A stretch of 64,000 nt of DNA. Origin: Candidatus Heimdallarchaeota archaeon (GTDB lineage Archaea > Asgardarchaeota > Heimdallarchaeia > Hodarchaeales > Hodarchaeaceae). The stretch spans positions 32,001-96,000 of the forward strand of contig RDOB01000004.1 of the NCBI GenBank assembly GCA_011364965.1. The letters are read 5' to 3'. This document shows, in pieces, positions 1 through 64,000 of this stretch. The translations under genes and the position numbers were made by a program. How positions within the stretch are numbered: position 1 is the first letter of the stretch; every line of letters begins with the position of its first letter. The notes below the pieces were generated by a model. The model did not search any database, was not told the DNA's origin, and saw only the letters and a program-made list of their open reading frames with translations.

Positions 1-116
1 GATATTATTTCATCAATCTCACTAGGAATAATGATGAAAGGAATGTTTAATTGACTTAATACTGCAGCTCGTGCAGGAGATTTTGAAGCTAAGATAAGGA
101 TTGGATTGGAAACCAT
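1..116 (-). CDS. maf: Maf family nucleoside-triphosphate pyrophosphatase, N-terminal part (runs off window start)
   Basis: Manual translation from ATG at 116: MVSNPILILASKSPARAAVLSQLNIPFIIIPSEIDEII, matching the Maf N-terminal LILASxSPxR...L...F...DE pattern; not in the ORF track. Confidence 0.8.
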   Translation of the reverse strand, partial: MVSNPILILASKSPARAAVLSQLNIPFIIIPSEIDEII

Positions 117-268
117 TGTTATTCAGCTCAAATAAATCGAATACTAACCCTAGAAATTAACTATTTAGTCTTCACATTGCTTGAACGCAAAAGGTCTTAA
201 AGGGGCTAGTGTTTCTCGGGCAAATTAGGAATAATTTACTTTTTACTCAAAAGGATCAGATTAAAAGA

Positions 269-1459
269 ATGCCTACTAGTAATTTAAATCGACATTTAGG
301 CAAAATCTCTTCTCGTATGACTCAAATTCAACCTTCGGGTTTACGAGAGTTATTTGATCTAGAACATAAAATTGCCAAATCCTCCTCCAATACAATTCTT
401 TCTTTTGGATTAGGAAATCTCAATATCCCCACACTTTCAGAAATAATTGAAGAAATGAAAATTGTATTAGATAATCCAGTCTCTCATAGATATTCTTCAA
501 ATGCAGGAATTCTAGCTTTGCGTGAAGCCTTATCGGAAAGATATTTTTCCAAATATCAGCTTGAATATACCACAGAACAGATACTTGTAACTGGAGGTTC
601 TTTAGAGGCGCTATTTGATGTATTTATTGCCCTCTTAGATCCTGGAGATGAAGTTCTAATTCAAGATCCAACCTTTAACCCCTATTACTCTAATCAGATA
701 ACTATTGCGGGAGGAAGAGTAAAACCTATTAAATTAAATGAGAAATTTCAGCTTGACCCGGAAAGTATCATTGAATCCCTAACTCCGAAAACTAAAGCAA
801 TATTACTCAATTTTCCTAGTAATCCTACTGGTAGCGTAATGACTCGTTCTCAGATAAAAGATGTTGTTGAAACCGCGGCTGATAATAAAATTGTGGTTAT
901 ATCGGATGAAGCATATGAGGATATTGTTTATGATAAGCATAAACATACATGTGCGGCTGAAATCGATTATGAAAATGTAATTGTTATTTCTTCGTTCTCT
1001 AAAACGTTTTCAATGACTGGATTTAGATTAGGGTATGTTTTAGGTATCCAAGAACTAATCAAACCGATCTCATTGGTACATCAACAAAATACAGCCTGTG
1101 CAAATACCCCAAGTCAAATGGCAGCAATTAAAGCTCTGCATCTTCATCCATCGATCCGTGATCCGATGATGCTTGAATTAAATAAACGGAGAAAGGAAAC
1201 AATTAAAGTTTTTACCTCAATTGAGGGAATTTCACTCCAAAATGATCCTTTAGGGGCCTTTTATATTTTCCCGAATGTTTCTGATACTGGAATGAATGGA
1301 GATGAATTTTCCAAATTTTTACTTGAAAAATGCCAAGTTGTTGTAGTTCCTGGAAGTGGATTTGGAAATACAACAAAAGATTTTGTACGAGTATCATATG
1401 GCTTTTTAAATCCAGAGGAGATCCAAGAAGCAGGTTCTCGAATCAAATCATTAATATAA
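269..1459 (+). CDS. PLP-dependent class I/II aminotransferase (aspartate aminotransferase-like)
   Basis: YSSNAGILALR, NFPSNPTG, SDEAY and SFSKTFSMTGFRLG (PLP lysine); track start is GTG 209, ATG 269 preferred. Confidence 0.9.
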   Translation: MPTSNLNRHLGKISSRMTQIQPSGLRELFDLEHKIAKSSSNTILSFGLGNLNIPTLSEIIEEMKIVLDNPVSHRYSSNAGILALREALSERYFSKYQLEYTTEQILVTGGSLEALFDVFIALLDPGDEVLIQDPTFNPYYSNQITIAGGRVKPIKLNEKFQLDPESIIESLTPKTKAILLNFPSNPTGSVMTRSQIKDVVETAADNKIVVISDEAYEDIVYDKHKHTCAAEIDYENVIVISSFSKTFSMTGFRLGYVLGIQELIKPISLVHQQNTACANTPSQMAAIKALHLHPSIRDPMMLELNKRRKETIKVFTSIEGISLQNDPLGAFYIFPNVSDTGMNGDEFSKFLLEKCQVVVVPGSGFGNTTKDFVRVSYGFLNPEEIQEAGSRIKSLI

Positions 1460-1460
1460 A

Positions 1461-2855
1461 GTGTTACAAATGACTAAACTAGATAGAAGACTCCCTCCAC
1501 CTCCTTTCAAAATCAAAGTAGTGGAACCTATTAAAATTATTCCTCAAAAAGAACGCAAATTGAGCTTAGAAGCTGCAGGATACAATATATTCAATGTAGC
1601 ATCGGAAAATGTCTATATCGATTTATTAACAGACTCAGGTACCTCTGCGATGTCTGATTTCCAATGGGCAGGACTTCTTCAGGGAGACGAAGCATATGCT
1701 CAATGTAAGAACTTTTTCCATCTTGAAAAAGTCATTAAGGAAATAACAGGCTATAAATATGTAATTCCGACTCATCAGGGTCGTAGCGCTGAAAATTTGA
1801 TATGTTTTGCTTATAATCTCAATAATGCCAAAATGGCGGTATCTAATCAATTTTTCGACACAACAAAAGCTAATATTGAAACCACAGGAGCGAAAACATT
1901 AGATCTTGTTATCCATGAAGCTTATGATACATCTTTAGTATTGGATTTCAAAGGAAATTTGGATACTAATGCATTGAAAAACACAATTGAAAAATATGAA
2001 AATATTGCCCTTATTGTATTAACTATTACCAATAACACAGGGGGAGGACAACCTGTTTCAATGAAAAATATAGCAGAAGTATCTAAAATAGCTAAATCTA
2101 ATAATATACCATTTATTTTGGATGCTGCAAGATTTGCGGAAAATGCATATTTCATTAAACTTCGTGAGAAAGGATATGGAGAAAAAACCCCAAGAGCTAT
2201 TGCGCGCGAGATGTTTTCCTATGCTGATGGTTGTATGGTAAGCGCAAAAAAAGATGGATTGGTTAATATTGGAGGATTCATCGCACTTAACGATGAGAAC
2301 ATGTTTAACAAAATTAAAGAACGTATGGTCATAATTGAAGGTTTCCCAACGTATGGAGGACTGGCAGGAAGGGATTTAGAGGCTATGGCTCGAGGATTAG
2401 AGGAAGTTCTATCAGAAGATTACCTAGAATACAGATATAATCAACTACAATATCTAGGTAACTCTCTCGCTGAGTTTGGAATCCCAGTTCTACAGCCGAT
2501 CGGGGGACATTCCGTTAATTTGGACGCACTGAAATTTTTACCTCATATCCCTCAATCGCAATTTCCAGCATGGGCTCTTGTAAATACTCTTTATGAGAGA
2601 TATGGAATAAGAGCTGTTGAGCTAGGATCAGTGATGTTTGCTAGGAAGGAAAACAATATTTGGATTTATCCTAAACTTGAACTTGTTAGATTGGCAATTC
2701 CTCGTCGAGTATACTCACAGGAACATCTAAATTATGTAATTGACTCTATCGTTGATTTATACCAGCATGGATCAGAAATTTCGGGTTATGAAATCACATA
2801 TGATCCTGGGGTACTTAGGCATTTTAATGCACGATTTAAACCTATTGTAAAATAG
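1461..2855 (+). CDS. tnaA: Tryptophanase
   Basis: DLLTDSGT, THQGR, SAKKDG (PLP lysine), RLAIPRRVY; GIRAVELG and LRHFNARF are tryptophanase-type rather than tyrosine phenol-lyase-type (ERG, LRFF). Confidence 0.9.
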   Translation: MLQMTKLDRRLPPPPFKIKVVEPIKIIPQKERKLSLEAAGYNIFNVASENVYIDLLTDSGTSAMSDFQWAGLLQGDEAYAQCKNFFHLEKVIKEITGYKYVIPTHQGRSAENLICFAYNLNNAKMAVSNQFFDTTKANIETTGAKTLDLVIHEAYDTSLVLDFKGNLDTNALKNTIEKYENIALIVLTITNNTGGGQPVSMKNIAEVSKIAKSNNIPFILDAARFAENAYFIKLREKGYGEKTPRAIAREMFSYADGCMVSAKKDGLVNIGGFIALNDENMFNKIKERMVIIEGFPTYGGLAGRDLEAMARGLEEVLSEDYLEYRYNQLQYLGNSLAEFGIPVLQPIGGHSVNLDALKFLPHIPQSQFPAWALVNTLYERYGIRAVELGSVMFARKENNIWIYPKLELVRLAIPRRVYSQEHLNYVIDSIVDLYQHGSEISGYEITYDPGVLRHFNARFKPIVK

Positions 2856-2860
2856 AAAGA

Positions 2861-2930
2861 GGTTTCAAGGAGAGGAAACTCTCCAAAAACCGTATAACAA
2901 CGAGAACTCCAATCTCCCATGCATTCTCGT
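2861..2930. terminator. Two stem-loops between convergent tnaA and Zn-ribbon genes
   Basis: GGAGAG-GAAA-CTCTCC (2869-2884) with outer GGTTT/AAACC; ACGAGAA (2900-2906) pairs with TTCTCGT (2924-2930). Confidence 0.45.
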
Positions 2931-2943
2931 GGCAATTTGGTAT

Positions 2944-3156
2944 TTAGGCAATTAGACGACGTGATAGGTAGTCAGATAGTTTTTTACTACGTGGAATTTT
3001 AGTGACAAAAGCATCCATACCGCATTCTCCACATTTTAATCGAAGAGTGCTATGGTTAACGATGGTTGTAATACTATGAGTTTGACACCAAGGGCACACG
3101 AGTTCCATTTCTGCCTGATGATGTAAATCAACATTTTCTTCAATTTCGATGGTCAT
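2944..3156 (-). CDS. Small zinc-ribbon protein (70 aa)
   Basis: CPWC...CGECG motif; GGAGG ribosome-binding site at 3164-3168. Confidence 0.8.
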   Translation of the reverse strand: MTIEIEENVDLHHQAEMELVCPWCQTHSITTIVNHSTLRLKCGECGMDAFVTKIPRSKKLSDYLSRRLIA

Positions 3157-3159
3157 TTA

Positions 3160-3300
3160 TTAACCTCCTGTCTTTTTCAAGGATGGAAAACTTCCCATTT
3201 CTGGCTTGTTTTCCGATACAGCATGGCTGTATCACACCGAGACACTCTCGGGAAACCCTTTCCTGCACGGAAACGCCACCAACTAGAAGCTAGTAGCGGG
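3160..3300 (-). ncRNA. Structured 5' leader RNA (riboswitch-like, family unassigned)
   Basis: Hairpins at 3274-3298, 3259-3273, 3237-3251 and 3215-3233, plus alternative pairings near the RBS; TTTATA box at about 3323-3328 just upstream. Confidence 0.5.
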
Positions 3301-3517
3301 ATTAGAATCTTACTTTTATCACTATAAAAACATTCTGATAAGTAATATTGTAAGAATTTACAAAATGTATATTATTTGAAGAATTATGAAATGTATTTGT
3401 CGGACGGGTTTTAAAAAAACCTTGATCAAGTTGTATTCTAGTTGAAATAAAATATTATCAGGCTTATACATATAATATTAATTCTATTCAAAACACATAA
3501 CACAACACTTTATAGGA

Positions 3518-4714
3518 ATGAATGTGGATTCAGTGAGTTCAGATGAAAATATAAATCAAATTGGATGCAAATTTGCATTGGTAGGACCTGAATTAAAATT
3601 ACAAAAAAATGTTATTCTAGAATTAAATGAAAATGGAACTATTTTAAAAATTACTCCTAATGCGAACATAAAAAGAAGATCTGCTAATGTCAGCTTTCCA
3701 CACCACTTAATTATACCTAAGCTAATAAATTCGCATATTCATCTGGGGGATAGTGCATTAAAAGACCAAGCATTTAATTTATCTTTAGATGAAGCGGTAG
3801 GGAAAACAGGACTTAAATATCAAGTAAATTCCTACTCAAAATCTGAAAGGATTGCTGCAATGAAAAATTCAATTAAAGAAATGATTTATTCAGGAACTTC
3901 AACCTGCTTAGATTTTCGAGAAGGAGGAATTGAGGGAATTAAAGAATTAATTGTAGCAAAGGAAAACTTACCTATTAATATTCAATGTTTTGGTAGATTT
4001 AACAATTCTAAAATCTTAATTGATGAAATTAGTTTATATAATGGTCTTGGCTTGTCAACTCCGATCGATTATACACTTAAGGAAATGGAGAAATTAAAAC
4101 TAATTTCTCAAGAGAACAATCTTGCTATAGCTACCCATATTGGAGAAAATGAAATGGTGATTAGCGAAGCTACGAATCAATTTGGGGATTCAGATCTTAA
4201 CATCGCTCTAAATTATTTAGATCCCAAAATTTTGGTTCATTTAATCGTTACTAGTGAAGCAGACAGAAAAAAAATCCCTAAATCTAAGTTCTTGGTATTC
4301 TGTCCAAGAGCAAATGCGTATTTTGGTCTAGGGTTTCCTCCAGTTGATTATTTCGTTCAAGCAGGATATAAAATTGGATTAGGAACCGATAACGTCATGA
4401 TTACATCTCCAAATATAATTGAAGAATTAAAATGGACATTATTGAGATTAAGGGAGAAAAAGTTATTTCTGGATCCTATTGAAGCATTAAAAATGATAAC
4501 AATTAATCCAGCTTTTAATTTAAATATCAATTCAGGTTGCTTGTATCCAAATTTCAGCGGAGATGCTTTGATAGTCAACTTAAAGACAGCAAGGACAAAT
4601 TTTAGTGAAGATCCTATTAAAAATCTTCTATTTAGAGCCCAATTCCCTTCAGATATCGATATGAATCTCTTTCATGGGAAACAAATTGGAAATGAAGAAA
4701 TTGCTTGTAAATAA
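3518..4714 (+). CDS. Metal-dependent amidohydrolase/deaminase (cytosine-deaminase/SsnA-like)
   Basis: NSHIHLGD (HxH), THIGE, LVHL, CPRAN, GLGTDN. Confidence 0.85.
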   Translation: MNVDSVSSDENINQIGCKFALVGPELKLQKNVILELNENGTILKITPNANIKRRSANVSFPHHLIIPKLINSHIHLGDSALKDQAFNLSLDEAVGKTGLKYQVNSYSKSERIAAMKNSIKEMIYSGTSTCLDFREGGIEGIKELIVAKENLPINIQCFGRFNNSKILIDEISLYNGLGLSTPIDYTLKEMEKLKLISQENNLAIATHIGENEMVISEATNQFGDSDLNIALNYLDPKILVHLIVTSEADRKKIPKSKFLVFCPRANAYFGLGFPPVDYFVQAGYKIGLGTDNVMITSPNIIEELKWTLLRLREKKLFLDPIEALKMITINPAFNLNINSGCLYPNFSGDALIVNLKTARTNFSEDPIKNLLFRAQFPSDIDMNLFHGKQIGNEEIACK

Positions 4715-5396
4715 ACCCTGGGTAATACTTTCTGCAGCCATTAGTCTAGATGGAAAAATTTCCACCTTGTATGAAAATTCAGAGCTTTCAAATCTTGAGG
4801 ATTGGAGTCGAGTCCATAAACTTAGAGCTAATTCAGACGCAATTATGGTGGGAAGTGGAACTATACGAACAGATAATTCCAAACTTACTGTGAAAGATGA
4901 ATTAATCGGAAGAAAACCTAAAAACCATCCTATCCGCATTGTTGTTAGTTCTAGGGGAGATCTTCCCTTTGATGCCCGTATATTTACAAATATTCCAGAA
5001 AATCCTTTAACGATATTAGCTACAACTAAACTTTGCCCTACTAATGTTAAAAAGAAGTTTGAGAATCTGGGTGTTGAGGTTCTCATTTGTGGAGATGGAC
5101 CTTTAACTGATTTGCCTCTGTTATTAGAAAAACTCTACATTGACTACAATATTAGAAATTTGATGGTAGAAGGGGGAAGTAAGTTGAATGGGAGTTTATT
5201 GGAGCAAAAATTAATAGATGAAGTTCAACTCGCAATAGCTCCAGTCATTTGTGGAGAAGGTATTCCTCTTTTTTCTTTAAAACAGCCTATCGAAAATTTC
5301 TCAGAATCCCCCACGTTCTCCTTTCAAAATTTAAAGTCTATTGGAGATATGATTTGGATCAGGATTCTCATAGATTATAAAAAAAGGGAAGTGTAA
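4692..5396 (+). CDS. arfC: 2,5-diamino-6-(ribosylamino)-4(3H)-pyrimidinone 5'-phosphate reductase (RibD C-terminal/Rib7-like)
   Basis: AISLDGKI, RVHKLRA, DAIMVGSGTIRTDN, LMVEGG; track start 4674, ATG 4692 preferred. Confidence 0.85.
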   Translation: MKKLLVNKPWVILSAAISLDGKISTLYENSELSNLEDWSRVHKLRANSDAIMVGSGTIRTDNSKLTVKDELIGRKPKNHPIRIVVSSRGDLPFDARIFTNIPENPLTILATTKLCPTNVKKKFENLGVEVLICGDGPLTDLPLLLEKLYIDYNIRNLMVEGGSKLNGSLLEQKLIDEVQLAIAPVICGEGIPLFSLKQPIENFSESPTFSFQNLKSIGDMIWIRILIDYKKREV

Positions 5397-5433
5397 TCCT
5401 TCCCATTGGTTTTCAAATGATAAAATTGATCCC

Positions 5434-6390
5434 CTATATAAATGAAGAAGCTGCAAAAAGAGAAATAAATGTCAAAATATATGGGATAATTGCATAAATT
5501 AGTGCAATGAATATAGCATGAGATCCTTGATTATCAATGGCTTTAGCAGCAAAATATATTAGAATAACACCTAACAGATGAAAGATTATTCCCAAAACGA
5601 AAAATATAATTCCTGTCTCCCCAGAAGTTCCAATTGTATCGATTGCAATTAAGTCAGCACTACTATTGACAGTTAGAGTCATTGGTTCAATAAAAAAAGC
5701 ATAATATGCTAGATTGAATATCTCTTCTATTATTGAAGGGAGATAGGTCCAACCTATGATTGTTGCCGCAGTTTTAAAATTTCTTTGATATGACGGGATT
5801 GAGGATGAAATAATTGCAAATAGTCCCCAAAGAATTAAGGAATTAATAATCCATTCAAATAAAAAATTCAATGGAGCCGTGAAAGCCCCTAGTAGTAAAG
5901 AAAATTGCATTATATCAGCAAGTGTACTAGGATCAAGAGGTCCAGATGGATCCATCCCCATACTTTCAAAGAAAGCGGATGAAAAAGTTATGTTCATTTT
6001 ACTAAAGAGAATATATGATGCAAAACCACCAATTAACCCTACTATAACAATCAAAATGATTGGTTGTCCTAGATTTGGCCTTTTTGCGATTTCTGCCATT
6101 TCTTTTTGAGGTGCTGTGATTACTCCACGGAAATGTTGGAGAAACGGAAGGGGTGGTTCTCTTCTATCCCCATATTGATAAGGAAAACTTCTTCCTGAAT
6201 CATATGGAATCGTTGAAATTCTGCTAGAATCAGAATATGAAGAGGACGGAGTTTTGATTACACCTTGTGAGTCGATTTGGGGAACTTTTTCCCCACAATA
6301 AGCGCAGAATGTAGCATTCTGGAGAATTTCCTTACCACAATTTCCACAATATCTTGGTGATTGAAAGTGAGAATTCAATATTCTAAACAT
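5434..6390 (-). CDS. Zinc-ribbon + Yip1-domain membrane protein
   Basis: CGNCG...FCAYCG N-terminus; 'VITAPQKEMAEIAKRP' followed by five hydrophobic segments with 'FKTAATIIGWTYLP', typical of Yip1 domains. Confidence 0.75.
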   Translation of the reverse strand: MFRILNSHFQSPRYCGNCGKEILQNATFCAYCGEKVPQIDSQGVIKTPSSSYSDSSRISTIPYDSGRSFPYQYGDRREPPLPFLQHFRGVITAPQKEMAEIAKRPNLGQPIILIVIVGLIGGFASYILFSKMNITFSSAFFESMGMDPSGPLDPSTLADIMQFSLLLGAFTAPLNFLFEWIINSLILWGLFAIISSSIPSYQRNFKTAATIIGWTYLPSIIEEIFNLAYYAFFIEPMTLTVNSSADLIAIDTIGTSGETGIIFFVLGIIFHLLGVILIYFAAKAIDNQGSHAIFIALIYAIIPYILTFISLFAASSFI

Positions 6391-6576
6391 CCTTTAAAAT
6401 TATGCTTTGAAGTATAGTTGAATATTTTCTTCTGTGAAATAAAAGTGTTGTTTTTACAGAAAGCATAATGTTAATTTCAAAAGAAAACAAAAAAATAATT
6501 CAATTAAGAGATTATTGTTTTTAAAAGAAAAGAAAGCATAATAGAAAGAGGTATAGGATATTTAATGGAAAAAAGC

Positions 6577-6891
6577 TTATGATCGATCCTTTAGCACAAC
6601 AATTGTAAAACTTGCTGCCTCATCAGGGGTAATTATCAATTCTGATTGGGGCATTTCTATATAAACGCTTTGAAGCTTCCCGTGATTTAAAGCATCAGAC
6701 ACACTTCTGACTTTTTTCACCAAAGATGCAACATGGGCTGATACTCGTTCAGCATCGGATTGTGGTAGGTTACTTTGTAGTGGCAATCCATCTTCATCAC
6801 ATACAAGGATTCCTTTCACTCCACGTCGGGCTGCAAGTCGTTTAATCGTATTTTGAAGAACTGAAGGTATTACATATTCATCATTGGACAT
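6577..6891 (-). CDS. Roadblock/LC7 protein (dynein light chain roadblock-like)
   Basis: IKRLAARRGVKGILVCDEDGLPLQSNL; ELIITPD; 104 aa. Confidence 0.9.
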   Translation of the reverse strand: MSNDEYVIPSVLQNTIKRLAARRGVKGILVCDEDGLPLQSNLPQSDAERVSAHVASLVKKVRSVSDALNHGKLQSVYIEMPQSELIITPDEAASFTIVVLKDRS

Positions 6892-6899
6892 TTTATCAC

Positions 6900-7241
6900 C
6901 TATTTTAATGTTGAGGGACCACCTTCCCTCTTGACAAGAGCAACAATTATTATTTCAGAGTCAAAATCAGGAATGATTTCGACATCACCAACTTCTAATT
7001 CTAATCTGATACTGCGAGCCACTTCCTTAGAAATCTCTTTAGATATATATTTCACCTTACCCACTAATGAGGCCACATTCGCTGCTACATTTTCTGTATC
7101 CTCTGATGGTAAACTTGATTGAAGTGGTAATCCATCTGTATCACATAGAACTGCTCCATATACTCCCTTGTGTTTTCCTACTGATTCTATTACTTTTTCC
7201 AGTGCTTGTTGGGATAAATATCCTGCTCCTTGTTGTGACAT
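6900..7241 (-). CDS. Roadblock/LC7 protein
   Basis: HKGVYGAVLCDTDGLPLQSSL; VASLVGKV; paralog of the adjacent gene. Confidence 0.9.
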   Translation of the reverse strand: MSQQGAGYLSQQALEKVIESVGKHKGVYGAVLCDTDGLPLQSSLPSEDTENVAANVASLVGKVKYISKEISKEVARSIRLELEVGDVEIIPDFDSEIIIVALVKREGGPSTLK

Positions 7242-7574
7242 TTTTCTTCAGAATCCGTATTATTTAAGGATACTTTTAACCTTTTGCTTTCTAATCCTAT
7301 TTTATTAGATTCTTATTTCTCTGTGCTTCAAGTAAGCTATAATGTAGATCAAAAGAAATAGAGAATGGATAAACTTTTATGACATATAATTTAGTATAAT
7401 TCTAATAAAAAATTTAATTTCATCGGTTTCCCACTGAATTAATAGACCTAACGTCAAGAAATGGAAATCATTCGATATTTCAGTATGAATACTAAAAATT
7501 CAGAGAAAAATATAGGGCTTTCAAACAAAGTTCCGTCACAGATAGCTTTAAATGTCAAAGACTTGTAGGGTCAT

Positions 7575-8024
7575 ATGATAAAATACTTGTGTGTGACATT
7601 TATGTCTGATAACAAGAAAAAGGTAAATCAAGAGCCAGAGGATAAATTGAATCTGATTTTAGACGCAATGAACACTCTAGCTGAACGTATTTCTAGTTTA
7701 GATAATAGAATTTCGAAGATAGAAGAAAAAATTGCCTCTACAGAAATTATAAATGAGGTGAATTTTGAAGGAAACGATAACGACCAAAGACAAAGTAAAT
7801 TTAATTTTAATGAACTAGACAAACATTTACGGGATACTTATGACATTTTATCTAACTCTAACAAACCCATGACCGCTTCAGATGTCGCGGAGAGAAGAGG
7901 ATTGAGTCGAAGTACGATCAGTTATCACTTGAACCAATTAGTTACTTATGGATTAGCAAGTAAGGATCAAGGAAGAGCACCAGATTCTAAAAAAGTATTT
8001 TTCCAACCGAAAGATCCTGAATAA
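7575..8024 (+). CDS. Coiled-coil + winged-helix DNA-binding protein
   Basis: Heptad segment LAERISSLDNRISKIEEKI; PMTASDVAERRGLSRSTISYHLNQLVTYG HTH; real start possibly ATG 7602. Confidence 0.75.
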   Translation: MIKYLCVTFMSDNKKKVNQEPEDKLNLILDAMNTLAERISSLDNRISKIEEKIASTEIINEVNFEGNDNDQRQSKFNFNELDKHLRDTYDILSNSNKPMTASDVAERRGLSRSTISYHLNQLVTYGLASKDQGRAPDSKKVFFQPKDPE

Positions 8025-8071
8025 CATCAATAATCAGAAAAAAAGAGAAAATGGGGGAAAAAAAGAGGATA

Positions 8072-8617
8072 TTATTGAGAAGTGTATGATAGAATGTCTT
8101 CCCCAAGATAAGCAAAAGCCTTCTTTACTCCTTCTCCAGTTTTAGCTGATGTTTCTATGAATTTTATGCCGAGTTTTGCGGCCAATTTGCTACCTTCTTC
8201 CGTAGAAACCGTTTCAGCTCCTTCCTCACGAAGGTCTATTTTATTCGCTAGAAGAACTACTGGTACTTTTGTTTCACGGCCAGAATTTGCCCAGAGGTCA
8301 TTTAGCCATTTCTCTGCATTCTCAAAAGTTTGGCGACGAGTAACATCATATACAAGTACACCACCAAATATCTTTGTATAGTAGGCTTTTACGACTTCTT
8401 TAAAGACAGGTTGACCTGCTAAGTCCCAAATTTGCCACCGAATTTGAGTACTCCCAATCTCGGTATCATATAGGGCAAAATCAGCTCCCATTGTACTCAA
8501 ATAGTCAGTATCAAAACCTTCACCAAGATATCGTTTTCGTAAAGAAGTTTTCCCGACAGCTCCATCACCAGCTAATACTATTTTCCATAATCGTCGATCG
8601 TCTGAAATTTTTCTCAC
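8072..8617 (-). CDS. Rab-like small GTPase
   Basis: G1 GDGAVGKT, G2 YLSTMGADF, G3 IWDLAGQ, G4 NKID, G5 ETSAK; no C-terminal Cys prenylation motif. Confidence 0.95.
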   Translation of the reverse strand: MRKISDDRRLWKIVLAGDGAVGKTSLRKRYLGEGFDTDYLSTMGADFALYDTEIGSTQIRWQIWDLAGQPVFKEVVKAYYTKIFGGVLVYDVTRRQTFENAEKWLNDLWANSGRETKVPVVLLANKIDLREEGAETVSTEEGSKLAAKLGIKFIETSAKTGEGVKKAFAYLGEDILSYTSQ

Positions 8618-8622
8618 CTTTC

Positions 8623-9369
8623 CTAATTAGGTAATTTTAATGATATCAAGGTATCTCGTACCCATTGTGTGAATGTAATATCGTTACTTACAATCCGATC
8701 TACTTGAATTTTGTAATCAGAGGCTGCAATTTCGGTAGGAATGATTATAAATGAATCCTTATTTGCAACAGGTTGCAAACGAATCATAGGTTTCTCAACT
8801 TTGGATGCATCATCAGCAGCAGCTAATTCCAACTCAAGTAAAAATAGAAAATCCTTTGTTTTTATATCATCGAATCCATATTTAACCATATTGTCTTCAG
8901 GTTTTAAATCTAGTAACACCCGACTCCATTCGCTAATCCAATATTCATCTGTAAACCAGTGTTCTAGGTATTCCTTTCTTCGAGCTCGTAATTCGCTCAA
9001 AACAACCATATAACGGATCATCCCTTCCCGAACTCTTTTCATTAAGTTCAATCCTGGTTTATCATACAGTTCATTTAACTTAGCTCGCTCTTTACTTAGG
9101 AGGACCATAATTTTTACAATTTCCTCAAGTTCCCGATCACTAGCGATGGGAACGTACTTTGATACTTTTTCTAACCAAGAAATCGTATTTACAACTTCCT
9201 GTTCTGAAACTTCCTTACCACGAATTGCAGCAAGGGTCTTTTGAATCAGACCTTTATTTTTGATTATTTCAATATGCTCTTTCTTCTGAGCCATCTTACG
9301 ATTTTTTATCATTTCCTCAACTTTAATCGTAGCATACTGGTCGTGTTGTCGTTCCAATTTCGATTTCAC
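8623..9369 (-). CDS. Hypothetical protein, co-transcribed with the Rab-like GTPase
   Basis: 248-aa mostly helical ORF ending 5 bp before the GTPase start. Confidence 0.7.
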   Translation of the reverse strand: MKSKLERQHDQYATIKVEEMIKNRKMAQKKEHIEIIKNKGLIQKTLAAIRGKEVSEQEVVNTISWLEKVSKYVPIASDRELEEIVKIMVLLSKERAKLNELYDKPGLNLMKRVREGMIRYMVVLSELRARRKEYLEHWFTDEYWISEWSRVLLDLKPEDNMVKYGFDDIKTKDFLFLLELELAAADDASKVEKPMIRLQPVANKDSFIIIPTEIAASDYKIQVDRIVSNDITFTQWVRDTLISLKLPN

Positions 9370-9571
9370 CTTCTCTTATATCAAGGTAACGAAAAATAAT
9401 AAAAAATACCTTCGTTTAGAATCATTCGGAGTCATTTAACTGCTTAGAATTCGTGAATGTTATCACATAAATAAATGTTGATACTGCCAAATTTGTAGTT
9501 TTGTATTTAAAAGATTTTTAACGCGGAGAGTAATGCTTACTAATTCATTCTTCTTCTTTTTTAATGTTAAA

Positions 9572-11263
9572 TTACTCTGAATATGTATCAACTCGTTTTA
9601 CATATCCTAATTTGCGTAATTGCTCCAATGATTGTTGTTCAATTTCATGATCTCTCTTAGTTATTTTAGCAGCTGTTTCGGGAGATAGAATATTTGAGGT
9701 AAACAAAGCCCTAACAGTGGGTCTTAATTCCTCTGGAAGAGAAAGCATCCCTAATGTGTCAAACGCTTGGATTTGGATGTATTTAGGTGGTTCTGTACAA
9801 TCACAAATCTTCTTACCAATTTTCTCTTCTAGACTTCGACGTTTAGCACGTGGATTAATACCCACTTCCCGAAGAAAATCATGTCTTGCATTATGAGGTG
9901 TTGTAAATTCAAAAAAGAGAAGCTCTTGGACCTCAGGGTTTTGGTAATTTTTCCTCACAAAGTCTTTGAATAATTCTTCAGGATCTCCCCGTAATAAGTC
10001 TTTTTCTCCTCCATAAGAGAGAATCTTACTTCGTAAAGAATCAGAAACAGTAGTTATATCGAAAATAAAACTTTCAAAGATCTCCTCTACTAATTTATTA
10101 GCCCCTTTAAACCCTCCTAATCTTCCTGTATTTCCAAAATCATTTATTGCATCATTGTATTCAAGTTCAAATTTCTTGATAAAATTAAACAACATATCTG
10201 TCAATGACTCATTCATTGTAGGGCTATATAAAATTCCCACAACTTTTTTACCTTTTCTCTGAATAATTTTAATGTTGCCATTATCAATATAGCGCAAATC
10301 TCCTCTTCTGCCAGCAGTTTCGGAAACCATAAGAGCAATACTTGCCATTGCGGCTGTAATCAAAGCTGGATTTTTCATTTCGTCTTCAGATTTGCCAAAA
10401 AAATAATAGTACATTGTAGAACCTGAACTTATTCCAGTAATAAACAAAGCAATTGGTGGAGCTTCAGATTCATCAACTTGTTCAATAAAAGTTCCTTTCT
10501 CAGCACTCTGATAATACTTATTGCTCAAATCATCAAAAATGTCATTAAATCTGGATTCAGGATTTTCTATGACGAAAACACCTTTGTCTGGGAATTCATT
10601 TAATTCATTAGACCAAGGAATAGAATAGAATACAGGATGTCGTAACTTTGTCTCTAAACTTTCGATATATTGATCATATTGGTTAAAAACAATTGGAGGC
10701 CTAATCATATTAAGTATTAAAAGGCTGGGCTTTGTTAAGAAGGTGAAGAAGTTTTTAATTGTAGATTTTGTGAGATTAAGGGTAGGATATTTTTCTGTTG
10801 ATATAGTCCAAACTATATCACTATTTAAGATAGCACTCATTGAAATTGATTTATCCTCGAGGCTAGAAGGAAGAATAAAAACTAGGAGGTTGATCGTGTC
10901 TTTAAAAAATAGACTATTAGTCCTATACCTTATCTTCTCATGTAGATCAGTATCTGGGATAGCACAGCCTGAAGATGGCAAAACACGTAAAAAAGAGTCT
11001 TCATTTGCATCTTCAAAGATAACTAATGCCTCTTCTACAAGTATATCATCAGAGATCTCACGAATGAAATCAGAACTAGTAAAATGAGACTTTCCATAAG
11101 ATAATAAGCTATATCGTAGTTTTTCCGTAATGGAAAAATCTACTATCAAAATTCGTGACCCTGGATTCGAACGTGCATAAGATGTGAAAACATTCAGCGC
11201 AATAGTCTTTTTTCCACATCCTGAAGTTCTTGAATAGATACTAATAATTTTGGGGGGAACCAA
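9572..11263 (-). CDS. MinD/ParA-like P-loop domain + longin-like domain + C-terminal winged helix
   Basis: KIISIYSRTSGCGKKTIALN, ILIVDF, LRVLPS, LILNMI, IPWS (MinD/ParA layout); IALFITGISSGSTMYYYFF...LITAAMASIA...IDNGNIKII (longin-like); SPETAAKITKR...LEQLRKLGYV (wHTH). Confidence 0.7.
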   Translation of the reverse strand: MVPPKIISIYSRTSGCGKKTIALNVFTSYARSNPGSRILIVDFSITEKLRYSLLSYGKSHFTSSDFIREISDDILVEEALVIFEDANEDSFLRVLPSSGCAIPDTDLHEKIRYRTNSLFFKDTINLLVFILPSSLEDKSISMSAILNSDIVWTISTEKYPTLNLTKSTIKNFFTFLTKPSLLILNMIRPPIVFNQYDQYIESLETKLRHPVFYSIPWSNELNEFPDKGVFVIENPESRFNDIFDDLSNKYYQSAEKGTFIEQVDESEAPPIALFITGISSGSTMYYYFFGKSEDEMKNPALITAAMASIALMVSETAGRRGDLRYIDNGNIKIIQRKGKKVVGILYSPTMNESLTDMLFNFIKKFELEYNDAINDFGNTGRLGGFKGANKLVEEIFESFIFDITTVSDSLRSKILSYGGEKDLLRGDPEELFKDFVRKNYQNPEVQELLFFEFTTPHNARHDFLREVGINPRAKRRSLEEKIGKKICDCTEPPKYIQIQAFDTLGMLSLPEELRPTVRALFTSNILSPETAAKITKRDHEIEQQSLEQLRKLGYVKRVDTYSE

Positions 11264-11398
11264 TTCCTTAACAGCTCAGATTGTGCTAGTTCAAACTAGT
11301 AATAGTGGTGATATCTCTAAAAAATGCATTAATTTCGATATTCTTTGAAGCTTGTATATGTATATGCTATTCGTACTTTTTCTACTTTTCGATAGCGG

Positions 11399-12244
11399 TC
11401 AATATTTATAGAATCCTTCTCCTGATTTTCGACCCAATTTTCCTGCACGAACCATTTTTCTTAATAGAGGACAAGCTTGGAATTTAGGCCCAAATTCGTC
11501 TCTTAAGTAGTCCAAAATATGTAGAGCCGTATCTAAACCTATCAAATCTCCAAGAGTCAGTGGACCCATAGGATGTGCAAGTCCTAGCTTGATTGATTTA
11601 TCAATCTCCTCTACAGATCCTAATCCATCTTGCAACATAAACACCGCCTCATTAAGTATAATAACTGCAAGTCGTGTTGTAGCAAAACCGGGTAGATCAT
11701 TAATTACAACAGTTTCCTTCTGGATAATTTTGCAGTATTCAATTGAAGTGTTTAAAGTATCTTCAGAAGTGACTTCTCCCTTGATAACCTCAACCAGTTT
11801 CATCATTGGAACTGGATTAAAGAAATGTAATCCAATGAACTTTGTTTGACGTTCAGCTGAAACAGAGGATGCTAAATCGGTTATACTGATAGCAGATGTA
11901 TTAGATGCAATTATACAATCTTTCTTACAAATAATGTCTAATTTAGCGAAAGTTTCCTTCTTTAATGAAATTATTTCAGGAATGGCCTCTATTATTAGAT
12001 CACAATCCTTAAAATCCTTCAAATCCAAGGATGCTTTAATTTTACCCATGATCTTAGGAACATCAGTCTCAAGTAATTTTTCCTTTTTAACCATCCTACT
12101 GAGAGACTTTTCCATCTCGGTTAGTCCCCTGTCGATGAATTTTTGTTCTATATCATATAATAGAACATTATATCCAGCAATTGCACTAACCTGGGCAATT
12201 CCATTGCCCATAATCCCTGCACCAAGAATTCCTATAGTTTGCAT
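11399..12244 (-). CDS. hbd: 3-hydroxybutyryl-CoA/3-hydroxyacyl-CoA dehydrogenase
   Basis: GILGAGIMGNGIA, IIEAIPE, ASNTS, GLHFFNP, HPMGPL, GRKSGEGFY; ATG 12244 preferred over track start 12328. Confidence 0.92.
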   Translation of the reverse strand: MQTIGILGAGIMGNGIAQVSAIAGYNVLLYDIEQKFIDRGLTEMEKSLSRMVKKEKLLETDVPKIMGKIKASLDLKDFKDCDLIIEAIPEIISLKKETFAKLDIICKKDCIIASNTSAISITDLASSVSAERQTKFIGLHFFNPVPMMKLVEVIKGEVTSEDTLNTSIEYCKIIQKETVVINDLPGFATTRLAVIILNEAVFMLQDGLGSVEEIDKSIKLGLAHPMGPLTLGDLIGLDTALHILDYLRDEFGPKFQACPLLRKMVRAGKLGRKSGEGFYKY

Positions 12245-12432
12245 TTTTATTCCCTTTTTTTCTTTAATAATACAGTCATGAAAATTAATTTCCAGTGGAA
12301 GTATAAGAATTTTGACCAATTTTGGCAATCATTATTAACTGCGGAAAATAACCAACTCTAATTTCGGTAGCTAGCAGAAATTAAGTAAATCATGATGGTT
12401 TATTATATATCTATTAATTGGATTTTTACTGG

Positions 12433-13971
12433 CTATTTCCTTCTCATTAATATAACTAGAGGTGGGAAGCTATTCAAAAGAATAAGAATAGCGGGAACCA
12501 AAATGAAAAAAGAGTATAAATCCAGAAATTCATTAAGCACTTCTAATTCATCATATCCTCTTTTAATCACTGCAGATGGATCTTTTAGGAACAGAATGAA
12601 GATTGATGAGTTCTCTTCTACAGGAAATTCATCTGATAAATTGACAGAACAGTTTACACCAAGATTATTGTACTCTCTTTGATTCGATTTCCAGAAAAAG
12701 ACACGAATTGTTGTAATGATATAATTGTAAGTTTCTGGTTCTCCTATTAGATGAATTTGCGTACTTTCTATGAATATTTGACTTGGAATAGTATTATAAG
12801 AAATTCCCCCGTCGGAAATCAACGGTTCATCAATATATTCCTCAGAAGAAACATTATAAAAGCTAAAAGACAATTCTATCTCTCGGTTTGGTAGTGGTTG
12901 TTTCTCGATCTTTAAAATGACCATATAGGTCATATCAACATCGAATCGGAACTCTCCGAGATACTGAGGAGAATTATTATATAGCGATATCGAGTTTTCT
13001 GATATTAAAAATTCATTGTCATTTAGAGCTTGCGAATATGAGCGATTTATTTCCATTGATCTCAAGTTTATGGCAAATGGAGTGATTAAAAATAGTAGAA
13101 GAAAAAATATACTTAAAACAGTTGGTATAGCATAATATTTCCTAGAAAAATATCTTATTCTGTCAGTCCTAATGAATAGCAAGATAGTCATTATTAATCC
13201 CAATAAACCCACAATTATACCCCCAAGAACAGCTAACAATGTAGGTAACAAAATAAACGCTAATCCAATTCTTGCATCGCTTCTAAACCAAGGATTGCTT
13301 ATATTCATTCTATATGTTGAAGAAGTTACAAGTATAACACTGAATAATGAAAAACCTAAAACAAGAACTAGAAATAAAATGAAACTGAAACGTAAAGAAT
13401 CAGATTTAATACTTATGGAGTTTAAATGTTTTTCAGAACTTGCTAGACTAGTTTTGGTCTTATCTAAGTCTGGAGGAGTACCTTCAGGAATTGGAGAGGC
13501 TCCTCTCCTTATTAAGGTATCAAGTACAATATAAAATATAATTATTGGGATGAAAAGGGCAATAGTCCAAGGAAAAACGGGATTTAATATTCCAGGTTCT
13601 AATAACATCGGAATGAAGAAAGATTCCGTTTTTAAAAAGAAGAAGAAGAGAAGGAGAATATAAATAAGATAAATATAAAGAAATGATGTTATATATTTGG
13701 ATTTTAATCTTTCTTGACGAAATTTTTCTAATCTATCAATTAAATTGTCTAGTGGGAATAAAATAAAAAGGGAATAAATACTTGCTAGTATGATCAAAAT
13801 GATTGGATGAATAACAATATGAAAAGGAGGGGAATTCTCAATCACCAAATCTATTTGGGATAAAAAAGTAGCCAATATTAAGGAAAAAAAATATATTGGA
13901 TAAACGTACTTAAGATGAGGAAATTTCGAACACAGGTCATAAATTTTTTCTTTTAACAACATGAAATTCAC
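12433..13971 (-). CDS. Multi-pass membrane protein with extracytoplasmic beta-rich domain, unknown function
   Basis: About 7 N-terminal hydrophobic segments, a polar domain with NxS/T sequons, and a C-terminal TM ending in RRK. Confidence 0.7.
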   Translation of the reverse strand: MNFMLLKEKIYDLCSKFPHLKYVYPIYFFSLILATFLSQIDLVIENSPPFHIVIHPIILIILASIYSLFILFPLDNLIDRLEKFRQERLKSKYITSFLYIYLIYILLLFFFFLKTESFFIPMLLEPGILNPVFPWTIALFIPIIIFYIVLDTLIRRGASPIPEGTPPDLDKTKTSLASSEKHLNSISIKSDSLRFSFILFLVLVLGFSLFSVILVTSSTYRMNISNPWFRSDARIGLAFILLPTLLAVLGGIIVGLLGLIMTILLFIRTDRIRYFSRKYYAIPTVLSIFFLLLFLITPFAINLRSMEINRSYSQALNDNEFLISENSISLYNNSPQYLGEFRFDVDMTYMVILKIEKQPLPNREIELSFSFYNVSSEEYIDEPLISDGGISYNTIPSQIFIESTQIHLIGEPETYNYIITTIRVFFWKSNQREYNNLGVNCSVNLSDEFPVEENSSIFILFLKDPSAVIKRGYDELEVLNEFLDLYSFFILVPAILILLNSFPPLVILMRRK

Positions 13972-14285
13972 CTTTTAAAACAGATTTGATGAAATTTTAT
14001 TTAATTGAGGATTCCTAGTTTATGAACTTTTATTCTATTGAGGAAAAAAAGGATTTCTAGAGTAATTTAGCATTATATTAATAGAATTATCTCACAAGAG
14101 AATAAATAAATCACCAACATCTATCCGACATTCTCATAACTAGATAAAAGTATTAACAGATTCATTCCCATATAAGAATCTCACAATCGATTCAAATCCA
14201 TATAAAATATTCTTTTGCATTAGCAAAAGTAGATTGGAATAAATAATCTGAAACGAATATTCCATTAAAAAGGAAAAAATGCTTA

Positions 14286-15116
14286 GTGGTGAACCGAACA
14301 TTGACCCAAGATATGCAAGATGAAGAACCGAAATATCATCTTTCTTTAGATGAAGTGGGCGTAACTGACTTTTACACACAAATTTCAGTGACTAGAGGGA
14401 CCAAGATATATCGATATACGTTGAAAATTACTGTAGTTATTAATTTGCCATCTTCGCGAAAAGGAGCGCATTTATCACGATTTGTTGAAGCAATCGCAGA
14501 CATATTAAGTAGCGAAGAGCAATCATATTATTCCCTCGAAGAAATGTCAATTCATATATTGAAAACCTTGAATGAACGCCATCCGTTCGAAAAAGGGTCA
14601 ATTACATTAGATTTCATTTTCTTTGCCTCGAGATTGACTCCTGCATCCAAGAAAAAGACAAAGGAGAGCTATATTGCAAAATTAATAACCACTTGGGAGC
14701 TCGGCAATACCCTCCATGAATTACAGCTAGGAACATATGGAAATACTGTTTGTCCACACGCACTTTCATTAAATAAAACTGGAAACACCCACATTCAACG
14801 AGCCTATGGAGAGGTTAGAGTTAAAGGACGAACTGAAGATATTCCAGATATGGAAGAACTCTCTAGGGTCTTAGATCAAAGTTTTTCAGCTCCAACATAT
14901 AGCTTGTTGAAATCCGAAGATGAACTGTGGATTGTTAATCAAATGCATAAAAATCCGCTATTTGTTGAAGATGTGACGAGAAATATCTTAGAATTTACCA
15001 AAGAGAAATTCTCGCATCACGATCTTGAGATACAAGCAAAAACTGTTTCACAAGAATCTATTCACAAACATAATGTTGTCTCAAAAGGGAGTATTCGAAT
15101 AAATAAAAAAAATTAA
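14286..15116 (+). CDS. mptA: GTP cyclohydrolase, FolE2/MptA family
   Basis: KGAHLSRF, TVCPHA, THIQR, LLKSEDE, NPLFVED, ESIHKHN. Confidence 0.88.
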   Translation: MVNRTLTQDMQDEEPKYHLSLDEVGVTDFYTQISVTRGTKIYRYTLKITVVINLPSSRKGAHLSRFVEAIADILSSEEQSYYSLEEMSIHILKTLNERHPFEKGSITLDFIFFASRLTPASKKKTKESYIAKLITTWELGNTLHELQLGTYGNTVCPHALSLNKTGNTHIQRAYGEVRVKGRTEDIPDMEELSRVLDQSFSAPTYSLLKSEDELWIVNQMHKNPLFVEDVTRNILEFTKEKFSHHDLEIQAKTVSQESIHKHNVVSKGSIRINKKN

Positions 15117-15142
15117 GCCTCCTCTATATTATTGAAGCTGAT

Positions 15143-16495
15143 TTAATCGTTATCTCCGAAAATTCTGTCTCTAAATTTCCTCGCGGCGGCAAAAATACCT
15201 ACACTACCAGCGGACATAGCTTTTTTGCCCGCAGTTATAACTAGATCTGTTTTAGTTATCTCGCCAGTTTTTAATCTTTCTAAATAATCTACAAGATTAT
15301 CATATGGAGGTAAAAAGTCAAATCTATAAATTTCGGATTCCCAATATCCACCACCTCTCTGTATGGTATAGAAGGCCATAACAACTAACAAGATTATTAC
15401 CATAAATATGAGTGTGATGTCATGATAAGCTTCAGAGAAATCCAACCCCCCGAAAAGAGTTTCATAAACGGAAGCATATCCACTTAAAATCTGTAATTGG
15501 ATTAGATGAAAACCTAGGGCTAATCCTAGGTATATTAAAACAACCCCTTCTCCCCCTACAAACCCAATAAATCGACCAATTCGAAAGGGATCTTCCTTTG
15601 CTTGTTTATCACTTTTTATAGTAGGATCATGAACTACACCTTTCATTTTAATGCGACGAGATATGTTTTGGGCACTATATAGCAAAGAAAAAGTTACTAA
15701 AATGAAATCAAAACTCGTAATGATATTTTCAGATCCACTAACCGATGTAAAGAAAATCATTATCTGATTTGGGAGAGTCATGATAAAGAAAAATCCAATA
15801 CTGGTATTGAATACATCATCTGTAAATATCCACCCGCGAACACACAAAATAACTATTATTCCGACTGCTGTACCAAATATTCCAACTAAGGAATAACTGA
15901 AATGGTTTTGAGTAAATCCAAGATAGGTAATAATTAGATTCCAAATTATTGAAAGAAACGCGATAAGTGCCATAATACCTGAAAATATTGATTTTTGATC
16001 TGAACGCGGTTTCCCAAGAAAAAGGATGCTTCCTGTTATTTTATTAGAAAACATGCCTTTAGAAAAGGCGAATGAAGCTAAGGGAACAAGAAGGGCCCAG
16101 CTGAAAAATGTAAATAAGGGAAAAAGCTGAATCAATAGATCAGAGAAGATTGCAAGAGCCTCAATTCCTTGAGATAACAGGTAGAATGCCTGTACAACAA
16201 TTACAAGTATCAAGAGAAGAAGGAAACGGAGAATTAAGTTCAATTTCTTTGAAACTAGGCCAGAAAGTATCAATCCTATAGCAATGCTGATTTGAAGCAC
16301 AAAAATAAAACGAAGCAACTCTGGGGTAACCAAAGATGAATTCTGGCCTTGTATTACTACTAATCCAGTGGAGAACAATGATGTTAGAAATAAAATTACA
16401 GAGAATAAGATCATTCTACGAGATAGTAGAATTCTAATCCCACCAAACATAACAGATTTCAAATAATCATAGAAAGCTCGTTCTACATAACTCAA
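15143..16495 (-). CDS. Multi-pass membrane protein, unknown function
   Basis: 450 aa with roughly 10 hydrophobic segments. Confidence 0.7.
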   Translation of the reverse strand: MSYVERAFYDYLKSVMFGGIRILLSRRMILFSVILFLTSLFSTGLVVIQGQNSSLVTPELLRFIFVLQISIAIGLILSGLVSKKLNLILRFLLLLILVIVVQAFYLLSQGIEALAIFSDLLIQLFPLFTFFSWALLVPLASFAFSKGMFSNKITGSILFLGKPRSDQKSIFSGIMALIAFLSIIWNLIITYLGFTQNHFSYSLVGIFGTAVGIIVILCVRGWIFTDDVFNTSIGFFFIMTLPNQIMIFFTSVSGSENIITSFDFILVTFSLLYSAQNISRRIKMKGVVHDPTIKSDKQAKEDPFRIGRFIGFVGGEGVVLIYLGLALGFHLIQLQILSGYASVYETLFGGLDFSEAYHDITLIFMVIILLVVMAFYTIQRGGGYWESEIYRFDFLPPYDNLVDYLERLKTGEITKTDLVITAGKKAMSAGSVGIFAAARKFRDRIFGDND

Positions 16496-16606
16496 ATCTA
16501 TCGCTCCAAATATTTTTTCAGATCATTTAGATTAACCTAGCTATATTAATAGAAATTTTAAATTCTTCGTATAGAGGAATTAAAAAATTTCAAATGGTGA
16601 GAAAAA

Positions 16607-16903
16607 ATGAATTTAGAAGAAATATCCAAGCACATTGACGAATTTATTCAGGAACAAGGGGGTTACTGGGATATTCCATGGTTACTCTCTGCTATAACTG
16701 AAGAGGTTGGAGAACTATCCCGTGCGCTTCAAATTTTCTCAAAAATTAGAAAAACTGCTCCTAGAGAGCCAAAAAATGATAAAAATCTTATTGAAGAAGA
16801 AGTGGGAGACATATTATTCGCTTTAACTTGTTTAACAAATTTTTTAAAAATCGATTTGGAAATCGCAGTTTTAAAAACGCTTAACAAGTATAGAAATCGA
16901 TAA
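16607..16903 (+). CDS. MazG-like nucleotide pyrophosphohydrolase (YpjD-like)
   Basis: GGYW...TEEVGELSR...EEEVGDILF. Confidence 0.88.
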   Translation: MNLEEISKHIDEFIQEQGGYWDIPWLLSAITEEVGELSRALQIFSKIRKTAPREPKNDKNLIEEEVGDILFALTCLTNFLKIDLEIAVLKTLNKYRNR

Positions 16904-17131
16904 ATTACCCATAAATGGAGAATTCTACCCAGAGATTTCAAAAGCTCTTGAATGAAGAGAAAAGAAAGGGCTTTCGATACCGCTAGCTGACGCTTTTTAT
17001 TAGTAAAATTTTATTATTAAATCAGTCAAAAAAACCGTATAAATATGTGGGGAATTGTTTGAAATTAGTTGAAACCCTCCTAAAACGGTTAGAACAATAA
17101 AAAAAATATATTAGAGTAAAAGGTTTTTAAA

Positions 17132-18580
17132 ATGGCAAGTGTATTAAAACTAATTGCGGGCTTTTTTATATTAATAATTGGATTCCCGATCTTTATTGGA
17201 GGTAGTGCGGTTCTCTTGGTCGTTCCAATCTTTACTGATAATGATGGTTACTTCATGACTAGAAGCATGAATATCCAGCAAGATGGAGTAGCTGCAGTAA
17301 GAATGGATATTCCTCTTGAAGATATTCAAGTTGGGATTCGCATTGATCCTTCAAAATTTGTGACGATAAAAGTGAATGTTCAGGATAACAATTCTACTCC
17401 AGTATTTTTTGGTATAACAACAAGTACATACGCAAGTGAATATCTTAGTTCCATTTCTTATATTCGTATCACGAACTTTAACTACTTTGATGGCTGGGAA
17501 TTTGGTGATGAAGATCCAAGTTTCTCATACACAATAGATTGGCAAGTAATTCAAAATATAACAACATGGGCTAATCCCTTAACTGATCCAGTAACAACAC
17601 CAACATGGATCGTAGGTGGGGAATTAGGAGATTCATTTATTTGGGAACCTAGTGTTTCAGATCTTGAACAAGGAACACTTTCTTTGATCATTATTGGAGA
17701 AGTAGGTACTACTACAGTAGATAGCTGGGTGAGTATAACTTTCAGTCTAGGAGCAAAAGTACCAATCATTAATGCAATTGGTTGGTTCCTTCTTGTTTTC
17801 GGAGGATTAATCACCATTTTTGGTATTATTGTCGTTTGGAGTGGATTAAGAACAACTCACCGCCGATCAGAACGTGTACGATATTATCAAGGAGCTCCAA
17901 CAAGGCGAGTTGAACCAGTGCAAAGAGCTCCAGCTACTTATCAATTGCAGTGCTCTAATTGCGGATCCTTAAACGAAGCGGATTCTTCTTTCTGTTCACA
18001 ATGCGGAGAGGTACTGTTATCTGAAGATATGAAAACTGTAGGTGCTGTAACGGAGAAAAAGGCTCTAGAAATGGTTGAACCATCATCTGATCGTCTTATT
18101 ATTGCAGATTGGTGGTCTCGTTTTTGGGCATTCCTTATTGATTACTTCATTGTAAGTACTGTGTCTAGCACTATCAGTTCTTTATTTGTTTTTGCTTTTG
18201 GCAATTGGACCTGGTATTCTTCTGGAATTTGGAATCCAATCCCCTGGGTTTTCAATTTTGGACCATTTTCAATTTTCTTCTTCCTGTACTTCTTATTAAT
18301 GGAATATTATTATGGTCAAACCCTTGGAAAAATGGTTCTAAATTTGGAAACTGTTTCGCAAACAACTGGTCAAAGACCTACAATTCAGGAATTCGCTATT
18401 TCGGCAGCAGGAAAAGCATTCTTCTTGCCTTTTGACTGCATAATTGGGGTATTAGCTAAGCCTAAAGACCAAATTCCAGATTTGAATCAAAGATTTTCAC
18501 AACAGTTAGCAAAAACGGTTGTTATTAGACAACAAAAGGAAAAAGATGAGAAAGTACAATTTATATCTTCTAAATTCTAA
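17132..18580 (+). CDS. Membrane protein with extracellular domain, zinc ribbon and C-terminal RDD domain
   Basis: N-terminal TM; second TM near aa 215-238; CSNCG...FCSQCG; ADWWSRFWAFLIDY and GQTLGKMVL (RDD motifs). Confidence 0.8.
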   Translation: MASVLKLIAGFFILIIGFPIFIGGSAVLLVVPIFTDNDGYFMTRSMNIQQDGVAAVRMDIPLEDIQVGIRIDPSKFVTIKVNVQDNNSTPVFFGITTSTYASEYLSSISYIRITNFNYFDGWEFGDEDPSFSYTIDWQVIQNITTWANPLTDPVTTPTWIVGGELGDSFIWEPSVSDLEQGTLSLIIIGEVGTTTVDSWVSITFSLGAKVPIINAIGWFLLVFGGLITIFGIIVVWSGLRTTHRRSERVRYYQGAPTRRVEPVQRAPATYQLQCSNCGSLNEADSSFCSQCGEVLLSEDMKTVGAVTEKKALEMVEPSSDRLIIADWWSRFWAFLIDYFIVSTVSSTISSLFVFAFGNWTWYSSGIWNPIPWVFNFGPFSIFFFLYFLLMEYYYGQTLGKMVLNLETVSQTTGQRPTIQEFAISAAGKAFFLPFDCIIGVLAKPKDQIPDLNQRFSQQLAKTVVIRQQKEKDEKVQFISSKF

Positions 18581-18626
18581 TCTCTCTTTTTCTCTCTTTT
18601 TTTTAAATTTAATAACCCTAATACTT

Positions 18627-19109
18627 CTAAGAGTCACTTATTAAGGCTTCCCGTGATTCTTGCAATACTCTATGATAATCATCGAAGGTTAATAAAGATT
18701 TTGCTTCTTCATATGTTACCCAACGATAATTAACATGTTCTTTCGAAAGATTGATGTCTTTTGAGTGGAACTGAACTAAGAAAAAAACAACCTTTTTCAC
18801 AATTGTCTTGGAACCTCTCTTGGGAAAATAAATAGAATCACTTATCAACCGTTTTAGGAGAGTGAAGTTTTTTTGCCCTGTTTCTTCTTGAATTTCTCGA
18901 ATAGCTGTCTGTTCATATGTTTCTCCCTCTACTTGTCTTCCTTTAGGGAAAGCCCAGTACTGAAAAGGACCATTGTGAAGTACGAGTAAAAATAAGGGAT
19001 TAGCTCGATTTTTTTCGAAATAAATGGGAACACCGCCACAAGAAACCTCGTCAAATTCTTTTTTTGGTTTCATTCCGCGTTTTATTCGAACCACTTTCGA
19101 TTTCCTCAA
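18627..19109 (-). CDS. NUDIX hydrolase (Ap4A hydrolase-like)
   Basis: WAFPKGRQVEGETYEQTAIREIQEETG Nudix box; LSKEHVNYRW. Confidence 0.88.
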   Translation of the reverse strand: MRKSKVVRIKRGMKPKKEFDEVSCGGVPIYFEKNRANPLFLLVLHNGPFQYWAFPKGRQVEGETYEQTAIREIQEETGQKNFTLLKRLISDSIYFPKRGSKTIVKKVVFFLVQFHSKDINLSKEHVNYRWVTYEEAKSLLTFDDYHRVLQESREALISDS

Positions 19110-19294
19110 TTTTTTATAGGTAAATTTTCTTCTCCAGCATATAATGTATATTAGCTCATTTTTATTTATATGCTATCAAAAAGATTTCAGAAATCAAAAT
19201 AAAAAGTATTGGATAGGATATTCCGAACCTTTTCCATGGAATTCATCTTTGAGATTTTATTTCCTCTAATCCAAAAACTTATCTAAATATCACA

Positions 19295-20239
19295 ATGAGG
19301 AGGTTTTACTGTAGTGAAAAGGAAGGTGAAAGTGTTTTGGGAGAAAATGACATAATTGGACAATTTCGAGTAGTTTTAAAGCAGGAATATCCCTCCAGTA
19401 ATATCAGAAACACACATGGAACTCTGAAACTTGAGAAAAAAGCTATTCACTTTATTCCACATACCAATGAAGAAAGTTATGAAAGAATATATGAAATGAA
19501 TGATCTTAACTCTGCGAATGTTAATATTAATCGTGAATGGATGCGTAAAAAGAAAACAGTGGAGTTGAAATTTATAAAGAAGCAAGTATCAGTTACAATA
19601 GATATTGAACCCATAGATGTTTCTCCAGAATTCCTTTTACAAGAGATAATTCGATATCGTGATGAAATAAGAAGGAATTCACCAGCTGGAATTTTTGGGT
19701 CTTTGATAGAAAAAATTGGAATCGAAGGACAGAAAATAGTCAAAGAAGTTGGCGCTGTCATTCAATCTTCGACTCAAGATTTAAGTCATGCAATTGATCA
19801 ATCAATTCAATTCATTAGAGAAGCCACTAGAGCATCAAATATACTTGAATCAATTGAAATTAAGGGGGATGATAAAACAATAAATTTAGACACTTCTGAC
19901 ATTGATGAGATTTTAAAAAGGTCTCTTGCTTCTGATAAAATAGAAGCCATGATTGCAGGATTAATAGCAAAAGGATTACTTTCTGCTAAAGATCAAAAGT
20001 TCGATGAAGCATTAGAAGCGCTTAAAATTGCCCAAGAAGCTGCTAAAAAGGAGAATATGACCGAATATTCAGATGTCGCTAAAGAAAATATTAACCAAAT
20101 AGAGGCAGCAGAATCTCGCTTTGATGGTTTAGATCCAAACTTAGGAGAAAAAGCAGCAAAATATGCCAAAGAAGCAAGAGATATTGTTGCAGAATGGGAA
20201 AAATCTAAAAAGGAAGGAGAAGAAAATTCCACACCATAA
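19295..20239 (+). CDS. Hypothetical protein (N-terminal PH-like beta domain, C-terminal TPR/MIT-like helices)
   Basis: HGTLKLEKKAIHFIP...IYEMNDL...VELKF beta-strand pattern; AKGLLSAKDQKFDEALEALKIA helix pair. Confidence 0.55.
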   Translation: MRRFYCSEKEGESVLGENDIIGQFRVVLKQEYPSSNIRNTHGTLKLEKKAIHFIPHTNEESYERIYEMNDLNSANVNINREWMRKKKTVELKFIKKQVSVTIDIEPIDVSPEFLLQEIIRYRDEIRRNSPAGIFGSLIEKIGIEGQKIVKEVGAVIQSSTQDLSHAIDQSIQFIREATRASNILESIEIKGDDKTINLDTSDIDEILKRSLASDKIEAMIAGLIAKGLLSAKDQKFDEALEALKIAQEAAKKENMTEYSDVAKENINQIEAAESRFDGLDPNLGEKAAKYAKEARDIVAEWEKSKKEGEENSTP

Positions 20240-20240
20240 T

Positions 20241-21356
20241 TTGGATAGAGTACTTTTTTTTTTACTTCTTTTTTCTTCTTCAATAAATTTGCTACATCTA
20301 CCTTCTCATGCTGAATTTGATTGTGTGGGAGCATCAGTTCAAAAATTTAATTTTAAATTCAATGCTTCAAATGCCTATGAAACTATAAAAAAGCAAGTCA
20401 ATTATGGAGCAAGATATCCAGGGTCTCTTGGAATAGAAAAAACCAGGAAATTAATAGCCAATGAGCTTCAGTCGAGCATTAATTGGGATATCAATTTTCA
20501 AAACTTTACTAAAAAGTGGAACGAGGAGGATGTAAAATTAGTGAATATTATCTGCCAACCTCCAAATTTTGATGTATCAACACCTAATTTTCTGTTAATG
20601 GCGCATTATGACACTCGTTTATGGGCAACAAGTGATCCTGATCCAGAGAGAAGAAGAGACTCTGTTCCTGGTGCTAATGATGGGGCATCTGGAGTGGGAA
20701 TATTATTAGAACTCGGCAAAGTTTTAGTTGAATATGGTATCACAAATTTTCGTCTAATTTTTTTTGATGCTGAGGATCAGGGTGGGATATTAGGGTGGGA
20801 TTGGCTTGTAGGATCACGTTATTATGTATCATCTAAGGACTCTGAACTTCAAGATATTTCATGGGCAATCCTTCTTGACATGGTAGGGGCTATAAATGCA
20901 ACTTTCAAAAGGGAAAGAAATTCCGATATGTACGCGAAGGTTCTTCTAGATCAAATCTGGGATGAGGCAGCAAATCTTAATTATAGTAATTATTTCATTA
21001 ATGAATCATGGAAAACTATACTAGATGATCATGTACCTTTTTTACAAGCTGGTATTCCTGCAATTGATATAATCGATGATTTTTCTTCTCGTTACAACCC
21101 TTGGCATACAACTTATGATAATCTTACTTATATCGATGTTGATACATTAGAAGCAGTTGGCTACACTTTAGAGAGTGCGCTACAAAAGTTGGTACAATCA
21201 ACAGATTGGATGAATGGTCTCACGAGGTTCAATTATGTTTCCAAATTTACTATAACAGTTGTACTTGGGAGTATTATAATGATATCACTAATTGTTCGAT
21301 CTTCTGGGAAAGATGCAAGGAAGATTGGTAAAAGTAATAAGATCAATAACTCCTAA
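20241..21356 (+). CDS. M28 family zinc peptidase / glutaminyl cyclase-like, exported and C-terminally anchored
   Basis: AHYDT, GANDGASGV, FFDAED, LLDMVG, DDHVPF, WHT; TTG 20241 directly after upstream stop preferred over track start 20163. Confidence 0.85.
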   Translation: MDRVLFFLLLFSSSINLLHLPSHAEFDCVGASVQKFNFKFNASNAYETIKKQVNYGARYPGSLGIEKTRKLIANELQSSINWDINFQNFTKKWNEEDVKLVNIICQPPNFDVSTPNFLLMAHYDTRLWATSDPDPERRRDSVPGANDGASGVGILLELGKVLVEYGITNFRLIFFDAEDQGGILGWDWLVGSRYYVSSKDSELQDISWAILLDMVGAINATFKRERNSDMYAKVLLDQIWDEAANLNYSNYFINESWKTILDDHVPFLQAGIPAIDIIDDFSSRYNPWHTTYDNLTYIDVDTLEAVGYTLESALQKLVQSTDWMNGLTRFNYVSKFTITVVLGSIIMISLIVRSSGKDARKIGKSNKINNS

Positions 21357-21568
21357 AACCGATACTTTTCTCCAAAATTTAGTTCAATTAAAAATTCATT
21401 TTGTAAGGACAAACAAAGTATTTATTTTATCACCTCAAGTGAGTTAAAATGAAACTAGTGGAAAAAATATAAAATCATTTGCATATCAAACCTATATTAT
21501 TCAGCCATAACTCTCTTAATAGAAAAATAAATTCACCTAGATAAACTAAGGAAATTGTAATTGGATAG

Positions 21569-22054
21569 ATGACGATTATGAATTCAATAAAAGAATTAGG
21601 GTCAAAATTAACTTTTCGTCCATTAACAGTTGACGATGTAAGTACAATTATCGACATCGATGAAAAAATCGTACGTAGAAAAAGATCAGAGGATTTTAGA
21701 ACCCAATTAACTGAGCAGATAGAAAAACATGGTGATGAAAGCTTTGGTGCTATCTCTCCATCGGGTCAATTAATTGGATATTTACTTGCAGAGACAAAAG
21801 TTTACATTTATGGATCTGATGATATCAGTGCATGGATTATTCTACTGGGAATAAATCCTGATTTTCAGGACCAAGGCGTAGGGACAGCATTAGCTAAACA
21901 AGCTATTACTCACTTCTCACAAAAGGGGATTAGTACCATTAGAACTATCACAGCATGGGATTGGGGTGATCTAGTTGAATTCTTCAGTTCGGTCGGTTTC
22001 AAACTCTCTGATTATTTAACATTGGAATTGAATATTGGACAAAAAACCCGTTAG
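21569..22054 (+). CDS. GNAT family N-acetyltransferase
   Basis: LGINPDFQDQGVGTAL motif A; FFSSVGF motif B. Confidence 0.88.
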   Translation: MTIMNSIKELGSKLTFRPLTVDDVSTIIDIDEKIVRRKRSEDFRTQLTEQIEKHGDESFGAISPSGQLIGYLLAETKVYIYGSDDISAWIILLGINPDFQDQGVGTALAKQAITHFSQKGISTIRTITAWDWGDLVEFFSSVGFKLSDYLTLELNIGQKTR

Positions 22055-22065
22055 GAGCAGATAAA

Positions 22066-22212
22066 ATGACTGAACAATATTCAAGATCAAAATTTGAAGT
22101 TTACGGGGAAGAGATGCTCGAGAAAGAAGTTAAGAAAAGTGGGAACAGTGGTAGAGTATATTTACCTCCTTCGTGGATAGGTAAGAGAGTAAAGATAATA
22201 AGAATGGACTAA
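22066..22212 (+). CDS. DUF2080 family small AbrB/SpoVT-like protein (48 aa)
   Basis: Manual translation MTEQYSRSKFEVYGEEMLEKEVKKSGNSGRVYLPPSWIGKRVKIIRMD; AGGAG RBS; below the ORF-track cutoff. Confidence 0.85.
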   Translation: MTEQYSRSKFEVYGEEMLEKEVKKSGNSGRVYLPPSWIGKRVKIIRMD

Positions 22213-22230
22213 AATCAAATACCTCTTCTG

Positions 22231-23544
22231 TTATTGCGAACTATCTTCAGATTGCTGCTCTAGTGCTTTCCTTGCTTCTTCATCCTTCTTCTTACCTAAA
22301 AGAAGTTGGGCATTATCCCTCAATTCGGAAACCATGACCCCCGACTCTTTATAAAGACTGTTTATTTGGTCTAATTCAAAAAAGAGATCATTTTCAAGCC
22401 ATTTATGTTTTCGATACTTATAAAGGGAAATGTTGGCAATACGATTTTCGATTTCAGGGAGTTCGAGCATCATAGATGAAATTTCTTCAGACCTCATATT
22501 ACGAAGTTTGGAAAAGGATTCTTCAACAAAAACCTTACAACTTGCCAATTCAGCCTTAATATTTTCGAGTTCTCCTTTATAATTATCAATAATTGGTAAT
22601 TTTATTTCCATCACTTTTTTAGTTATCTCAGGATTGTCAACATTGAATAAAAAGTTGTCATAGTATTTTATAGCGATCTGAGGATCCCCTGCTGCTGCTT
22701 TTTCAATTTCAGAGATCACCACGCTTGAAGAGTATTGTTTTAACGCCCAGATTGCTTTTGCTTGAACTTCAACAACCATATCCTTTGAGGCTTCCAATAG
22801 CGGGATAACGGATTCATAGTGTTTGATCTTCCCCATAGCCTCTGCGGCGTTTGCTCTGGTATCCTTATCTTTGTTTTTCAACATTTTTAGTAGGATCCCA
22901 CTAGCTTTGGAATCTTGTAATTCCCCAAGGCTCCAGCACATTGCTCTTCTTGCATATTCATCTTTTTCGATCTCCAGAGTAGAAATCAAAGGTTCAATGG
23001 CATCTTTGATTTTAATTTTACCTAAAGCAGTCGCAGCATTCTCTCTTATTTCGCTACTTCCTTGGTCCTTTAAAGCTGCTATCAAACCAGGACCAGCAGA
23101 AACCGCGATAGACCCCATTTCACCAAACTGCTTTGCTACCATTGCGCGAAAATCAGGGTCTTTATCTTCCTTCAAAAACTTGAGTAATGAATTTATAGAG
23201 TTAGGACTTGCTATTTCGCCAAGAGCTTCCAAGGCGCCAAATCTGACAGTCCAATAGTCAACTTCAGGATTCAAAGCAGCCAATATTCTTGGAAGAGCCA
23301 TTTGTGGTACTTTTTTACCCAAACTTACCAATTGATGCACCGCAGACGCACGAATAAGTAGTTGGTGACTTTCTAATGCTCTAATCATCACATCACATAG
23401 CGCATCATCAGGTAATTCTTGATCATCAGGAATATCCATGATTTTCCGAATAGCAGGATCTATTGGTTCTTTATCTTCTGACATATACATCCCATATTTC
23501 AGGAAAAGGTTTTTCTTCAATATTTTTCTTAGAAACTCATCCAA
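22231..23544 (-). CDS. HEAT-repeat (PBS lyase-like) protein with C-terminal helical domain
   Basis: Repeats VRFGALEALGEI, IRENAATALGKI, TRANAAEAMGKI; start may be ATG 23484. Confidence 0.85.
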   Translation of the reverse strand: MDEFLRKILKKNLFLKYGMYMSEDKEPIDPAIRKIMDIPDDQELPDDALCDVMIRALESHQLLIRASAVHQLVSLGKKVPQMALPRILAALNPEVDYWTVRFGALEALGEIASPNSINSLLKFLKEDKDPDFRAMVAKQFGEMGSIAVSAGPGLIAALKDQGSSEIRENAATALGKIKIKDAIEPLISTLEIEKDEYARRAMCWSLGELQDSKASGILLKMLKNKDKDTRANAAEAMGKIKHYESVIPLLEASKDMVVEVQAKAIWALKQYSSSVVISEIEKAAAGDPQIAIKYYDNFLFNVDNPEITKKVMEIKLPIIDNYKGELENIKAELASCKVFVEESFSKLRNMRSEEISSMMLELPEIENRIANISLYKYRKHKWLENDLFFELDQINSLYKESGVMVSELRDNAQLLLGKKKDEEARKALEQQSEDSSQ

Positions 23545-24028
23545 TACGAACTTCTACAATTTGCTGTTTTGTCCTTAATTTTGAGGAGAGAAATCGTCCT
23601 TCTGTAGAGGAAACTTCAAGCATTAATGGATTATTTGACCATGAACACTTTATTGAAGCTCCTTCAAATGAATGATCTGTAAATTCGGGATTTCCACGAA
23701 TAATCACCGGTTCTTGAAATTTATAACCATCCTCTCCTTCAATTATTCTCAAAGAAAATACAGATAAAGCTATTCCTCGTTTCATCATGCTAGAAACGTT
23801 TTCTTCAATCTCAATGGCCTGATTTTCTGCATTCCATGAAATTCGTGCACGAATCCGTCTTGGTTCAGGTTGCTCAATATTGATGAAACGCATTCCAGTT
23901 ATGAAAAATCCTGTTCTATTTCTGCCGTCCTCATCTTTCAGTCCTTTTACATTTAAATGACTCTCAAGGCCAATAATTGGGAATAATTCAATTTTCTTTA
24001 TCTCATCTATCCGGGTCATATTCATCAC
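23537..24028 (-). CDS. Hypothetical beta-rich protein
   Basis: 163-aa ORF tightly packed in an operon between the aminotransferase and HEAT genes. Confidence 0.65.
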   Translation of the reverse strand: MMNMTRIDEIKKIELFPIIGLESHLNVKGLKDEDGRNRTGFFITGMRFINIEQPEPRRIRARISWNAENQAIEIEENVSSMMKRGIALSVFSLRIIEGEDGYKFQEPVIIRGNPEFTDHSFEGASIKCSWSNNPLMLEVSSTEGRFLSSKLRTKQQIVEVRIG

Positions 24029-24033
24029 ATAAA

Positions 24034-25218
24034 TTAATAATTCAAAGTTTTCATGTAATTTTCTACAAGATCTAGAGCTTTTTCCATCGTTTCAATATCA
24101 GGTAACAAAACAGAGCGGAAATGACCATTACCTAGTTCTCCAAATCCACTTCCGAACACAAATAATACGCCTGTCGATTTTAACAAATCGATTACAAATT
24201 CCCTATCACCGATATCTTTTTTTATTAGTGGAAAGGCATAGAATGCTCCTTTAGGAGGAATAACAGACAAATCATCCATTTCATTTATCCTTTTAGAGAA
24301 ATAGGCTGATCTTTCCCTTAGTTTTTTAATCACAGGAGTTAAGTAATCACTTTCTTTATTCAGGATTTTACTTACAGCTACCTGAATAGGGGAGCTCGCG
24401 CATAATCGAATCCGCGATTGCTTCGCAAGAGCTTCCCAAAATGCATCATATTTTCCAGTATTATCTCTAAGTATTGCCCACCCTAACCTCCATCCTGGTG
24501 ATATCAATGTCTTTGAGATACCATTAAGCTCTAGTACGGGAACATCAGTAAGGGAAGTAGTAGATTTGAAACTTCCCTTGTCAAAAGTTAATAGATCATA
24601 TATCTCATCGGAAATGATAAGAAGGTTATATTCTCCCGCAATATCTGTAATTTTCTTAACTGTGTTTGGGGAGTAAACTGCACCTGTTGGATTGTTGGGA
24701 TTAATGATTACAATAGCTTGTGTTTTGGGTGTGATTTTTCTACGAATATCCTCTACATCTGGTTGCCAATTTTCGTTTTCTATAGTCCTATATTGAATAG
24801 GGGTAATATCATTGAAAGTAAAATAAGAAAGATAAGAGGGATATAATGGTGAAGGGACTAGAATTTCCGTACCTGGAGCAAGGGCTGATCCAATGAAGGA
24901 TATCGCTTCAGATACTCCTGTAGTAACTAAAACCTGATTTAGATCCAAATCTGTCCCCCAAAGTCGTTTCTGGCGATTAATAATTTCCTGTCGAAGTTGA
25001 GAATCGCCGGCAGAATCACTATAATAGTTGGCTTTATCGTGAGTTATTGCCTCTATTAGAGCCTCTTTCAGAAAATCGGGGGTATCAAAGTCAAATTTAT
25101 TGGGATCACCAATATTGAAATAGTAGAGCTTTTTTCCTTGTTTTTCTACTTCTTTGGCAGTAATTACAATATCTCTAATTGCATATTTAATACGTTGAAC
25201 GTTGGGGGACAATTCCAC
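24034..25218 (-). CDS. Alanine aminotransferase-like class I/II aminotransferase
   Basis: YAIRDIV, NIGDP, INPNNPTG, SDEIY, GISK...PGWRLGW (archaeal AlaAT-type). Confidence 0.88.
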   Translation of the reverse strand: MELSPNVQRIKYAIRDIVITAKEVEKQGKKLYYFNIGDPNKFDFDTPDFLKEALIEAITHDKANYYSDSAGDSQLRQEIINRQKRLWGTDLDLNQVLVTTGVSEAISFIGSALAPGTEILVPSPLYPSYLSYFTFNDITPIQYRTIENENWQPDVEDIRRKITPKTQAIVIINPNNPTGAVYSPNTVKKITDIAGEYNLLIISDEIYDLLTFDKGSFKSTTSLTDVPVLELNGISKTLISPGWRLGWAILRDNTGKYDAFWEALAKQSRIRLCASSPIQVAVSKILNKESDYLTPVIKKLRERSAYFSKRINEMDDLSVIPPKGAFYAFPLIKKDIGDREFVIDLLKSTGVLFVFGSGFGELGNGHFRSVLLPDIETMEKALDLVENYMKTLNY

Positions 25219-25635
25219 TTTAATTTACCTTCTTATCTTGCCAACAAGTTGTGAAAAGCTAGTCTGATTTATTATTTTACCTCAATGAAAGCTGAGGAAG
25301 GATTAACAACACCTTTTAATCATCTTTTACTTAAACTTTTGCGTTTTGATCTAAACATAGGCAGCAAACTATCATGCTTCAATTGATGATAATTCTCAGA
25401 AATGAAATCATTGACATTATGACCCCCTCCTATCCTCAATATTGTAATTTAAGATAAATGGATTTGTGCATATAACAAAAAATCTTCAAATCCCAGATTA
25501 ATATGCAAAACTTTTTGAAAAACTGAAAATACTTAATATCAATCCAAAATAAATTGAATAGATTCATATTGAACTTGAATCGTTTTTTTAATTGAAAAAA
25601 TAGCATTTGGTACAAGTAAAAGAAGGCAGGATTTC

Positions 25636-26325
25636 ATGAGTACAGATGTTGAATCACTTTCCGTTCTTATAGGTTCGATTGTTGATCTAGGAGCAAAAAT
25701 TTGTGTATTAAGTGACATCTCAGGATTACCAATAGTAACTAGGTCTAAAATTGACGTTGAAGACGTTGAAATAGCACTCAGTGCTCTCAGTAGCATCGTA
25801 ATTTCAACAGGAGACACAATCGCACGAGAATTAGATGGAAACTTTGCGAATATGACCGTCCGTACAACTGGAGGTCTTCTTCTTTCAATTGTTATTGATT
25901 CCATCCCAAAAGTAGTGTTAACTGCAATAGTTGATGAAAATCTGGAAACCACCATTATTCACGAGATGAAACGAGTTCAACCTATTATTTCAAATGCTAT
26001 TGAAGGGATTGCTGTAGAGATAAGAGAAAGAGAAAAATTCCAGGGGACAGATGACCGAAAAATCAATGCATTCTTTGATTCATTTGCTCATAAAATCAAA
26101 CAAGCAGTCACAGCGAATGACATAGTCAGTATCATTAGAGCAGCAAAGGATGATCTATTCACACTGGTTAATTCAGGAACTATCTCTTATGAAATGAACC
26201 AGTTCGCATTAAAACTAGAGAAATTAACAAGAAATAAAACGGTTTCTCCAGAAGCACTATTAAAGATAAAAGAGGGTATTCTAACATCAATTACGGATTG
26301 GAAAAAAAGATTAACGACACAATAA
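25636..26325 (+). CDS. Roadblock/LC7 domain + C-terminal helical bundle
   Basis: ICVLSDISGLPIV...ALSALSS...ARELDG...MTVRT; helical C-terminal half. Confidence 0.7.
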   Translation: MSTDVESLSVLIGSIVDLGAKICVLSDISGLPIVTRSKIDVEDVEIALSALSSIVISTGDTIARELDGNFANMTVRTTGGLLLSIVIDSIPKVVLTAIVDENLETTIIHEMKRVQPIISNAIEGIAVEIREREKFQGTDDRKINAFFDSFAHKIKQAVTANDIVSIIRAAKDDLFTLVNSGTISYEMNQFALKLEKLTRNKTVSPEALLKIKEGILTSITDWKKRLTTQ

Positions 26326-27343
26326 TTACCTTAAAAGTCAGAGAGCTACTATTATAGAGACTAGAAAAAAAATTTTTTCATATGTATAAAAATGAGTTGC
26401 TAATTCTATATGGATCTTTAACTAGTGAATAATCTTCAGATTAGCATTAGACCTATAATAGCATAAGTCAGGAGTACTTCAACATGAAAGTTGACTAACA
26501 TTAATGAGTTGGTATCCGCGCAAAATGAAAAACAAAATTGATAATGTTCCAAGCAGGTTTTTAACTTCTTCAATCCATATTTATGACACAATCAATTATG
26601 AGATGCTACTCACACGCTCAACAAACAGGAAAGTAAAACCGCTGGAATAACTCTATTTTTAGAAAAAACGGTTTTTTTTGTATCATAATCTTTATATAAT
26701 AAGATGATATTTATTTGAATGAAGAAAGGAAAGGTTCCTGTTTGTTAATCTTGCTTTTATGCTCATAGCAAACCGCCATTCCTTTCACCCTTTTCTCCAA
26801 GATGATTCTTCTTTTTCCTAGTCTGTTTATATGATTCCACATTTGTTTATGGATTTTCCGCCATTTTTGGCCACCGCCATTTTTATGATGGAAGAAAATA
26901 ATATGGAACTTTATCATCTCTACTCTTTATAGATTGATGGTTAGTCATTCCCACCACTAGGATAATCCGATTTACCAACAAACCAAAACCTTTTTTGTCG
27001 GCTTCTTTAATGACTTTTCTGATTTAATTAGCCTTTTTATAATTTGAAAACTCGACAAAAATAATCATTGTCAGTGTATTTCAATCTTCCATGATTTATA
27101 CGTTTTTATTGCACCCAAGCTGATAAGTTCCTTTTATTGGAATCGTTGCTAAAATATGTTTCACCTGATCGAGCTTTGATAGAAAATTTTGCGTTAAAAG
27201 TAGTTAATTGACGTTGATAAAGATCCTAAATCCTGAAAGGTAATATTTACGAATCCTGTTCAGCTTTCTCTTAATGACATAAGTGATAAGTAATTACTGT
27301 AAATCTAATTTTTCCAATGACGGTAAGGAGGGAAAAAACAAAG

Positions 27344-28045
27344 TTATTGGGCCTCAAGTCCTTGCATAAAGGTCATGATCTCTCCAGCAGACTTTGGATC
27401 TTCGTGTTGAATTCCGCAATTGGAACAAACCAGATAATTAATAACTTTAACTTTGTCCCAGTATTTGATTTGATACTGACCCTGCATTAATTTTCCCCCA
27501 CAATCGCATGCTCCTTGTGAAGATTCTGAAAAATCTCTTGATACTTCCCTTACTTGACCGACTACTTTTCTTAAATAGATATTTGGATTACCAATTTTAT
27601 GAACAGCTTCGGTATCAAATCTTACCTCTAGAAATGTTATTTCACTTAATCCGGTATATCGACCGAGAAAATCATTCATTAAAAGAGAGGGAGTTAATAT
27701 TCCATTTGTGGCAAAAATGAAGTGGAATTCAGGGATTTTCTCTGTTAACTTCTGTAAACTAGAATTTAATGCCATATCTCCACTGAAATGAGCAACAAGT
27801 TCTTCATATTGCATACATTTGATGAATGTTTTACGACTTTCTGGGTCTAATGTCAATATATCCGCGATTTCTCCGTTAATAAGCTCTAATAAAGGATTAA
27901 TGTCATTTCTTGATGAAAGGGGAGTACTTGTTCTTGATAACGAATGATGAGCTATTCTATGGCCATTTACTTTCAAATAATCTATTGTTGCAGTTAGATA
28001 GAAAAGACGGTGTCGATCTACTGCAGTTGGTCTTGAATCATACAT
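27344..28045 (-). CDS. Hypothetical protein with C-terminal YgiT/MqsA-like zinc ribbon
   Basis: CDCGGKL...LVCSNCG at the C-terminus. Confidence 0.6.
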   Translation of the reverse strand: MYDSRPTAVDRHRLFYLTATIDYLKVNGHRIAHHSLSRTSTPLSSRNDINPLLELINGEIADILTLDPESRKTFIKCMQYEELVAHFSGDMALNSSLQKLTEKIPEFHFIFATNGILTPSLLMNDFLGRYTGLSEITFLEVRFDTEAVHKIGNPNIYLRKVVGQVREVSRDFSESSQGACDCGGKLMQGQYQIKYWDKVKVINYLVCSNCGIQHEDPKSAGEIMTFMQGLEAQ

Positions 28046-28175
28046 AATTATACCCTAACAGAATTCTCATATAAGAATCGAATCTTGGCTTTTTCAATAT
28101 TTGTTTATTAACAATATTAATATTTAGAATTAATCTAAAATTCTTATTCTCAAATCCTTTTTTATTTGGGTAATA

Positions 28176-29336
28176 TTGATGATCCTATCAGATACTTCGG
28201 AGAGGGGTTTGCTGGTTGGGAGAGAGACTGGACCTATCGCAGAAGTTATAAAAAGAAATTATCCAAAAATAAAATTAGGCTCAGTAGATATTCTAGGAAA
28301 TCTCGAAACACGGAAATACTCAGATTGGAGTTTTTCTGTTGAAAGACAAATCTCTAACCAACCCCTTCATCGAAAAAAACACCGATCATTATTGGATCTA
28401 ATAGAGGGACTAACAGCTATTATTATGGAGGAACATGATTTCGATTTCTTTCTCCCTCTAACATTAATGCAAAAAAATCCAGATTTGATTGTAAGATTAA
28501 CAAAGAAAATGAAAACAGAATTTATTCGCAGAGATTTACTTGAAATCAGCTCTTCTGGCTATTCTTTCCTAAAAAATATATTGAAAGTTATGCCTGAGTT
28601 ACTGGAATATCCTGAAAGCTTGCTTAACGCTAAGTCTCAGATTAATCAGCAAGTTGTAATTACTCCTCATCAAATGGACATTAAGAATAGTATTTTTATC
28701 AATGATAACCCACCTTCCAATTCCTTTATTCTACCATATGTCCCAGTCTATTGTATGGCGTTTATTCGGACGAATGAAATACTAAATTATATCGGAATGC
28801 AGAGAGTGGTTCCTCCTTTGAATAAAGAACTTTCTGTTAATGCCTTTGAAAAAAATGGACTAATTCCAGCAAATTCAGTTTCTGAGTCTAATATTGCCAG
28901 AACTAAGGAGGTTTTCCAGAAATTAATTAATGTATTGAATCTATTTGGAATAATTACTATATATTTTGGATTGCTAGACTCATTAATAGTTCCTTATAAA
29001 TGCAATTTGTTACCTGATGAAAATTTTGATCTCTGGAATGTCAAATCAAGCCATACACTTTGCAGATTCCTATTAACTAAAAATAAAGAAAAGATTTTGC
29101 CAGTACAATCTAATTATTATGCTTTTAAGTTGCCTATATACCTAGCTCAGTCTATAAAAGTCCCGAAAATTATGAGCTCAATCGCTACGCAAAGAAATAT
29201 CCCTGGTACTATTTCTATGCCAAAATACCCTCTATGTTCAATTTTTGGATATGCAAACACATTAAATGAAACTAAACAGATTCTGAGAGAAAAAAAACAA
29301 TTGATTTTAAAAAATTTAAACTTTAATATGATCTAG
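28176..29336 (+). CDS. Divergent ATP-grasp-fold protein (COG2232-like)
   Basis: N-terminal SVDILGNLET and C-terminal NIPGT...YPLCSIFG resemble pterin/methanofuran-associated ATP-grasp proteins; catalytic E-x-N motif not evident. Confidence 0.45.
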   Translation: MMILSDTSERGLLVGRETGPIAEVIKRNYPKIKLGSVDILGNLETRKYSDWSFSVERQISNQPLHRKKHRSLLDLIEGLTAIIMEEHDFDFFLPLTLMQKNPDLIVRLTKKMKTEFIRRDLLEISSSGYSFLKNILKVMPELLEYPESLLNAKSQINQQVVITPHQMDIKNSIFINDNPPSNSFILPYVPVYCMAFIRTNEILNYIGMQRVVPPLNKELSVNAFEKNGLIPANSVSESNIARTKEVFQKLINVLNLFGIITIYFGLLDSLIVPYKCNLLPDENFDLWNVKSSHTLCRFLLTKNKEKILPVQSNYYAFKLPIYLAQSIKVPKIMSSIATQRNIPGTISMPKYPLCSIFGYANTLNETKQILREKKQLILKNLNFNMI

Positions 29337-29626
29337 TAATTAATTTCTTGCCGTTTTTTCTGTAATAGTTTAAATTTTGAGAGAGATTCCTCTTCTTCCC
29401 AACTTTTTTCCTTAATTTCCAGCATAGAGGGGGTATATAATCCTAGCTGTATCGCTCTTACCAGATCTCTCTCAGTTTGTTCTATTTTTTCAATAAAACG
29501 AGTGTAAATGCGAGAAACGTTATTTTCATGAGAAATACCGTATTTTTGAGCTAACTCAGCATTTTTTTGATGTTCTAAAGCTTTTCCTTTCGCTATTTCC
29601 CATTCGATTTGTTTTATAGGAGCCAT
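29333..29626 (-). CDS. Small HTH-like protein
   Basis: KNAELAQKYGISHENNVSRIY helix-turn-helix-like segment; GAGG RBS. Confidence 0.55.
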   Translation of the reverse strand: MAPIKQIEWEIAKGKALEHQKNAELAQKYGISHENNVSRIYTRFIEKIEQTERDLVRAIQLGLYTPSMLEIKEKSWEEEESLSKFKLLQKKRQEINY

Positions 29627-29948
29627 TATTGTACCTCAAAAAAGAGTAATTGGAACAAAAATCCTGAATTAAACTTGAATACGCCTTCTTTATATTACAT
29701 TTATCTTTTCATTTATATTTTCTAGTGTTTCTGCAAAAGGATGAGATATTCCAACTTCTTCCTAATCAAAATAACAAGGGAAATTTTCTTTATTTTCTCA
29801 ACAATGGTGAGTCTAGAATGATATTTCAGAATGGATCAAGAAACTGAACTTGAATCAACTTATTCTTTAGTAGAAAAGGCTAAAGGTGGTAGTGAGAATA
29901 TCCCAAGTTTTAATAACCTTGGTTTTTTAAGGCTACACAGGGATATAT

Positions 29949-30356
29949 GTGGTTGGCACTGATTCTATAGAAAATATAGCTCGCGAAAGTTTTCGCAAAT
30001 GCCCCCCTGAATTAGCTTTCCGTTTTTATGGGAGTAATGGCAAAATTATAGCCTCAACATCAAATTTATCTGAATTAATCTCAACTCTTCCCGAAATCCC
30101 TGCTACGATAGCCCAATTCCATGTCTATCGAGAAACTACGCAAGGTATCTTTGATGAACCAGCAGAACTAGACGGACCTGTTGTACGTTCGGATCTTGCG
30201 CTTTGGATCAATTATGTGCTGGGAGATATAGAGCTCTCCCGTTGTGTATATGAACTAGGTAAGGAATTTGCCAATAATCCCGAAGAATTAAAGCAGAAAG
30301 TCATCGAAGTTTTGAAAGAACGCGAACAAGAGCTAATCAGACTTATTAAAGCATAA
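29949..30356 (+). CDS. DUF5752-like protein
   Basis: AFRFY...NLSEL...FHVYR...DLALWINYVLGDIELS pattern. Confidence 0.6.
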   Translation: MVGTDSIENIARESFRKCPPELAFRFYGSNGKIIASTSNLSELISTLPEIPATIAQFHVYRETTQGIFDEPAELDGPVVRSDLALWINYVLGDIELSRCVYELGKEFANNPEELKQKVIEVLKEREQELIRLIKA

Positions 30357-30369
30357 TGTGGACAATAGT

Positions 30370-30387
30370 GGAATGGAATTCCATTCC
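30370..30387. repeat. 18-bp perfect palindrome
   Basis: GGAATGGAATTCCATTCC, 14 bp after the DUF5752-like stop codon. Confidence 0.7.
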
Positions 30388-30487
30388 TTATCCATTTTGA
30401 ATAATTTTCAATAATTTTAATATTTAGCGATAATTAGCTATTATTAAACTGTAATTCCTTTTAATTCATTTAAGAGTCCGTGATATC

Positions 30488-31726
30488 ATGTTTATTAAAA
30501 AATACCTTCAACGAGACCCAAAGATTCAATTTACAAAGGCGCGTGAAGCATTCGATAGGGGCCAGTATGAAAAAGCGTCTAAAATGTATGAAAATGTTTA
30601 TTTAAAATTAGAAACGCTTGAAATGAGAATCATTTCTTTAGAAAATGCCGCAATTGCTGCAGAATTTGCAGAAAGATATGAACATTCACAATGGCTATAC
30701 CTTCAATTAATACTCTACAAGCTTGTAAATGGATATAAGACGACTAAGGAAATTCTAGGGGACTTAGATAAGGCAATTCAACTCACCAGATTCATACAAA
30801 AATCAGGGATTTCCGTAAATAAATTGAATTACATGAAATTCTTAATTTTTCTATCAGAGAAGCAGTTTGATAAGGTTTCTAATTTCTATGAACAAATCAA
30901 ATCTAATCCCGCAGATAAATATTCTAAAGCCATAGATGAAGCTTGGAATCTGATTTATTCTTATGAAACTTTCGAAGAGCAAGACCATCTTCCCCAATTA
31001 GACTTACCAGTAGAATTTGAGAGTATTTTTAGAGAAGCTGAAAAAGTAATGCAAAGATGTTCTCTTTGTGAAATCCACTTGTCTGTAGATGAAAATCAAA
31101 CTTTAGAAAAAGGAAGCAAATTTGAATTAGCATGCAAATTGACTGCTCATGCTCAAATCTCAATTCACGATATCAAATTAAAAACTGGAACACGAGGGCG
31201 CACGATTAGCAATACTCTACCTGATCTCCCATTGAAAATGAGTACTGGAGAGAATTATTCAATTATCTATATTTTAATCCCCAATCTTCCAGGCTCTTGG
31301 GAACTAGGTCCTTTGTCAGTAACTTATAATGTTCTTTCCGAGGAAGGCGAATACCCAACAGGATCTAAACCAATAGGTATTGATGTGAAAGAAGCTTCCC
31401 CCGAATTCAAAATTATCATGGAACCAGAAACTATAGAAGAAGATTTAGATTATATCATTAGGATTACCGCAGAAAATATCGGAAAGACCGTCCTCCAAGA
31501 TGTGAAAATTGTAATAGATACTCCTGAAACGGTTAAAATTACAGAAGGTACCAATGAAAAGTACTTAAGCACATTAGTTGAAGGAGAGAAATTTTCTTAT
31601 GAAATTAGAATTCAATTTGCTCTTGATAAAACCCATTTCGAGGGTAACATTATAAGAGTAAATGGCTACATTGGGGAAAATATTAGACTAGCTAAGACTT
31701 CCTTAAAAATTGGAGGAAAAAATTAA
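30488..31726 (+). CDS. TPR-like alpha-solenoid + two Ig-like (CARDB/BatD-type) domains
   Basis: AREAFDRGQYEKASKMYE TPR-like start; PNLPGSWELGPLSVTY and ITAENIGKTVLQDVKI...LVEGE Ig-like strands; no signal peptide. Confidence 0.6.
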   Translation: MFIKKYLQRDPKIQFTKAREAFDRGQYEKASKMYENVYLKLETLEMRIISLENAAIAAEFAERYEHSQWLYLQLILYKLVNGYKTTKEILGDLDKAIQLTRFIQKSGISVNKLNYMKFLIFLSEKQFDKVSNFYEQIKSNPADKYSKAIDEAWNLIYSYETFEEQDHLPQLDLPVEFESIFREAEKVMQRCSLCEIHLSVDENQTLEKGSKFELACKLTAHAQISIHDIKLKTGTRGRTISNTLPDLPLKMSTGENYSIIYILIPNLPGSWELGPLSVTYNVLSEEGEYPTGSKPIGIDVKEASPEFKIIMEPETIEEDLDYIIRITAENIGKTVLQDVKIVIDTPETVKITEGTNEKYLSTLVEGEKFSYEIRIQFALDKTHFEGNIIRVNGYIGENIRLAKTSLKIGGKN

Positions 31727-31784
31727 AAATAATAAAAATTGCACTACGTAGTTAAAATTTGTCATGAAAAAATAGGCTTATAAT

Positions 31785-32054
31785 TTATTGGAATCGTCGG
31801 AGAGCCATCATTTCGCCTTTAAGACGGTTAGCATTTGCAGAATATAATGTTTGTCTCATATCCTTGAGACACGGGCGTCTCTCAACAAAATCATCATCCA
31901 ATAGCCTTTTCAAAGCGTATCTAACAGAACGGGTGGAACAAGAAACGCGTGTGACTATTTCCTTCGAACTCAGAGGTCCTTCTTCCACAATAACGTTGAA
32001 TACCTTTTTACATGACTCTGGTAATTCTATTTCTTCTAAAATTGTCTCAGTCAT
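31785..32054 (-). CDS. Small archaeal winged-helix (MarR-like) transcription regulator
   Basis: LPESCKKVF...GPLSSKEI...STRSVRYALKRL...DMRQTLY. Confidence 0.82.
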   Translation of the reverse strand: MTETILEEIELPESCKKVFNVIVEEGPLSSKEIVTRVSCSTRSVRYALKRLLDDDFVERRPCLKDMRQTLYSANANRLKGEMMALRRFQ

Positions 32055-32158
32055 GCCCTAGTTTCTCCAAGCAAATTTACATTTATTCCTCTTTTTAATA
32101 GTCTTGGGTATATGCAAATATTAAAGAAAAAAATTAAGAAAAATGAAATTAATTACAA

Positions 32159-34330
32159 CTATGTAGGTCTAAGACCTAATCGAGTAATAAATGTTGAATA
32201 GAAAGCAAAACAATCAACTGATTCTTTTTCGTCTAATGTTACTGAAGAATGGACAATTCGATTTCTAAGATTTCTGAAATGAGTTATTTTTTTATCACTG
32301 GGAAGATCAAAACCTCGTTTACGTAATTCATGCACTTGAAGTTGAAATATAGGTTTTAATTGGCCAGAACTTGAAACAATTTGTTGATAGCGCGTAGAGA
32401 GCAAATTTTTGACTGCAGCGTCTGCTTTAATGACAAACAATTCAAAATTATCTTCTTTGAAAGCATGTTTAGCTTGATTCCATAAAACACGAACATAATT
32501 GATATTCTTCTCTGCCTGTTCAGGTTCAAGAATTGAACTAGGGACTTCATTGTCTACTTTTTCTTGATAGTCGTGGACAACAAAGTTGATTCGATCTATC
32601 ACCTGACTATAACTTAAATAAGAAGAGAGATTTATAAAAATCACTGGAATAAGAAGTAGGATTGTAGGAGCAGCAAGTATAAAAAAAGCTGTTGCCACAT
32701 TTGGTAAATAATAAGGAAGTAGGAAATCTGAAAATAATATTAAACTTATTAAATTCACAAAATTAAGTATTAATAATCCTAAAAAGGGGAATAACACCCA
32801 TTCTATTCGTCTTAATATTCGTTTTGAGACTATAAGGGTTTCATTTTCAGATGATTCAATAAAATTCAGCAAAGCATAAGTACGGAACGGTACACTAGGG
32901 ATTCTTACAAGGATTGATTCACTAGGAACTTCTTTGATGCTAAAGACGCCACGGAAGCTATATTTAATAAATTTAAAAGTTTCTTTCAATGATAATGAAA
33001 ATTCCCATTGGCTTACAGGCCCATGTATTCGATAGAGTTTCCCCTGAGTATCCAGATATACTAAATATAAAGGAAAGGCTATAATGGTAATAAATGTTAT
33101 AATTGAACCTAGAACATTCCAGGCAAAAAGTGGTGGGATATGATAGTCGAAATGAACAAAAAATTGACCTACACTGGAAGATTCAGGAGATATCACCAAA
33201 TAATACAATCCCGAGTCAACTGCGTCTAATAATATCTCAAAATTTTTATCTATTGTTTGTAAAGCCTCGTAGCCAGTATATAATGGATTTGAATTCTGTT
33301 TTCCTTCATCGAAGATTTCTACTGTGGCAAATTCCAGTATTTTTGCATCAGTAGTATTTGGACCAAATACATGAATAAATACATCTGATCTGCTAGTGTT
33401 TACATAAAACCAAAAAAAATACACTCTTCGAGGAGTAAAACCCTGAACTTGTCTAATTGATAGAGTATGATTATAAGGCAATTCAATTGCAGTTTCAAAA
33501 CTATAACCAAATCCTTCAGACGTTATAGAGATATTATATATCCCAATTGGTGATGTGTCTGCTGGTTTATGTCGAATTTTAATAAAATATTGATCAGAAA
33601 CACTTGGATTCCAAGAATAATTAAAAGATCCGCTAATCTCGGTTTCGGTTAGAACTGGATTTTGAGGATAAAGTTCACGGTAAATCGTGATTTTTGCTTC
33701 AAATAGTACCGCAGGGGTTATTTCTCTCAATGAGAGTGTACTATTCTGATTTTCGTCTAAACTTACTTTCCAGTAGTGGGTTTCATGATCAATTGAAAAA
33801 TTTGCTTGAAATTGCGATTCATCGATGGCTAGTGCAGAGACTTCATTGAAACCACTCGAAGGGATCGTTGCTAGAATTGAATAGGAATAATTCTCTGATT
33901 TATCAGGACGAATGTCATCAAGTTGTATTCTCCAATCACCAACAATAGATACTTGCCACATCCCAAGATATTTGCTAGGGTGTATAATTTGTACATCTTC
34001 ATTGTCTAATTTAATATTAGAAGGATTATATAGAGATACATTAATTCCAGATCTTGGAATGATGGAAAAATAAACTAATTGACCTCTATTGAGATCTTGA
34101 AGAATCCAATTGTGAGTGTGGGATTCATTTGTGAACTCATTAGATTGAGAAATTGAATCTGTTAAAAAAAAGGTATTATTATCATCTTGGATCGTTTTAG
34201 GCATTATAAGTAATGAAGAGGGAGGTTCTAGAAAATTCTGACTTGAACTAAAATCATTAGTTTCAAATAAAAAGCTTGAAATTATAAGACAAAGAAAGAG
34301 TGATAATAAGAACGCTTTTAGTGGTTTCAT
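32159..34330 (-). CDS. Receptor-like membrane protein: signal peptide, PPC-like beta-sandwich repeats, 3 TM, C-terminal HEPN-like domain
   Basis: Hydrophobic N-terminus; repeated 'FSIDHETHYWKV', 'SDQYFIKI', 'SGLYYLVI' modules; TMs near aa 404-426, 511-534, 545-570; C-terminal RNLRNRIVH (RxxxxH). Confidence 0.65.
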   Translation of the reverse strand: MKPLKAFLLSLFLCLIISSFLFETNDFSSSQNFLEPPSSLLIMPKTIQDDNNTFFLTDSISQSNEFTNESHTHNWILQDLNRGQLVYFSIIPRSGINVSLYNPSNIKLDNEDVQIIHPSKYLGMWQVSIVGDWRIQLDDIRPDKSENYSYSILATIPSSGFNEVSALAIDESQFQANFSIDHETHYWKVSLDENQNSTLSLREITPAVLFEAKITIYRELYPQNPVLTETEISGSFNYSWNPSVSDQYFIKIRHKPADTSPIGIYNISITSEGFGYSFETAIELPYNHTLSIRQVQGFTPRRVYFFWFYVNTSRSDVFIHVFGPNTTDAKILEFATVEIFDEGKQNSNPLYTGYEALQTIDKNFEILLDAVDSGLYYLVISPESSSVGQFFVHFDYHIPPLFAWNVLGSIITFITIIAFPLYLVYLDTQGKLYRIHGPVSQWEFSLSLKETFKFIKYSFRGVFSIKEVPSESILVRIPSVPFRTYALLNFIESSENETLIVSKRILRRIEWVLFPFLGLLILNFVNLISLILFSDFLLPYYLPNVATAFFILAAPTILLLIPVIFINLSSYLSYSQVIDRINFVVHDYQEKVDNEVPSSILEPEQAEKNINYVRVLWNQAKHAFKEDNFELFVIKADAAVKNLLSTRYQQIVSSSGQLKPIFQLQVHELRKRGFDLPSDKKITHFRNLRNRIVHSSVTLDEKESVDCFAFYSTFITRLGLRPT

Positions 34331-34521
34331 AATTTTTCCTTCGCTTACATGATCCGCTAGAAAAAAACCTTGAACCTTTTTTTAAATCTGAAATTATCTA
34401 TAACCAATTTTATATATTTATATAATAAATTTACCTAATTAATTGATAGCTTTTGGAGGGATTTTCCCGTTTGAATAATTTTATTAGCCCCGTCCAAGGT
34501 TTATATAAGTGAGGAAAAAGG

Positions 34522-35151
34522 TTGAACCAAAATATTCGAGTTTTTAAAAAGAGACTTCAGATTGCAGAAAAGAAATGGAATGCAGTTCAAGCTCAATCAA
34601 TCAAAGCCATAAATACAATACTTGGGACTTTATCTAGATTAAATCTAATCCAACAAAGAGGTGCTTTTTCGGAGGATCTACTCGCAAAATTTCCTGATGT
34701 TCCTGAAAGAATATCCTTTCACCTGGCAGAATTGATAAATAAGAGCATTCATGATTTGAATATATACTTAAGTCAATTAAACGAAATTGTTAATGAAATG
34801 CGCAAAATAGAAGAGCAATTTCGGCAAGACTATTTATTAATAATCAAAACACAATATTCGGAGGGTAATCAATCCTGGTCACATGATCTGGAAACTCTTG
34901 AACAAGCAGAGAGGACTTTTCAAGAAATTGTTGATATGTATGATCGCGAATTATCACTCAGGAAAGAAATACTTAGCACAACTCAAAATAGCTCCTTATT
35001 TCAACCGAATTCACTAATAATCTATCTAACATTGTGGGCAGGAGAGATATATATTGAACATAACCGAATTCATGAATTAATTGAAGAATTCATGCAAGCA
35101 GAAAAGGTTTGTGAGAGAGTTCTCCAGTCTCAAGATTCGATGAGTCCTTAA
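34522..35151 (+). CDS. CINP/C1orf109-like helical protein
   Basis: KKWNAVQAQSIKAIN, LAKFPDVPERI, MYDRELSLRKEI, YLTLWAGEIYIE. Confidence 0.6.
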   Translation: MNQNIRVFKKRLQIAEKKWNAVQAQSIKAINTILGTLSRLNLIQQRGAFSEDLLAKFPDVPERISFHLAELINKSIHDLNIYLSQLNEIVNEMRKIEEQFRQDYLLIIKTQYSEGNQSWSHDLETLEQAERTFQEIVDMYDRELSLRKEILSTTQNSSLFQPNSLIIYLTLWAGEIYIEHNRIHELIEEFMQAEKVCERVLQSQDSMSP

Positions 35152-35177
35152 TTATGAAAAGTTCTTCTGGAATTAAA

Positions 35178-36590
35178 TTAGCTTGCATGAAAGTCGGTAG
35201 TATTTAATATAGAGTCTATTGTACCATTTTGTTGAGCTTGAACGAGTAAAGCTTGAATTTTATCATTGATTGAATATTCTGGTTCTCCCTTTTCTAATAA
35301 TCCCTTGACAAGCTTCATTGAAAGGGCTAAATCTGTTTTTGCAAGATTTTCATTTCCAGCTTTACATATTGCTACTCCTCTTACAGAGGTATTTGCAGGA
35401 CCCATGACGGATGTGAAAACACATCTTTTGTCGCCAGCTGTTAGATGGTCAGGAGTGTGTCCGATCAAATCAGAACTCATTGACTGAATTGCGGAAAATA
35501 GTCCAGTATATAGACAAACTTCTTGTCCCGCAGGTCTATGACTTGCAAATAGAGGTAAACCTCCATCATCAAAGATATAAACCTCTGATTCCGAAAAAAT
35601 TTTACCAAGAATACGAAAACGTTCATCTTCTTCAGTAGCATCGAAAAGATCTCTTTTTCTCTCATTTATTGGGGAAATATAGTCGTCTCCATAGTTTGCT
35701 GACTGATTTAAGAAATTTAATGATGCAGATTTTGGGAAAACGTCATCTATAGAGTTAAGGTCTGTTATTATCAACAAAGAGGTGAAACTAGAAATTTGGG
35801 GGTTAACAATATTATTTAGGTATATTTCAAACTCATCTCCAAACGACTTGGCAACTTTTTTGGATATCAAATTTAAATCATGTAGATTAAGAGGAGAAGA
35901 AGAGCTGATAGAAATAAAAATTGCTTCAAGAGATTCAAGTTCCTCTGGCATAGAAGTAACCAATTTTTCTCCAATTTGATTAATTGAAGCCTCTAATGCA
36001 CTCTCAGCGTCTTTAGCGGCAGAAATTCCATAATATAAGCTTTTGGATGCTCCAAACAAACACATCAAATCAGGAAATGAAACACCGGGATTTAAAGAAG
36101 GAGTCAAGCTGGATAACACACAATCTATGAATATTAGATAATTCCATTTACCATTTTCATCAGAAAAGTCAAAATTAAAGTAATTGGGACCAAAAAGCTT
36201 TCGTTTCTGAGGGTTTGGATTTTTGGATACATCAATAAACAGAGGAATCGAACCAGAAAACTTTATAGAGCCAGAAATTCCCCCAAGAGCTCTTAATGTT
36301 CCTTCGTCGGAAGAATTAAAAATAAAGATTAGAAAATAGGAATTTAAAAGACTTTGGATCTGAGATAATGTTGTAACTGAATCAAAAGTCACGACTTGAT
36401 CACATATTGTATCTCCAATTGCTGTTGGAGTTAATAACAAGAGAGGAAGCCGAGATTCATCTCGGGCCGATAGATAATCATGTACGATTTTCATCTCGTT
36501 TGATAGATTATCACCAATAAATACAATTTTACCACGTGGCCTGATGTATTCAAGAAAAGGATTATTTTCAGCGATTAAACTTGTATTCAT
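35178..36590 (-). CDS. Degenerate FtsZ/tubulin-like domain + C-terminal longin-like domain
   Basis: VSFPDLMCLF...YYGISA...AIFISISSSSPLNLHDLNLISKKV...IVNP...LLIITDL follows the FtsZ C-terminal domain; EVYIFDDGGLPLF...LYTGLFSAIQSMSSDL longin-like. Confidence 0.65.
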   Translation of the reverse strand: MNTSLIAENNPFLEYIRPRGKIVFIGDNLSNEMKIVHDYLSARDESRLPLLLLTPTAIGDTICDQVVTFDSVTTLSQIQSLLNSYFLIFIFNSSDEGTLRALGGISGSIKFSGSIPLFIDVSKNPNPQKRKLFGPNYFNFDFSDENGKWNYLIFIDCVLSSLTPSLNPGVSFPDLMCLFGASKSLYYGISAAKDAESALEASINQIGEKLVTSMPEELESLEAIFISISSSSPLNLHDLNLISKKVAKSFGDEFEIYLNNIVNPQISSFTSLLIITDLNSIDDVFPKSASLNFLNQSANYGDDYISPINERKRDLFDATEEDERFRILGKIFSESEVYIFDDGGLPLFASHRPAGQEVCLYTGLFSAIQSMSSDLIGHTPDHLTAGDKRCVFTSVMGPANTSVRGVAICKAGNENLAKTDLALSMKLVKGLLEKGEPEYSINDKIQALLVQAQQNGTIDSILNTTDFHAS

Positions 36591-36974
36591 CTCTCATTAA
36601 TCCAGCTATATCACTTATAAATCCAGATAAATGGATGGTTGTGTAAACCAAGTATACATAAATAGAATTCCCTTAATGACTCTTCAATTCCCGTATTATT
36701 GTCATGATACTCGTGAAATACTTTCAGAAATCTACGGGGGGTAATAGCTAGAATAATTCCTGAAACCTAGAAGAAACTAAAAATTAACATATTGCTGTAG
36801 TAATAAACAACATGATCATTTTAAGCTAATTCTTTTTTTGAAATTTAATTAGAGATACGAAAATTAATAGAAGTATTTTGAATGCACCTAAATAAAAAGC
36901 GAACCTCATTGAATCTCATGGTTAATCTGAATCAATTGATCATTGAGTAATATTCGCGCTTAGAGAGTTATTTT

Positions 36975-38813
36975 ATGGATTTTGAAGTCATTAAGACGGA
37001 AGGTTGGGGAAAATTAGGTAAATTGAATAATGATGTCGAGATACTTACTCCCAATATTATTGATACATCTTTGTTTAAAGGAAGTAAAAATAAAGGATTA
37101 TCTTTTGAATGTATAAGCTATCCTTCTTTACAAAATCAGGGTAAGGATATTAATTCTATAAAATCCTTTTATGATTTATTTCCTAAAGATTTCAATGAGA
37201 ACCATAAATTCAATTTTGATTTTCACATTATACCTTGGGATTTACCAACTATTTATCTTGGAAATATTAAATCCTATTTAGAGAAAATTAGAGCATTAGA
37301 AATTAAAGAGAATGCAGAAGAACCAAATAAATTTTTCGTTGTGAACATTCCATACAGAAAATCAAAAGAGAATATCTTTGAATTATTAAAGCAATCAAAA
37401 CTTATCAAAGGAGTAATTCTCGGAGATATTTCATCCTTCTTGACAAATCCCATCAATTTACTACATTATATCAAATGGGTTAACCCTTGGGCTCAGAATG
37501 ATAAAATATTTCTAGCTTCGGGTGTACCAAAAAGCTTTATCCCTTTATTATCCTATTTGGGAATAGATATCTTTGATACAATGTATCTAGAAATGCAATC
37601 AATCACAAATTTTCCTAATTTAGAGTTATTACTTGAATTAAAACAATCCAAAGAATCTATTCTTGAAACAATACATCATACTCAAGAAGCATTAAGATTG
37701 GGCAAATTACGGGATTTAGTAAGGATTTATGCTAATTCCTTTCCTCCATTAAAAACAATTCTAAGATTGATTGACAAAGAATTAAACCTAGAGTTAGGGA
37801 ATGCCTTATATACATCTAGTACGCTTTATTGTACAGATGAAACAGATTTTACAAGGCCTGAAGTGACACGATTTCGAAAGAGAATAAAAGAACGATATTT
37901 CCCTCCGGATTATTTAGCTGGAATAATTTTCCTTCCTTGTTCTGCTAAAAAACCCTACTCTCAATCAAGATCTCATCAGATGTTCCAAGCCAGTATTCGA
38001 AAACGGATAAAAAGAAAACGCCATCTTATTCATGAAGTTATAATTACGAGCCCTCTTGGCATTGTTCCTCGTGAATTGGAGTATACATTTCCCGCGGCCC
38101 ACTACGATATTCCTGTAACAGGTGATTGGAGTGAGATTGAAAGAAATTTGTTAAAAGAGGATATAACAAACTTTTTGGGAAAAATCAACCCAAATCTGCC
38201 AATAGTAGGATATGTTGAGGGACCTGAGAAGGAAGTATTGGATTCTATCTCTAAAAAGGTAAATAGACCAATGTATCTTGTTTCAGAAGATTACAAATCA
38301 TTAACTTCGAAAGGTGCTTTATCGGAGTTTTCTACCTTATTAGCTGATGCATTCGAAAATATATCCCTAATAAAAGTCGAAGATCAGACAATACGCTTCC
38401 TTAAGGCGATTGCAGACTTCCAATTTGGTAAAGGAGTAGGAAAACAGCTTTTCTCAGGAAATATCAACATATTTGGAAGAAAGGAATTAGGGTTACGGGT
38501 TAAGAGAAACGAAGAGCATCTGGTTACATTCAACCCAGTTAACGGATTTCTAACACTTTCATTACAAGCAGCGAACTTAATATTAGACAAAACTCCCAAT
38601 ATAGTGGTTTTTGATGGAGAAAAAATAATTGGATCAACAATATTCTCAAAAGGAATTATAGAAGCTAATTCAGAGATACGATCTGGAGATGAAGTCATTG
38701 TATTAAATTCTAATAGACAGATTATTGGTGTGGGGACATCTTACCTTGCTGGAGACTTATTAGTGAGAATGAAGAAAGGAAAGGGAATTTCCATAAGAAA
38801 AAAGGTGAAATGA
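36975..38813 (+). CDS. arcS: Archaeosine synthase subunit alpha (ArcS/TgtA2) with PUA domain
   Basis: LPCSAKKPYSQSRSH, TSPLGIVPRELE, PAAHYDIPVTGDW, IADFQFG, C-terminal PUA (IRSGDEV). Confidence 0.92.
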   Translation: MDFEVIKTEGWGKLGKLNNDVEILTPNIIDTSLFKGSKNKGLSFECISYPSLQNQGKDINSIKSFYDLFPKDFNENHKFNFDFHIIPWDLPTIYLGNIKSYLEKIRALEIKENAEEPNKFFVVNIPYRKSKENIFELLKQSKLIKGVILGDISSFLTNPINLLHYIKWVNPWAQNDKIFLASGVPKSFIPLLSYLGIDIFDTMYLEMQSITNFPNLELLLELKQSKESILETIHHTQEALRLGKLRDLVRIYANSFPPLKTILRLIDKELNLELGNALYTSSTLYCTDETDFTRPEVTRFRKRIKERYFPPDYLAGIIFLPCSAKKPYSQSRSHQMFQASIRKRIKRKRHLIHEVIITSPLGIVPRELEYTFPAAHYDIPVTGDWSEIERNLLKEDITNFLGKINPNLPIVGYVEGPEKEVLDSISKKVNRPMYLVSEDYKSLTSKGALSEFSTLLADAFENISLIKVEDQTIRFLKAIADFQFGKGVGKQLFSGNINIFGRKELGLRVKRNEEHLVTFNPVNGFLTLSLQAANLILDKTPNIVVFDGEKIIGSTIFSKGIIEANSEIRSGDEVIVLNSNRQIIGVGTSYLAGDLLVRMKKGKGISIRKKVK

Positions 38814-39902
38814 TTGGTTAATCTTTTGGTTGCTTCAGAAATAGCTAGAATACGTAGAGAGTATCTTGAACTTTTGGATCCTGATTCAACAGGAAAAATT
38901 TGGCATCGAATTGACGAAATGGAAGACAATATTGTAATTACGATGGTGATCCCATCTAGGGGATGTAGCTGGGCTTTGTCGGAAGCAGGAGGGTGTTCTG
39001 TGTGTGGGTATGTAAATGATTCATCTAGAGACAAAGAAATTCCTAAACAGAAAATATTGAGAGTATTGAATGAAGTTTTACATCAAATTCCGCAAAAAAA
39101 ATATGTAGAACTTAAAATTTTTAACTCAGGAAGTTTTTTTGACAATAAAGATTTACCAAAAGAATTTAGAGAGGAATTATTGAAAGTTATAACCGTTTCG
39201 GAAAAAATTTCTAAATTAACCGTTGAATGCAGACCTGAATTTGTTATACAAAACCTAAATGATATAAAAGCTGCTTGTAAATTAATAAAACAAATCAAAA
39301 TGGAAATTGGACTTGGATTAGAGAGCTCAAATAATTCGATTTTGGTGAATTGTTGGAATAAAGGAACAACTCTTGAAGAGTACACTGAAAGCGTTAAAAT
39401 CCTTCAATCTCTGAACATTAGGATAAAAACATATGTTTTTGTTAAACCTCCCTTTTTAAGCGAAGCAGAAGCAATAGAGGATACATTAACTACGATTCAG
39501 CAGGCAATTGCCTCAGGAACTGATGTGGTTTCGGTAAATCCTTGTGTAGTGCAAAATGGAACTCTAGTGAGTTTTCTCTATAAAAATGATAAATATCAGC
39601 CTCCATGGTTATGGAGTGTTCTAGAAGTTATCAAAAAAACTCGTGAGAATTTTCCGGAATTGGAATTGATTTGCGATCCTACAGCTGGAGGTAAACCTCG
39701 AGGAGCTCACAACTGTGGAAAATGCGATAAAGAAGTACTCAATAGAATAAAAAAAATAGTTCAAGGAGAAAAAATGACGGAATTTGACATAAATATCTGT
39801 TCTTGTTATAAAACATGGAAATTCTTAGTCGAATCACCAGTAGAGATGATTAGGATTAGAAATCTTTCAAAATTGCGTAAACTCAATCCATTAATGGAGT
39901 GA
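38814..39902 (+). CDS. raSEA: Archaeosine biosynthesis radical SAM protein RaSEA
   Basis: RGCSWALSEAGGCSVCGY, KIFNSGSFFD, ECRPEF, KPPFLSE, RGAHNCGKC; directly after arcS. Confidence 0.9.
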   Translation: MVNLLVASEIARIRREYLELLDPDSTGKIWHRIDEMEDNIVITMVIPSRGCSWALSEAGGCSVCGYVNDSSRDKEIPKQKILRVLNEVLHQIPQKKYVELKIFNSGSFFDNKDLPKEFREELLKVITVSEKISKLTVECRPEFVIQNLNDIKAACKLIKQIKMEIGLGLESSNNSILVNCWNKGTTLEEYTESVKILQSLNIRIKTYVFVKPPFLSEAEAIEDTLTTIQQAIASGTDVVSVNPCVVQNGTLVSFLYKNDKYQPPWLWSVLEVIKKTRENFPELELICDPTAGGKPRGAHNCGKCDKEVLNRIKKIVQGEKMTEFDINICSCYKTWKFLVESPVEMIRIRNLSKLRKLNPLME

Positions 39903-39919
39903 ATTATACTTAATTTTTC

Positions 39920-41086
39920 CTATGTTTTACGAATCGCTTGAATTGCTTTATATAATTCTCCATTTTTCCCAAAAATCTCTGATTCCTCATGTTTTTCTTT
40001 TAATTCCTCTAAATATTTCTTTGATAATTTATCAATTTTTTTAGGAAATCGAACATAGAATCCAACATGCATGTCTCCACGCCTATTACTATTTGGGATT
40101 GGAAAACCCTTATTTCGAAGAGTATGTATATACCCAGATTCAGTACCAGGTTTAATGGAAATGGTTTCATTTCCATCAATCGTCGGAACTATTAATTTTG
40201 TCCCCAATATAGCGTCAGTATAACTAATTGGGTATTCTAATAGAATATCTGAACCATTTCTTTGAAAGAATGGATGAGAGGCAACATTAATGGCAAGAAG
40301 TAAATCACCTGATGGACCACCTAGTTCTCCAGGGCGTCCTTCTCCTCGAAGTACTACATGCATACCTGAATCGACTCCTGCGGGAATATCAGCTTCTACA
40401 GTACGAAATTGCTTCACCTTTCCCAATCCATCACACACTTCACATGCTGCTCCCCGGGGTAATGATTTTCCTTCACCATTACAGCGGGGGCAAGTCGTTA
40501 TATTAACAATTTGACCGAAAGCAGACCTTTGCACCTGACGAAGTTCCCCCGTTCCCTGACAGTAACCACATTCGTCTAATGATTTACCGGGTTTTACTCG
40601 TGAACCGTGACAAGTAGGACACTGAGCCCAATTAGGAACTTTTATCTTCTTTTTTAAACCATGAACCGCTTCATCGAAAGAAAGATCAAGATTTAATCTT
40701 ACATCTTGACCTCGCCTTGCTCGTGGACGAGAAGAACGGGAACGAGACCCTCTTCCTCCAAAAGCGCTGAATAAATCTTCAAAAATTCCAAGGCCACTAA
40801 AAAGATCATCAAGCCCCATACCAGAGAAATCATGAAATGAAGCTCCATTCAGACCAGAATGGCCAAACTGATCATATCTAGCACGTTTTTCGCTATCAGA
40901 TAAAACTTCGAATGCTTCTGCTATCTCTTTGAATTTTTCTTCCGCATTTGGATCATCAGGTTTCATATCTGGGTGATATTTCCGTGCTAGGCTACGAAAG
41001 GCCTTTTTTATCTCTTTTAAATCAGCAGATTTTGAGATACCCAGAACTTCATAGTAATCGCGTTTCTTTTGGCTCAGAATAATCAC
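39920..41086 (-). CDS. dnaJ: Chaperone DnaJ
   Basis: [11 protein letters not shown] motif, four CxxCxGxG-type repeats, GDL. Confidence 0.96.
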
Positions 41087-41109
41087 CCAGATTTGGATCG
41101 ATCAGGAAT

Positions 41110-42969
41110 CTAATCATCATCTACAATTTCGTAGTCGACATCCACAACTTCGGACTCCTCAGTTCCAGGTGTTCCTGCTTGAAAACCTGGACCTCCAGGT
41201 GCGCCTTGGAAACCTCCTGTCGGACCAGATTGTTGAGCTTGAGAAGCGTATAGTTTCTGAGCAAGCTCATGAGTGATTTTCTCAAGTTCCTCAGTCTTCT
41301 TATTTATCTCATCAACAGAACCAGTTGATAATATACCCTTTAGGGATTTAATCAAATTCTCTGCTTTTGATTTAGTTCCTGCATCAACTTGATTTCCAAG
41401 ATCTTTGATCATTTTCTCTGTTTGATAAATCAAGGAATCTGCTTTATTACGAGCCTCAGCTTCAGCAAGCCGTTTTGAATCTTCATTTTCGTATTGTTTT
41501 GCTTCATCGACCATTCTCTGGAAATCTTTCGCTGATAACCCACTATCACTTTTAATTGTTATTTTCTGCTCATTTCCTGTACCTAAATCTTTTGCAGAGA
41601 CATTAACTATACCATTTGCATCAATATCAAATGTAACTTCAATCTGAGGAACCCCACGAGGAGCAGGAGGGATTCCCACTAGTTGAAAACGTCCCAAGGT
41701 GATATTACCAGCAGCCATTTTTCTTTCACCTTGTAAAACATGTATTTCGACTGAGGGTTGGTTATCTGCTGCAGTAGAAAATATCTGGCTCTTTTTAGTT
41801 GGAATTGTAGTATTTCTTTCAATTAACCTAGTAAAAACTTGTCCCAATGTTTCAATACCCAAGGAAAGAGGGGTTACATCAAGTAATAGAACATCCTTTA
41901 CTTCCCCCATTAAAATTGCTGCTTGAACTGCAGCTCCAAGAGCAACACATTCATCGGGATTAATTTCCTTTGTCGGTTCTTTTCCGAAGTAGCTTCTAAG
42001 AGCTGATTGTACTGCAGGAATACGAGTTGACCCTCCAACAAGTAATATTTTATCAATATCTGATGGTTGTAGCTTAGCATCGGCCATTGCTTGACGCGTT
42101 GGACCCATAGCTGCCTCAATTAGGTCAGCAATCATTATTTCAAACTTTGATCTTGTCAATGTAAGATTCAAATGCTTCGGACCAGTTTGATCTGCGAAAA
42201 TATAGGGCAAATTAATTTCAGCAGATGTTTTTTGAGAGAGTTCAATTTTTGCTTGTTCAGCTGCATCTTTCAAACGTTGCATAGCACTAGGATCTTTTGA
42301 TAAATCTAACCCTGAACTTTTCTTGAATTCTTCAATCATCCAGTCCATGATTCTTTGATCAATATCATCGCCTCCTAACCGATTATTTCCAGAAGTTGCT
42401 TTCACTTCGAAAACACCCTCAGATAGCTCTAGAATTGAAACATCAAAGGTACCTCCACCGAGATCAAACACTAAAATCGTATCTTCTTCTTCTTTATCCA
42501 ATCCATATGCCAAGGATGCACTAGTGGGTTCATTAATAATTCGTAATACATCCAATCCAGCAATTCGACCTGCATCTTTCGTTGCTTGCCTTTGAGCATC
42601 TGAAAAATAAGCAGGAACTGTCACCACTGCTTGTTTTATTGGTTCACCTAGATACGCCTCAGCATCCCTTTTAAGCTTCTGAAGTATCATTGCGCTGATT
42701 TCAGGGGGTTTGTACACTTTTCCATCGATAGTGACGGTGTAATTTGTACCCATCTCTCTTTTTATTGATCGAATAGTCCTCTCAGGGTTAGAGATAGCTT
42801 GGCGTTTTGCTAAAATCCCAACTACTCTTTCTCCTTCCTTTGTGATAGTAACAACGGAAGGAGTGATTCTTTGTCCTTCTGCATTAGGAATAATTACTGG
42901 TTTTCCACCTTCCATCATTGCGATGGCAGAAAATGTTGTTCCTAGATCTATACCAATTGCTCTAGCCAT
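41110..42969 (-). CDS. dnaK: Chaperone DnaK (Hsp70)
   Basis: [30 protein letters not shown]; GTG 42978 lies within a GGTGA RBS, so ATG 42969 preferred. Confidence 0.98.
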
Positions 42970-42979
42970 AATAATCACC

Positions 42980-43624
42980 TTATTCTTTTTTCGCTATAAC
43001 CACTTTTGTTGGTCTTAGTAATTCATCATTTAACATGTATCCAGCCTGAACTTCTTCAATAATTATATCTTCATCTACATTATCGTCTTTTTTTGTATAT
43101 ACAGCTTCATGGTAGTTGGGATCAAATGGTTTCCCCACTGCATTGATTCTTGTAACTCCTTCATTTTTTAATATAGAATCAAAGTGGGTAAAAACCGCTT
43201 TAAATCCATCAACCAATATTTTTTCCTCTGTGGTAGATACAGAGAAAAGAGTAGCATTCGCTCTTTCAAAACTATCTGCCAAATCTATAAGTTTTAGTAA
43301 AAGCTTACGATTCCCTTGTTTCGTTAATCTAGAGAATTCATTTCTATTCCGTTTTTCCAAATTTTCATAATCGGCCAAAGCACGCAAATATCTATCATAT
43401 AATTTAGTATATTCAGTCTCTTTTTCCTCTAGTTTTTCATAAAGCTGTTTTATTTCTTTTAAAGCTTCATTTTCCGAAGATAATGTTGTTTTAGAAGCTA
43501 TTTCATCTTTACCTTTAGATTTGGATGTTTGATCTATTTTCTCAGCTTCTTCGATTTGATAATCGATATCAACGACTTCTGGTTCGCTATTACTTTTTTC
43601 ACGTTTCTGAGCCATTAGAATCAT
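42980..43624 (-). CDS. grpE: Nucleotide exchange factor GrpE
   Basis: [40 protein letters not shown]. Confidence 0.95.
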
Positions 43625-43625
43625 C

Positions 43626-44363
43626 TCATTTGGTATTTGCGTTCATCGCTGCCTCAAGTTTAGTCATCAGATTTTTTCCTTGTTCAGGTAATAGATTTCT
43701 ATCTTGGAGTCGTTTTAAGGATTCTAAGAGATCTGTACGTCTGGTTTTAATTTCTTTCTCTATCAAATCGACAGTGATAGGTGAAGAGCTTGAATAAATA
43801 GTATATGCAAGCTCTCGATCCTTTCGATGCGCATCCCCGTCCAATTTCATGGAAATAGTTTCATTCAGTTCTCCAGTAATAGACAATTTCCGACTCAAAA
43901 GCATAGTTTCTATTGATTCTAGATGAGTAAGAACTTCATCAAGTTGTTGTATTTTTTGAGCAAAATCCACATCCTTATCTTCAAGAGCTTTCCCTATACT
44001 TAAGGCAAGATCTTGAATTAACAATTCTACAGGATTTTTAGGATTTTTAACGTTAGTTTCCTGATCATCAAGGTTAATTTCAAAAACATCGAAACTAAAT
44101 GCATGCTGACTTAAGGTTACCCGAACAGAAATATTTTTTGATATACTGTAGAGTTTTCTTGCTGGACCTTTAGGACCTGCTTTCCAGTCGTAAGTGATCC
44201 ATCCTTTCTCTAGTAAACATTGGAGATGCCTCTGAAGAGATTGTTGAGATAACTCGATCTCTTGTGAAAGCTGAAAGAGATATTTTGGCTCTTGAGCAAT
44301 AGATCGTAGCAGTGTACGTCGAGTATCATTACTCATTAGCTCAAAAAACTCATTTTCATTCAC
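43626..44363 (-). CDS. ArsR-family (Phr-like) transcription regulator heading the dnaK operon
   Basis: MSNDTRRTLL...LSQQSLQRHLQCLLEKG...GPARKLYSI. Confidence 0.8.
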   Translation of the reverse strand: MNENEFFELMSNDTRRTLLRSIAQEPKYLFQLSQEIELSQQSLQRHLQCLLEKGWITYDWKAGPKGPARKLYSISKNISVRVTLSQHAFSFDVFEINLDDQETNVKNPKNPVELLIQDLALSIGKALEDKDVDFAQKIQQLDEVLTHLESIETMLLSRKLSITGELNETISMKLDGDAHRKDRELAYTIYSSSSPITVDLIEKEIKTRRTDLLESLKRLQDRNLLPEQGKNLMTKLEAAMNANTK

Positions 44364-44445
44364 GAGAAGGCACTTCTCCCTTGTAAATTAGATTAGGTAT
44401 CTATTTGAGGAAAAAAAAGACATCAGTTTTATAGCTTACTAGTAA

Positions 44446-44467
44446 TTAAGCTGAGTACTCAGCTTAA
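44446..44467. promoter_or_regulatory. 22-bp perfect palindrome upstream of the heat-shock operon promoter
   Basis: TTAAGCTGAGTACTCAGCTTAA; a TATAAAA box on the minus strand lies at about 44427-44433. Confidence 0.55.
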
Positions 44468-44511
44468 ATGTTAATTAATACATTCATGCTGGAAATTATA
44501 CGAAAAAAAAA

Positions 44512-45468
44512 CTATTCCTCTTCGTCTAAGATCATCTCAGAACCCAAAAAGTCAGGATTTTGAGTCATCATGATCCGCATTTCTTCGATTGATAATGTTT
44601 TCTTTTTCTTTTGACTTAATTTCTCTTTGATAATTGCGCTCTGTTCTTCTATCATTTCAGCAGTGGCACGGTCTCGCTGAATCTGTACTTTTTCTTTTTG
44701 AATTCGACTCTGTTCCTTAAAAATGCCTGATTTTTCGCGAAGGGATTTGTTAATCCCTCTGAATTCTTCTCTTAATTGGCGAATTTCCTCTGCTTTTTCA
44801 ATGAACTCCTTGTGTCGTCTATCTGCCTCATCCTTGGCATGTTTTCCTGTTTCGTATAATTCAGTCAAATCTTGATGGAACTTTTGAGATTTTTCAACTA
44901 ATTCGGAGAAATCCTTCCAGGAATGATCAAGGAAACCCCGTAAATTATTAATTTCGCGGTTAAGTTCGCGTCGAGATTTCAATTTTTCCTCTGAAACAGA
45001 GATTTCTCCTAATTGATTCATCAAGGAATTCACTTGTTCAGTTATTTGTCTTTCTTCTGCAATTCCCATTGTCGGAGTGGTTTGAAGCTTCCAATCGAGA
45101 TTTTCTATTCGCTTTCGTATTTGGTGGGACTGACGAATTTCCTTTTCATCAATTTCAAGAGATTTAATTTCTTCATTTAAAGATTGGGCTTTTTGAATTG
45201 CTTCTTTCATCTCTTCCAAAACACTACGTCGAACCATTTTTAATTCTTGAATTGCACGGTTATTTTTGTCTCGTGCTTCTTTTAATTCTCTAACCTGCAC
45301 GAAATTTTCTGAAGCAACTTTATTCAATTCATCCCTTTCTGAACGACACTGGTTCCGTTCTTTCTCAAGTCGACGGAGTTGGACAAGCAACTCAGATTTG
45401 CGGTTCCGAAGTTGAACTATTTCATCTTTTAATGTCCTAAGATCATGAACCTCAAAGGCCTTCGCCAT
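44512..45468 (-). CDS. Archaeal coiled-coil protein (COG1340-like)
   Basis: ERDELN, RKRIENLDWKLQTTP...EERQI, KDEADRRH, KTLSIEEM. Confidence 0.75.
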   Translation of the reverse strand: MAKAFEVHDLRTLKDEIVQLRNRKSELLVQLRRLEKERNQCRSERDELNKVASENFVQVRELKEARDKNNRAIQELKMVRRSVLEEMKEAIQKAQSLNEEIKSLEIDEKEIRQSHQIRKRIENLDWKLQTTPTMGIAEERQITEQVNSLMNQLGEISVSEEKLKSRRELNREINNLRGFLDHSWKDFSELVEKSQKFHQDLTELYETGKHAKDEADRRHKEFIEKAEEIRQLREEFRGINKSLREKSGIFKEQSRIQKEKVQIQRDRATAEMIEEQSAIIKEKLSQKKKKTLSIEEMRIMMTQNPDFLGSEMILDEEE

Positions 45469-45674
45469 ATATTACACCTTTAGGAATTAAACCCTCATCA
45501 CTCTATATAGGTATGAGAGGAGTGTTAAAAAAACCCATCTAATTGCGTACTAAGAAAAAAAGCCTCAATTTATATTTTCTTTGATAATTATTATTCGTAG
45601 GAAGATGCAATATTTCTAGATGCAGTCAAGAAAATTCTTGAAAGCTTAGTCTAGGTGGTATAATTAGGACAAAA

Positions 45675-46394
45675 ATGAAAATAAACAGATCAGCAGTCAT
45701 CTTTGACCTTGATGGGACGTTAATTGACTCCATGAGAAATTTCTATTTAATGGTTCAAGAAGGTTTAGAAAAAAGAGGAATAAATACCAAAGAAAAACTA
45801 ACATCTGACCTCGGTACAGAATTAATTAAAGATTCAGAGGCAAATCAAGCAAAAAGACCAGGTATAACTTTAATTCCAAGGCTATTTTGGAAAGTAGGAC
45901 GTAAAACAGGCCTTTCTTGGATCAAAACCATCTTATTTACTTTTGAATGTGTTCGAAAAGCACGCAAAGTGTACTATGAGGCTCCTCTTTTTCCAGATAC
46001 AATCGAATCATTGAAGAAGTTGAAAGAAGCAGGATATGAGCTAGGGATTTATACTATGGCCTCTCGAAAGCAAACAAATGTGACAATGGAAAAATATAAT
46101 TTATTTGAGTACTTTGATTCTTCAGCGATTATCTCCAGAGACGATGTTTCTTACATAAAACCTCATCCTGAGGGAGTCATTCTTGCACTTAAAGGATGTT
46201 CTGTTGATCCTGAAAATGGAATCTATATAGGGGACCTACCTGCAGACATTGCATCAGGGGAAAGAGCAGGTACAAAAACTATTGCACTAACCACTGGTTT
46301 AGTGGATTATAAAACATTTACCCAAGTAAGTAATCCTTCCATTATTCTCAATTCTCTTCAAGAGGCATCAGAATGGATCCTAAATGAGGGATGA
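45675..46394 (+). CDS. HAD-family hydrolase (phosphoglycolate phosphatase-like)
   Basis: FDLDGTLIDS, KPHPE, YIGDLPADI. Confidence 0.9.
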   Translation: MKINRSAVIFDLDGTLIDSMRNFYLMVQEGLEKRGINTKEKLTSDLGTELIKDSEANQAKRPGITLIPRLFWKVGRKTGLSWIKTILFTFECVRKARKVYYEAPLFPDTIESLKKLKEAGYELGIYTMASRKQTNVTMEKYNLFEYFDSSAIISRDDVSYIKPHPEGVILALKGCSVDPENGIYIGDLPADIASGERAGTKTIALTTGLVDYKTFTQVSNPSIILNSLQEASEWILNEG

Positions 46395-46534
46395 TTCATT
46401 TTACATTAATAGAATATACTTCAGACCACCGAAGAATAATTATTTCTGTACGGGTTTTTTCAAAAATGATTCATTTGCCTTCAAAAAATGCTCATTTCAT
46501 TTTAGAGGCAGAATATGACTAAGAGGTATGAAAA

Positions 46535-47584
46535 ATGACTAATTCTTCCTTGGAAAAAGTATTTGCTCACATGAGTAAACTAGGAAAGACCGTTGAAGAA
46601 AAAATGATCCAATTTTTACTAAAAGATATTCATCCAAATTTTGCGGAGTTAATTACATGGCAAACAAAAACAGGTGGAAAGAGACTACGACCAGCATTAA
46701 CAATTCTTTTTGCCCAAGCTTGTGGATCAGATGAAAATGATCCAGAAACATTAGCTGCTGCTGCAGGAATAGAACTTATACATACTTACTCCCTCATATT
46801 GGATGATATTATTGACCGAGGAGATATTAGAAGGGGGAAATCAACCACAAGAGCAAAGTATGGAGATGAGTTTGCAATTTTAAGCGCAATTATCCATCGA
46901 GAAGCTGTATATGAGGCAGCTAGAGCAACAGGTAAATATCTGGGGGATACCTTAGGGATTTATACAAATGCAATAAGACGGTTAACTGAAGGAGAACGTC
47001 TTGATATTCTCTTCGAACAGAAAGGAGAAAGAGAGAACGAATACTTTTTAACTCATCGATTTAAAGAAGTGGGTCTTAAAGATTATCGTAGAATGATTGC
47101 AGGTAAAACAGCCTCATTAATTGCAGCAGCATGCAAATTAGGAGCATTAGTGGGCGGTGCATCTTTGGAAGAGCAGGCCTGTGCTGAAAAATATGGTTGG
47201 TCAGCAGGAATCGCGTTTCAACTGGCTGATGATTATCTAGATATTTTTGCTGTCTCGGAGGAGTTTGGTAAAGAAGTTTATAAAGACATCATAGAACGAA
47301 AGTTAGGAAACTTTGTGATAGTAGAAGCTCTTAGACTTTTGGTACCTTCAGAAGCAAAAAAATTATCTGGATATATTACTGATGAAAATTTGAGCGATGA
47401 AGAAAGAATTGAGAAGTGCATTCCGTTAATAGATAAATCCAAAGCGAAAGAAGAGGTTATGAAAGAAGCAGAAAAATGGGCACAAAAAGCTATTATGACA
47501 CTAGAAACAGTAGAATTTAAAAACGAAGATATAAAAGATATGCTAGTAAGCATAGCTCAGTTCTCAGTCAGGCGTGCTTTCTAA
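46535..47584 (+). CDS. idsA: Polyprenyl synthetase (geranylgeranyl diphosphate synthase)
   Basis: GGKRLRP, DDIID...RRG, GKTA, FQLADDYLD. Confidence 0.9.
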   Translation: MTNSSLEKVFAHMSKLGKTVEEKMIQFLLKDIHPNFAELITWQTKTGGKRLRPALTILFAQACGSDENDPETLAAAAGIELIHTYSLILDDIIDRGDIRRGKSTTRAKYGDEFAILSAIIHREAVYEAARATGKYLGDTLGIYTNAIRRLTEGERLDILFEQKGERENEYFLTHRFKEVGLKDYRRMIAGKTASLIAAACKLGALVGGASLEEQACAEKYGWSAGIAFQLADDYLDIFAVSEEFGKEVYKDIIERKLGNFVIVEALRLLVPSEAKKLSGYITDENLSDEERIEKCIPLIDKSKAKEEVMKEAEKWAQKAIMTLETVEFKNEDIKDMLVSIAQFSVRRAF

Positions 47585-47621
47585 TGGGCAACCAAATTCC
47601 TCCCCTTTTCAATTCCTTAAA

Positions 47622-48215
47622 CTATCGCTCGCGCATTTCTTCTAGCGCTTTTAATTCCTCAAGACCTGATGGAAGTACTTCTTCTAATTCTTTAATTTTA
47701 GCTTTTAAAAATTCTATAGTTTGCTGATTCTCTTTTTGAGCTAGTTCTTTTCCGCACGTTGTGCAAATGAAACCCAATTCAAACGCATCTGAAAAAGTTA
47801 CTGGAGTATGACCTTCATCACAGACATACAGCAGATTCCGTTGCTCATAATCAAGTCTCTGACGAAGTTTCTTAAGTGAAAGCTTCCTGCGACTTATAAT
47901 TAGATCCCGAATTCGTTCCCAGATAGGTGACCAATAGTAAACAAAGTACCCAGTTTCTTTATCTCTAACCCGACGATATCTTGCCAAGGATCGTTCATTT
48001 AATTGATATAAAGACTTTCTGACCATTTTTAACGCGATTCTTGAAGATTCTTTTTCTTCAGCTTCATTTTCCTGAGGTTCTCCGAGATCAGCATTAAGAA
48101 TATTGACAATTTCTTCATCAATAATTTCTTTGTGGTCTAGTAGAGTATTGAGTACCCTTACAGTGATTTCATCTGTTAATTTCAAAATTATATCGTCAAT
48201 TTGAGGAAAACTCAT
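47622..48215 (-). CDS. tfe: Transcription factor E (TFE/TFIIE-alpha)
   Basis: VRKSLYQL...YRRVRDKETGYFVYYW; YVC..GH...F..CTTCG. Confidence 0.93.
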   Translation of the reverse strand: MSFPQIDDIILKLTDEITVRVLNTLLDHKEIIDEEIVNILNADLGEPQENEAEEKESSRIALKMVRKSLYQLNERSLARYRRVRDKETGYFVYYWSPIWERIRDLIISRRKLSLKKLRQRLDYEQRNLLYVCDEGHTPVTFSDAFELGFICTTCGKELAQKENQQTIEFLKAKIKELEEVLPSGLEELKALEEMRER

Positions 48216-48302
48216 GCTACATACCCAAAACTATCAAAAGTATCAGAATTACACAATTCTACATTAGTTTTTCTATACAAGAGGGTGAATTTGAGGTTAA
48301 AG

Positions 48303-48776
48303 TTAGAAATTTTCGAGCTCTTTTAACGCGGCCATGATCGATTGGGATTCTGGCTTTTTTATTTTTACTGCAGAGGGCTCTGATAGCTTATCCATTAGTG
48401 TAGATAGGGTGCCAGAGGTTTCTTTCATTCTAACTCTGATTAAACCAAGTTGGGCGTCACCTTCTGCAACCACAACTAGTACTCCTCTCTCTCCGCTTTG
48501 AGCTGTTAAAATTTTCCCATCTGTAAACTCAGCAAGCATCAATCCGAGTTCCCCTAATGTTAGCGCACTTCCTTGTTCTGCTGCTCCACAGAAAACGGCG
48601 GATGCTATGGCTCCTATGCTTTCAAGATCAAACGCACCCATAGTTTCAGAAACTAATAACCTAGAAGCTCGGGCGATAGTTAAACCGGTTCGATCTCCTA
48701 ATAAAGTAACTTTGATCGAGGTATCACTCTTCAAAAGTTTTGTCAGTTCTTTGTGAATTGCGTCTCTTTGTTGCAT
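48303..48776 (-). CDS. Roadblock/LC7 (MglB-like) protein
   Basis: TLLGDRTGLTIA, IGAIASAVF, EFTDGKIL, QLGLIR; ATG 48776 after GGTG preferred over track start 48791. Confidence 0.88.
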   Translation of the reverse strand: MQQRDAIHKELTKLLKSDTSIKVTLLGDRTGLTIARASRLLVSETMGAFDLESIGAIASAVFCGAAEQGSALTLGELGLMLAEFTDGKILTAQSGERGVLVVVAEGDAQLGLIRVRMKETSGTLSTLMDKLSEPSAVKIKKPESQSIMAALKELENF

Positions 48777-49035
48777 CGAATAAACACCCAAATCCGCATT
48801 ACTTAGTATTCGCTCTGCTACTTAAATGATTTTACCTTGTAATAGTTTAAGTAGTTTTTCAAATAGGGTCTCAACCTTATCCTCATTTTGAATTTTTTGT
48901 TTAGAAATTATTCCTCCAAAATTCTACTGTTAATCTATAAGGAATGATGATATAGATGCCAAGGAAGTACTTTAAACTTTCCCTTTTCAGACGGATTAAT
49001 TCTATAAATCGTTTTCCATTATTAATCTTTAATAA

Positions 49036-49752
49036 TTAAAGTACAATAATTACAATTACCAGTGCGATGACTGATCCTGCAAGTAATGCTAGCAATGTCC
49101 GATTTTGTGTTAACTTTCTTGAAATTTTGATTAGAGTTGCTTGAACATTCTTTAATTTATCATCTACTGCCGTGATTTTCGTATCAATTTTATCAATTTT
49201 AACTCCCTGTTCATCTAACCTTTGTGTTAATGTGGCTAGATTCTGGGAAATTTGTTGGATTTGATTATTCATCTGATCCATAGAGGTTAGGAATGAATTT
49301 TCTAGGATTTGTAATCTTTCTTCAAGTGTACCTACATTTTGAGAGGTGATAGCTTCCCCTGGATAAGCAATTTCATAGATCCGATTACCGAGATGAGTTT
49401 CTGGAGGACTAGCTTTTAGATCCATAGTTTCGATTGAACTTCCGATTCCACTCAACGTTTCTCTTAGATGACGCATTTTTTGTTTCGTAGTCAGAATTTC
49501 TTTTATTTTCTCATTTTGACGCTTAATTTGCACAGGTTGTAAGAATTTTGGCAAAGAAGAAGCAATTTTGGTAGAGAGGGATCTCTGTTTAATAACTTGG
49601 TCTGAATATCCAGAATGCATGTCATCAGCCATATCTTCCATTGTTTCCAATATTGTATCCAAATCCCCAATGAAATCCATGATCATTTCCTTTTCAGTTG
49701 GCTCAGATGGCTTTTTTAACCATTTTTCCAAACGCTTAGTTATCACAGACAT
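49036..49752 (-). CDS. Tail-anchored SNARE-like (Qc/syntaxin-6-like) coiled-coil protein
   Basis: Heptad segment centred on LDEQ (Q182), basic linker SRKLTQNR, single C-terminal TM with no luminal tail. Confidence 0.7.
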   Translation of the reverse strand: MSVITKRLEKWLKKPSEPTEKEMIMDFIGDLDTILETMEDMADDMHSGYSDQVIKQRSLSTKIASSLPKFLQPVQIKRQNEKIKEILTTKQKMRHLRETLSGIGSSIETMDLKASPPETHLGNRIYEIAYPGEAITSQNVGTLEERLQILENSFLTSMDQMNNQIQQISQNLATLTQRLDEQGVKIDKIDTKITAVDDKLKNVQATLIKISRKLTQNRTLLALLAGSVIALVIVIIVL

Positions 49753-49942
49753 ATTTCTTACCCGATCTTATGATTCAGTTTGCTGTATTCTATCTGTCCA
49801 TCTGCATTTTTTAAGATATGCTAAACTGCCCTCTTTTCTATTTTTAGCTGTTATTTCCATTAAATGAATTAATACCAAAATTTTGATATTTAAAGAAAAT
49901 GAAAGATAGGAAAAATATAATTTTTTATAGGAATGACTCTAC

Positions 49943-52900
49943 ATGGCCATATTTCAGTGTAAAAAACCAAAAAAATCACTTTTCATGCTTTTATTGGCAT
50001 TTTTTCTTATCATACCACCAGTATTTGGTATTATAACATTAAACAAGGAAATTCAGATCGAAACTCCATCTCAACAAGATGTTGAAACCCTAGTTCAAGA
50101 GTTTCACCTTACCCAGAAACCTAAGGAGCAACTTTTTCTGATTTATTTTGATGAGGATAAAGATTTCTACAATTTTCTCGATAATCAGAATGTGAATCTT
50201 ATTTTTAGAGGGCTAAAAGGAGTCGTTATAAAAAGTACTCATAATAATGTTAACCAATTAATAGGAAAGTATAAATATCTTTCTGAATCTAATTTTCATT
50301 TAATTGAAGGATCCGATCATAAATATGTAGTTCACGAAACACCTCAAAATAAATATAATCTAGTTGATGACCAACTATCCCTTTCAATTCAAACTTTGGC
50401 CTCAGCAGCGAAAATAGGTGCAAATAAAATGTGGCAGCAAGGGTACAAAGGCCAAGGAGTTAAAATATGTATAATAGACGAAGGAATCAACGCGAGTCAT
50501 TCAGATTTCAGCTTTCCCAACGGAACTAATCGAGTTGTAGCCCGAGAAGGATTTGTTAATACAACATATGGAAATTCTGAAGATCTGAATCCTAGGGAGG
50601 GATCTCATGGAACTAGCGTAGCAGGCACAGCGGGTGGAGGAGGAATTCTGATTCCAAATAATCAAGGTATAGCAAATGAATCACTTTTCCTCGATGCAGA
50701 TGTAGATGAATCTCCTGATACAAATAGTTTAGATTTCACTATCCTTGGCCATATTGCCGCAATTAATTGGGCAATTGAAAATGGAGCTGATATCATAAAT
50801 CGTAGCTATGGTTCAAGTAATGGAGAAGATACCTATTGGATATATCGCTTAGTTCCTGACTATAAAGCATTAATGGCAACAATCAGACAAGGAACAAAAC
50901 AGGGAGTTGTTTTTGTACACTCAGCAGGTAATGAAGGAGGATCAGGATACACCATATCCCCTGACAATATCATTGAAGAGATAACTGTTGCTGCAACTGA
51001 TCCCTCGATGACACATCGAGCGGATTTTAGTAGCACAGGGCCAGTTTGGCGGACAAATGCTATAAGTCCAGATGTAACTGCTCCAGGGGATGATATAGCT
51101 GCCCCAGATGTTAGAGGAGGGTATAGTGTTGTGCAAGGTACATCATTTTCTGCCCCACATGTCGCAGGAGCTAGTGCACTTTTAATAAACGCTGCAAGAA
51201 TGAATAATCTTGAAATTAACCCAGGTTCAGTTAAAAGTATTTTAATAGCTACAGCAGAAGACATAGATGAAAGTATCTTTGCTCAAGGAACAGGACAAAT
51301 AAATGTTTCAGCAGCATTCGATTATTTATTATCAGCTCAAAGAATAGGTGTGCATCCAATTGTAGGTGCAACTAATCCTAGAAACCTAAATGATTTGAAC
51401 TTACCTCAAATTCTATTAGGTACTGAATATTTAACCCATTTTACTTTTACATCTTCAGAAATGAAAAATGCGTCAATTTCATTGACTGGAAACATCTCAT
51501 CACTAATTTCCTTTGAAGAGCAATTATGGATTGATACACTCTATCAAGGAATGAAACTGGAGAAAATTAACCTTGCAGGGGAAAATTTATCTGAACAGTA
51601 TTCTCATGATATTATTTTACGAATTCAAGTACCGGAAAATACCCCTCTTGGTTTTTACTACGGAGATATTATTTTCAAGGTAAATGACACCAATATCTTA
51701 ACTAAACCAATATCTTTTAATGTAAATCCTAGTATAATGAGAGTTTTATTGCATACAGGAGATTCCGCTAGTTTTCGGTACAATTCATTGGGGGATTTTA
51801 GAGAACTTGTTTCTGGATTGAGTTCTGAAGGTATTGTAATTAACGAGAACAATTCAATCATTTCAGATGAACTTCTATCAGACTATGATGTTGTGTGGCT
51901 CGCAGCAGAAAATCGGACTTATTCTGTGTATAATTACAACAATTACTCCGATACAATCACCACTCTTACGCGTGATCAGCTTTTTACAGAAGAAGAAAGA
52001 CTAGCTATAGTCTCTTTTGTGGAAAATGGCGGTGGAGTGATAATGACTCCATACACGACCACTCTCGGAGTTGAAGAGATAATAAACAGCTGGGGAATAA
52101 GCTCGAAATTAGATGCAGATATAAGTGGAAATCCAGGAACTTTAATTCATGCTAATGAGATTGGAAAGGATTTCGGTCATTTTGATATTTCAGGATCATA
52201 TTTTTCAGTTACGGAATTAGCCCTTCCATTAGCTTATCATAATCAACGAAAAAACATAGTTTTAGCTTCCTATGATGCTCCATTTGGAGGAAGAGCTATC
52301 ATCGCCTCAGGTAGCGACTTTATAACTAATTGGGGGTATCAAAATGAGTTAACCGATCAACCTGATTTTGATATTCAGAATGACATGCTAGTAGAAGATA
52401 TTTTAACTTGGCTTTTATCTGAGGATCAACTAACTGGGTTGTTTAAACAGAATGGTGATGTATTATCATTTTCCCTGCACATTTCAAACAATTTTGTTCC
52501 CGATAACAGTGGAGGTTTAACAGGATCAGTTCAGAGAATCGGAAGTGTCAATCAAGAAGACGTAACATCTGAAATGCCATCAACTGGTACTAATGGCTGG
52601 TATAATTTCACCTATACCATTTCTGAGGGATTTTTCTTCTTTAATTTTAGCTGGAATGATGTTTTCATAGCTTTTGAGATAATAAATGATGAAACAGCTC
52701 CAATCATAGGAATCAGTGGTGTGGAAAATAATACCGTATTCAAAGTTCCAACTGATGTAATTTTCTGGTTTGATGACGCAGGATCAGGAATCAATCAATA
52801 TAGTGCTGCAATGACTATTAATGGAAGTAAGGCCAACTTCAATACCCCTAAGAAGAATTCTACTGGAACTGGTTATTACATTGAGAAAACTTTTTATCCC

Positions 52901-53104
52901 GATGATATGGAAAAAGGGATTTATGTTGTTGAACTAAAAATTTCGGATCTGGCAGAGAATACAGCATCAATTATCTTCGTCTTCAGAATAGGCCGTACAG
53001 GAACTCCTGAAGAACCTGCAGATAATGGTACATCTGGTTTTGAGTGGAGTTTGGTTATTAGCTTGTTTATTCTTGGACAGGTTTTCAGAAAAAAATGGAA
53101 ATAA
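49943..53104 (+). CDS. S8 subtilase with GATase-like (GIFT/DUF4350-type) and Ig-like domains and C-terminal sorting signal
   Basis: IIDEG (D), SHGTSVAG (H), SAGNEG (N), GTSFSAPHVAG (S); DYDVVWL...FTEEERLAIVSFVENGGG; TSGFEW-TM-RKKWK tail. Confidence 0.88.
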   Translation: MAIFQCKKPKKSLFMLLLAFFLIIPPVFGIITLNKEIQIETPSQQDVETLVQEFHLTQKPKEQLFLIYFDEDKDFYNFLDNQNVNLIFRGLKGVVIKSTHNNVNQLIGKYKYLSESNFHLIEGSDHKYVVHETPQNKYNLVDDQLSLSIQTLASAAKIGANKMWQQGYKGQGVKICIIDEGINASHSDFSFPNGTNRVVAREGFVNTTYGNSEDLNPREGSHGTSVAGTAGGGGILIPNNQGIANESLFLDADVDESPDTNSLDFTILGHIAAINWAIENGADIINRSYGSSNGEDTYWIYRLVPDYKALMATIRQGTKQGVVFVHSAGNEGGSGYTISPDNIIEEITVAATDPSMTHRADFSSTGPVWRTNAISPDVTAPGDDIAAPDVRGGYSVVQGTSFSAPHVAGASALLINAARMNNLEINPGSVKSILIATAEDIDESIFAQGTGQINVSAAFDYLLSAQRIGVHPIVGATNPRNLNDLNLPQILLGTEYLTHFTFTSSEMKNASISLTGNISSLISFEEQLWIDTLYQGMKLEKINLAGENLSEQYSHDIILRIQVPENTPLGFYYGDIIFKVNDTNILTKPISFNVNPSIMRVLLHTGDSASFRYNSLGDFRELVSGLSSEGIVINENNSIISDELLSDYDVVWLAAENRTYSVYNYNNYSDTITTLTRDQLFTEEERLAIVSFVENGGGVIMTPYTTTLGVEEIINSWGISSKLDADISGNPGTLIHANEIGKDFGHFDISGSYFSVTELALPLAYHNQRKNIVLASYDAPFGGRAIIASGSDFITNWGYQNELTDQPDFDIQNDMLVEDILTWLLSEDQLTGLFKQNGDVLSFSLHISNNFVPDNSGGLTGSVQRIGSVNQEDVTSEMPSTGTNGWYNFTYTISEGFFFFNFSWNDVFIAFEIINDETAPIIGISGVENNTVFKVPTDVIFWFDDAGSGINQYSAAMTINGSKANFNTPKKNSTGTGYYIEKTFYPDDMEKGIYVVELKISDLAENTASIIFVFRIGRTGTPEEPADNGTSGFEWSLVISLFILGQVFRKKWK

Positions 53105-53124
53105 TAAGAGGAAGAATGCATTTT

Positions 53125-54402
53125 TTATATTCTTCTTCCCCTTTCAGCTACTAGTTTTCCTTGTTTGTAAACTTTTTCCGCTAAATTAACTCCATAATTA
53201 TACGCAAAAAACCTATGATTTGGTGCATCAAAAATTACAAAATCGGCCTTTTTACCTACTTCTAATGAACCAATTTCATTTTCTCGGTCAATTGAATGCG
53301 CAGCGTTAATAGTAGCTGCAACTAATGCTTCTGCAGCAGTCATTTTCATTCTTAAAACAGCTAAGGTCATCATCATTTGCATTGATTCACAAAGGTTTGC
53401 TGCACTTACATCTGTAGCCAATGCAACTGGTAAGCCTCTATCTATTATACCTCTTGCATCTGCGTATTTCCCAACATAACAAAAGGGAGATGTTGGAAGA
53501 AATATAATAACTGTACCTTGATCCTTTAGAGCTTCTACCTCTTCAATTGGGGTAAAAATCAAATGATCAGCAGAAACGACACCTCCTAGTTCTGCTACCA
53601 ATTTCGCACCTCCACTATGTACCAACCAATCACAGTGATTCCGAAGCTTCAAGTTATGCTTTCTGCCTGCCTCAAGAATACGTCGTGTTTGCTCAACATT
53701 AAAGTATCCCTTTTCACAAAAGACATCAGCATATTCTGCTAGTTTTCTTTGTGCAATTTCTGGGATCCATCGATCTACAATGTCATCAGTTAATTCATCA
53801 ACCCTAGATTCATGGTCAGGAGGTATCCCTTGAGCACAAAATGTAGAGATTAAATCCATTGGATGATGCTCATTTAAGGCTTTGATAATTTCTAGCTGTC
53901 TTATCTCCCCTTCATATGTCATCTCATAGCCACTTTTGGCTTCGATTGTGGTTGTTCCGTGAATTAGCATTCTATCAAGGATTTTCGTTGTTATTTTCAT
54001 TTGATCTTTGGTAGATGTTTCTGCTGTTTTTTTTAACGTTAATGGCATTCCTCCACCTTGAGATTTGATTTCTAAATAAGCTACTCCTTTGACAGCCATT
54101 TTTTCCAATTCAACTTCACGAGTCCCAGCAAAAATTAAATGTACATGAGGATCAATTAACCCTGGGGTAACAAGTTTATCTTTCGCATCTATTATTTCAT
54201 ATTCACCTTCGAGTCGTTTTAATACCTCCTCAGTAGTTCCGACTGTTGCAATACGTCCATTCGATACTGCAAATGCACCATTTTTTATTACCTCTAAATT
54301 ATCCATATCCTTTCCAGTTTTAGGTTTTGTACTGGATCCTCGAAGAGTAACTAATTCATTAGCATTTATTAAAACTAAATCAACTTTAAGTCCCATTTTC
54401 AT
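53125..54402 (-). CDS. hutI: Imidazolonepropionase-like amidohydrolase (divergent)
   Basis: PGLIDPHVHLIFAG, GTTTIEAKSGY, DVFCEKGYF, SADHL, LATD; ATG 54402/54396 preferred over track start 54441. Confidence 0.75.
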   Translation of the reverse strand: MKMGLKVDLVLINANELVTLRGSSTKPKTGKDMDNLEVIKNGAFAVSNGRIATVGTTEEVLKRLEGEYEIIDAKDKLVTPGLIDPHVHLIFAGTREVELEKMAVKGVAYLEIKSQGGGMPLTLKKTAETSTKDQMKITTKILDRMLIHGTTTIEAKSGYEMTYEGEIRQLEIIKALNEHHPMDLISTFCAQGIPPDHESRVDELTDDIVDRWIPEIAQRKLAEYADVFCEKGYFNVEQTRRILEAGRKHNLKLRNHCDWLVHSGGAKLVAELGGVVSADHLIFTPIEEVEALKDQGTVIIFLPTSPFCYVGKYADARGIIDRGLPVALATDVSAANLCESMQMMMTLAVLRMKMTAAEALVAATINAAHSIDRENEIGSLEVGKKADFVIFDAPNHRFFAYNYGVNLAEKVYKQGKLVAERGRRI

Positions 54403-54410
54403 CACAATTT

Positions 54411-55739
54411 TTACACATCTATATACCGTTTTCGCTCCCAATCATGAACATGAACACTAAATTCATGCCATTCCTTCTGTTTTAATTGCAGGTATTTCTG
54501 TATAAATTCGCTCCCCAGTCCCTCTGTAATGAACTGATCCTTTGAGAGCTCTTTAAGTGCTTCACCCAAATTTTCAGGAAGCACTGCAATTCCCCGTGCT
54601 TTTCTCTCAACTATATTCATATGGTAAATATTATCTTCAACTGGATCAGGTGGGGTAAGTGTATTTTCTATTCCATCACGTCCAGCAGCTAAAAGCGCGG
54701 CGTATGCAATATAGAAATTACATGATCCATCTGTGGGTCTATATTCAAGACGAGCTGCTTTTTTATTTCCTGGAGGAATTCTAATTAGAGTAGATCTATT
54801 ATAATGGGCCCATGAAATGTATACAGGAGCCTCCCAACCAGGAACAAGGCGCTTGTAAGAATTAACAGAGGGATTGGTAATTCCAGCTAAGGCTTTTGCA
54901 TGCGAAAGAACCCCAGCCATAAAATTAAAACCAATTTCACTTAAAATACCTGAATTATCAAGACTAGAGAAAAGATTTTGGCCTTTATTTTCATCTACTA
55001 AATTGATATGAGTATGTAATCCAGCTCCATATTCTCCATGGAAAGGTTTTGGCATGAAAGATGCAATCAAGCCTTTTCTGGCACTCATCAATTTTATGAT
55101 AAATTTAATTAAATAAATCGTATCAGCCATACTAATTACGTCTGAACATGGAATATTGAACTCACTCTTTCCATGAGGTACTTCATGATGATGTTTCTCA
55201 ACAATAACCCCAATTTTTCGAAGTTCTTCAGTAATCTCAAGTCTTAATTCAGCTGCTTTATCTGTTGGAGGAGATGCAAGGTAACCACCCTGATCTATTA
55301 AACGAACCTGATCAGCATTTTCTGGTGTAAATATAAAAAATTCAATTTCACTGGAAGCAATTCCCATAACATCAGCTCCTAAAACATTTTGAATATCTTT
55401 AATAGCCTTTTTCAGCACAAATCTCGGATCCAAGATAAAGGGTTCATTTGAATCAGGTTTGTAAATGTCACATACAATTCTTGCTACCTTTTGAGGAAAT
55501 AATTTTACTGGAAGAGGAGAAAAACTCCTCAGGTCTGGCATAAGCTTTACATCACTCTTACTTACATCTACCACACCAAGTGATGATCCATCGGTATGTA
55601 TTCCTTCTTCTACAGCTTTTTTAAGCTCAGAAACCGGAATCCATAGTGTATGTAACGTTCCAGGTATGCTGGTAAACTGAAGTGCGACTTCTGTGATTTT
55701 TTGCCTGTCAATAATTTCTAATACTGATTTTAGTTCCAT
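54411..55739 (-). CDS. glnA: Glutamine synthetase type I
   Basis: DGSS, HHEV, FMPKP, NSYKRLVPGWEAP, NRSTLIRIP, RLEYR. Confidence 0.85.
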   Translation of the reverse strand: MELKSVLEIIDRQKITEVALQFTSIPGTLHTLWIPVSELKKAVEEGIHTDGSSLGVVDVSKSDVKLMPDLRSFSPLPVKLFPQKVARIVCDIYKPDSNEPFILDPRFVLKKAIKDIQNVLGADVMGIASSEIEFFIFTPENADQVRLIDQGGYLASPPTDKAAELRLEITEELRKIGVIVEKHHHEVPHGKSEFNIPCSDVISMADTIYLIKFIIKLMSARKGLIASFMPKPFHGEYGAGLHTHINLVDENKGQNLFSSLDNSGILSEIGFNFMAGVLSHAKALAGITNPSVNSYKRLVPGWEAPVYISWAHYNRSTLIRIPPGNKKAARLEYRPTDGSCNFYIAYAALLAAGRDGIENTLTPPDPVEDNIYHMNIVERKARGIAVLPENLGEALKELSKDQFITEGLGSEFIQKYLQLKQKEWHEFSVHVHDWERKRYIDV

Positions 55740-55945
55740 CTATCTTGTTTCCTGCTATTTCATTTATTAATTAATATCCATTTTTTCATTCAGCCAAAAA
55801 GATTGAGTTAAAATCTACTATTCAGAACGAAAGGAGTATAAATCGATTTCTAATTTCCGCAATTTTCAAAAAAAAGGATAAAAAGCGGCCTTTAACAATT
55901 TATTTGTTAATATTTATTTTATCAGAGATCGAGAGAAATACCAAC

Positions 55946-57127
55946 ATGGATCCCAAAATACTCAAAAATGCTCTCATAAACGATGGAAAGGCCATTGAGT
56001 CGTATATAGTTGAAATCCGAAGAAATATTCATAGCTATCCAGAAACTGCGTTTGAAGAATACAAAACTGCGGAATATATTGAATTCAAACTTCAAGAAAT
56101 TGGGTATCAGACCGTAAGAATCGCAAAAACTGGAGTTATTGCCATCCTAGAGGGATTGAGTGATGGTTTGACTGTTGCACTTCGCGCAGATATTGATGCT
56201 CTTAATGTGACAGAAGAAACTAATCTTCCTTATTCTAGTCAAATATCTGGTAAAATGCACGCATGTGGTCATGATGCACATGTTGCAATGCTTCTTGGAG
56301 CGGCTAAATTGATTTATGAATATAAAAAGGAATTAAGAGGTACATTAAAATTCATATTTCAACCGGCAGAAGAAGGTGGAGGTGGAGCAAAAAGAATAGT
56401 AGAGGAAGGATGGCTAGATGATGTTGATATCGTTTTTGGATTTCATATATGGAGCAATCTACCTGCAGGAATAATAGGAACTCGTAAAGGTGCAACGTTT
56501 GCATCTTCTGATAGATTTTCAATATTAATTAAAGGAAAAGGAGGATATGTTTCAATATTTGATCAAACTCAGGATCCAACTTTATTAATACCAGAGATCT
56601 ACAATGCACTACAAAAAATAATATCCAGAGAAATAAATCCATTTACTAATTGTGTCCTCTCAGTACCATATATTAAAGGCAGTGATGCTCATAATATCAT
56701 ACCTTCAACTGCTAAATTGCGTGGAACATTAAGAACACACGATGAAAATGTAAGAATATATATCAAACAGAGAATTGAAGAGATTGTAGAAAACTATTGT
56801 AGAGCTTGGCATTGTACTGGTGAAACTGTTTTTGATCCAAATGCATATCCTTCAGTGGTTAATAATGAGGAGGTGGTTGAAAAAGTTATTGATAGCTTGA
56901 AGGAATTGGATGAAGTTAAAGTGATGGAACAAACTATGATAGCAGAGGACTTTTCTTTTTACTTAACTAAAGCGAGAGGGGTATTCCTCACTTTAGGAAC
57001 GTATAATGAGGAAAAAGGAATAATATTTCCTCATCATCACTCTAAATTTCAAGTAGATGAAGCAATTCTATGGAAAGGCGCCGTTGCATATGCCATTCTA
57101 GGGTTTTATTCTATATTATCTCCATAA
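55946..57127 (+). CDS. M20D amidohydrolase (aminoacylase/carboxypeptidase)
   Basis: RADIDAL, MHACGHDAH, FQPAEEG, AEDFS, HHSKF; ATG 55946 preferred over track start 55904. Confidence 0.9.
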   Translation: MDPKILKNALINDGKAIESYIVEIRRNIHSYPETAFEEYKTAEYIEFKLQEIGYQTVRIAKTGVIAILEGLSDGLTVALRADIDALNVTEETNLPYSSQISGKMHACGHDAHVAMLLGAAKLIYEYKKELRGTLKFIFQPAEEGGGGAKRIVEEGWLDDVDIVFGFHIWSNLPAGIIGTRKGATFASSDRFSILIKGKGGYVSIFDQTQDPTLLIPEIYNALQKIISREINPFTNCVLSVPYIKGSDAHNIIPSTAKLRGTLRTHDENVRIYIKQRIEEIVENYCRAWHCTGETVFDPNAYPSVVNNEEVVEKVIDSLKELDEVKVMEQTMIAEDFSFYLTKARGVFLTLGTYNEEKGIIFPHHHSKFQVDEAILWKGAVAYAILGFYSILSP

Positions 57128-58623
57128 ATTCCAGCTAGTTCCCTTTTCTGAATCATTTGAACGCATGAAACTATATCAGGTGTCAATTCGCGGTCGTGTA
57201 CCAAGCGTGGTACCTTCTTACGAATTTGTTCATAAATCCCTTTAGATGAAGGTGAAAGAAACTCAACAGCTTCTGATAAATCAATTGCTTGGCAAACACA
57301 AAGTAACTCAATAGCCAAAATATACTCTAAATTTCTAATAATTTTTTCAGTTTGAGTAGCTGCAATTGTTCCCATACTTACATGATCCTCTTGATTTGCT
57401 GATACGGGAATTGAATCAACAGAAGCAGGTACTGCAAGAGTTTTATTTTCAGAGACAAGAGCAGCAGCAGTATATTGAGCAATCATAAATCCCGAGTTCA
57501 ATCCACTATGAGGGGTTAAGAAAGCTGGTAAATTGCTTAGAGTGGGATTTAATAATCTTTCAACTCGTCGTTCTGATATATTTCCCACCTCAGCCATCGC
57601 AATACCAAGAAAATCCATTGCCAAGGCAACAGGTTGCCCATGGAAGTTCCCACCGCTATAAATCTCATCTACTGAAAAAATGAGTGGATTATCGGTAGAA
57701 GCATTCATTTCTATCTGAATAATTCTTTTAACATAATTAATAGTATCTAAACTTGCTCCGTGGACAATGGGACTACAGCGTAAAGAATAGCTATCCTGAC
57801 GACCGATATTTTTTCTAATCCTTTTACTCCCTTCAAGACTAGCGCGCATTTCTTTAGCTACTGCAATTTGGCCCGCATGTGGTCTTGCATCATGAATTAG
57901 AGAATTTAAACAGTCAATATTAGCTTGGTGAACTTCCATACTTAAAATAGCAGCTAGATTGGCAATATGTAACAAGTATCTCGCATCAAAGACAGTTAAC
58001 GCTCCAATAGAGGTCATTGCTTGAGTTCCATTTAGCAAAGCAAGTCCATCCTTAGAACCAAGACTTAAAGGTGATAAATTAGCTAATTTCAGTACTTCAG
58101 AGCCAGAATATTGTAATCCCTTGTACAAGGCATGTCCTCTCCCAATAAGCACTAAAGCGAGATGTGCTAAAGGGGCAAGATCTCCACTTGCACCTAAACT
58201 CCCTTTTGAGGGAACAATGGGTGTAATTCCACAATTTAGCATTTTTATTAATAGCTCAACCACTTGGGGATTAACTCCTGAATTACCTCTCGCAAATTTA
58301 TTAATCTCAAGCAGCATCATCCCTCTAACCACCTCAATAGGGAAATTGTCTCCCACTCCTGAAGCATGACTTTTTACTAGATTTTCCTGTAACTTTTTAG
58401 AATCATCAGGAGATATAATTACATCCTGTAAATATCCAAAGCCAGTAGTTACCCCATATATTCTTCTCTTTTCAGCAAGTATAGTCTTAATGATTTCATA
58501 GGAATGATTGATATTTTGAATGGCTGTTTTACTTAAATCAATTTTATTTTTTGCTCGTACGACAGAAATGAAGTCTTTAATTCCTAAATGTTCCCCATCT
58601 AACTCTATAAACGGACTTAACAT
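57106..58623 (-). CDS. hutH: Histidine ammonia-lyase
   Basis: YGVTTGFG, KSHA, GASGDLAPLAH (MIO), GGNFHGQP, SANQEDHVSMG. Confidence 0.93.
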   Translation of the reverse strand: MLSPFIELDGEHLGIKDFISVVRAKNKIDLSKTAIQNINHSYEIIKTILAEKRRIYGVTTGFGYLQDVIISPDDSKKLQENLVKSHASGVGDNFPIEVVRGMMLLEINKFARGNSGVNPQVVELLIKMLNCGITPIVPSKGSLGASGDLAPLAHLALVLIGRGHALYKGLQYSGSEVLKLANLSPLSLGSKDGLALLNGTQAMTSIGALTVFDARYLLHIANLAAILSMEVHQANIDCLNSLIHDARPHAGQIAVAKEMRASLEGSKRIRKNIGRQDSYSLRCSPIVHGASLDTINYVKRIIQIEMNASTDNPLIFSVDEIYSGGNFHGQPVALAMDFLGIAMAEVGNISERRVERLLNPTLSNLPAFLTPHSGLNSGFMIAQYTAAALVSENKTLAVPASVDSIPVSANQEDHVSMGTIAATQTEKIIRNLEYILAIELLCVCQAIDLSEAVEFLSPSSKGIYEQIRKKVPRLVHDRELTPDIVSCVQMIQKRELAGIYGDNIE

Positions 58624-58918
58624 AGCATAACATCTCGAATTTTATTCTTTAGTAGAATTCGAAGTAATTACCTATCTGATCTGAGTTTCTATTAAGCGTA
58701 TTAATCGAATTTTAATAAATTATTCATAAAAAAAGCCATAGAGCTTTATTTTCAAAAACAATTTTTTGTAATAACTCAATTATTTATTCATTATTTAATA
58801 AGATGGGATGTTAAACTTAGATTTCCTTGATGATTAAAAATAGCAGATATAGTAAATCATATTATCTTTAGCTTTTTTTCCCATTTAGCGAATTTAGATG
58901 GTGGTTTAAAATATTTCC

Positions 58919-59941
58919 ATGATCCCTTTTTCATCCTTAATAGGATTAGAAGAATGTAAACTTGCACTAGTATTATCTATCATCGATCCTCGCATAGGAG
59001 GAGTTCTTATTTCAGGGCCCAAAGGAACAGGTAAGAGCTCATTAGTTCGATCACTCTATTCTATCCTTCCTGATGTTAATTATGTGGAAAATTGTCAATT
59101 TCATTGTAATCCCTACAATAGTGCCCTATTATGTTCTGAATGTTTAGAAAAGAGACAAAAAGGAGACTTAAACATAAAATCCAAACAGATATCTGTTATC
59201 ACTCTACCATTAGGTGCAACCGAAGATCGTGTCATTGGATCTCTGGATATCGAAAAGATTATAGGGGCAGGTATAGAGGCTCTTTCGCCAGGTATCCTAG
59301 CATTGGCAAATCAAGAAATTCTTTATATTGACGAAATTAACCTGCTCCCTGATCACCTCGTTGATACTATTTTGGATTGCGCAGCTTCAGGATGGAATAT
59401 AGTAGAACGAGAGAATATCTCGGTTAGACATCCGAGCCAATTTATATTAATTGGGACAATGAATCCGGAGGAAGGAGATCTTAGACCTCAATTACTTGAT
59501 AGATTAAGTTTATTCGCCCAAGCTGGAAATATTCACGACCTTAATGATCGGATTAAGATAATAGAATTAAACCTACAGCAAGAAAATAAGGAATTACTCT
59601 TTTCTCGCTTCAAAGATACAGATGAGAAAATAAAGTCGAGAATTAAGAATGCAAGGCTTATATTGGAGGATGTTATACTGACTAAAAATCACAAAACTGT
59701 TATTGCAAATCTTTGCATGGCATTGAAAGTTGATGGTTTCCGAGGAGATATCGTATTAGCTCGAGCAAGTCGTGCAAAAGCCGCATATGACGCAAGAAAG
59801 GAGGTTTCCTTCAATGATATCCTTGATTGTGCGTTTCTAGCCCTTTTACACAGGACACGAGAAGGAGGAATGAGAGAACCCCCCTCAAGAATAGAAATAA
59901 GTAAGCTATTTTCAGAAATAATAGAAGCTCTGAAGAAATAA
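58919..59941 (+). CDS. Magnesium-chelatase subunit I (ChlI/BchI)-like AAA+ ATPase
   Basis: [53 protein letters not shown]. Confidence 0.9.
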
Positions 59942-59949
59942 GATTTAAT

Positions 59950-60435
59950 TCAGGCTGATTTGGTAGATAACTTAATATCTCCTGACAAGATACCACCAGC
60001 TGCTCCTGATGCTATTCCCATAGCTATTCCAGGTATAAGACCGATTACAGCGTAATTAATTAAAAATGAGATTTCTAAGAAAAAAACCTCGGGATTTTCA
60101 CCAAAATACAATATTCTAATCAATGCGCCTATAATCGGAAAAAATGCTGAGCCTATAATTGCTGCAAGAATACCTGATAAGATCCCTACAGCAATTGGAG
60201 ACTTGTAATCAGAACGATTAATCCAAATTCCTGCAACGAGTCCACTAATAAACCCGCTAAAAGCCCCAAAAAAGAAAGCAGATCCTAACGCGCGAGTAAA
60301 AATTTCATCAATTGTAGCTTCTCTTATTAATTCGATGGGATATATAAAATAGACTAAGGAGGCAAAGATCAAAGCAAATAAAAGGCCTAGAAGGGTAAAA
60401 TCAGTGAGAAAGATAAATTTTTGGGGAATTTTCAT
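59950..60435 (-). CDS. Small Gly-rich 4-TM membrane protein
   Basis: Four hydrophobic segments with GxxxG motifs. Confidence 0.65.
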   Translation of the reverse strand: MKIPQKFIFLTDFTLLGLLFALIFASLVYFIYPIELIREATIDEIFTRALGSAFFFGAFSGFISGLVAGIWINRSDYKSPIAVGILSGILAAIIGSAFFPIIGALIRILYFGENPEVFFLEISFLINYAVIGLIPGIAMGIASGAAGGILSGDIKLSTKSA

Positions 60436-61006
60436 TTTTAAATAATCCTTTGTTTCGTTCTTTGGCTTTCTTACGTTTGAACAACGTTTAAAAGAAAAAA
60501 TTGTCTTTATTTCTTCACTAAATACAAAATTCCTGTCAATTGGCCGTTATAGACTTGAGAGCTTAAAGGTTGTGTTTGAAATCTGTGTTAATTAAAACAA
60601 ATAAATTCCTTGTGTTATCTGCTATTGGTTGTTAGATTTTAACAGGCATTATACGTTCGCCTATATAGAAAATCCTGAAATTAATTTTACAATGCTATTT
60701 CCCAATAAAATTAGTTTTAATTTATTAATTCCATACTACATACTTTTCTGAGACGTCTTATGTATATAAATAAAGTTCAATTGTAATTTTTTACTCAAAT
60801 TCTAATACATAACTCATCTTAAGTTAATTTTTTGAAATAAATAAGTAAAAAGATAACTAGGGCTTCAGACTTAAATTACAGCAAAGCTTTCAATCAACCT
60901 CCATCGGGATTAAATATTTAAAAGCTCCAAAATAAAAAGTGAGATGCACAAGTCGCTAGATGCTCCTTCTCTCAATCTGGCTCTAGTAGCTAATAAATGA
61001 CCCTTC

Positions 61007-61028
61007 TTACCATGATAATTCATGGTAA
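61007..61028. promoter_or_regulatory. Inverted repeat (candidate operator) upstream of the ABC substrate-binding gene
   Basis: TTACCATGA-TAAT-TCATGGTAA. Confidence 0.5.
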
Positions 61029-61060
61029 CAACCATTGGAGTATTTAGCTGAGTTTGTGTT

Positions 61061-63007
61061 ATGGAGAAAATACAGATGAACGGAAAATATCGTATAGCAC
61101 TTGTCATTATAGGGATCTTTGCTATTACTCTCCTTAGCGGTTGTGTGGGTACAGAAACTCACGATACCCTTATTCTCCAGATCGAAGAAGAAATCATCGA
61201 TCTAGACAACCGATACTATGGTTCTAGCTCCCTTTACGACTCTGTTGTTGCTTATCAATACCAAGGTTACCTTGGATTGATAGCACCTGGTGAAACTATT
61301 GTTACTATGCCAGGTGTTGCAGAAAGTTGGGAATCCAACGAGGATCAATCCGAATGGACATTCAATCTAAGAGAAGGTTTGACATTCCATGATGGTACTC
61401 CGATTGACGCTAAAGCTGTCCGCTATAGCTTTTATGCTGACTTTATGGTTTATTACGGTCTAAATAATGTCAGTGAAGGAGAATTATACCTCAATACCTA
61501 CTTTGGAATGAATATTACTTTCCCTGACGCTGATCCAAATGGTGATGGATATGTCGTTAACTTCCACGGTGGTTGGTACCCCGACCCAATGTTCTTGTTT
61601 GATGTCTGTGGTCAATGGAATATATTCACTTTGATACCATACAATTCCCACGGCTCTTATACTGATTCTACTGAAGTTTGTCAGGATAAATTAGCAGATT
61701 TCCAAGACAATCCAGTTTCTTGTGGACCATACAAATTCGTTGAATATGCAACTCAGGACTATGTTCTTATGGAGCGATTTGACGATTGGTTTGGCTGGGG
61801 TGAAACATTTACTGGTAGTAATGGAGAAACTTACACCTTCCCAACACTCAGTAAGGCATTCAAATATCTAAAATTCCGAATTATTCCAGAAAAGGCTATG
61901 GCATTGGTTGAGCTTGCTACTAATGGTATTGATGTTACCACAGGTCGGTTCTCAAGCCAAGCATCATTCGAGGAAATCAATGAAACTGAAGGATTCTCTG
62001 CCTATAAACTACCCGTGTTAGGTGGAGCTACCATGGAAGTTAATCTTCAAGGTGATTGGCCAGCTGTTTTTGGTGGACCTGGTAACTATCCATTATCCGA
62101 GAGTTGGTTCCGTCAAGCTGTGTCTCATGCAGTTGACCGAACTAACATTGTTGATAATGTTTACCTTGGAATTGCTGATGAACGAAATACAATCTTTTCT
62201 GATTGGATCTTAGACAAATTCAGCAATATTGATGTTTCTGATTATTACGATTTTGATCAAGGTAGAAATAAATCCCTAGATATTCTTGCTGCAAATGACA
62301 TGACTGCACTTGGATTCAGTGATGAACCAGATAATATCCTTGGTTGGGGTTTATATGCCAACGAAACAGATATCAATGGTGTCCCACAAACCAAAGGCCG
62401 CCACTTAACTCTCACAACCATGGATTGTGACTTTTGTGTAAAACGTGCCCTTGCAGTCCAAAAAGACCTAAGGCAAATCGGTATCTATATTGATCCTGAA
62501 CTACTCGAATGGGGTCAATACCTAACTAAACTTTATGCTGGAACCCCGGGACAAAACTATAACACAACTGGTCCTCAGCCAGACCCAAATTTCATTGGAC
62601 CTGCTTGGGACTTTACTGTTGGTGGTTTTGGCGGTAACTACGAAACTCCTTGGGATTTCATTGCATACCAATCCTTTGCTACCTGGATGCAATATGGTCG
62701 TGGTGGCTACAGCTGGTTAAATATGAATTATGAAAAAGGTTATCGTATGGCTACTGGCTTTGCAATCAGCAGCAGACTCAGTGGATTCCCAGATTACGAC
62801 AGTACTGTCTGGCCTGTTCCTGAATGGTCAAACGATGATGAGCAATTCATCGAAGGTTGTGAGCTAGCTGGGTATGAGATGTCCTACGCCATGAATAAGA
62901 TACCTTTGGTCTGGTATGTAGACACTTATGCATTCAATGATCATTTACACAACTTCCTTGGTGCTCGTAACAGCATGTATCACGCTGCCTATGCATACTG
63001 GGAGTAA
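61061..63007 (+). CDS. ABC transporter substrate-binding lipoprotein, family 5 (peptide/nickel)
   Basis: LLSGC lipobox, VAESWES, WTFNLREGLTFHDGTP, GPYKF, FRQAVSHAVDR. Confidence 0.9.
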   Translation: MEKIQMNGKYRIALVIIGIFAITLLSGCVGTETHDTLILQIEEEIIDLDNRYYGSSSLYDSVVAYQYQGYLGLIAPGETIVTMPGVAESWESNEDQSEWTFNLREGLTFHDGTPIDAKAVRYSFYADFMVYYGLNNVSEGELYLNTYFGMNITFPDADPNGDGYVVNFHGGWYPDPMFLFDVCGQWNIFTLIPYNSHGSYTDSTEVCQDKLADFQDNPVSCGPYKFVEYATQDYVLMERFDDWFGWGETFTGSNGETYTFPTLSKAFKYLKFRIIPEKAMALVELATNGIDVTTGRFSSQASFEEINETEGFSAYKLPVLGGATMEVNLQGDWPAVFGGPGNYPLSESWFRQAVSHAVDRTNIVDNVYLGIADERNTIFSDWILDKFSNIDVSDYYDFDQGRNKSLDILAANDMTALGFSDEPDNILGWGLYANETDINGVPQTKGRHLTLTTMDCDFCVKRALAVQKDLRQIGIYIDPELLEWGQYLTKLYAGTPGQNYNTTGPQPDPNFIGPAWDFTVGGFGGNYETPWDFIAYQSFATWMQYGRGGYSWLNMNYEKGYRMATGFAISSRLSGFPDYDSTVWPVPEWSNDDEQFIEGCELAGYEMSYAMNKIPLVWYVDTYAFNDHLHNFLGARNSMYHAAYAYWE

Positions 63008-63040
63008 ACCCCTCATCTCCCTCTTTTTCTTTTTTTTTAA
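63008..63040 (+). terminator. Oligo-T archaeal terminator
   Basis: CTCTTTTTCTTTTTTTTT directly after the stop; a similar tract follows the RDD gene at about 18581-18604. Confidence 0.55.
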
Positions 63041-63413
63041 AACCAACAAAAAATTTCCCGTTTTTATATACCTTATTTAGGACTATAACAAATGTCAGTA
63101 GCAATAACAAGAACGATTAACAATATTTAAGTGAAGTGAATTCCTTTTCAAGAAGCTTAGAGTTTTTTCCCCACTTATGATTATCACTTTTTAGATACGG
63201 ACGCTTTAAAAGAATTAACCCAAAATGAACTTCCTTAGATTATATACATGCTTTATAAGGTTGATGTTATCGGCAATCCAAGCATTTTGATCTACTTACT
63301 TCTAATTCGTAAATTGATAACAAATTATCGTTAGGTACCTTTTAACAGAAGTAAAGCAAAGCAGTGGTAAGTACGAAACCTCGTACCTTATGAACCATGG
63401 TTTGTAAAAGTTT

Positions 63414-64000
63414 ATGGTGTTTAATTTGGCAGGATTAAGAGGATATGTAGTAAAGCGTCTTTTAATCGCACCTGTACTGCTAATTGTTATTACGATTATC
63501 ACATTTTCATCTGCAGCGTTAGCAGTCGGAGACCCCGCAACTTTGATTTTTGGTGGAGCCATCAATCCTGAAATGATGCGTGGAAAAGAAATGACCGAAG
63601 CGGATTATGCACAATTTGAAGCAGAGTACGAAGAATTAAGAGAAGAGCTTGGTCTCAATCATCCAATATGGATTCAATATCTAATCTGGTTGGCGCATTT
63701 AGCAACAGGTGATTTTGGAACAAATTGGGAAACTGATCGACCTATTGTTGAAGAAATGCTAGAACTATTTCCAGCCACGCTCCAGTTAGCAACGACAGCG
63801 TTATTATTTGCCTGCTCGACTGGTATTATTGTTGGTATCATATCAGCTATTAAACATAACCAAGCAACAGATCGGTTTCTCGTTTTTGCTACTCTGACTC
63901 TCTACTCAACTCCTGGATATTGGTTGGCATTTATATTAATCCAATTTCTTGCAATCGATCTCTATCCCTTACACAATGGATTTATAACCCCAGGATGGCG
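63414..64000 (+). CDS. dppB: ABC peptide transporter permease (DppB/OppB), partial
   Basis: Manual translation: GYVVKRLLIAPVLL...GDPA...LGLNHPIWIQY...GDFG...FPATLQLA...STPGYWLA; runs off window end. Confidence 0.9.
   Translation, partial: MVFNLAGLRGYVVKRLLIAPVLLIVITIITFSSAALAVGDPATLIFGGAINPEMMRGKEMTEADYAQFEAEYEELREELGLNHPIWIQYLIWLAHLATGDFGTNWETDRPIVEEMLELFPATLQLATTALLFACSTGIIVGIISAIKHNQATDRFLVFATLTLYSTPGYWLAFILIQFLAIDLYPLHNGFITPGW

Follow-up and report, generated by a model that had tools for sequence, protein, structure and literature searches.

A five-hairpin RNA leader with a covarying core precedes a small zinc-ribbon gene in one genus of Hodarchaeales

What lies in front of the small zinc-ribbon gene near the beginning of this stretch of archaeal DNA, and what might it do there? 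The window (the whole stretch of DNA that was analysed, 64,000 nucleotides) carries on its minus strand an ORF of 70 codons, and a first-pass annotation, made from the letters alone, had placed before it a TATA box followed by a series of hairpins, and after its stop codon two more stems. It had read this arrangement as an unannotated cis-regulatory RNA of riboswitch type or, failing that, as a structured mRNA resembling those of type I toxins. The TATA box and every one of the hairpins were indeed found on the minus strand at the positions where they had been placed, the two stems behind the stop codon are present as well, and the minimum free energy fold of a 156-nt stretch contains all five hairpins of the leader. 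The leader is GC-rich and about 135 nt long, and it ends on its 3' side at a GGAGG sequence and the zinc-ribbon ORF. Its parts and neighbours, in the order in which they are read on the minus strand, are the following.

3361-3350, minus strand: palindromic box GTAAATTCTTAC (GTAWnnnnTTAC), 12 bp, upstream of the TATA box
3330-3323, minus strand: TATA box TTTTTATA, promoter of the leader and the ORF, with T3, T4, T5, A6 and A8 invariant in alignment A1 (described below)
3298-3274, minus strand: hairpin P1, 11 bp with a UCU loop and three G-U pairs, adjoining the predicted 5' end of the RNA
3273-3259, minus strand: hairpin P2, UUUCC-GUGCA-GGAAA, variable and dispensable
3251-3237, minus strand: hairpin P3, conserved at its base (CYGA/UCRG), variable at its tip
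3236-3234, minus strand: UGU, the near-invariant junction joining P3 to P4
3233-3215, minus strand: hairpin P4, GAUACAGC-CAU-GCUGUAUC, 8 bp, stem sequence nearly invariant, loop variable
3214-3185, minus strand: hairpin P5, with the lower helix P5a formed by GGAAAAC (3214-3208) and GUUUUCC (3191-3185)
within 3214-3185, minus strand: upper part of P5, an A-rich internal loop and then a small variable tip hairpin, P5b
3183-3179, minus strand: pyrimidine tract, UCCUU here and CYCY in orthologs, separated from P5 by one base, complementary to the ribosome-binding site
3168-3164, minus strand: Shine-Dalgarno sequence GGAGG, invariant across all orthologs
3156 (ATG) to 2944, minus strand: zinc-ribbon ORF, 70 aa
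2933-2897, minus strand: 3' UTR hairpin 1, with semi-conserved GGGAG(G)A ... UUCUC
2891-2861, minus strand: 3' UTR hairpin 2, GGAGAG-UUUC-CUCUCC inside GGUUUU...AAACC, with U-runs

P4 and P5 abut directly, with zero linker between them. The first hairpin begins about 24 nt past the TATA box and, judged from this distance, transcription would start at about 3298-3303, that is, at about the beginning of P1; the interval between P5 and the ribosome-binding site is too short for a second promoter. The leader also stands out in base composition: the GC content is 0.53 at positions 3200-3299, but at 3300-3549, in the intergenic DNA on the side of the promoter, it is 0.19-0.26. ARAGORN found no tRNA or tmRNA, and a scan for bacterial-type terminators and promoters added nothing.

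The predicted fold is considerably stronger than base composition would give. For the 156-nt stretch the folding energy is -57.7 kcal/mol, compared with -38.7 +/- 3.8 kcal/mol for 200 dinucleotide shuffles, none of which was as good (z -5.0), while the opposite (plus) strand reached a z of only -2.9. Similarly, all 20 orthologous leaders folded better than their shuffles, with z values from -3.3 to -7.8 (mean -5.3). Sixty-six other Shine-Dalgarno-led genes of the window's own genome served as controls: the region from -145 to +18 has a folding energy of -58.6 kcal/mol at the leader, whereas the control genes have a median of -27.5 and a minimum of -46.2 kcal/mol. The overall stability of the leader is thus exceptional among the genes of this genome that were compared.

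To see which parts of the leader are maintained, we aligned the 20 orthologous upstream regions (alignment A1) and, separately, their P3-onward portions (alignment A2), the latter being almost gapless. The TATA box precedes the start codon by 164-167 nt, or by 152 nt in the three orthologs in which P2 is missing through a 13-nt deletion (L007, L018 and L016); in the group of L005, P2 is merged into a longer stem. Both P1 and P2 are wholly different between subgroups in sequence and even in topology and are still hairpins, and nearly all orthologs have at the position of P1 a hairpin with a sequence of its own. It is the remainder, a core of 85 nt comprising P3, the UGU junction, P4 and P5, that has a fixed length. 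Hardly any variation is seen in the UGU junction of this core, in the stem of P4 (GAUAYAG(C)) or in that of P5a (GGAAAAY/RUUUUCC); the run G-GUG-UA does not vary in A1 or A2, and the first U of UGU is replaced by C only in L020 and L022. All the hairpin loops vary among the orthologs, so that outside the helices only the UGU junction and the A-rich internal loop are conserved, and most of the invariant bases are paired. The pyrimidine tract is kept in 18-19 of the 20 orthologs.

The first-pass annotation had proposed a search for covariation in the upstream regions of homologs, and here the stems are both conserved and covarying. In a model-based alignment of 24 sequences, 94.3% of the cells of the core are paired, compared with 37-51% when the partners are slid by 1-3 columns, and eight pairs have changed on both sides, although the sequences are close relatives from one genus and these counts overstate their independence, the independent events being few. 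Neither the covariation score nor the paired fraction was reached by any of 500 shuffles, and a MAFFT alignment gave a similar result. The base of P3 occurs in the compensatory variants CCGA/UCGG, CUGA/UCAG and CCAA/UUGG. In P4, 97.8% of the cells are paired and three pairs have changed on both sides, with C-G becoming U-A in eight sequences; P5a is paired in 99.4% of the cells and P5b in 85%, the top pair of P5a appearing as C-G, U-G and U-A and its base changing from G-C to A-U. The non-Watson-Crick transitions in P4 and P5a comprise 12 G-U cells on the sense strand (about six events) and not a single A-C cell, a pattern that points to selection for pairing in the sense-strand RNA and not for a palindrome in the DNA. 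No contiguous covarying columns that would indicate an extra helix or a pseudoknot were found outside the nested model. From these sequence comparisons we consider it beyond reasonable doubt that this is a real structured 5' leader, transcribed together with its gene and maintained by selection at the RNA level.

The leader does not belong to any RNA family that we could recognise. A search of Rfam 15 over positions 2000-4500 on both strands (E <= 10, permissive filters) gave no family match to it; all the matches were at chance level, with 16-21 bits against cut-offs of 37-176. The 3' end of the leader was touched by two weak snoRNA models, sR7 (17.5 bits) and Afu_264 (16.3 bits), whose cut-offs are 37-40 bits, and nothing in Rfam 15 scored over P1-P4. 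The claim that the RNA is new thus stands as far as known RNA families are concerned, and so does the broader one of an unannotated, structured, cis-linked leader, which is conserved with covariation in the orthologs.

A coding leader or an N-terminal extension of the protein was rejected, as no reading frame is open across the orthologs: one frame has an invariant UGA, and the other two have UAG in eight orthologs through the C-to-U variant of P4. The invariant UGA (3234-3232, minus strand), part of GUGUGAU, is in frame with the ATG, 26 codons upstream of it. Recoding at this codon, with a selenocysteine-containing extension, was also discarded because UAA UAA intervenes before the ATG. On the plus strand the ORFs over the leader are short. 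In other metagenome-assembled genomes the database orthologs P0005-P0014 are 76-110 aa long and read through the leader, and one such extended entry holds ...GVIQPGCIGKQ..., which is P4 and P5 in translation. These N-terminal extensions are likely mis-annotated starts, i.e. annotation artefacts, and the leader in this way exposes an error made by gene callers in several metagenome-assembled genomes, in which the ORF has been extended into it.

The leader precedes the orthologous gene in 19 further genomes, one copy in each, and all of them belong to the same GTDB genus, the one that includes Ca. Hodarchaeum mangrovi (Hodarchaeales). In a DNA search, 20 of the 21 genomes of the genus were found to have the ORF together with the leader's 3' half, and a covariance model of the 85-nt core gave one strong match per genome (73-95 bits) in 19 of the 21. 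Of the two others, one has a gap of 100 N at the leader and the second lacks the gene as well. Against the remaining 62 genomes of the class, and against a sample of about 145 additional Asgard genomes, the core model produced no comparable match. We also searched 185,579 species genomes and IMG/VR with a degenerate core pattern and re-scored the matches with the covariance model; only the same 19 genomes were recovered, and no viruses. One metagenome scan yielded four more copies. The leader is single-copy in the window's genome, and no second copy or mimic of P4-P5 was found elsewhere in that assembly, which is 87% complete (best other match to the core model, 17 bits or less). Since the leader occurs once per genome and its spacing to the TATA box and to the start codon of the orthologous gene is constant, it is cis-linked to that gene. 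It is, then, an RNA motif new to Rfam and confined to one genus of Hodarchaeales.

Weak matches to the core model (21-29 bits) were seen in other genera and at a second site in one genome, G011. We rejected them as relatives of the leader. What they share with it is limited to a GGAAAAY...RUUUUCC hairpin; each is either within coding sequence or flanked by convergent genes, and in no case is a homolog of the protein close by. In several genomes of another genus of the same class (L056, L057, L059) a P5-like hairpin, GGAAAAUAAnCCA...UGGUUAUUUUCC, stands between two convergent genes; it is probably a terminator hairpin, and its likeness to P5 may be due to chance. The 100-N gap was found in a single-scaffold genome (G015), where exactly 100 N, at 1672-1771 of L021, take the place of the leader just 5' of the ribosome-binding site of the ortholog. 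Deliberate masking was considered and dropped, a run of exactly 100 N being an ordinary scaffold gap; the structured, GC-rich leader may have been the break point of this assembly.

The gene product is a hydrophilic protein of 70 aa with a CPWC ... CGEC zinc ribbon, an acidic N-terminus and a basic C-terminal tail; with nine acidic and eight basic residues it is roughly neutral. Its database homologs show 74-89% amino-acid identity, with the exception of the most distant one, P0020 (64%). No Pfam or NCBIfam model passed its cut-off for this protein, and the weak matches were to L33, eL42, eS27 and Elf1; PF05129 (Elf1) scored 15.5 bits, below its cut-off of 29.8 bits, and a true Elf1 (74 bits) is encoded elsewhere in the window's genome. 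The AlphaFold model is a three-stranded ribbon (pLDDT 68), the best PDB matches of which in Foldseek were ELOF1/Elf1 (E 0.02-0.05, TM about 0.5), so the modelled fold may be called weakly Elf1/ELOF1-like. Taken together, a PDB sequence profile, AlphaFold with Foldseek, and the ESM Atlas returned only generic zinc-ribbon similarity.

The zinc-ribbon family, with 1-4 copies per genome, is all but restricted to the genus; a single weaker homolog was seen in a sister family. Among the copies, the leader accompanies the best conserved one alone; the upstream region of the sister-family homolog lacks it and is unstructured (z -0.17). Two paralogs without the leader, in L025 (978-1733) and L027 (1467-2221), lie about 90-110 nt 3' of an ORF of 151 aa which, from its sequence, reads as a putative Lrp/AsnC-type regulator. 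The regulator ORF and the paralog apparently form a two-gene unit, and this pairing suggests that the zinc-ribbon family may be functionally linked to amino-acid-responsive regulators. The window's genome also has a distant paralog of 54 aa (G000 contig C14:120928-121044; L088 623-787), MKKLVCPWCHTPS...CPDCGMDAYV..., which lacks both the acidic N-terminus and the RRLIA tail.

These properties do not fit the suggestion of a type-I-toxin-like mRNA. Such mRNAs are likewise strongly structured transcripts of small genes with both ends folded, but the product here is a hydrophilic, highly conserved zinc ribbon without a hydrophobic helix; the zinc ribbon occurs in up to four copies per genome, and there was no sign of an antisense RNA gene. 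We therefore abandoned the toxin reading.

The sequences flanking the leader and the ORF have features of their own. The palindrome GTAWnnnnTTAC is found 15-35 nt 5' of the TATA box in 18 of the 20 orthologous promoters, in the form GTAATATATTAC in the group of L005, and in many orthologs a second palindrome, GTTATnnnnnATAAC, stands immediately before the TATA box. These palindromes are probably transcription-factor sites, and the gene may therefore be under transcriptional control as well. On the other side, the two 3' UTR stems (z -2.1) fall in the 88 nt that separate the ORF from the end of a convergent gene for a beta-eliminating lyase, hairpin 2 being 6 nt from the lyase stop codon. GGGAGGA...UUCUC and GAGAG...CUCUC hairpins are present, partly conserved, in most orthologous 3' UTRs. 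Because they are placed between convergent genes, the 3' stems are most simply taken as 3'-end or terminator elements, and hairpin 2 is probably one that is common to both genes. Hairpin 1 includes an RBS-like sequence.

What, then, does the leader do? It very probably controls its one gene. Our main reading, to which we would give a probability of roughly 40%, is that it is a translational operator recognised by a protein, possibly an autoregulatory one. P1, P2, the tip of P3 and the loops drift, whereas about 35 helical nucleotides of P4 and P5a and their spacing are frozen, a pattern suggesting that the stacked P4 and P5 are recognised in a sequence-specific manner. In the mechanism that we envisage, transcription would start about 24 nt past the conserved TATA box, so that the RNA would open with P1, and P1 could shield the 5' end. 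The 85-nt core, with P3, UGU and P4 stacked on P5, would be a platform for protein binding; the simplest candidate for the binder would be the encoded zinc-ribbon protein, acting in feedback. A protein sitting on the core, about 20 nt 5' of the ribosome-binding site and beside the complementary pyrimidine tract, could then tune the initiation of translation. The restriction to one genus and one gene speaks for a protein rather than a metabolite as the partner, a narrow distribution being typical of autoregulatory leaders that bind proteins. There are also points against such an operator: the only weak fold match of the protein is to the transcription factor Elf1/ELOF1 and not to an RNA-binding protein, and its charge is roughly neutral; no other copy of P4-P5 was found in the genome; the ribosome-binding site is not predicted to be masked to any distinctive degree; and the invariant helices could reflect the alternative pairings of a switch.

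The last point leads to the riboswitch for a metabolite or an ion, in which P3-P4-P5 would be the aptamer and binding of the ligand would alter access to the ribosome-binding site, for example through the pyrimidine tract or the GUUUUCC arm. The epithet "riboswitch-like" of the first-pass annotation was apt in so far as the leader is structured and covarying: its conserved core of fixed length lies directly 5' of the ribosome-binding site with a complementary pyrimidine tract, the invariance of the helix strands would be explained if each strand had two alternative partners, and with no match to a known family it would represent a new class, for which zinc or another metal would be the natural guess given the zinc-ribbon gene. 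It was less apt in other respects, since there is no conserved pair of exclusive pairings, most of the invariant positions are in the helices of P4 and P5a rather than in junctions or loops, and the element serves a single gene family in one genus. The mutually exclusive pairing of GGAAAAC with either GUUUCC or GUUUUCC, which had been suggested, is not a general property of the leader: the upstream pairing is available only to the leader of the window and to those of about three further genomes, i.e. in about 3-4 of the 20 orthologs, and no extra covarying helix or pseudoknot offers a substitute. Sequestration of the ribosome-binding site, also proposed at the outset, is predicted in 20 of 20 orthologs, where the unpaired probability of the site is 0.02-0.23 and the site is mostly paired with the CYCY tract; however, this is no stronger than in the 66 control genes, which have a median unpaired probability of 0.24 and of which 47% are at or below 0.23. 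As such masking is common in the controls, it is not evidence for a switch. Moreover, the sole linked gene encodes a small zinc-ribbon protein rather than a transporter or an enzyme, and the sister-family homolog of the gene does without the element. On balance a riboswitch seems to us unlikely.

The leader might instead sense nothing. Its 5' hairpins could block 5' exonucleases and set a low, fixed level of translation, or the leader could act as a simple thermometer. The stable hairpin of changing sequence at the predicted 5' end of nearly all orthologs is what one would look for in this case, the structured 3' UTR would be expected of a stabilised transcript, and P5a is A-U-rich and could melt with temperature. 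Stability does not explain, though, why P4 and P5a are near-invariant and the 85-nt geometry is fixed when P1 and P2 drift, and the U4 run is paired with the A4 of P5 rather than with the ribosome-binding site, as it would be in a FourU thermometer. We regard such a constitutive leader as unlikely, to the same degree as a riboswitch.

Still harder to sustain is a separate small RNA or attenuator, in which a stop at the U4 run in the 3' arm of P5, or cleavage, would release an RNA of about 120 nt acting in trans. The element is compact, GC-rich and very stable and has an invariant UUUU on its 3' side, and oligo-U tracts are used for termination in archaea; a run of four U is, however, a weak terminator, the element is never found apart from the ORF and keeps a fixed distance from the start codon, and no complementarity to a target was identified. 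Finally, it is highly improbable that GATACAGC-n3-GCTGTATC and GGAAAAC...GTTTTCC are DNA operators bound by a dimeric transcription factor as a roadblock within the transcribed region: both are perfect inverted repeats of conserved sequence, another conserved palindrome lies in the promoter region and paralogs of the gene are paired with a putative Lrp/AsnC regulator, but selection on DNA would not be expected to leave only G-U and never A-C in P4 and P5a, the passage from C-G through U-G to U-A is a textbook compensatory route for RNA, and P1, P2 and P3 stay paired as their sequences change.

Our literature searches found no description of a cis-regulatory RNA in Asgard archaea, and to our knowledge very few are known in archaea at all. 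The present leader is a compact candidate backed by covariation, and with its defined promoter, fixed geometry and single target gene it is directly testable in vitro; its weight is limited by its range of a single genus and by a protein with generic zinc-ribbon similarity only. We are doubtful that it will turn out to be the first Asgard-specific riboswitch or the RNA half of a new feedback circuit, with an Elf1-like zinc-ribbon factor reading a double-hairpin operator, but if either were true, a class of cis-regulatory RNA would have arisen within the closest archaeal relatives of eukaryotes.

Among the systems with which the leader can be compared, the bacterial leaders of ribosomal protein genes (L1, S15, L20) are restricted to lineages, are bound by the small protein that they encode and often overlap or flank the ribosome-binding site. 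The protein encoded here differs in not being a recognisable ribosomal protein (L33, eL42 and eS27 are far below cut-off) and in not being basic, and the window's genome yielded no rRNA-site mimic. In FourU thermometers a run of four U in a helix near the ribosome-binding site pairs with the Shine-Dalgarno sequence; here the partner of the U4 run is the A4 of GGAAAAC, within P5, and the leader is much larger and conserved in sequence. The riboswitches of archaea, according to a census, belong essentially only to the TPP and fluoride classes (McCown et al. 2017, PMC5473149). Like the present leader, these are conserved, folded 5' UTRs that adjoin the ribosome-binding site and are supported by covariation, but in our case the conservation is mostly in the helices, the element is linked to one non-metabolic gene in a single genus, and Rfam does not match it. 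In archaea L7Ae exerts feedback on its own gene through the 5' UTR (Daume et al. 2017, PMC5539422; Huang et al. 2019, PMC6298567), which provides a precedent for the proposed operator. The L7Ae element is a single k-turn stem-loop, whereas the leader described here has five hairpins in about 135 nt, and inspection of alignments A2 and A4 revealed in P3-P5 no k-turn, i.e. no 3-nt bulge with tandem G-A pairs: after UGU, the GA forms Watson-Crick pairs with the UC of P4, and conserved G-A pairs are missing from the internal loop of P5 (AAG/AA, GAA/CG, AAA/UA and others). Nevertheless, the L7Ae element is likewise a gene-specific leader structure in archaea that lies just 5' of the start site, and by way of it a protein regulates its own translation.

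Follow-up and report, generated by a model that had tools for sequence, protein, structure and literature searches.

The gene at 9572..11263 on the minus strand of the window, the whole stretch of 64,000 nucleotides that was analysed, encodes a conserved, unannotated, four-part fusion protein of the Hodarchaeales. A ParA/MinD-type domain with degenerate catalytic motifs is followed by a eukaryote-like longin domain, a helical region in which zinc is probably bound, and a winged helix (wH). We propose, with about an even chance of being right, that this 563 amino acid protein is a non-hydrolysing scaffold which arose from an archaeal ParA-wHTH module, and that its longin domain couples it to the Rab-like GTPase encoded close by; the interactions involved are all ones that we infer. 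The gene and its parts are as follows.

9572..11263, minus strand: whole gene, 563 amino acids, TTG start, stop codon included; pseudo-ParA/MinD, longin, helical/Zn and winged-helix parts in this order
10478..11263, minus strand: residues 1-262, ParA/MinD-like (SIMIBI) P-loop domain with degenerate catalytic motifs (CbiA, profile and hhalign matches)
11204..11233, minus strand: residues 11-20, degenerate Walker A motif S-R-T-S-G-C-G-K-K-T (alignments and residue counts)
10064..10462, minus strand: residues 268-400, longin domain (Foldseek, VIA-align, weak PDB profile matches)
9791..10063, minus strand: residues 401-491, helical region (AF2 model of the C-terminal part, pLDDT 85 overall)
9797..9895, minus strand: residues 457-489, putative zinc site H457-x3-H461 ... 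C487-x-C489 (invariance)
9575..9790, minus strand: residues 492-563, winged helix (VIA-align, Foldseek, hhalign)

The open reading frame proposed in the initial annotation is genuine, since its homologues start with a methionine at the same position. Full-length homologues number 65 (48-83% identity), each of them from Hodarchaeales or from a MAG labelled Heimdall, and the gene was found in 19 of the 21 genomes of the Hodarchaeales clade at one fixed chromosomal site. Among 57 Hodarchaeales sequences the mean pairwise identity is 0.61 for the N-domain, 0.68 for the longin domain, 0.58 for the helical region and 0.71 for the wH, the most strongly conserved of the four; with all four parts 58-71% identical, we discarded the reading of this gene as a pseudogene or as decaying. 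Phmmer with the whole protein against the PDB gave only E ~0.9, to MinD, while single-sequence searches of Pfam and NCBIfam with the middle and C-terminal parts produced no match. A second protein search using a diverse alignment of the family revealed no further relatives. Longer fused forms (with a GTPase, for example) were not found either, a result which carries little weight. P0073 had the appearance of a natural form possessing only the longin and wH parts, and was rejected as such: the open reading frame directly upstream encodes the N-terminal half of a ParA-like domain, and P0105, which falls into one 90% cluster with it, has the full length, so that P0073 is a split or frameshifted copy. 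The source label of P0105 is Hodarchaeales and that of P0067, another relative, is Thorarchaeota.

A MinD/ParA fold had been suggested for residues ~1-250, and Pfam bears this out with a match of CbiA (PF01656) to residues 7-228 (26.8 bits, cut-off 25.4). Among PDB sequences the family profile matches P. furiosus MinD (1g3q; residues 5-253, E 6e-5) and also PF-32 ParA and CapB, the MinD/ParA matches being full length. An hhalign comparison of the N-domain with canonical archaeal ParA/MinD gave 99.1% (E 6e-19, 229 columns). On the strength of this profile and hhalign homology, residues 1-262 are a true ParA/MinD homologue and the domain is a SIMIBI P-loop. The assignment comes from sequence profiles, and the full-length AF2 model (30 close homologues, mean pLDDT 62) was not used for it, as the N-domain there has a pLDDT of 30-70 and is mostly below 50.

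The motifs of the N-domain depart from those of an active ATPase at four positions. Residues 12-20 read R-T-S-G-C-G-K-K-T, as had been noticed, with T13 in the column of the signature Lys; this column contains Thr in 53 of 57 Hodarchaeales sequences, and Lys in none of four distant relatives. The previously reported I-L-P lies at 130-132 and puts I130 in the column of the Walker B Asp, where Ile is present in 54/57 sequences. Two losses had been missed. The Mg-binding Ser/Thr column following the P-loop Lys is occupied by K19 (Lys in 49, Gln in 7 and Arg in 1 of the 57), and that of the second switch I Asp by S44 (Ser in 55/57), the first switch I Asp, D42, being kept. Residues G17, K18, N24, P132 and N185 were each found in 57/57 Hodarchaeales sequences, and T20 of the P-loop is also retained in the 563 amino acid protein. 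In the alignments N185 falls on an Asn that canonical ParA conserves; P216 falls on a conserved Pro of P. furiosus MinD.

The suggestion of an altered or inactive ATPase agrees with the replacement of four catalytic or Mg-binding positions by residues which are themselves conserved family-wide, and we infer that the N-domain is a catalytically dead ATPase of the ParA/MinD type. With these positions replaced, ATP-driven dimerisation and cycling of the protein would not be expected. Its mean pairwise identity of 61%, despite the lost catalytic residues, indicates that the domain is constrained and not decaying, which fits the earlier idea of a fold converted into a scaffold. Because the P-loop Lys is retained, residual nucleotide binding, and even slow hydrolysis, is conceivable. 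This could be taken further, to an N-domain which is not dead at all but works as a nucleotide sensor independent of Mg, or as a slow switch, with Lys19 in place of the metal and the nucleotide state gating the longin and wH surfaces. We regard this as very unlikely: the invariance or near-invariance of G17, K18, T20 and N185, the alignment of N185 and P216 with the ParA and MinD residues, and the conserved, non-random choice of Lys, Gln or Arg at position 19 are in its favour, but four independent positions hold residues unfit for the chemistry. Moreover, in the more distant fusion proteins P0075 and P0088 the P-loop is gone and the longin fusion is kept, an argument that the architecture can do without the handling of nucleotides.

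Residues ~268-400, described as longin-like in the initial annotation, form a longin domain according to the structural comparisons. Foldseek gave E 1.4e-4 (probability 1.0) to AP2 sigma. With VIA-align the best match was Sec22b (Z 14.1, 126 of 128 residues, rmsd 2.9) and the top 50 rows were all longins, including Fuzzy (Z 13.4) and SRX (Z 10.4-10.7); the Rab-GEF subunits Fuzzy, Trs23/Bet5 and Mon1-Ccz1 are among the strong matches (Z 10.6-13.4). DSSP analysis of the model gave the order beta-beta-alpha-beta-beta-beta-alpha-alpha, without the N-terminal helix of Roadblock; the elements are E272-277, E283-288, H299-316, E332-337, E341-347, H352-368 and H370-379, with the third strand poorly modelled and a pLDDT of only 47-53 for residues 291-330. 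The longin profile revealed weak matches in the PDB (E 0.01-0.9), mostly to longin or roadblock proteins (TRAPP, zeta-COP, Roadblock), and the longin part showed no match to a curated longin family in Pfam. At least 19 copies of this longin family occur in the genome, some of them fused to MFS transporters, TPR or other domains, and judged from these sequences the family acts as a general add-on module. One paralogue matches Pfam Fuz_longin_1 at E 5e-4, below the cut-off.

Within the helical region H457, H461, C487 and C489 are invariant in 63/63 sequences, including relatives at 22-31% identity. These residues, overlooked in the initial annotation, probably constitute a His2Cys2 site, zinc binding being predicted from their invariance. 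Residues 385-490, which were searched as part of the C-terminal model and thus barely tested, had no partner in the PDB or the Atlas; this is no evidence of a new fold.

The wHTH previously placed at residues ~505-560 corresponds to a winged helix spanning residues 492-563 (model pLDDT 85, VIA-align Z 7-8). It has a three-helix core plus a beta-sheet, and its matches, which include Fur and MarR, range from Z 8.2 to 6.1 over 55-68 residues. The highest are chains of GATOR1 (8fw5_B, Z 8.2) and of the SEA complex (8adl_S, 7.9), followed by TFE-alpha (7.7) and TrmBL2 (7.0), values of 7-8 being frequent among small wH domains. The top Foldseek row for the wH was the RPC39 winged helix (2yu3), with nothing at E <= 0.001 for the C-terminal model. 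Atlas MarR rows had a TM of 0.63-0.74, normalised by the matched cluster model, and one Atlas row belonged to the NPR2 family. A profile of the C-terminal 179 residues matched PDB sequences only at E 0.7-1.3 (a transcriptional regulator and eS25).

DNA tethering by this domain, as the initial annotation envisaged, looks doubtful. The putative recognition helix is net acidic (median net charge -1), a single strand after helix 3 is followed by the end of the protein so that there is no full wing, and the best matches are the GATOR1 and SEA chains, components of protein complexes and not DNA-binding regulators. As a whole the wH is mildly basic (median pI 8.7). The claim that it is of the same subtype as the wHTH protein encoded at 7575 found no direct backing (nothing in BLASTP, 2% in hhalign), but holds indirectly, as both resemble wHTH proteins encoded beside canonical ParA: one in the same genome (contig 11, ~370.5 kb) shows 46% identity over 48 residues to the 7575 protein (E 6e-8) and an hhalign score of 78% (E 1.8e-5) with the wH, and a second ParA-adjacent wHTH protein gave 64% with the wH.

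FLCN, NPRL2 and SMCR8 are GAPs with an arginine finger in their longin domain. A longin that is itself catalytic on the neighbouring Rab-like GTPase, either as a GAP with an Arg319/Arg320 finger after helix alpha1 or as a GEF platform like TRAPP and Mon1-Ccz1, is a rival reading that we consider quite unlikely. R-R-G at 319-321 is conserved (R/K in 57/57, R in 47/57 and G in 57/57), the order of longin, linker and wH echoes NPRL2, and 8adl_S aligns with the full model over 335 columns. The GATOR1, SEA and NPR2-family rows obtained with the wH, the longin matches to Rab-GEF subunits and the weak Fuz_longin_1 match of a paralogue point the same way. However, Z scores of 7-8 are common for such small domains, the protein identity of the GATOR1 and SEA chains is taken as labelled, and no sequence-level match to the NPR2, FLCN or DENN families was obtained. 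Of four distant relatives only P0067 keeps Arg319, the residues in P0068, P0070 and P0105 being T, A and T, although the relative at the distant locus L004 still has a GTPase gene beside it. The GP motif which, according to PMC12290439, distinguishes GAP longins and directly precedes strand beta2 is absent as well, the loop reading S280-G281-x-T with an invariant G281 and no Pro after it; some distant family members have G-x-P at this loop.

The scaffold reading draws on the genes which lie downstream of the 563 amino acid gene in the window.

8623..9369, minus strand: 248 amino acid protein, between the 563 amino acid gene and the GTPase gene (E 7e-27 to a 196 amino acid protein of L004)
8072..8617, minus strand: Rab-like small GTPase, 181 amino acids (Pfam Ras, E 4e-45)
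7575..8024, plus strand: divergent gene for a 149 amino acid wHTH protein (Pfam TrmB, HTH_20, HTH_5)
6900..7241 and 6577..6891 (6577..7241), minus strand: two Roadblock/LC7 genes (Pfam Robl_LC7, E 1.5e-13 and 7.7e-17)
5434..6390, minus strand: membrane protein with Zn-ribbon and Yip1 domains (Pfam Yip1, E 3e-8; Zn_Ribbon_1, E 4e-7), conserved in the cluster

The Rab-like GTPase possesses intact G1-G5 motifs and the catalytic Gln. Its best PDB match is a Thorarchaeota Rab (7ezb, E 3e-39), followed by Rab10, Rab8 and Rab11. Its gene starts 5 bp past the end of the 248 amino acid gene, and this pair is separated from the 563 amino acid gene by 202 bp containing an A/T-rich stretch, a possible promoter. 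About half of the loci from Hodarchaeales contain the 248 amino acid gene, as does L004, and its product gave no match in Pfam, the PDB or the Atlas. The Roadblock genes are 80-94% identical across Hodarchaeales. By eye, the N-terminal half of the 7575 protein looks helical.

In 17 of the 17 Hodarchaeales loci that extend far enough, the Rab-like GTPase gene lies no more than ~1.1 kb downstream of the 563 amino acid gene and is followed by the wHTH gene, the two Roadblock genes and the Zn-ribbon-Yip1 gene. The evidence linking the 563 amino acid protein to the GTPase is gene order, and as an order it is strong. Since unrelated genes upstream (folE2 and one for a 450 amino acid protein) are equally syntenic within Hodarchaeales, most of this signal may be shared ancestry. 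Independent gene-order support is provided by a single distant locus, L004. Here a relative at 28% identity has otherwise different flanks, and what is retained is a homologue of the 248 amino acid gene (~200 amino acids, E 7e-27) together with a GTPase that shares 55% identity with the one at 8072..8617. Taken as a whole, then, the initial interpretation keeps its three domain calls and the pseudo-ATPase, its GTPase link comes down to gene order, and its DNA part is unsupported.

Other distant relatives, in loci L002 and L052, adjoin ParA and not a GTPase. A canonical ParA gene (KGGTGKT/S, D-x-D and DTSPG motifs) lies directly upstream, and in L052 the two genes overlap by a single base, with which the ParA gene ends and that of the relative begins. 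The genome under study encodes the same ParA subtype (contig 11, ~371.2 kb), with two wHTH genes upstream. No ParA gene was found in the cluster in the window, or adjacent to the gene in any Hodarchaeales locus examined. Because distant relatives directly follow a canonical ParA gene, the family can be tied to the archaeal ParA-wHTH systems of a recent preprint (10.64898/2026.10.19.760177), whose section entitled 'The ParA-wHTH system' presents wHTH partners fused to profilin-longin-like domains, describes the wHTH as rapidly evolving and proposes an anti-invader role. Ancestry in an archaeal pair of ParA and wHTH genes is most likely, judging from these relationships, and the evolutionary direction would be from such a pair to the fusion. 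As portrayed in that section, these systems are mainly archaeal and resemble the present protein in combining a ParA domain with a wH and sometimes with a domain of the profilin/longin superfamily. Here, in contrast, the ParA domain is degenerate and part of the same chain, and no active ParA gene is adjacent; the systems described there are a patchy two-gene cassette, whereas the 563 amino acid gene belongs to the fixed core of one clade, is inherited vertically and has a Rab-like GTPase, Roadblocks and Yip1 for neighbours. Neither a pseudo-ParA-longin-wH fusion nor a His2Cys2 motif is mentioned in the ParA-wHTH section.

The protein might accordingly still serve a DNA-directed system of the ParA-wHTH type, for positioning or against invaders, as an adaptor subunit that binds DNA with its wH and, by way of the dead ParA domain, forms a pair in trans with the canonical ParA encoded elsewhere in the genome, the proximity of the GTPase being incidental. 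We think this rather unlikely. What recommends it is the position of the distant relatives immediately behind canonical ParA, the presence in its own genome of that ParA subtype with two upstream wHTH genes, the resemblance of the wH to that wHTH (hhalign 78%), the profilin-longin-like fusions of the preprint section (10.64898/2026.10.19.760177) and the mildly basic wH (median pI 8.7). Yet the Hodarchaeales loci have no adjacent ParA gene, and occurrence in 19/21 genomes at one fixed site is unlike the patchy distribution of mobile defence genes. The wHTH of these systems, rapidly evolving according to the same section, compares poorly with a wH which is the best conserved part here (0.71), the recognition helix is net acidic, and L004 retains the GTPase and not ParA.

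Longin domains bind GTPases in SRX-SRbeta, TRAPP, Mon1-Ccz1 and Fuzzy-Inturned. Under the scaffold proposal, a second, degenerate ParA copy of a ParA + wHTH pair would have been fused to longin and wH modules, and the product would then have become a core gene in Hodarchaeales, placed beside the Rab-like GTPase gene. The N-domain would have the ParA/MinD fold without the residues for an ATP-sandwich dimer and for hydrolysis; because it keeps the P-loop Gly-Lys and the aligned Asn, it may still bind nucleotide or a ParA-type partner, with no cycling. The longin domain would bind the neighbouring Rab-like GTPase, the helical region would be clamped by the probable His2Cys2 zinc site, and the wH, probably of the kind found beside archaeal ParA genes, would together with the dead ParA domain offer surfaces for assembly or anchoring. 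The 248 amino acid protein, the Roadblock pair and the Yip1 membrane protein may be further parts of the same module. A bolder version is possible, although we doubt it: the protein would serve the adjacent Rab-like GTPase as its own partner, be it as effector or as a platform for GEF or GAP activity, forming with the 248 amino acid protein, the Roadblock pair and Yip1 a self-contained Rab module of the Hodarchaeales, and a SIMIBI-class NTPase fold tethered to a small GTPase via a longin would foreshadow, in a prokaryote, the SRalpha-SRbeta or longin-GEF design known from membrane traffic in eukaryotes.

The eukaryotic SRP receptor alpha subunit likewise contains a SIMIBI-class NTPase fold and a longin in one chain, with a small Ras-superfamily GTPase as neighbour or partner. 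SRalpha is an active GTPase and its partner SRbeta is Arf-like. The domain order is reversed, SRX being N-terminal, and the SIMIBI branch is that of the SRP GTPases as opposed to ParA/MinD; we see the likeness as an analogy of design and do not claim whole-protein homology. With MinD/ParA proper (1g3q, PF01656) the fold is homologous along the whole domain and the P-loop Gly-Lys and D42 are kept, but ~300 C-terminal residues are extra, and other residues occupy the positions of the signature Lys, the Mg-binding Ser/Thr, the second Asp of switch I and the Walker B Asp. TRAPP Bet5/Trs23, Mon1-Ccz1, Fuzzy-Inturned and the NPRL2/NPRL3 subunits of GATOR1 share the longin fold and a Rab-like GTPase as neighbour, and longin followed by wH recalls NPRL2. 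None of these longin regulators of Rab or Rag possesses an N-terminal dead ParA domain, and they differ from the present protein, which lacks the GP motif, in having no detectable sequence relationship to it.

Asgard genomes encode dozens of small GTPases, longin proteins and Roadblock proteins, and which regulator pairs with which GTPase is, to our knowledge, largely unknown. Tran et al. 2024 (PMC10933270) point out that in the cultured Lokiarchaeon the genes for small GTPases, longins and Roadblocks as a rule lie outside operons, so that pairings are hard to predict. The locus described here is an exception, its clade-wide fixed order linking one Rab-like GTPase with a single longin protein, a pair of Roadblocks and a membrane protein of the Yip1 family. 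Through it, an Asgard locus of 'eukaryote-like' character is connected with the archaeal ParA-wHTH systems that were described recently. The window thereby contains a second fusion of a dead cytomotive NTPase with a longin, after the dead-FtsZ-longin fusion at 35178..36590. The two come from one genome and clade and share the design, a degenerate cytomotive NTPase fold joined to a domain of the longin type; the NTPase fold and the longin subfamily differ. BLASTP between the two longin domains detected no similarity, and 35178..36590 is absent from the 19 genome matches of the longin family profile. The presence of two such fusions in one window suggests that positioning ATPases and GTPases were repeatedly put to new use in Hodarchaeales, as static scaffolds in signalling of the GTPase type.

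The gene studied here and its neighbours lie in a window with a G+C content of ~34%:

9572..11263, minus strand: the studied gene, a 563-codon open reading frame with a TTG start
8623..9369, minus strand: protein of 248 aa of no detectable family (no Pfam, PDB or Atlas lead)
8072..8617, minus strand: Rab-like GTPase, beginning 5 bp past the end of the 248-aa gene
7575..8024, plus strand: wHTH protein
6900..7241 and 6577..6891, minus strand: two Roadblock/LC7 genes
5434..6390, minus strand: Zn-ribbon-Yip1 gene (membrane protein with an N-terminal zinc ribbon)

A Met in the homologues aligns with the TTG start. Searched against 5.8 billion proteins, the sequence has 65 relatives of ~560 aa that are 48-83% identical to it; the named ones derive exclusively from Hodarchaeales or Heimdallarchaeota-type MAGs, and database labels are 'hypothetical', 'MinD-like ATPase' or 'BcsQ'. 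A survey of 400 Asgard genomes placed full-length matches solely in the GTDB family and genus to which the window belongs, where 19 of 21 genomes have one; a second family of that order contributes one partial match, over profile positions 93-562, and in the remaining genomes the longin part alone was matched, mostly within ~750-aa proteins. An exhaustive search of 1.84 billion representatives yielded only eight clusters with E < 1e-30. The initial annotation had described a degenerate MinD/ParA domain fused to a longin-like domain and a winged helix (wH). This anatomy is correct and the feature is real. Full-text literature searches found no description of a MinD/ParA-longin fusion in Asgard archaea, and the asCOG paper and a 2026 structural-clustering preprint neither mention MinD nor describe such a fusion.

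On sequence criteria, residues 1-262 are assigned to the ParA/MinD family, since Pfam CbiA (CobQ/CobB/MinD/ParA) matches residues 7-228 with 26.8 bits, barely over the curated cut-off of 25.4, a profile of 28 family members run against solved proteins matches Pyrococcus furiosus MinD (1g3q) over residues 5-253 (E 6e-5) as well as PF-32 ParA, two other MinDs and CapB tyrosine kinases, and, compared by hhalign with five canonical archaeal ParA/MinD proteins, the domain scores 99.1% probability over 229 columns (E 6e-19). The CbiA/MinD/ParA profile and hhalign alignments place the motifs as follows:

T13: signature lysine of ParA/MinD, replaced
G17-K18: P-loop Gly-Lys, kept
K19: Mg-binding Ser/Thr, replaced
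D42: first switch I Asp, kept
S44: second switch I Asp, replaced
I130: Walker B Asp, replaced
N185: conserved Asn of canonical ParA, kept

Among 57 Hodarchaeales sequences, T13 occurs in 53, S44 in 55 and I130 in 54, and position 19 is K in 49, Q in seven and R in one, while G17, K18, N24, P132 and N185 are invariant. These counts show that the motif residues are fixed states and not noise. Mean pairwise identity of the domain is 61%, and it is therefore under constraint. The earlier reading of the motifs (R-T-S-G-C-G-K-K-T, and I-L-P replacing D-x-P) thus stands on both the alignments and the counts; the case for a predicted non-hydrolysing domain is stronger than the altered or inactive ATPase originally suggested. 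The kept Gly-Lys and the replaced Mg ligand could also be read as a Mg-independent nucleotide sensor, which we consider very unlikely.

The full-length AF2 model is weak (pLDDT 62), with a beta-beta-alpha-beta-beta-beta-alpha-alpha topology for residues 268-400. Foldseek against the PDB placed longin domains first, led by AP2 sigma (E 1.4e-4) and followed by zeta-COP, Sec22b, TRAPP, Mon1-Ccz1 and Fuzzy. VIA-align gave Z 14.1 to Sec22b (126 residues, rmsd 2.9), 13.4 to Fuzzy, 12-13 to AP sigma subunits, 11-12 to TRAPP subunits and Ykt6, and 10.4-10.7 to the SRX domain of SRP receptor alpha; longins made up all 50 of the VIA-align matches listed. The proposed longin-like fold is thereby borne out. 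The 12 PDB matches of the longin sequence profile were all sub-threshold, seven of them to a Roadblock domain, Trs23, TRAPPC1, zeta-COP, Bet5 and another TRAPP subunit, and five to unrelated proteins (E 0.3-1.1).

As a module, this longin domain is mobile. In the exhaustive representative search its family occurred alone (~120 aa), behind CBS domains and behind ParA-like domains entirely without a P-loop. At least 19 copies, in varied architectures, are encoded by the genome from which the window comes, and one of them weakly matches Pfam Fuz_longin_1. In that genome two neighbouring MFS_1 transporter genes (contig 11, ~146.4-148.7 kb; L035 1474-3132 and L038 1471-3105, both minus strand) each encode a C-terminal longin of this family, as does a gene for a TPR-repeat protein (contig 9, ~543.3 kb; L047 1480-3342, minus strand). 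The longin fused to a dead FtsZ at 35178..36590 of the window belongs to another subfamily. A 'GP motif' has been reported as the mark of the GAP-type longins FLCN, NPRL2 and SMCR8 (PMC12290439), whereas the present domain lacks it and its loop reads S-G-x-T. An R-R-G (319-321) following helix alpha1 is conserved in Hodarchaeales and missing from three of four distant relatives. A catalytic longin domain, acting as a GAP or GEF, is one alternative, and an unlikely one.

Residues 385-563, folded alone with 63 sequences, gave a pLDDT of 85. Structural partners were found for the last ~70 residues only, all of them winged helices: a GATOR1 chain (8fw5_B, Z 8.2), a SEA-complex chain (8adl_S, Z 7.9), TFE-alpha (Z 7.7) and TrmBL2 (Z 7.0), then Fur and MarR proteins. 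Foldseek ranked the RPC39 winged helix first, and the Atlas search retrieved MarR-type wHTH clusters, DUF742 and the NPR2 family. These Z scores are typical of small domains, and so establish the winged-helix fold and nothing beyond it. The helical stretch 401-491 had no structural match in searches that barely probed it. Within it, H457, H461, C487 and C489 are invariant in 63 of 63 sequences, at identities down to 22%, and are read as a putative structural zinc site.

Synteny was examined by tblastn of the window's cluster proteins against 19 species-level Hodarchaeales loci and one further locus. Gene order is identical across all compared Hodarchaeales loci, with the Rab-like GTPase (best PDB match a Thorarchaeota Rab, E 3e-39; catalytic Gln present) downstream of the studied gene in all 17 distinct loci of sufficient extent, and the 248-aa gene in about half. 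Upstream, folE2 and a gene for an uncharacterised 450-aa protein show just as much synteny, and much of the gene-order signal is therefore shared ancestry. Independent evidence for the GTPase linkage comes from locus L004, where a relative of 28% identity has different flanks; behind it lies a homologue of the 248-aa protein (E 7e-27), in the equivalent position next to a GTPase 55% identical to that of the window. The 248-aa protein is a candidate GTPase partner. At the cluster end, the conserved Yip1 membrane protein diverges fast (31-47% identity, versus 80-94% for the Roadblocks). A 3-hydroxyacyl-CoA dehydrogenase gene (11399-12328, minus strand), between folE2 and the studied gene and also in loci L020-L022, is missing or fragmentary in most other Hodarchaeales loci, and is thus a local insertion or loss within an otherwise fixed order.

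Longin domains contact GTPases in SRX-SRbeta, TRAPP, Mon1-Ccz1 and Fuzzy-Inturned. We propose that the 563-aa protein is a non-cycling scaffold, whose longin domain would most likely contact the adjacent Rab-like GTPase and whose dead ParA domain, probably zinc-clamped helical region and wH would provide assembly surfaces. SRP receptor alpha/beta offers a parallel in design, in that it too sets a SIMIBI fold with a longin domain beside a small GTPase; here the two domains come in the opposite order, and whole-protein homology is not claimed.

The wH had also been assigned to the same subtype as the 149-aa wHTH protein at 7575..8024. Direct comparison does not bear this out (no BLASTP match; hhalign 2%), but an indirect connection runs through a shared ParA-adjacent wHTH: a 204-aa protein just upstream of a canonical ParA in the same genome (contig 11, ~370.5 kb) is 46% identical to the 149-aa protein over 48 residues (E 6e-8) and matches the C-terminal profile of the studied family with 78% probability. 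Upstream of ParA in locus L002, a 96-aa wHTH-like protein reaches 64% probability against that profile. The contig 11 ParA has K-G-G-T-G-K-T, D-x-D and D-T-S-P-G motifs and a C-x-C close to its C-terminus. It is unlinked to the studied gene and lies downstream of two small wHTH-like genes (~370.0-372.0 kb; L048 289-642, 817-1431 and 1492-2286 for the three genes, all plus strand). It is of the same subtype as the ParA proteins (K-G-G-T-G-K-T/S, D-x-D, D-T-S-P-G) directly behind which the genes of the distant relatives P0067 and P0105 are found; in locus L052, base 5902 is both the last of the ParA gene and the first of the relative's gene.

The contig 11 genes look like a 'ParA-wHTH system' as outlined in a preprint (10.64898/2026.10.19.760177), which notes fusions of the wHTH partner with profilin-longin-like domains and suggests an anti-invader role. 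In our reading, the studied family descends from a ParA-wHTH pair, a second ParA copy having degenerated and become joined to longin and wH modules. A DNA-directed adaptor of this type, acting with the unlinked ParA, is another alternative to the scaffold, on balance a rather unlikely one. DNA binding by the wH is doubtful, because the putative recognition helix has a net negative charge and the chain stops one strand past it. Moreover, the preprint describes the wHTH of such systems as rapidly evolving, whereas no part of the present protein is better conserved than its wH, and unlike the systems as described there, the studied gene holds a fixed position and is present almost throughout Hodarchaeales.

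Just upstream of the L052 pair, a 272-aa protein (4090-4908, plus strand) matches bactofilin below threshold (E 3e-5; 24.5 bits, cut-off 27.9). An apparent 'longin-wH only' form (P0073) was rejected as a split copy. The distant relative in locus L005, whose 90% cluster mate P0105 is intact at 576 aa, falls into two pieces, an N-terminal ParA-like one of 163 aa (5423-5914) and a longin-wH one of 356 aa (6001-7071), both on the plus strand, probably through a frameshift or assembly error.

Follow-up and report, generated by a model that had tools for sequence, protein, structure and literature searches.

Ire1 and RNase L, whose KEN domain is a derivative of the HEPN domain, are activated by self-association, and in the characterised HEPN RNases two catalytic motifs stand face to face. 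To our knowledge, almost none of the membrane-tethered HEPN proteins outside Ire1 has been tested. The protein described here has its closest precedent in the membrane-HEPN proteins of bacteria that Anantharaman, Makarova, Burroughs, Koonin, and Aravind predicted in 2013, i.e., the DUF4145-type TM-HEPN proteins with their WP signature, the Abi2/Swt1-type TM-HEPN proteins, and the HEPN-2TM-Zn-ribbon proteins, which were proposed to couple surface stimuli to RNA decay by altering the stability of RNA inside the cell, and for which that paper contains no experimental test (PMC3710099). The same work gives the rule for the HEPN motif, that is, an Rx4-6H string ending helix 3, with an Asn after the Arg, together with an acidic residue in helix 2 that usually belongs to an Ex3[KR] string. 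It also includes C6orf70/ERMARD, a eukaryotic single-TM HEPN protein that is predicted to be located at the ER membrane and to be active (PMC3710099).

Here, we describe a protein of the Hodarchaeales that, judging from its sequence and its structural models, may connect the cell surface with the cleavage of RNA. Hodarchaeales is the archaeal order placed nearest to eukaryotes, and the literature on HEPN domains in Asgard archaea or Hodarchaeales and on IRE1 in Asgard archaea yielded no description of this family. The gene (P0001) occupies positions 32159..34330 of the window, i.e., the whole stretch of 64,000 nucleotides that was analysed, and its translation reads uninterrupted through 723 aa (the coordinates include the stop codon; the gene and all its parts given below lie on the minus strand). 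Four hydrophobic segments were detected by hydropathy (aa 4-22, 404-428, 512-533, and 546-570). The layout that a preliminary description of this DNA had proposed, with repeated extracellular modules carrying NxS/T sequons, a first TM segment, an alpha/beta domain, a TM2-TM3 pair, and a helical C-terminal domain, was recovered in all its parts by hydropathy, AF2 modelling, and hhalign. The first 24 residues (34259..34330) contain K2, K5, and a hydrophobic helix at aa 4-22, with a hydropathy peak of 2.36 and an AF2 helix at aa 3-22 that is followed by a low-confidence linker (aa 25-49), and this helix may be a signal peptide or an N-terminal membrane anchor.

The orientation of the protein in the membrane was deduced from hydropathy, the positive-inside rule, and the sequon bias. 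TM1 (aa 404-428; 33047..33121; hydropathy peak 2.33, AF2 helix aa 406-428) is predicted to run from outside to inside. Clusters of Lys and Arg are found after TM1 and before TM2 (KLYR, KRILRR), and there are none of these residues in the short outer loop that joins TM2 to TM3 in the segment delimited by hydropathy and AF2 (aa 508-570; 32621..32809). Eleven of the 13 NxS/T sequons fall within aa 25-403, a bias that is repeated in five homologues, whose ectodomains contain 10-14 sequons vs. 1-4 in the remainder. The placement of Lys and Arg, the sequon bias, and the TM segments thus locate the C-terminal domain, by prediction, inside the cell regardless of whether the N-terminal helix is cleaved, which agrees with the intracellular position suggested in the preliminary description. 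TM3 appears to continue on the cytoplasmic side as a helix reaching aa 593 (AF2 helix aa 545-593), and then as a flexible linker, in which aa 594-599 have a pLDDT below 50; this whole stretch (aa 571-602; 32525..32620) shows the lowest conservation of the cytoplasmic side, with 38% identity.

The predicted outer part consists of three jelly-roll modules, i.e., module 1 (aa 50-160; 33851..34183), modelled by AF2 as a beta-sandwich with a pLDDT of ~90, module 2 (aa 161-280; 33491..33850), delimited with the AF2 model and hhalign, and module 3 (aa 281-403; 33122..33490), delimited with the AF2 model, Foldseek, and hhalign. The hhalign comparison of modules 2 and 3 gave a probability of 98% (E 7e-14), and that of modules 1 and 2 a probability of 94% (E 1e-7), vs. 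0.1% for the control comparison with the alpha/beta domain; judged from these sequence profiles, the three modules are true repeats. Foldseek with the full-length model retrieved the tandem collagen-binding domains of ColG (E 6e-11), CUB domains, and the SIDT1 ectodomain. On the cytoplasmic side of TM1, aa 429-507 (32810..33046) are modelled as a small alpha/beta domain of ~75 aa, comprising five strands and two helices, of which one is short and the other longer (AF2 pLDDT 84-92), whose mean identity in the main clade is 59%. A Pfam scan of this domain gave no match, and the ESM Atlas feature search with aa 426-723 gave no usable one.

The C-terminal domain (aa 603-723; 32162..32524; domain model pLDDT 90) is, according to its models and to the structure searches, a HEPN fold, as the preliminary description had supposed. 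The AF2 models show an up-down bundle of four helices, with a further, inserted helix between the second and the third (helix 1, aa 603-625; helix 2, aa 629-651; insert helix, aa 662-671; helix 3, aa 679-695; helix 4, aa 701-717). The top ranks of a wide structure search were mostly HEPN-type, and a repeat inspection of that search found HEPN-type domains in 39/39 leading rows. The best match was 2hsb (Z 12.1, rmsd 2.9 over 119 residues), followed by the HEPN domains of sacsin (Z 10.9) and AbiA (Z 10.2), and then by HepT, Csm6, and AbiV, with the caution given by the search tool that, for helical bundles, a Z below ~13 may come from a common helix arrangement. The Foldseek comparison that had been proposed for this domain also placed the HEPN structure 2hsb first (TM-scores 0.68 and 0.72), and the leading cluster in the ESM Atlas was PF05168 HEPN (TM-score 0.67).

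At the level of sequence profiles, none of the curated thresholds of the HEPN families was reached. PF18735 (HEPN_RiboL-PSP) gave sub-threshold matches in 21 of the 31 family members (best E 2e-4), and its cut-off of 28.4 bits was reached neither by the domain alone (17.8) nor by the full-length protein (7.2) or the genome search (14 bits). Other sub-threshold Pfam matches among the 31 members were to DUF4145 (four members), Cthe_2314, Ymh, HEPN, and HepT. A profile search of the PDB sequences with the alignment of the C-terminal domain retrieved no HEPN protein and nothing significant. The hhalign comparison with a 24-sequence HepT alignment from related genomes was co-linear and laid RN...H over RN...H at a non-significant E of 0.024 (2% probability), and when the C-domain profile was compared with two individual PF05168 HEPN proteins encoded in the same genome, only short helix-1/2 alignments resulted (E 0.02-0.13). 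The best structural matches are to be found among the MNT-associated HEPN proteins (AF_0298, 2hsb; HepT, 5yep and 7ae8; PF05168/PF01934; Z 9-12), which have the same helix order and motif position, and the RNRIVH string found here resembles the RNxxxH of HepT. Unlike this membrane-bound product of a partnerless core gene, those proteins are small, soluble, and paired with a nucleotidyltransferase antitoxin, and their genes are patchy and multi-copy.

The sequence strings cited in the preliminary description are present at aa 619-644 (QAKHAF...KNLL) and at aa 686-694 (RNLRNRIVH, including R689 and H694). [quoted passage not shown] R689, N690, and H694 were each found in 49/49 full-length homologues, some of them just 25% identical overall, conservation of RxxxxH being a check that the preliminary description had proposed, and D637 and K641 were found in 49/49 and 48/49, respectively. 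A bare Rx4-6H string would be uninformative, since the 723-aa protein contains three of them vs. 1.8 expected by chance, and R689-H694 is the only one that is invariant and correctly placed. In rare paralogous membrane forms, the residues that define the fold are retained and the His is replaced by Lys or Arg; the fold is therefore independent of the His, and the invariance of this residue in the family points to a function. Even so, invariant motif residues are a less specific sign than they might seem, because the entire domain is extremely conserved. Within the protein, conservation is highest in the HEPN domain, with a mean identity in the main clade of 81% vs. 40-59% for the other regions (40-51% for the ectodomain), and an identity in the distant clade of 51% vs. 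20-25% for the ectodomain.

Dimerisation, by which HEPN RNases are activated according to the preliminary description, was also obtained by prediction for this domain. The homodimer of the C-terminal domain reached an ipSAE of 0.61 vs. 0.00 for the best control (the mark for this score was passed by 20/30 known homodimers and 1/23 monomers), at least 96% of the contacts agreed across runs, and the pLDDT of the partner was at least 84. The predicted dimer is symmetric, with contacts made via the invariant RGFD loop, Q650, and the TRLGLR tail. Its interface comprises aa 600-610, 650-651, 671-675, and 716-721, and the catalytic residues (aa 689-694) are absent from the named contacts. As the named contacts leave out the catalytic motif, the models weaken the case for a canonical composite active site, and they also weaken that for a rigid transmembrane relay, because the HEPN domain hangs on the low-confidence linker mentioned above.

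Like the bacterial membrane-HEPN proteins, this family joins TM segments and a possible outer sensor to a HEPN domain that lies in the cytoplasm and retains its Rx4-6H, and it would follow the same surface-to-RNA logic; four members also give weak DUF4145 matches. Nevertheless, it is archaeal, is restricted to one order, and is encoded by a single-copy core gene, its putatively glycosylated ectodomain of 350 aa contains three repeats and is followed by three TM helices and an extra alpha/beta domain, and none of its matches to those bacterial families is above threshold. Likewise, C6orf70/ERMARD provides a membrane-tethered and predicted active HEPN domain on or beside the branch leading to eukaryotes, but it crosses the membrane with a single TM helix, is built differently, and lacks a repeat ectodomain, and the searches carried out detected no sequence link to it.

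The exterior of an archaeal cell is topologically the ER lumen. The protein resembles Ire1 and RNase L in its order of parts, with a sensor outside the cell or in the lumen, a segment spanning the membrane, and a cytoplasmic HEPN-type domain, a comparison of layouts that is also made for membrane-HEPN proteins in PMC3710099. In contrast with Ire1 and RNase L, there is no kinase or pseudokinase before the HEPN domain, whose place is taken by the TM hairpin and the 75-aa alpha/beta domain; the absence of a kinase, which the preliminary description had already pointed out, holds for Pfam and NCBIfam scans with E up to 10. The ectodomain is made of jelly-roll repeats, and no similarity to the luminal domain of Ire1 was found. 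The KEN family was matched neither among the Pfam families listed for the 31 members nor among the 50 best structural matches or the PDB sequences. Thus, the term IRE1-like used in the preliminary description is acceptable as an analogy of layout, but not as a statement of homology.

With a probability of roughly 0.5, we propose that this protein is a surface glycoprotein with a cytoplasmic HEPN metal-independent endoribonuclease that is controlled by clustering and has a housekeeping or signalling role. [quoted passage not shown] Judging from the helix topology, the dimer contacts would be situated at the membrane-near end of the bundle and the motif at its far end. Since the contacts would be membrane-near, the motif distant, and the tether flexible, ligands of the ectodomain might bring the molecules close together or cluster them in the membrane and thereby set the activity, without a rigid conformational relay. 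It counts against this proposal that an RNase left free in the cytoplasm would harm the cell. Both the RNase activity and its control by the ectodomain are what we infer from this arrangement, and the role could be, e.g., to degrade or process membrane-proximal RNAs, or to react to stress of the envelope. We put forward only tentatively, as rather unlikely, the more specific proposal of an order-wide Hodarchaeales sensor RNase, whose ectodomain would monitor the exterior and whose clustered HEPN domains would cleave membrane-proximal RNAs, as a kinase-free functional counterpart of Ire1 and its regulated decay.

The HEPN domain might instead not cut at all, and act in binding or assembly, with RNA, a nucleotide, or a conserved protein as its partner, either tethering this partner to the membrane beneath the surface glycoprotein or simply dimerising the protein. 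We regard this as a serious possibility, although not the expected outcome. Many HEPN domains are non-catalytic binders, but the non-catalytic families have typically lost part of the catalytic set (PMC3710099), whereas here the R, N, H, and helix-2 acidic residue are all kept in 49/49 homologues. On the other hand, neither of the closest structural neighbours, AF_0298 and the sacsin HEPN domain, is an established RNase, the near-total conservation of the surface (81% identity) would suit a partner that is RNA or a conserved protein, the predicted dimer interface is made of invariant residues other than those of the motif, and the paralogous membrane forms have lost the His. The conservation pattern is also what makes it doubtful that the protein is mainly structural or adhesive, i.e., an envelope component, a glycan binder, or a cell-cell contact protein whose cytoplasmic end would anchor or organise. 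A large glycosylated ectodomain with three collagen-binding-domain or CUB-like jelly rolls fits such a role, and the gene is universal and single-copy, as that of an envelope component would be, but a function outside the cell should give the reverse of the pattern observed in both clades, where the HEPN domain is more constrained than the ectodomain.

The preliminary description also considered an antiviral abortive response, in which the ectodomain would detect the attachment of a virus and the HEPN RNase would shut the cell down. HEPN RNases are frequent among defence effectors, sensors of the membrane-HEPN type have been suggested for bacteria (PMC3710099), and PADLOC gave a single weak match to CARF_HEPN with the HEPN domain alone (E 0.011). 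However, the full-length protein gave no PADLOC match, and the neighbours scanned included no known defence effector, the downstream wHTH gene showing weak matches to the Csa3, CARF, PsyrT, and SoFic models. The gene is present in all the 23 Hodarchaeales genomes searched (21/21 and 2/2), was not found in the remainder of the class outside this order, is single-copy, its own genome included, and has conserved syntenic housekeeping neighbours that include DnaJ and an ArcS-like gene; by contrast, the classical HepT-like HEPN genes of the same genomes are patchy (7/21 genomes, 0-4 copies). In agreement with the lack of a neighbouring antitoxin that had been noticed earlier, no gene for a minimal nucleotidyltransferase (MNT antitoxin) is adjacent, either here or at loci L001, L002, L003, L006, L012, and L014. 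A single-copy core gene thus favours a housekeeping or signalling role over defence, and the absence of a defence island and of an adjacent antitoxin makes defence improbable, so that the antiviral option has lost weight and appears to us very unlikely. The membrane-anchored HEPN-like domain of this protein also recalls Csx28, a small Cas13b accessory reported as a membrane pore that has a TM helix and a divergent HEPN motif, from which it differs in its full motif, its large ectodomain, and the absence of a CRISPR context.

The clustering-controlled endoribonuclease that we favour can be addressed in a clean test case, since the family is universal and single-copy in the order, and offers a separately expressible, well-folded domain of 134 aa (aa 590-723) with four obvious control mutations. 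If the domain is active, it would provide a kinase-free link from the cell surface to RNA cleavage and would mean that the Asgard cell envelope includes a conserved signalling component; if it is inactive, a new and strongly constrained membrane-side binding module would be defined.

Concerning the surroundings of the gene, the alignment of its divergent promoter region with those of two orthologous loci revealed no conserved element, and the 450-aa divergent neighbour at the most distant locus (L014) did not match the 470-aa neighbour found here. A gene encoding a 233-aa protein (window 27344..28045) is syntenic. A protein of 313 aa without ectodomain (P0084), considered as a minimal form of the family, is encoded where a contig ends, following a fragment of 59 aa; as it may be truncated or frameshifted, it was left out. 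A 206-aa gene at L006 was rejected, on comparison, as a CA109-like protein. In the window, the neighbours of the gene are a downstream MarR-type wHTH gene, a gene encoding a 412-aa protein, and a CA109-like gene.

The window 32159-34330 (-) gene is an uninterrupted open reading frame of 723 aa, and the observation that it encodes a surface protein with a HEPN tail is confirmed. Its hydropathy profile contains four hydrophobic segments (aa 4-22, 404-428, 512-533, and 546-570). Eleven of the 13 NxS/T sequons fall between the first two segments, and the same bias is found in five homologues, which carry 10-14 sequons in the ectodomain versus 1-4 elsewhere. Lys and Arg residues are clustered after TM1 and before TM2, and the TM2-TM3 loop has none. 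The sequon bias and the placement of these charges make the N-terminal part of the protein extracellular and the C-terminal domain cytoplasmic, a topology that does not depend on whether the first helix is cleaved as a signal peptide or stays in place as an anchor. The intracellular position given to this domain in the preliminary description is thus well supported by hydropathy, charge, and sequon distribution.

The full-length protein was modeled with AlphaFold2 from 49 homologues (mean pLDDT 86). In the model, three beta-sandwich modules (aa 50-160, 161-280, and 281-403) precede TM1, which is followed by an alpha/beta domain of 75 aa (aa 429-507) and a TM hairpin. The second helix of this hairpin extends into the cytoplasm as far as aa 593, and after it come a linker of low confidence (aa 594-599) and a five-helix domain (aa 603-717). 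On hhalign comparison, the three outer modules are true repeats: modules 2 and 3 match with 98% probability (E 7e-14) and modules 1 and 2 with 94%, and an unrelated control gives 0.1%. In Foldseek they fall among jelly rolls such as CUB domains, the SIDT1 ectodomain, and the collagen-binding domains of ColG (E 6e-11), matches that name a fold class and no ligand.

The C-terminal helical domain (C-domain, aa 603-723) was modeled separately (pLDDT 90) and compared with 48,161 representative chains. Most of the top ranks were HEPN-type domains, the best being AF_0298 (Z 12.1, rmsd 2.9 over 119 residues), together with the HEPN domains of sacsin (Z 10.9) and AbiA (Z 10.2), TT1696, HepT toxins, Csm6, and AbiV; on a second look, rows 1-39 were all HEPN or related nucleotidyltransferase substrate-binding domains. 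The closest ESM Atlas cluster is 99% PF05168 HEPN. Foldseek ranked the same proteins first, with weak E-values of at least 0.05. Since helical bundles easily reach such Z values, as the search tool itself warns, the motif grammar was also used for the HEPN assignment. Sequence comparison is consistent with this without reaching threshold: HEPN_RiboL-PSP is matched by 21 of 31 family members (best E 2e-4), other members match DUF4145, Cthe_2314, Ymh, HEPN, and HepT, and an hhalign comparison with 24 HepT-like proteins of related genomes places RN...H on RN...H with an E-value of only 0.024.

According to a survey of the HEPN superfamily (PMC3710099), the position following the motif Arg is mostly N, D, or H, helix 2 has an acidic residue that typically belongs to an Ex3[KR] motif, and inserts occur between helices 2 and 3. 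In the C-domain, R689-N690-R-I-V-H694 forms the end of helix 679-695, in agreement with the survey's rule on motif position, D637-x3-K641 lies within helix 629-651, and the insert helix is 662-671. R689 and H694, the RxxxxH pair proposed from the sequence, are both invariant in the 49 homologues, as are N690, D637, Q650, D675, R717, G719, and R721. The HEPN identity of the domain, as originally suggested, is therefore well supported by the structure search, the ESM Atlas cluster, and this motif grammar.

About 60 near-full-length homologues (45-72% identity) were found in MAGs mostly labeled Hodarchaeales, Hodarchaeota, or Heimdallarchaeota, and an exhaustive search covering 1.8 billion representatives contributed a more distant full-length clade (25-33% identity) and hardly anything more. 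The ectodomain with its three repeats is homologous throughout the two full-length clades, and N-terminal parts of another kind are confined to rare proteins of greater distance. The HEPN domain shows a mean identity of 81% in the main clade, versus 40-59% in each other region, and 51% in the distant clade, versus 13-26%, indicating that the cytoplasmic end is constrained much more than the outer part. The C-domain is rarely found in a different setting. In P0095 (419 aa, ENA metagenome) it follows LRR repeats and keeps RN..H, in P0094 it follows a single TM helix, again with the motif intact, and in P0089 (278 aa) it follows a Cys-rich Zn-ribbon region at the N-terminus and has Arg in place of the His. 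In a separate Asgard paralogous family of about 330 aa (P0096, P0099-P0109; genomes G297-G308), the C-domain is combined with a TM block and a PF13248 Zn ribbon, and the motif is R-E/D-x3-K, with the His lost. The fold thus tolerates this loss, which makes the invariance of the His in the receptor-like family more telling.

Two copies of the C-domain are predicted to bind each other with an ipSAE of 0.61 (best control 0.00). Of 30 known homodimers, 20 reached this mark, as did one of 23 monomers. The runs share at least 96% of their contacts, with a pLDDT no lower than 84; the prediction supports a homodimer, with the caveat that the training data include HEPN dimers. The predicted interface (aa 600-610, Q650-I651, K671-D675, and T716-R721) includes the invariant RGFD loop and TRLGLR tail, and this role would account for their conservation. 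Judging from helix order and up-down topology, these residues would lie at the bundle end where helix 1 begins, that is, the membrane-near end, and the catalytic motif would lie, from the helix order, at the opposite end. Characterized HEPN RNases have a face-to-face active site. If the inferred placement is right, the predicted dimer builds no such site, which together with the flexible tether suggests that a further association, such as a clustering of dimers, would be needed for activity; this suggestion is the weakest step of the account.

The layout of the protein was already anticipated by the bacterial TM-linked HEPN proteins, for which three groups are listed and an Ire1-like, stimulus-dependent RNA degradation has been proposed (PMC3710099, section 15); the TM-HEPN protein C6orf70 is predicted at the eukaryotic ER (PMC3710099). 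The present family differs in its lineage, its three-repeat glycosylated ectodomain, its extra cytoplasmic domain, and its core-gene status. The likeness to Ire1 lies in the order of parts only: this portion of the IRE1-like logic stood, but no KEN match appeared among the Pfam families listed, the PDB sequences, or the structure-search rows listed, and Pfam and NCBIfam scans found no kinase domain, as had been claimed. The family has no Pfam entry, and literature searches on HEPN in Asgard/Hodarchaeales and on IRE1 in Asgard returned no description of it. RNase activity is likely, and gating of the HEPN domain by the ectodomain is plausible.

An antiviral abortive response had also been considered. 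Across the genomes of the same genus-level group, HepT-like classical HEPN genes are patchy (7/21 genomes, 0-4 copies), and the genome of the window holds two classical minimal nucleotidyltransferase/PF05168 HEPN pairs (loci L009 and L010, contigs C11 and C15), with every nucleotidyltransferase fused to a winged-helix N-terminus, which shows ordinary HEPN genes of the toxin-antitoxin type existing alongside the membrane form. The latter is single-copy in its own genome and present in 21/21 genomes of the same genus-level group and in 2/2 of the order's other family; it was found in none of 31 genomes of the class's next family, and the rest of the phylum gave only matches by the C-domain of the paralogous family. 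Its neighbourhood keeps a conserved gene order (DnaJ, radical-SAM gene, DUF5591-TGT_C2-PUA gene, 470-aa protein, CA109-like gene, HEPN-receptor gene) and is no defence island, PADLOC has no match to the full-length protein, and, in agreement with the preliminary description, no nucleotidyltransferase antitoxin lies nearby. For these reasons a defence role is ranked low and considered unlikely.

The 233-aa protein encoded at window 27344-28045 (-), with a Cys-rich C-terminal ribbon and no Pfam family, is a candidate functional partner, a lead rather than a finding. It is order-restricted like the HEPN-receptor gene (19/21 and 2/2 genomes, with one weak match elsewhere). In the orthologous loci L003, L012, and L013 it is the directly divergent neighbour of that gene, and the distance between the two is 2.5 kb in L006 and 4 kb in the window. 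The gene at window 31785-32054 (-), on the same strand and 105 bp downstream, encodes an 89-aa MarR/TrmB-type winged-helix protein whose counterpart is present in L002 and not called in L001, and it was therefore rejected as a conserved partner. The divergent upstream neighbour (window 34522-35151 (+)) scores 39 bits against PF15011 (CA109-like, ribosome biogenesis protein C1orf109-like), exceeding the cut-off of 27 (E 1e-9). It adjoins the HEPN-receptor gene in L001 and L002, lies 1.5 kb from it in the distant L003 (29% identical), and was not found within 7 kb in L006, L012, or L014. This ORF also weakly matches PF05168 HEPN (E 0.055). Further along, at window 36975-39902 (+), a DUF5591 + TGT_C2 + PUA protein is directly followed by a radical-SAM protein, and the two resemble the ArcS/RaSEA archaeosine pair, and a heat-shock cluster of DnaJ, DnaK, and GrpE (window 39920-43624 (-)) lies a few kb from the HEPN-receptor gene; both are syntenic in L001 and L002.

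Follow-up and report, generated by a model that had tools for sequence, protein, structure and literature searches.

The minus-strand gene at 35178..36590 raises the question of what an archaeal protein may do that appears to join the body of an FtsZ, without its GTP signature, to a longin-type domain. The window, that is, the whole stretch of DNA that was analysed (64 kb, with a G+C content of about 34%), belongs to a genome of the Hodarchaeales, an archaeal order for which a close relationship to eukaryotes has been proposed. In eukaryotes, the coupling of small-GTPase switches to the cytoskeleton is a defining trait of how the cell is organised, and longin platforms are among the core components that regulate Rab, Rag and Arf proteins. 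In the protein described here, one polypeptide combines a longin platform with an FtsZ body; it is fixed across an archaeal family and has relatives of both kinds, active and dead. The conservation of an apparently GTP-dead FtsZ with a longin domain suggests that small-GTPase signalling may be tied to the cytoskeleton in archaea. The present analysis adds a sequence bridge to FtsZ through the proteins P0091 and P0093, a convergent C1orf109-like neighbour that establishes positional orthology, and a comparison of evolutionary rates with FtsZ1.

The gene product and its FtsZ-like body

The whole gene (35178..36590, minus strand) has 470 codons plus a stop, as read from the open reading frame list and its translation, encodes the protein P0001 and is the longest open reading frame at its site. 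The peptide strings quoted in a preliminary description of this DNA, which had been made from the letters without database searches, are all present in the translation, each where it had been placed. A word-indexed search of 5.8 billion proteins returned 67 homologues, nearly all of 440-480 aa; none of the 67 has a precomputed Pfam domain, and those with names are hypothetical proteins from Hodarchaeales or Heimdallarchaeota MAGs. When 1.84 billion cluster representatives were scanned exhaustively with HMMER, only two full-length clusters came up, in addition to fragments and a few matches to the C-terminal domain only. In full-text literature searches, neither an FtsZ-longin fusion nor a GTP-dead FtsZ from Asgard archaea was found described; the fold families are already known, and it is the architecture and the pseudo-enzyme state for which no published description was found. 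The identity of the protein is firm, and its function is what we infer below. The window also contains ESP-type genes, numerous Ras-like GTPases and Roadblock proteins, and this content, together with the source labels of the homologues, puts it in the Hodarchaeales (Heimdallarchaeia, Asgard).

The AlphaFold2 model of P0001, made from a 26-sequence family alignment without templates, has a pLDDT of 76 overall and of 80-95 over most of residues 20-285. Foldseek matched this model to FtsZ chains only in the PDB, with E-values down to 5e-12 over about 310 columns, and VIA-align placed residues 16-278 on residues 7-311 of Mycobacterium tuberculosis FtsZ with a Z of 21.1 (rmsd 3.0 Å, 250 aligned residues), the values against the FtsZ1 of Methanocaldococcus jannaschii and of Odinarchaeota being 19-21. 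The predicted structure has the two-subdomain core of the FtsZ/tubulin fold, with a Rossmann-like N-domain, helix H7 and a C-terminal subdomain. The N-terminal (former GTPase) subdomain corresponds to residues 16-164 (36099..36545, minus strand) by structural alignment to the FtsZ N-domain, and the T7 loop together with the equivalent of the FtsZ C-terminal subdomain to residues 165-285 (35736..36098, minus strand) by PDB profile matches and hhalign. As predicted, then, the body shows the whole FtsZ fold, as the preliminary description had proposed for a body without the GTP signature; the N-domain, whose lack of a tubulin/FtsZ fold would have spoken against that proposal, aligns structurally to FtsZ. 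Another Rossmann-like fold for the N-domain was also considered and ruled out, since the two subdomains align together (Z 21) and every one of the 50 top entries listed is an FtsZ.

At the sequence level, the family profile gave 27 matches among all PDB sequences, all of them to FtsZ (best E 0.0028), with the region from T7 through the C-terminal subdomain aligned. The sole Pfam match of P0001 is to FtsZ_C and lies below threshold (E 0.036-0.081, 13.7-14.8 bits against a cut-off of 27), and no match to Tubulin (PF00091) was found in P0001. Residues 1-164 gave no detectable sequence similarity to the FtsZ N-domain in global and local hhalign comparisons. A clade represented by P0091 (509 aa) and P0093 (515 aa) aligns both with the FtsZ1 of this genome (hhalign 94.5%, E 7.8e-8, FtsZ residues 128-342, from strand S4 onward) and with the P0001 family (99.3%, E 2e-20, over P0001 residues 80-451); on these profile alignments it is this clade that links P0001 to FtsZ from residue 80 on. 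Residues 16-79 (S1-H3, with strands S1-S3) are assigned to FtsZ from the predicted fold alone.

Loss of the nucleotide and catalytic loops

The T4-loop equivalent is found at residues 92-98 (36297..36317, minus strand), with NSSDEGT replacing GGGTGTG. It was located by an alignment chain via P0091, in which the FtsZ segment FITCGLGGGTGTGAA corresponds to FIVYNST---DSSIM in P0091 and to LIFIFNSSDEGTLRA in P0001. The T7-loop equivalent, residues 169-174 (36069..36086, minus strand), has GVSFPD replacing NLDFAD, as placed by HMMER against Bacillus subtilis FtsZ and by hhalign, INLDFADV of FtsZ corresponding to INIDFNDF of P0091 and PGVSFPDL of P0001. The same loss of the T4 signature and the same GVSFPD reading of T7 had been noticed from the sequence beforehand, and the passage through the P0091 clade reproduces that mapping residue by residue.

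These changes extend over the family. The signature [SAG]GGTG[SAT]G is absent from all 67 members, versus its presence in 4/4 of the active fusions checked (described below). In the T4 columns, S93 and S94 are invariant, N92 is found in 23/26 sequences and an E or D at position 95 in 26/26, so the loop reads N-S-S-(E/D), with an acidic side chain at the phosphate-binding site. Among the 26 sequences aligned over T7, the G is present in 24, a serine occupies the place of the first Asp in 19, and the second Asp is D in 16 and N in 8; the family consensus is G-(V/I)-S-F-(S/P)-(D/N), in which the Asn and the first Asp are gone and the N-x-D-x-x-D pattern of the synergy loop is not found. Judged from the secondary-structure register, the GGAGNN of T1 appears to be replaced by D-x-L-x-x-E, and T3 to be about 11 residues shorter than in FtsZ. 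Given this loss of motifs in T1, T3, T4 and T7, GTP binding and hydrolysis have likely been lost. An NFDFSD string (residues 139-144), which occurs in P0001 and P0002 only, sits at the T6 position.

P0001 shares the core fold (Z 19-21) and the sequence of T7 and the C-subdomain with canonical archaeal FtsZ1 (M. jannaschii 1FSZ/1W58, Odinarchaeota 9V7V and the one of its own genome). Unlike these, it lacks the G-box and the T1 loop, its T3 is shortened and its T7 damaged; the core is smaller by about 45 residues, a SepF-type tail is missing, a longin domain is added and its evolution is far faster.

The former nucleotide face is not featureless, with R47, D64, Q65, S93 and S94 invariant and N92 and D120 near-invariant, and most members carry a DTGxG loop at the T5 position. 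Both features would suit a pseudo-FtsZ that still binds nucleotide, and possibly polymerises, through a remodelled pocket. This is nevertheless improbable, as the G-box is found in 0/67 members, T1 has other residues in place of its glycines, T3 is cut short, the phosphate-binding T4 position is taken by an acidic residue, the Asn and first Asp of T7 are lost, and P0001 itself lacks the T5 consensus. Given its conserved polar residues, the face may instead have acquired a new ligand or partner and so not be inert.

The longin-type domain, relatives and conservation

The body is followed by a variable, probably disordered linker at residues 286-319 (35634..35735, minus strand), where the pLDDT is <50 at 288-318 and the identity is 0.17, and then by a longin/Roadblock-type domain at residues 320-460 (35211..35633, minus strand; predicted model m68207a422714). 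A C-terminal tail, residues 461-470 (35181..35210, minus strand), finishes with an invariant Ala-Ser (A469 and S470 in 26/26); the terminal AS is also found in three of the four full-length active fusions aligned, the fourth having ASS, as well as in the orthologue of the sister family.

The C-terminal domain was modelled with a pLDDT of 79, and the predicted order of its elements is helix, two strands, helix, three strands and two helices, which contains the longin order (two strands, helix, three strands, two helices) and is accompanied by structural likeness to longin domains. Among 48,161 PDB representatives, the best VIA-align matches were Lamtor (Z 9.3), CPLANE/Fuzzy (9.0), BLOC-3 (8.9), TRAPP Bet5 (8.8) and Mon1 (8.4), followed by AP sigma/mu, VAMP7, SRX and MglB; nearly all of the top 50 rows belong to the longin/Roadblock superfamily, at moderate Z values. 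The best Foldseek matches were to MON1A and Mon1-Ccz1 (E 2.3e-4 to 1.6e-3). The fusion through a linker to a longin-like domain, which had been suggested from the letters, is thus borne out by a model that matches almost only longin/Roadblock chains. No match to the Pfam longin profile was obtained for residues 320-470 of P0001, and the divergent member P0067 gave a weak match to Fuz_longin_1 (E 0.0019, 18.9 bits against a cut-off of 26.1). Residues 320-331 form a Roadblock-like N-terminal helix in the model, and chains of Lamtor, MglB and Roadblock align at Z 6.2-9.3; there is no match to the Roadblock/LC7 profile PF03259, and the two C-terminal helices point to longin. Because the Z values are moderate, the domain is called a longin/Roadblock-superfamily domain and is not assigned to any single family; its nearest predicted likeness is to the first longin domain of Mon1/Fuzzy, which binds Rab.

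Among known systems, the best structural matches are the first longin domain (LD1) of the tri-longin Rab-GEFs (Mon1-Ccz1, Fuzzy-Inturned/CPLANE, HPS1-HPS4/BLOC-3) together with TRAPP Bet5/Trs23 and the MglB/Ragulator Roadblock platforms (Z 8-9.3, Foldseek E 2e-4 to 2e-3). With LD1 it shares the fold and the order of secondary structures; in contrast to LD1, it has no significant sequence match and carries an extra N-terminal helix, as in Roadblock. P0001 has a single longin domain on an FtsZ body and is not part of a tri-longin protein.

The same longin subfamily also occurs on genuine FtsZ proteins. These active FtsZ-longin fusions come from MAGs labelled as Hodarchaeales (P0072, P0079-P0083 and P0085-P0090; e.g., NCBI MFX0113186.1), and their Pfam matches are to Tubulin (4e-40) and FtsZ_C (1.5e-19), with GGGTGTG and NLD(F/Y)SD intact. 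Present annotations call them no more than 'cell division protein FtsZ' and give the dead forms as hypothetical proteins. Like P0001, they have an FtsZ core, a linker, this longin subfamily and a terminal Ala-Ser (one ASS); unlike P0001, they are 571-577 aa long, pass the Pfam thresholds for Tubulin and FtsZ_C, keep intact loops and lie in another genomic context. In hhalign (99.3%, E 4e-20), the P0001 family and the active fusions are collinear from the T7 loop to the longin domain, with FtsZ_C and the linker in between. No active fusion was found in this genome, its order or its class, in 400 Asgard genomes or among GTDB species representatives.

A search with the longin-domain profile among longer proteins retrieved, beside the P0001 family and the active fusions, three further groups, P0091, P0093 and P0092, the last being of the type found in the sister family. 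All the long proteins retrieved that carry this longin subfamily have an FtsZ or FtsZ-derived body. P0091 and P0093 are like P0001 in the loss of the T4 signature (NSTD in P0091) and in the convergent C1orf109-like gene; unlike in P0001, their T7 loop (INIDFND in P0091, INLSFGD in P0093) and the WG motif of S9 are still recognisable. Their identity to P0001 is only about 22%; they are positional orthologues of the P0001 gene, since the C1orf109-like gene converges on their 3' ends too. Read most simply, one ancestral fusion of FtsZ with a longin domain would have decayed by degrees, from the active form through P0091/P0093 (T4 lost, T7 largely kept) and the P0001 family to the form of the sister family. 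Given their different genomic context, the active fusions are probably paralogues of P0001.

Within the GTDB family of the window, the gene is present as one full-length copy without stops in 22/22 genomes, and strongly diverged orthologues occur in 2/2 genomes of the sister family, where the body has no recognisable FtsZ sequence feature and the longin domain persists. The remaining 59 genomes of the class and a 400-genome sample of the phylum (Asgard) yielded no orthologue of P0001. The gene order is kept in all 11 related loci examined, with a membrane protein on one side, the C1orf109-like gene converging on the 3' end and an ArcS-like gene divergent at the 5' end. Mean pairwise identity is 0.71 for the longin domain, the best conserved part of P0001, 0.52 for the N-subdomain, 0.48 for the C-subdomain and 0.17 for the linker. 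Across the same genomes, identity to the copy of this genome is 80-91% for FtsZ1 versus 46-60% for the pseudo-FtsZ, whose rate of evolution is roughly three- to fourfold that of FtsZ1. Such a rate would be expected if the gene were a decaying relic without function, a pseudogene in progress. The conservation data already contradict this reading, which is hardly credible for a gene that is intact, single-copy and full-length, with no stops, throughout its family, keeps both domains far better than the linker and has positional orthologues in clades as distant as P0091/P0093. Fast evolution with domains better kept than the linker is the pattern expected of a pseudo-enzyme with a non-catalytic role, not of a dying gene.

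A proposed adaptor between small GTPases and FtsZ1

The genome encodes one canonical FtsZ, of the FtsZ1 type (C13:176902-178170), as well as a CetZ-like protein, and there is one canonical FtsZ per genome across the order. The FtsZ1/FtsZ2 pair that had been assumed as the partners of P0001 is therefore replaced here by a single FtsZ1-type FtsZ and the CetZ-like protein; the FtsZ moiety of the active fusions is likewise of the FtsZ1 type. A single prediction of a complex between the core of FtsZ1 (40-352) and the body of the pseudo-FtsZ (12-285) scored 0.31 against a mark of 0.32, which speaks neither for nor against an interaction.

The connection to a small GTPase, also part of the preliminary description, gains indirect support from the active fusions and none from the gene neighbourhood of P0001. 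The active-fusion locus comprises genes for TFIIB, a Ras-like GTPase, the FtsZ-longin protein and EamA, and the fusion gene lies 250-620 bp downstream of the GTPase gene, on the same strand, in the five of five contigs that reach that side; these contigs are closely related, so the adjacency amounts to about one observation. The GTPase next to the fusion P0081 is P0084. The P0001 gene has no small-GTPase gene as a neighbour, either in the window or in any of the 11 related loci covered. An orthologue of the fusion-associated GTPase, 67% identical, is encoded elsewhere in this genome (C11:385762-386319), near a Roadblock gene. The active-fusion locus shows no synteny with the FtsZ1 locus of this genome, and only a faint trace of it with the C11 GTPase locus. 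The genome carries roughly 34 Ras-superfamily GTPases.

Here it is tentatively proposed, with somewhat less than even confidence, that the P0001 gene encodes a non-enzymatic descendant of an FtsZ-longin protein, an adaptor that would dock a small GTPase and the end of a real FtsZ1 filament. A GTPase-docking adaptor is favoured because of the longin fold, the GTPase adjacency of the active fusions and the GTPase orthologue in this genome. Judging from its motifs, the pseudo-FtsZ would neither hydrolyse GTP nor polymerise by itself, and would act as an adaptor instead. Its longin domain would dock a Ras/Rab-like small GTPase, by analogy with the Mon1-Ccz1, TRAPP and MglB platforms; longin/Roadblock dimers are established small-GTPase platforms (PMC10933270). 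The T7 (bottom) face of the body would dock on the GTP-bearing end of an FtsZ1 filament, and the docked body could cap or mark the filament because its top face could take up no further subunit. FtsZ filaments would in this way come under the control of a small-GTPase switch, or the switch would be recruited to them. The preliminary description had likewise proposed that the protein could cap FtsZ filaments or co-assemble with them, and recruit a small-GTPase regulator to the division site. The asymmetric decay in the intermediate clade, with T4 gone and T7 and the S9 WG motif kept, weakly fits a one-sided cap; retention of T7-H8 may also be purely structural.

The conservation of the longin domain, 0.71 versus about 0.5 for the body, would equally suit a regulator that acts independently of FtsZ, in which the body is a leftover scaffold or oligomerisation module and the longin domain is a GEF, GAP or effector platform unrelated to filaments or division. 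In the sister family, the body has passed beyond FtsZ sequence recognition with the longin domain kept, the conserved gene neighbours are unrelated to division, and the CbiA/MinD-type protein of this genome is also encoded beside a Ras-like GTPase gene. This possibility deserves about one part in three of our belief. Within the family of the window, however, the body is clearly constrained (0.48-0.52 identity versus 0.17 in the linker) and keeps a complete two-subdomain FtsZ core at Z 21, and the longin subfamily is found only on FtsZ or FtsZ-derived bodies. The CbiA/MinD-type match belongs to the MinD/ParA-like protein at 9572-11263, whose central region gave no significant match to this longin profile (probability 4%).

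Extended to the relatives, the adaptor proposal gives a bolder and rather doubtful picture, in which the tubulin-superfamily cytoskeleton of the Hodarchaeales would be connected to Ras/Rab-type switches by a family of FtsZ-longin proteins, one of its forms GTPase-active and three or more others increasingly degenerate, the dead form being a cap or marker of filament ends that is set by a GTPase. If this is true, GTPase control over the organisation of the cytoskeleton would have a precedent among prokaryotes, and the forms would make up a natural series from a cytomotive GTPase to a pseudo-enzyme adaptor. The proteins are expressible and suitable for asking whether Asgard small GTPases regulate FtsZ-type filaments, and they also bear on how a polymerising GTPase becomes a pseudo-enzyme and on what archaeal longin domains bind.

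As in P0001, the N-domain escapes Pfam in compact bacterial FtsZ-like proteins of the ESM Atlas (240-272 aa) that have an FtsZ-shaped core. Unlike P0001, these proteins are bacterial and have no longin domain, and the likeness is one of fold only. Their clusters have either an FtsZ_C match only or no Pfam match, and the Atlas-normalised TM over residues 15-278 of P0001 is 0.69-0.74.

Conserved neighbours of the pseudo-FtsZ gene

A gene (34522-35151, + strand) that runs towards pseudo-FtsZ, leaving 26 bp between the two 3' ends, encodes a 209-aa CA109-like (C1orf109-like ribosome-biogenesis) protein, which is above the Pfam CA109-like cut-off (E 9.8e-10; 39 bits vs 27). This tail-to-tail arrangement is present in 11 of the 11 related loci compared for gene order. 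The distant loci of P0091 and P0093, from the intermediate pseudo-FtsZ-longin clade, also have the tail-to-tail C1orf109-like gene; the two proteins encoded there share only 23-25% identity with that of the window.

A gene encoding a 723-aa protein (32159-34330, - strand), with only weak and unrelated Pfam matches (DUF2808 and MobA_MobL), is kept as a neighbour of pseudo-FtsZ across the window's family f1 and, with 31% identity over 564 aa, in genome G070 of the sister family. Additionally, an ArcS-like gene (36975-38813, + strand), having DUF5591, TGT_C2, and PUA domains, is transcribed divergently from the pseudo-FtsZ gene in the window and in all related loci. No Pfam TGT match was found in the first ~296 residues of its product (E up to 1).

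Tubulin-superfamily proteins and FtsZ-longin fusions

Across the order, each genome showed only one canonical FtsZ, of the FtsZ1 type, and FtsZ2 was not found with the queries used. Outside the window, the genome also encodes a 454-aa tubulin-superfamily protein (G000 C12:14062-14550 region; L002:649-2013, - strand), whose top PDB matches are CetZ (3zid, 4b46).

The C-terminal longin-type domain was also found on GTPase-intact FtsZ proteins, annotated solely as 'cell division protein FtsZ', at five loci (L033:6620-9522, L034:7029-9640, L042:4178-6728, L044:4168-6728, and L045:1525-4085). At each of them, a Ras-like GTPase gene (188-190 aa) lies directly upstream of the FtsZ-longin gene, which is located between TFIIB and EamA genes.

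In the pseudo-FtsZ P0001, the string NFDFSD (residues 139-144; 36159-36176, - strand) matches the T7 pattern N-x-D-F-x-D. However, it sits at the T6 position and is restricted to P0001 and its 84%-identical relative; it looks like a chance look-alike of the motif.

Small-GTPase-related genes in the window

A group of small-GTPase-related genes occupies 5434-11263. It comprises Zn-ribbon-Yip1 (5434-6390), two genes of the Roadblock/LC7 type (6577-7241), and genes for a wHTH protein, for a GTPase of the Ras family (8072-8617), and for a MinD/ParA-type (CbiA) protein of 562 aa (9572-11263), whose central region had no significant match to the pseudo-FtsZ longin profile. Elsewhere, at 48303-49752 (- strand), another Roadblock/LC7 gene (48303-48788, - strand) adjoins that of a 237-aa coiled-coil protein with weak Pfam matches only (49036-49752, - strand).

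Follow-up and report, generated by a model that had tools for sequence, protein, structure and literature searches.

A probable Hodarchaeales orthologue of the prototypic SNARE HPS1, its zero-layer glutamine and its gene neighbourhood

The window, i.e., the 64,000-nucleotide stretch of DNA that was analysed, encodes on its minus strand a SNARE-like, tail-anchored protein with the following features:

49036..49752, minus strand: whole SNARE-like ORF, 238 aa plus stop, putative HPS1-type prototypic SNARE, tail-anchored
49333..49752, minus strand: N-terminal helical region, residues 1-140, with predicted helices at 20-54, 59-64, 74-109 and 118-129
49111..49293, minus strand: SNARE motif, residues 154-214, with hydrophobic layers -8 to +9 at 3/4 heptad spacing
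49207..49209, minus strand: codon of the zero-layer residue Gln182 (Q183 by HPS1 numbering)
49099..49110, minus strand: short linker TQNR, residues 215-218, within the near-invariant KLTQNR
49039..49098, minus strand: C-terminal transmembrane helix, residues 219-238, without a luminal tail

These features confirm what had been read from the letters in the initial annotation, namely a real ORF at 49036-49752 with a heptad motif, a central polar layer at Q182 and a C-terminal transmembrane (TM) segment. Residues 219-238 (TLLALLAGSVIALVIVIIVL) constitute a hydrophobic helix that is the last part of the chain. Taking Gln182 as layer 0, layers -7 to 0 correspond to M158, M161, I165, I168, L172, L175, L179 and Q182, and layers +1 to +8 to I186, I189, I193, V196, L200, V203, L207 and I210; Gln182 is the single conserved polar layer of this 16-layer heptad motif. 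The motif string quoted in that annotation corresponds to residues 158-218. The protein has the architecture of the Heimdall prototypic SNAREs, i.e., a helical N-terminal region, the motif, a short linker and a terminal TM domain.

Based on a word-indexed search, we identified 67 homologues with 56-84% identity to the window protein, the closest being 84% identical and the majority of the others 56-74%. Wherever a source label was given, it was that of an Asgard archaeon, mostly of the Hod- or Heimdall-group. No variation was seen among the 67 homologues at F154, at Q182 or within the linker stretch KLTQN. A wider alignment of 53 family members, reaching down to 24% identity with the window protein, showed that the 18 positions at 3/4 spacing (154 to 214) are 94% hydrophobic, as compared with 13% at the remaining motif positions, and that the layer 0 residue is Gln in 50 members and His in 3. 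The conservation of the Gln among homologues, on which the earlier reading had been made to depend, holds in these alignments. The members with a zero-layer His are P0068, P0078 and L042:2432-3145 (minus strand), with the contexts EEHG, GDHG and HGVVLE. Additionally, the motif EQG-x-x-(I/L)-(D/E)-x-(I/V) is conserved throughout the family. When the family profile was run exhaustively against 1.84 billion representative proteins, only 24 clusters reached E<=1e-10; they consist of full-length relatives (214-282 aa), some fragments and a single long protein of repetitive sequence. The matches below that level were repetitive coiled coils and included no eukaryotic SNAREs.

The gene is present in a single copy in its own genome (2.97 Mb, 87% complete). 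Among 400 Asgard genomes, SNARE-like genes were confined to five Heimdallarchaeia families, occurring in 19/21 genomes of family f1, 2/2 of f2, 1/1 of f3, 3/3 of f5 and 11/12 of f6; they were not found in f4 (0/31), in f7 (0/12) or in the other families of the set. The lone exception is a weak partial match outside Heimdallarchaeia, G283:C117:872-1096 (minus strand; E 4e-5, profile positions 159-226), which is probably a generic coiled coil. This combination of a single copy and a Heimdallarchaeia-limited range matches the published distribution. A tandem duplicate was observed in one of the 400 genomes only, G078, which belongs to the same order and another family; its SNARE-like genes are located at L049:2978-3697 and L049:3757-4470, both on the minus strand, with no Roadblock gene nearby. 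The pair fits the two duplications described by Bentahar et al. (10.64898/2026.10.19.760048) and could represent a first step toward heteromeric bundles.

Downstream of the SNARE-like gene, two further genes are transcribed in the same direction:

48303..48791, minus strand: Roadblock/LC7 (MglB-like) protein, 162 aa, 244 nt beyond the stop of the SNARE gene
47622..48215, minus strand: TFE/TFIIE-alpha-like protein, next downstream, third gene of the collinear trio

The Roadblock neighbour that had been proposed at the outset holds up, with 31.6 bits for 48303-48791 against PF03259 (cut-off 23) and a weak MglB match in NCBIfam. The order SNARE-Roadblock-TFE was found at 21/21 assessable loci of the same family and in G079, which represents a second family of the same order. 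The collinearity extends further, as judged from three wider loci, with a HAD hydrolase and a DUF7121 gene in 3/3 and an S8 protease and a polyprenyl synthase in 2/3 each. Because these further flanking genes are collinear too, the Roadblock adjacency is not specific. In G078, as in families f5 and f6, separate contigs carry the best Roadblock match, the TFE gene and the SNARE gene, and the linkage was rejected as functional evidence on account of this loss. We read the Roadblock adjacency as an inherited, order-level collinearity that is restricted to Hodarchaeales, and not as a conserved pairing. The intergenic gap between the SNARE and Roadblock genes is 244 nt here and varies from 31 to 456 nt elsewhere, suggesting separate promoters. 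The own genome encodes eight Roadblock paralogues; the strongest two of the eight Roadblock/LC7 matches, with 60.9 and 50.6 bits, are the tandem genes at 6610-6855 and 6942-7199, both on the minus strand. The adjacency has no mention in the two reports on Heimdall SNAREs (10.1101/810531, 10.64898/2026.10.19.760048) or in the study of Asgard Roadblock proteins (PMC10933270). On its other side, the SNARE gene is divergent from a gene for an S8 subtilase of 1053 aa with a C-terminal hydrophobic tail (49943-53104, plus strand), which is also present in L002 and L003. At the corresponding place in GCA_020351745.1, about 300 nt upstream of the SNARE gene, we observed a short Cas12f1/TnpB-like fragment (PF07282; L001:4385-4705, minus strand) that occupies the position held by the S8 protease in other genomes.

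A different gene adjoins the SNARE gene in families f5 and f6, which probably correspond to the Heimdall and Kari clades of the literature. It encodes a protein of about 349 aa (range about 345-369 aa) with the motifs IPSW, GFYLNxPV, GPG and QAxxRGxxSRNxFxPNK, and it was found beside the SNARE gene in 12/13 assessable genomes of these two families, in three arrangements (on the same strand either upstream or downstream, or divergently oriented); the remaining flanking genes vary among genomes. Examples of this neighbour, together with the homologue in the own genome, are the following:

L035:4863-5912, minus strand: ~349-aa gene by the SNARE gene
L036:4457-5506, plus strand: ~349-aa gene by the SNARE gene
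L038:4689-5753, plus strand: ~349-aa gene by the SNARE gene
L039:2347-3384, plus strand: ~349-aa gene by the SNARE gene
L042:3292-4335, plus strand: ~349-aa gene by the SNARE gene
L046:1442-2551, minus strand: ~349-aa gene by the SNARE gene
L050:1450-2487, plus strand: own-genome homologue of the ~349-aa gene, unlinked to the SNARE gene

The ~349-aa protein had no match in Pfam, in NCBIfam or among PDB sequences. Its model (pLDDT 82.5) gave no convincing fold by Foldseek, VIA-align or an atlas fold search, and a language-model search gave nothing convincing. In Hodarchaeales, the gene shows no linkage to the SNARE gene. Since the family is present in 195/400 Asgard genomes, including 30/31 of the SNARE-less f4, its phyletic profile is not tied to that of the SNARE; the link between the two genes is suggestive and not exclusive. 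This neighbour is not mentioned in 10.1101/810531 or 10.64898/2026.10.19.760048.

With respect to the eukaryotic SNAREs, the Pfam models PF05739 (14.2 bits vs. a gathering threshold of 26.8), PF00957 (16.3 vs. 26.4) and PF12352 (15.2 vs. 27.1) match the window protein below their cut-offs, and no SNARE-clan model appears among its best 25 Pfam matches. The proposed check by SNARE HMMs gave only sub-threshold matches on this protein, and generic coiled coils score about equally: the Pfam SNARE models match bacterial control genomes at similar sub-threshold levels, and at E<=0.01 PF05739 and PF12352 match 48 and 46 of the 67 members, as compared with 64 for DUF1664 and 47 for COG6_N. A motif-plus-TM profile compared with the PDB found syntaxin-7 (Qa; 1.4e-4), SNAP-25 (2.2e-4) and syntaxin-6 (2.8e-4), as well as syntaxin-1A (TM included), syntaxin-13 and SNAP-29. 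While natural SNAREs scored 1e-4 to 1e-2 with the motif profile, reovirus sigma-1 reached 1e-5, chemoreceptors 1e-4 and designed bundles values down to 5e-11, as well as or better than the SNAREs. Because generic coiled coils score equally or better, sequence alone is no proof of homology to eukaryotic SNAREs, and by profiles alone the SNARE-likeness beyond a coiled coil is borderline.

The register is informative. The syntaxin-6 string that the initial annotation had used for its comparison is exactly residues 21-81 of PDB chain 2nps_D. Using HMMER, the family profile A4 aligned to this chain over 60 columns with no gap, placing Gln33 of the profile (Q182) on chain residue 45, which is the Gln of EEQAV and the zero-layer Gln of syntaxin-6. 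The hhalign comparison with the syntaxin-6 motif gave the same register (82% probability, E 1e-5, 22% identity). The claimed gapless alignment, including the spacing from the Gln to the TM segment, is consequently upheld by two programs over 50-60 columns, with Gln on Gln, and both the register over 50-60 residues and this spacing are common to the window protein and human syntaxin-6 (Qc, 2nps_D). The accompanying assignment to the Qc/syntaxin-6 type did not survive: Qa, Qb/Qc and Qc chains score alike, PF05739 and the Qb-type PF12352 match about equal numbers of the 67 members, and the published tree places the Heimdall SNAREs outside Qa, Qb, Qc and R (10.64898/2026.10.19.760048). Eukaryotic SNAREs (PF05739, PF12352, PF00957, PF03908) and HPS1-type proteins have in common the 16-layer heptad motif with one central polar layer, the tail anchor and the parallel four-helix bundle; unlike the eukaryotic superfamily, the window protein falls below every Pfam gathering threshold. 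They differ in composition as well, since syntaxin-6 belongs to a QabcR heterotetramer with 3Q:1R, whereas the HPS1 type forms a homotetramer with four Gln.

The N-terminal region had been likened to the Habc-like domain of syntaxin-6, and this was not confirmed; the region showed no domain of a known type. A Pfam search with the isolated N-terminal 140-145 residues of four members returned no syntaxin, Habc or syntaxin-6_N (PF09177) match at E<=10. Foldseek with the full-length AF2 model against the PDB found generic helical bundles only and was not informative on the N-terminal domain. The AlphaFold monomer (mean pLDDT 71) predicts helices 20-54 and 74-109 at a confidence near 90 and short helices at 59-64 and 118-129, i.e., two long and two short helices; the syntaxin-6 type of N-terminal domain has three. 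We also observed that the SNARE helix is broken at residues 182-188 (window 49207-49228) in this monomer (pTM 0.65) and that both of its halves pack back on the two long N-terminal helices, which could reflect a closed autoinhibited state or an artefact of monomer modelling.

SNARE-like proteins had been said to be on record in Heimdallarchaeia, and two reports bear this out. Neveu et al. described HPS1 (PWI47941.1, Ca. Heimdallarchaeota archaeon B3-JM-08) and HPS2 (OLS22354.1, LC_2) as tail-anchored prototypic SNAREs, showed that HPS1 binds neuronal SNAREs in vitro, and gave syntaxin-6 as the closest human SNARE, with 20-28% identity (10.1101/810531). Bentahar et al. showed that HPS1 is a helical homotetramer that unfolds only above 90 C and is not disassembled by murine NSF. 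Its crystal structure, for which a syntaxin-6 helix served as the molecular replacement model, is a parallel four-helix bundle of 16 layers; four Q183 residues form the zero layer, the core volume is SNARE-like and residues 157-215 are modelled. An F155W mutant and a construct of residues 150-216 were used in that work. The same authors described a family of about 50 members from the Hod, Heimdall and Kari groups, usually with one gene per genome and with two duplications, and pointed to vesicle-like compartments in cultivated Heimdallarchaeia (10.64898/2026.10.19.760048). Targeting of HPS1 to the ER has been shown in human cells in the literature.

We consider the window gene to be the Hodarchaeales orthologue of HPS1, a proto-SNARE working as a parallel four-copy bundle, with a probability of about 0.85. 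The SNARE-like gene is accordingly already known as a type, being a further copy of the published, crystallised HPS1 type; this copy comes from a species other than B3-JM-08 and is known here from sequence and models. The 239-aa orthologues of the window protein carry F155 and Q183, identical in numbering to HPS1, and the F154/Q182 numbering of the window protein results from a one-residue deletion near residue 117. HPS1 and the window protein have in common the tail anchor, the helical N-terminal region, the 16-layer motif, the short linker, the single copy and a range covering the Hod, Heimdall and Kari groups. The proposed orthology is based on the residue numbering, the architecture, the taxon and the distribution; cluster look-ups returned neither the HPS1 nor the HPS2 accession. 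The core of the original proposal, a tail-anchored proto-Q-SNARE, is supported by the HPS1 literature together with the register, conservation, distribution and tetramer-model tests.

Four copies of residues 150-216 were modelled as a parallel, in-register assembly whose contacts lie exactly on the predicted layer residues. The ipSAE was 0.83 (median of three runs) vs. 0.00 for the best control, the mark for this score having been calibrated on two copies, not four (it was reached by 20/30 proteins with a solved one-chain pair and by 1/23 with a solved single chain). The runs had at least 97% of contacts in common and a partner pLDDT of at least 87. This pass may reflect the model's memory of, or likeness to, solved SNARE bundles; the model supports, rather than shows, the predicted parallel homotetramer of the window protein. 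Of the four-helix bundle that had been suggested as a check, a homotetrameric model was obtained; the experimental solution belongs to HPS1 only, and for the window protein the parallel homotetramer is predicted.

As for the mechanism, we infer the following steps, including trans assembly, a Get3 route and recycling by Cdc48. The C-terminal helix would be inserted after translation, probably via the Get3/ArsA pathway, leaving the remainder of the protein in the cytoplasm; a Get3/ArsA protein is encoded in the own genome (281 bits). The 60-residue SNARE motif (about 154-214) would then combine with three further copies in a parallel, in-register four-helix bundle, with at least 15 hydrophobic layers in its core and, among them, a single polar layer that consists of four Gln182 side chains. 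Each of the four helices continues directly into its membrane anchor, so that a bundle formed between two membranes would draw these together like a zipper, in the manner of eukaryotic SNAREs. Fusion activity itself is, in our judgement, somewhat short of an even chance. The likeliest recycler would be a Cdc48-type AAA ATPase. In the proposed search for partners, the AAA ATPases found in the own genome are three, all Cdc48-type, and no Sec1/Munc18 homologue was found in this 87% complete genome, the control genomes being unable to give a signal for that family. The matches to the SNAP model (PF14938) were rejected as alpha-SNAP, being TPR-like proteins of about 430-1870 aa; this model passes its cut-off in 2/14 prokaryotic control genomes too.

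Two other readings of the protein itself have to be weighed against the HPS1-type proto-SNARE. It would be very improbable that we are dealing with a generic tail-anchored coiled coil whose SNARE likeness is convergent, with no ancestry common to eukaryotic SNAREs. Such convergence would agree with the sub-threshold Pfam matches, with the unrelated coiled-coil families that match as many members, with a 1.84-billion-protein search reaching only the own family, fragments and repetitive coiled coils, and with a monomer model that has no specific fold match; but two programs independently align the only polar residue that is conserved with the zero-layer Gln of syntaxin-6, over 50-60 gapless columns, the Gln-to-TM spacing agrees with syntaxin-6, and the family-wide EQG motif resembles the counterpart stretch of Q-SNAREs, according to a designed t-SNARE alignment. 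The 16-layer HPS1 crystal with its SNARE-like core volume, solved with a syntaxin-6 helix, and the confinement of the family to the archaeal class closest to eukaryotes also speak against convergence. Less easily set aside, and still rather unlikely, is a bundle that acts in cis, as a homotetramer within one membrane and without fusion, where it might serve as a scaffold, a membrane-domain organiser or an anchor that holds cytoplasmic partners through its N-terminal helices. Four identical helices cannot tell donor from target membrane, there is a single gene per genome, no SM protein was found and no fusion assay has been reported; the resistance of the HPS1 bundle to NSF and its unfolding only above 90 C would fit a permanent structural oligomer. 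Two observations speak against a purely cis role. Only 4 residues, which are highly conserved, separate the last layer from the TM segment here, and in eukaryotic SNAREs it is through such a short linker that zippering is passed on to the membrane as strain. In addition, vesicle-like compartments of cultivated Heimdallarchaeia are cited in the preprint.

The remaining alternatives concern the neighbours. The SNARE and the downstream Roadblock gene could form a functional module in which the Roadblock protein takes, in trans, the role that the longin domain has in eukaryotic R-SNAREs. The constant order of the SNARE, Roadblock and TFE-alpha genes at the 21/21 own-family loci and in G079 would be expected of such a module, and Roadblock and longin are related folds used in trafficking (PMC10933270). 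We hold it to be highly unlikely, given that the wider neighbourhood is collinear as well, that the three genes are dispersed over different contigs in G078, f5 and f6, that the genome has eight Roadblock paralogues and that the gap ranges from 31 to 456 nt. The broader notion that the Heimdall SNARE works with genomically linked partners, i.e., a Roadblock/MglB-like protein as a longin-like regulator in trans in Hodarchaeales and the ~349-aa protein in f5 and f6, is likewise improbable.

The window copy adds no new principle. What is contributed here is a tool-verified syntaxin-6 register, a 400-genome Asgard scan that agrees with the published distribution, evidence that the Roadblock adjacency is order-level collinearity only, and a lead to a different conserved neighbour elsewhere in Heimdallarchaeia. 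Among prokaryotic proteins, the Heimdall SNAREs are the sole candidates for the ancestor of the membrane-fusion machinery of eukaryotes, so that each correctly recognised copy matters and lends support to the view that a Heimdallarchaeial genome encodes one SNARE, which assembles homomerically.
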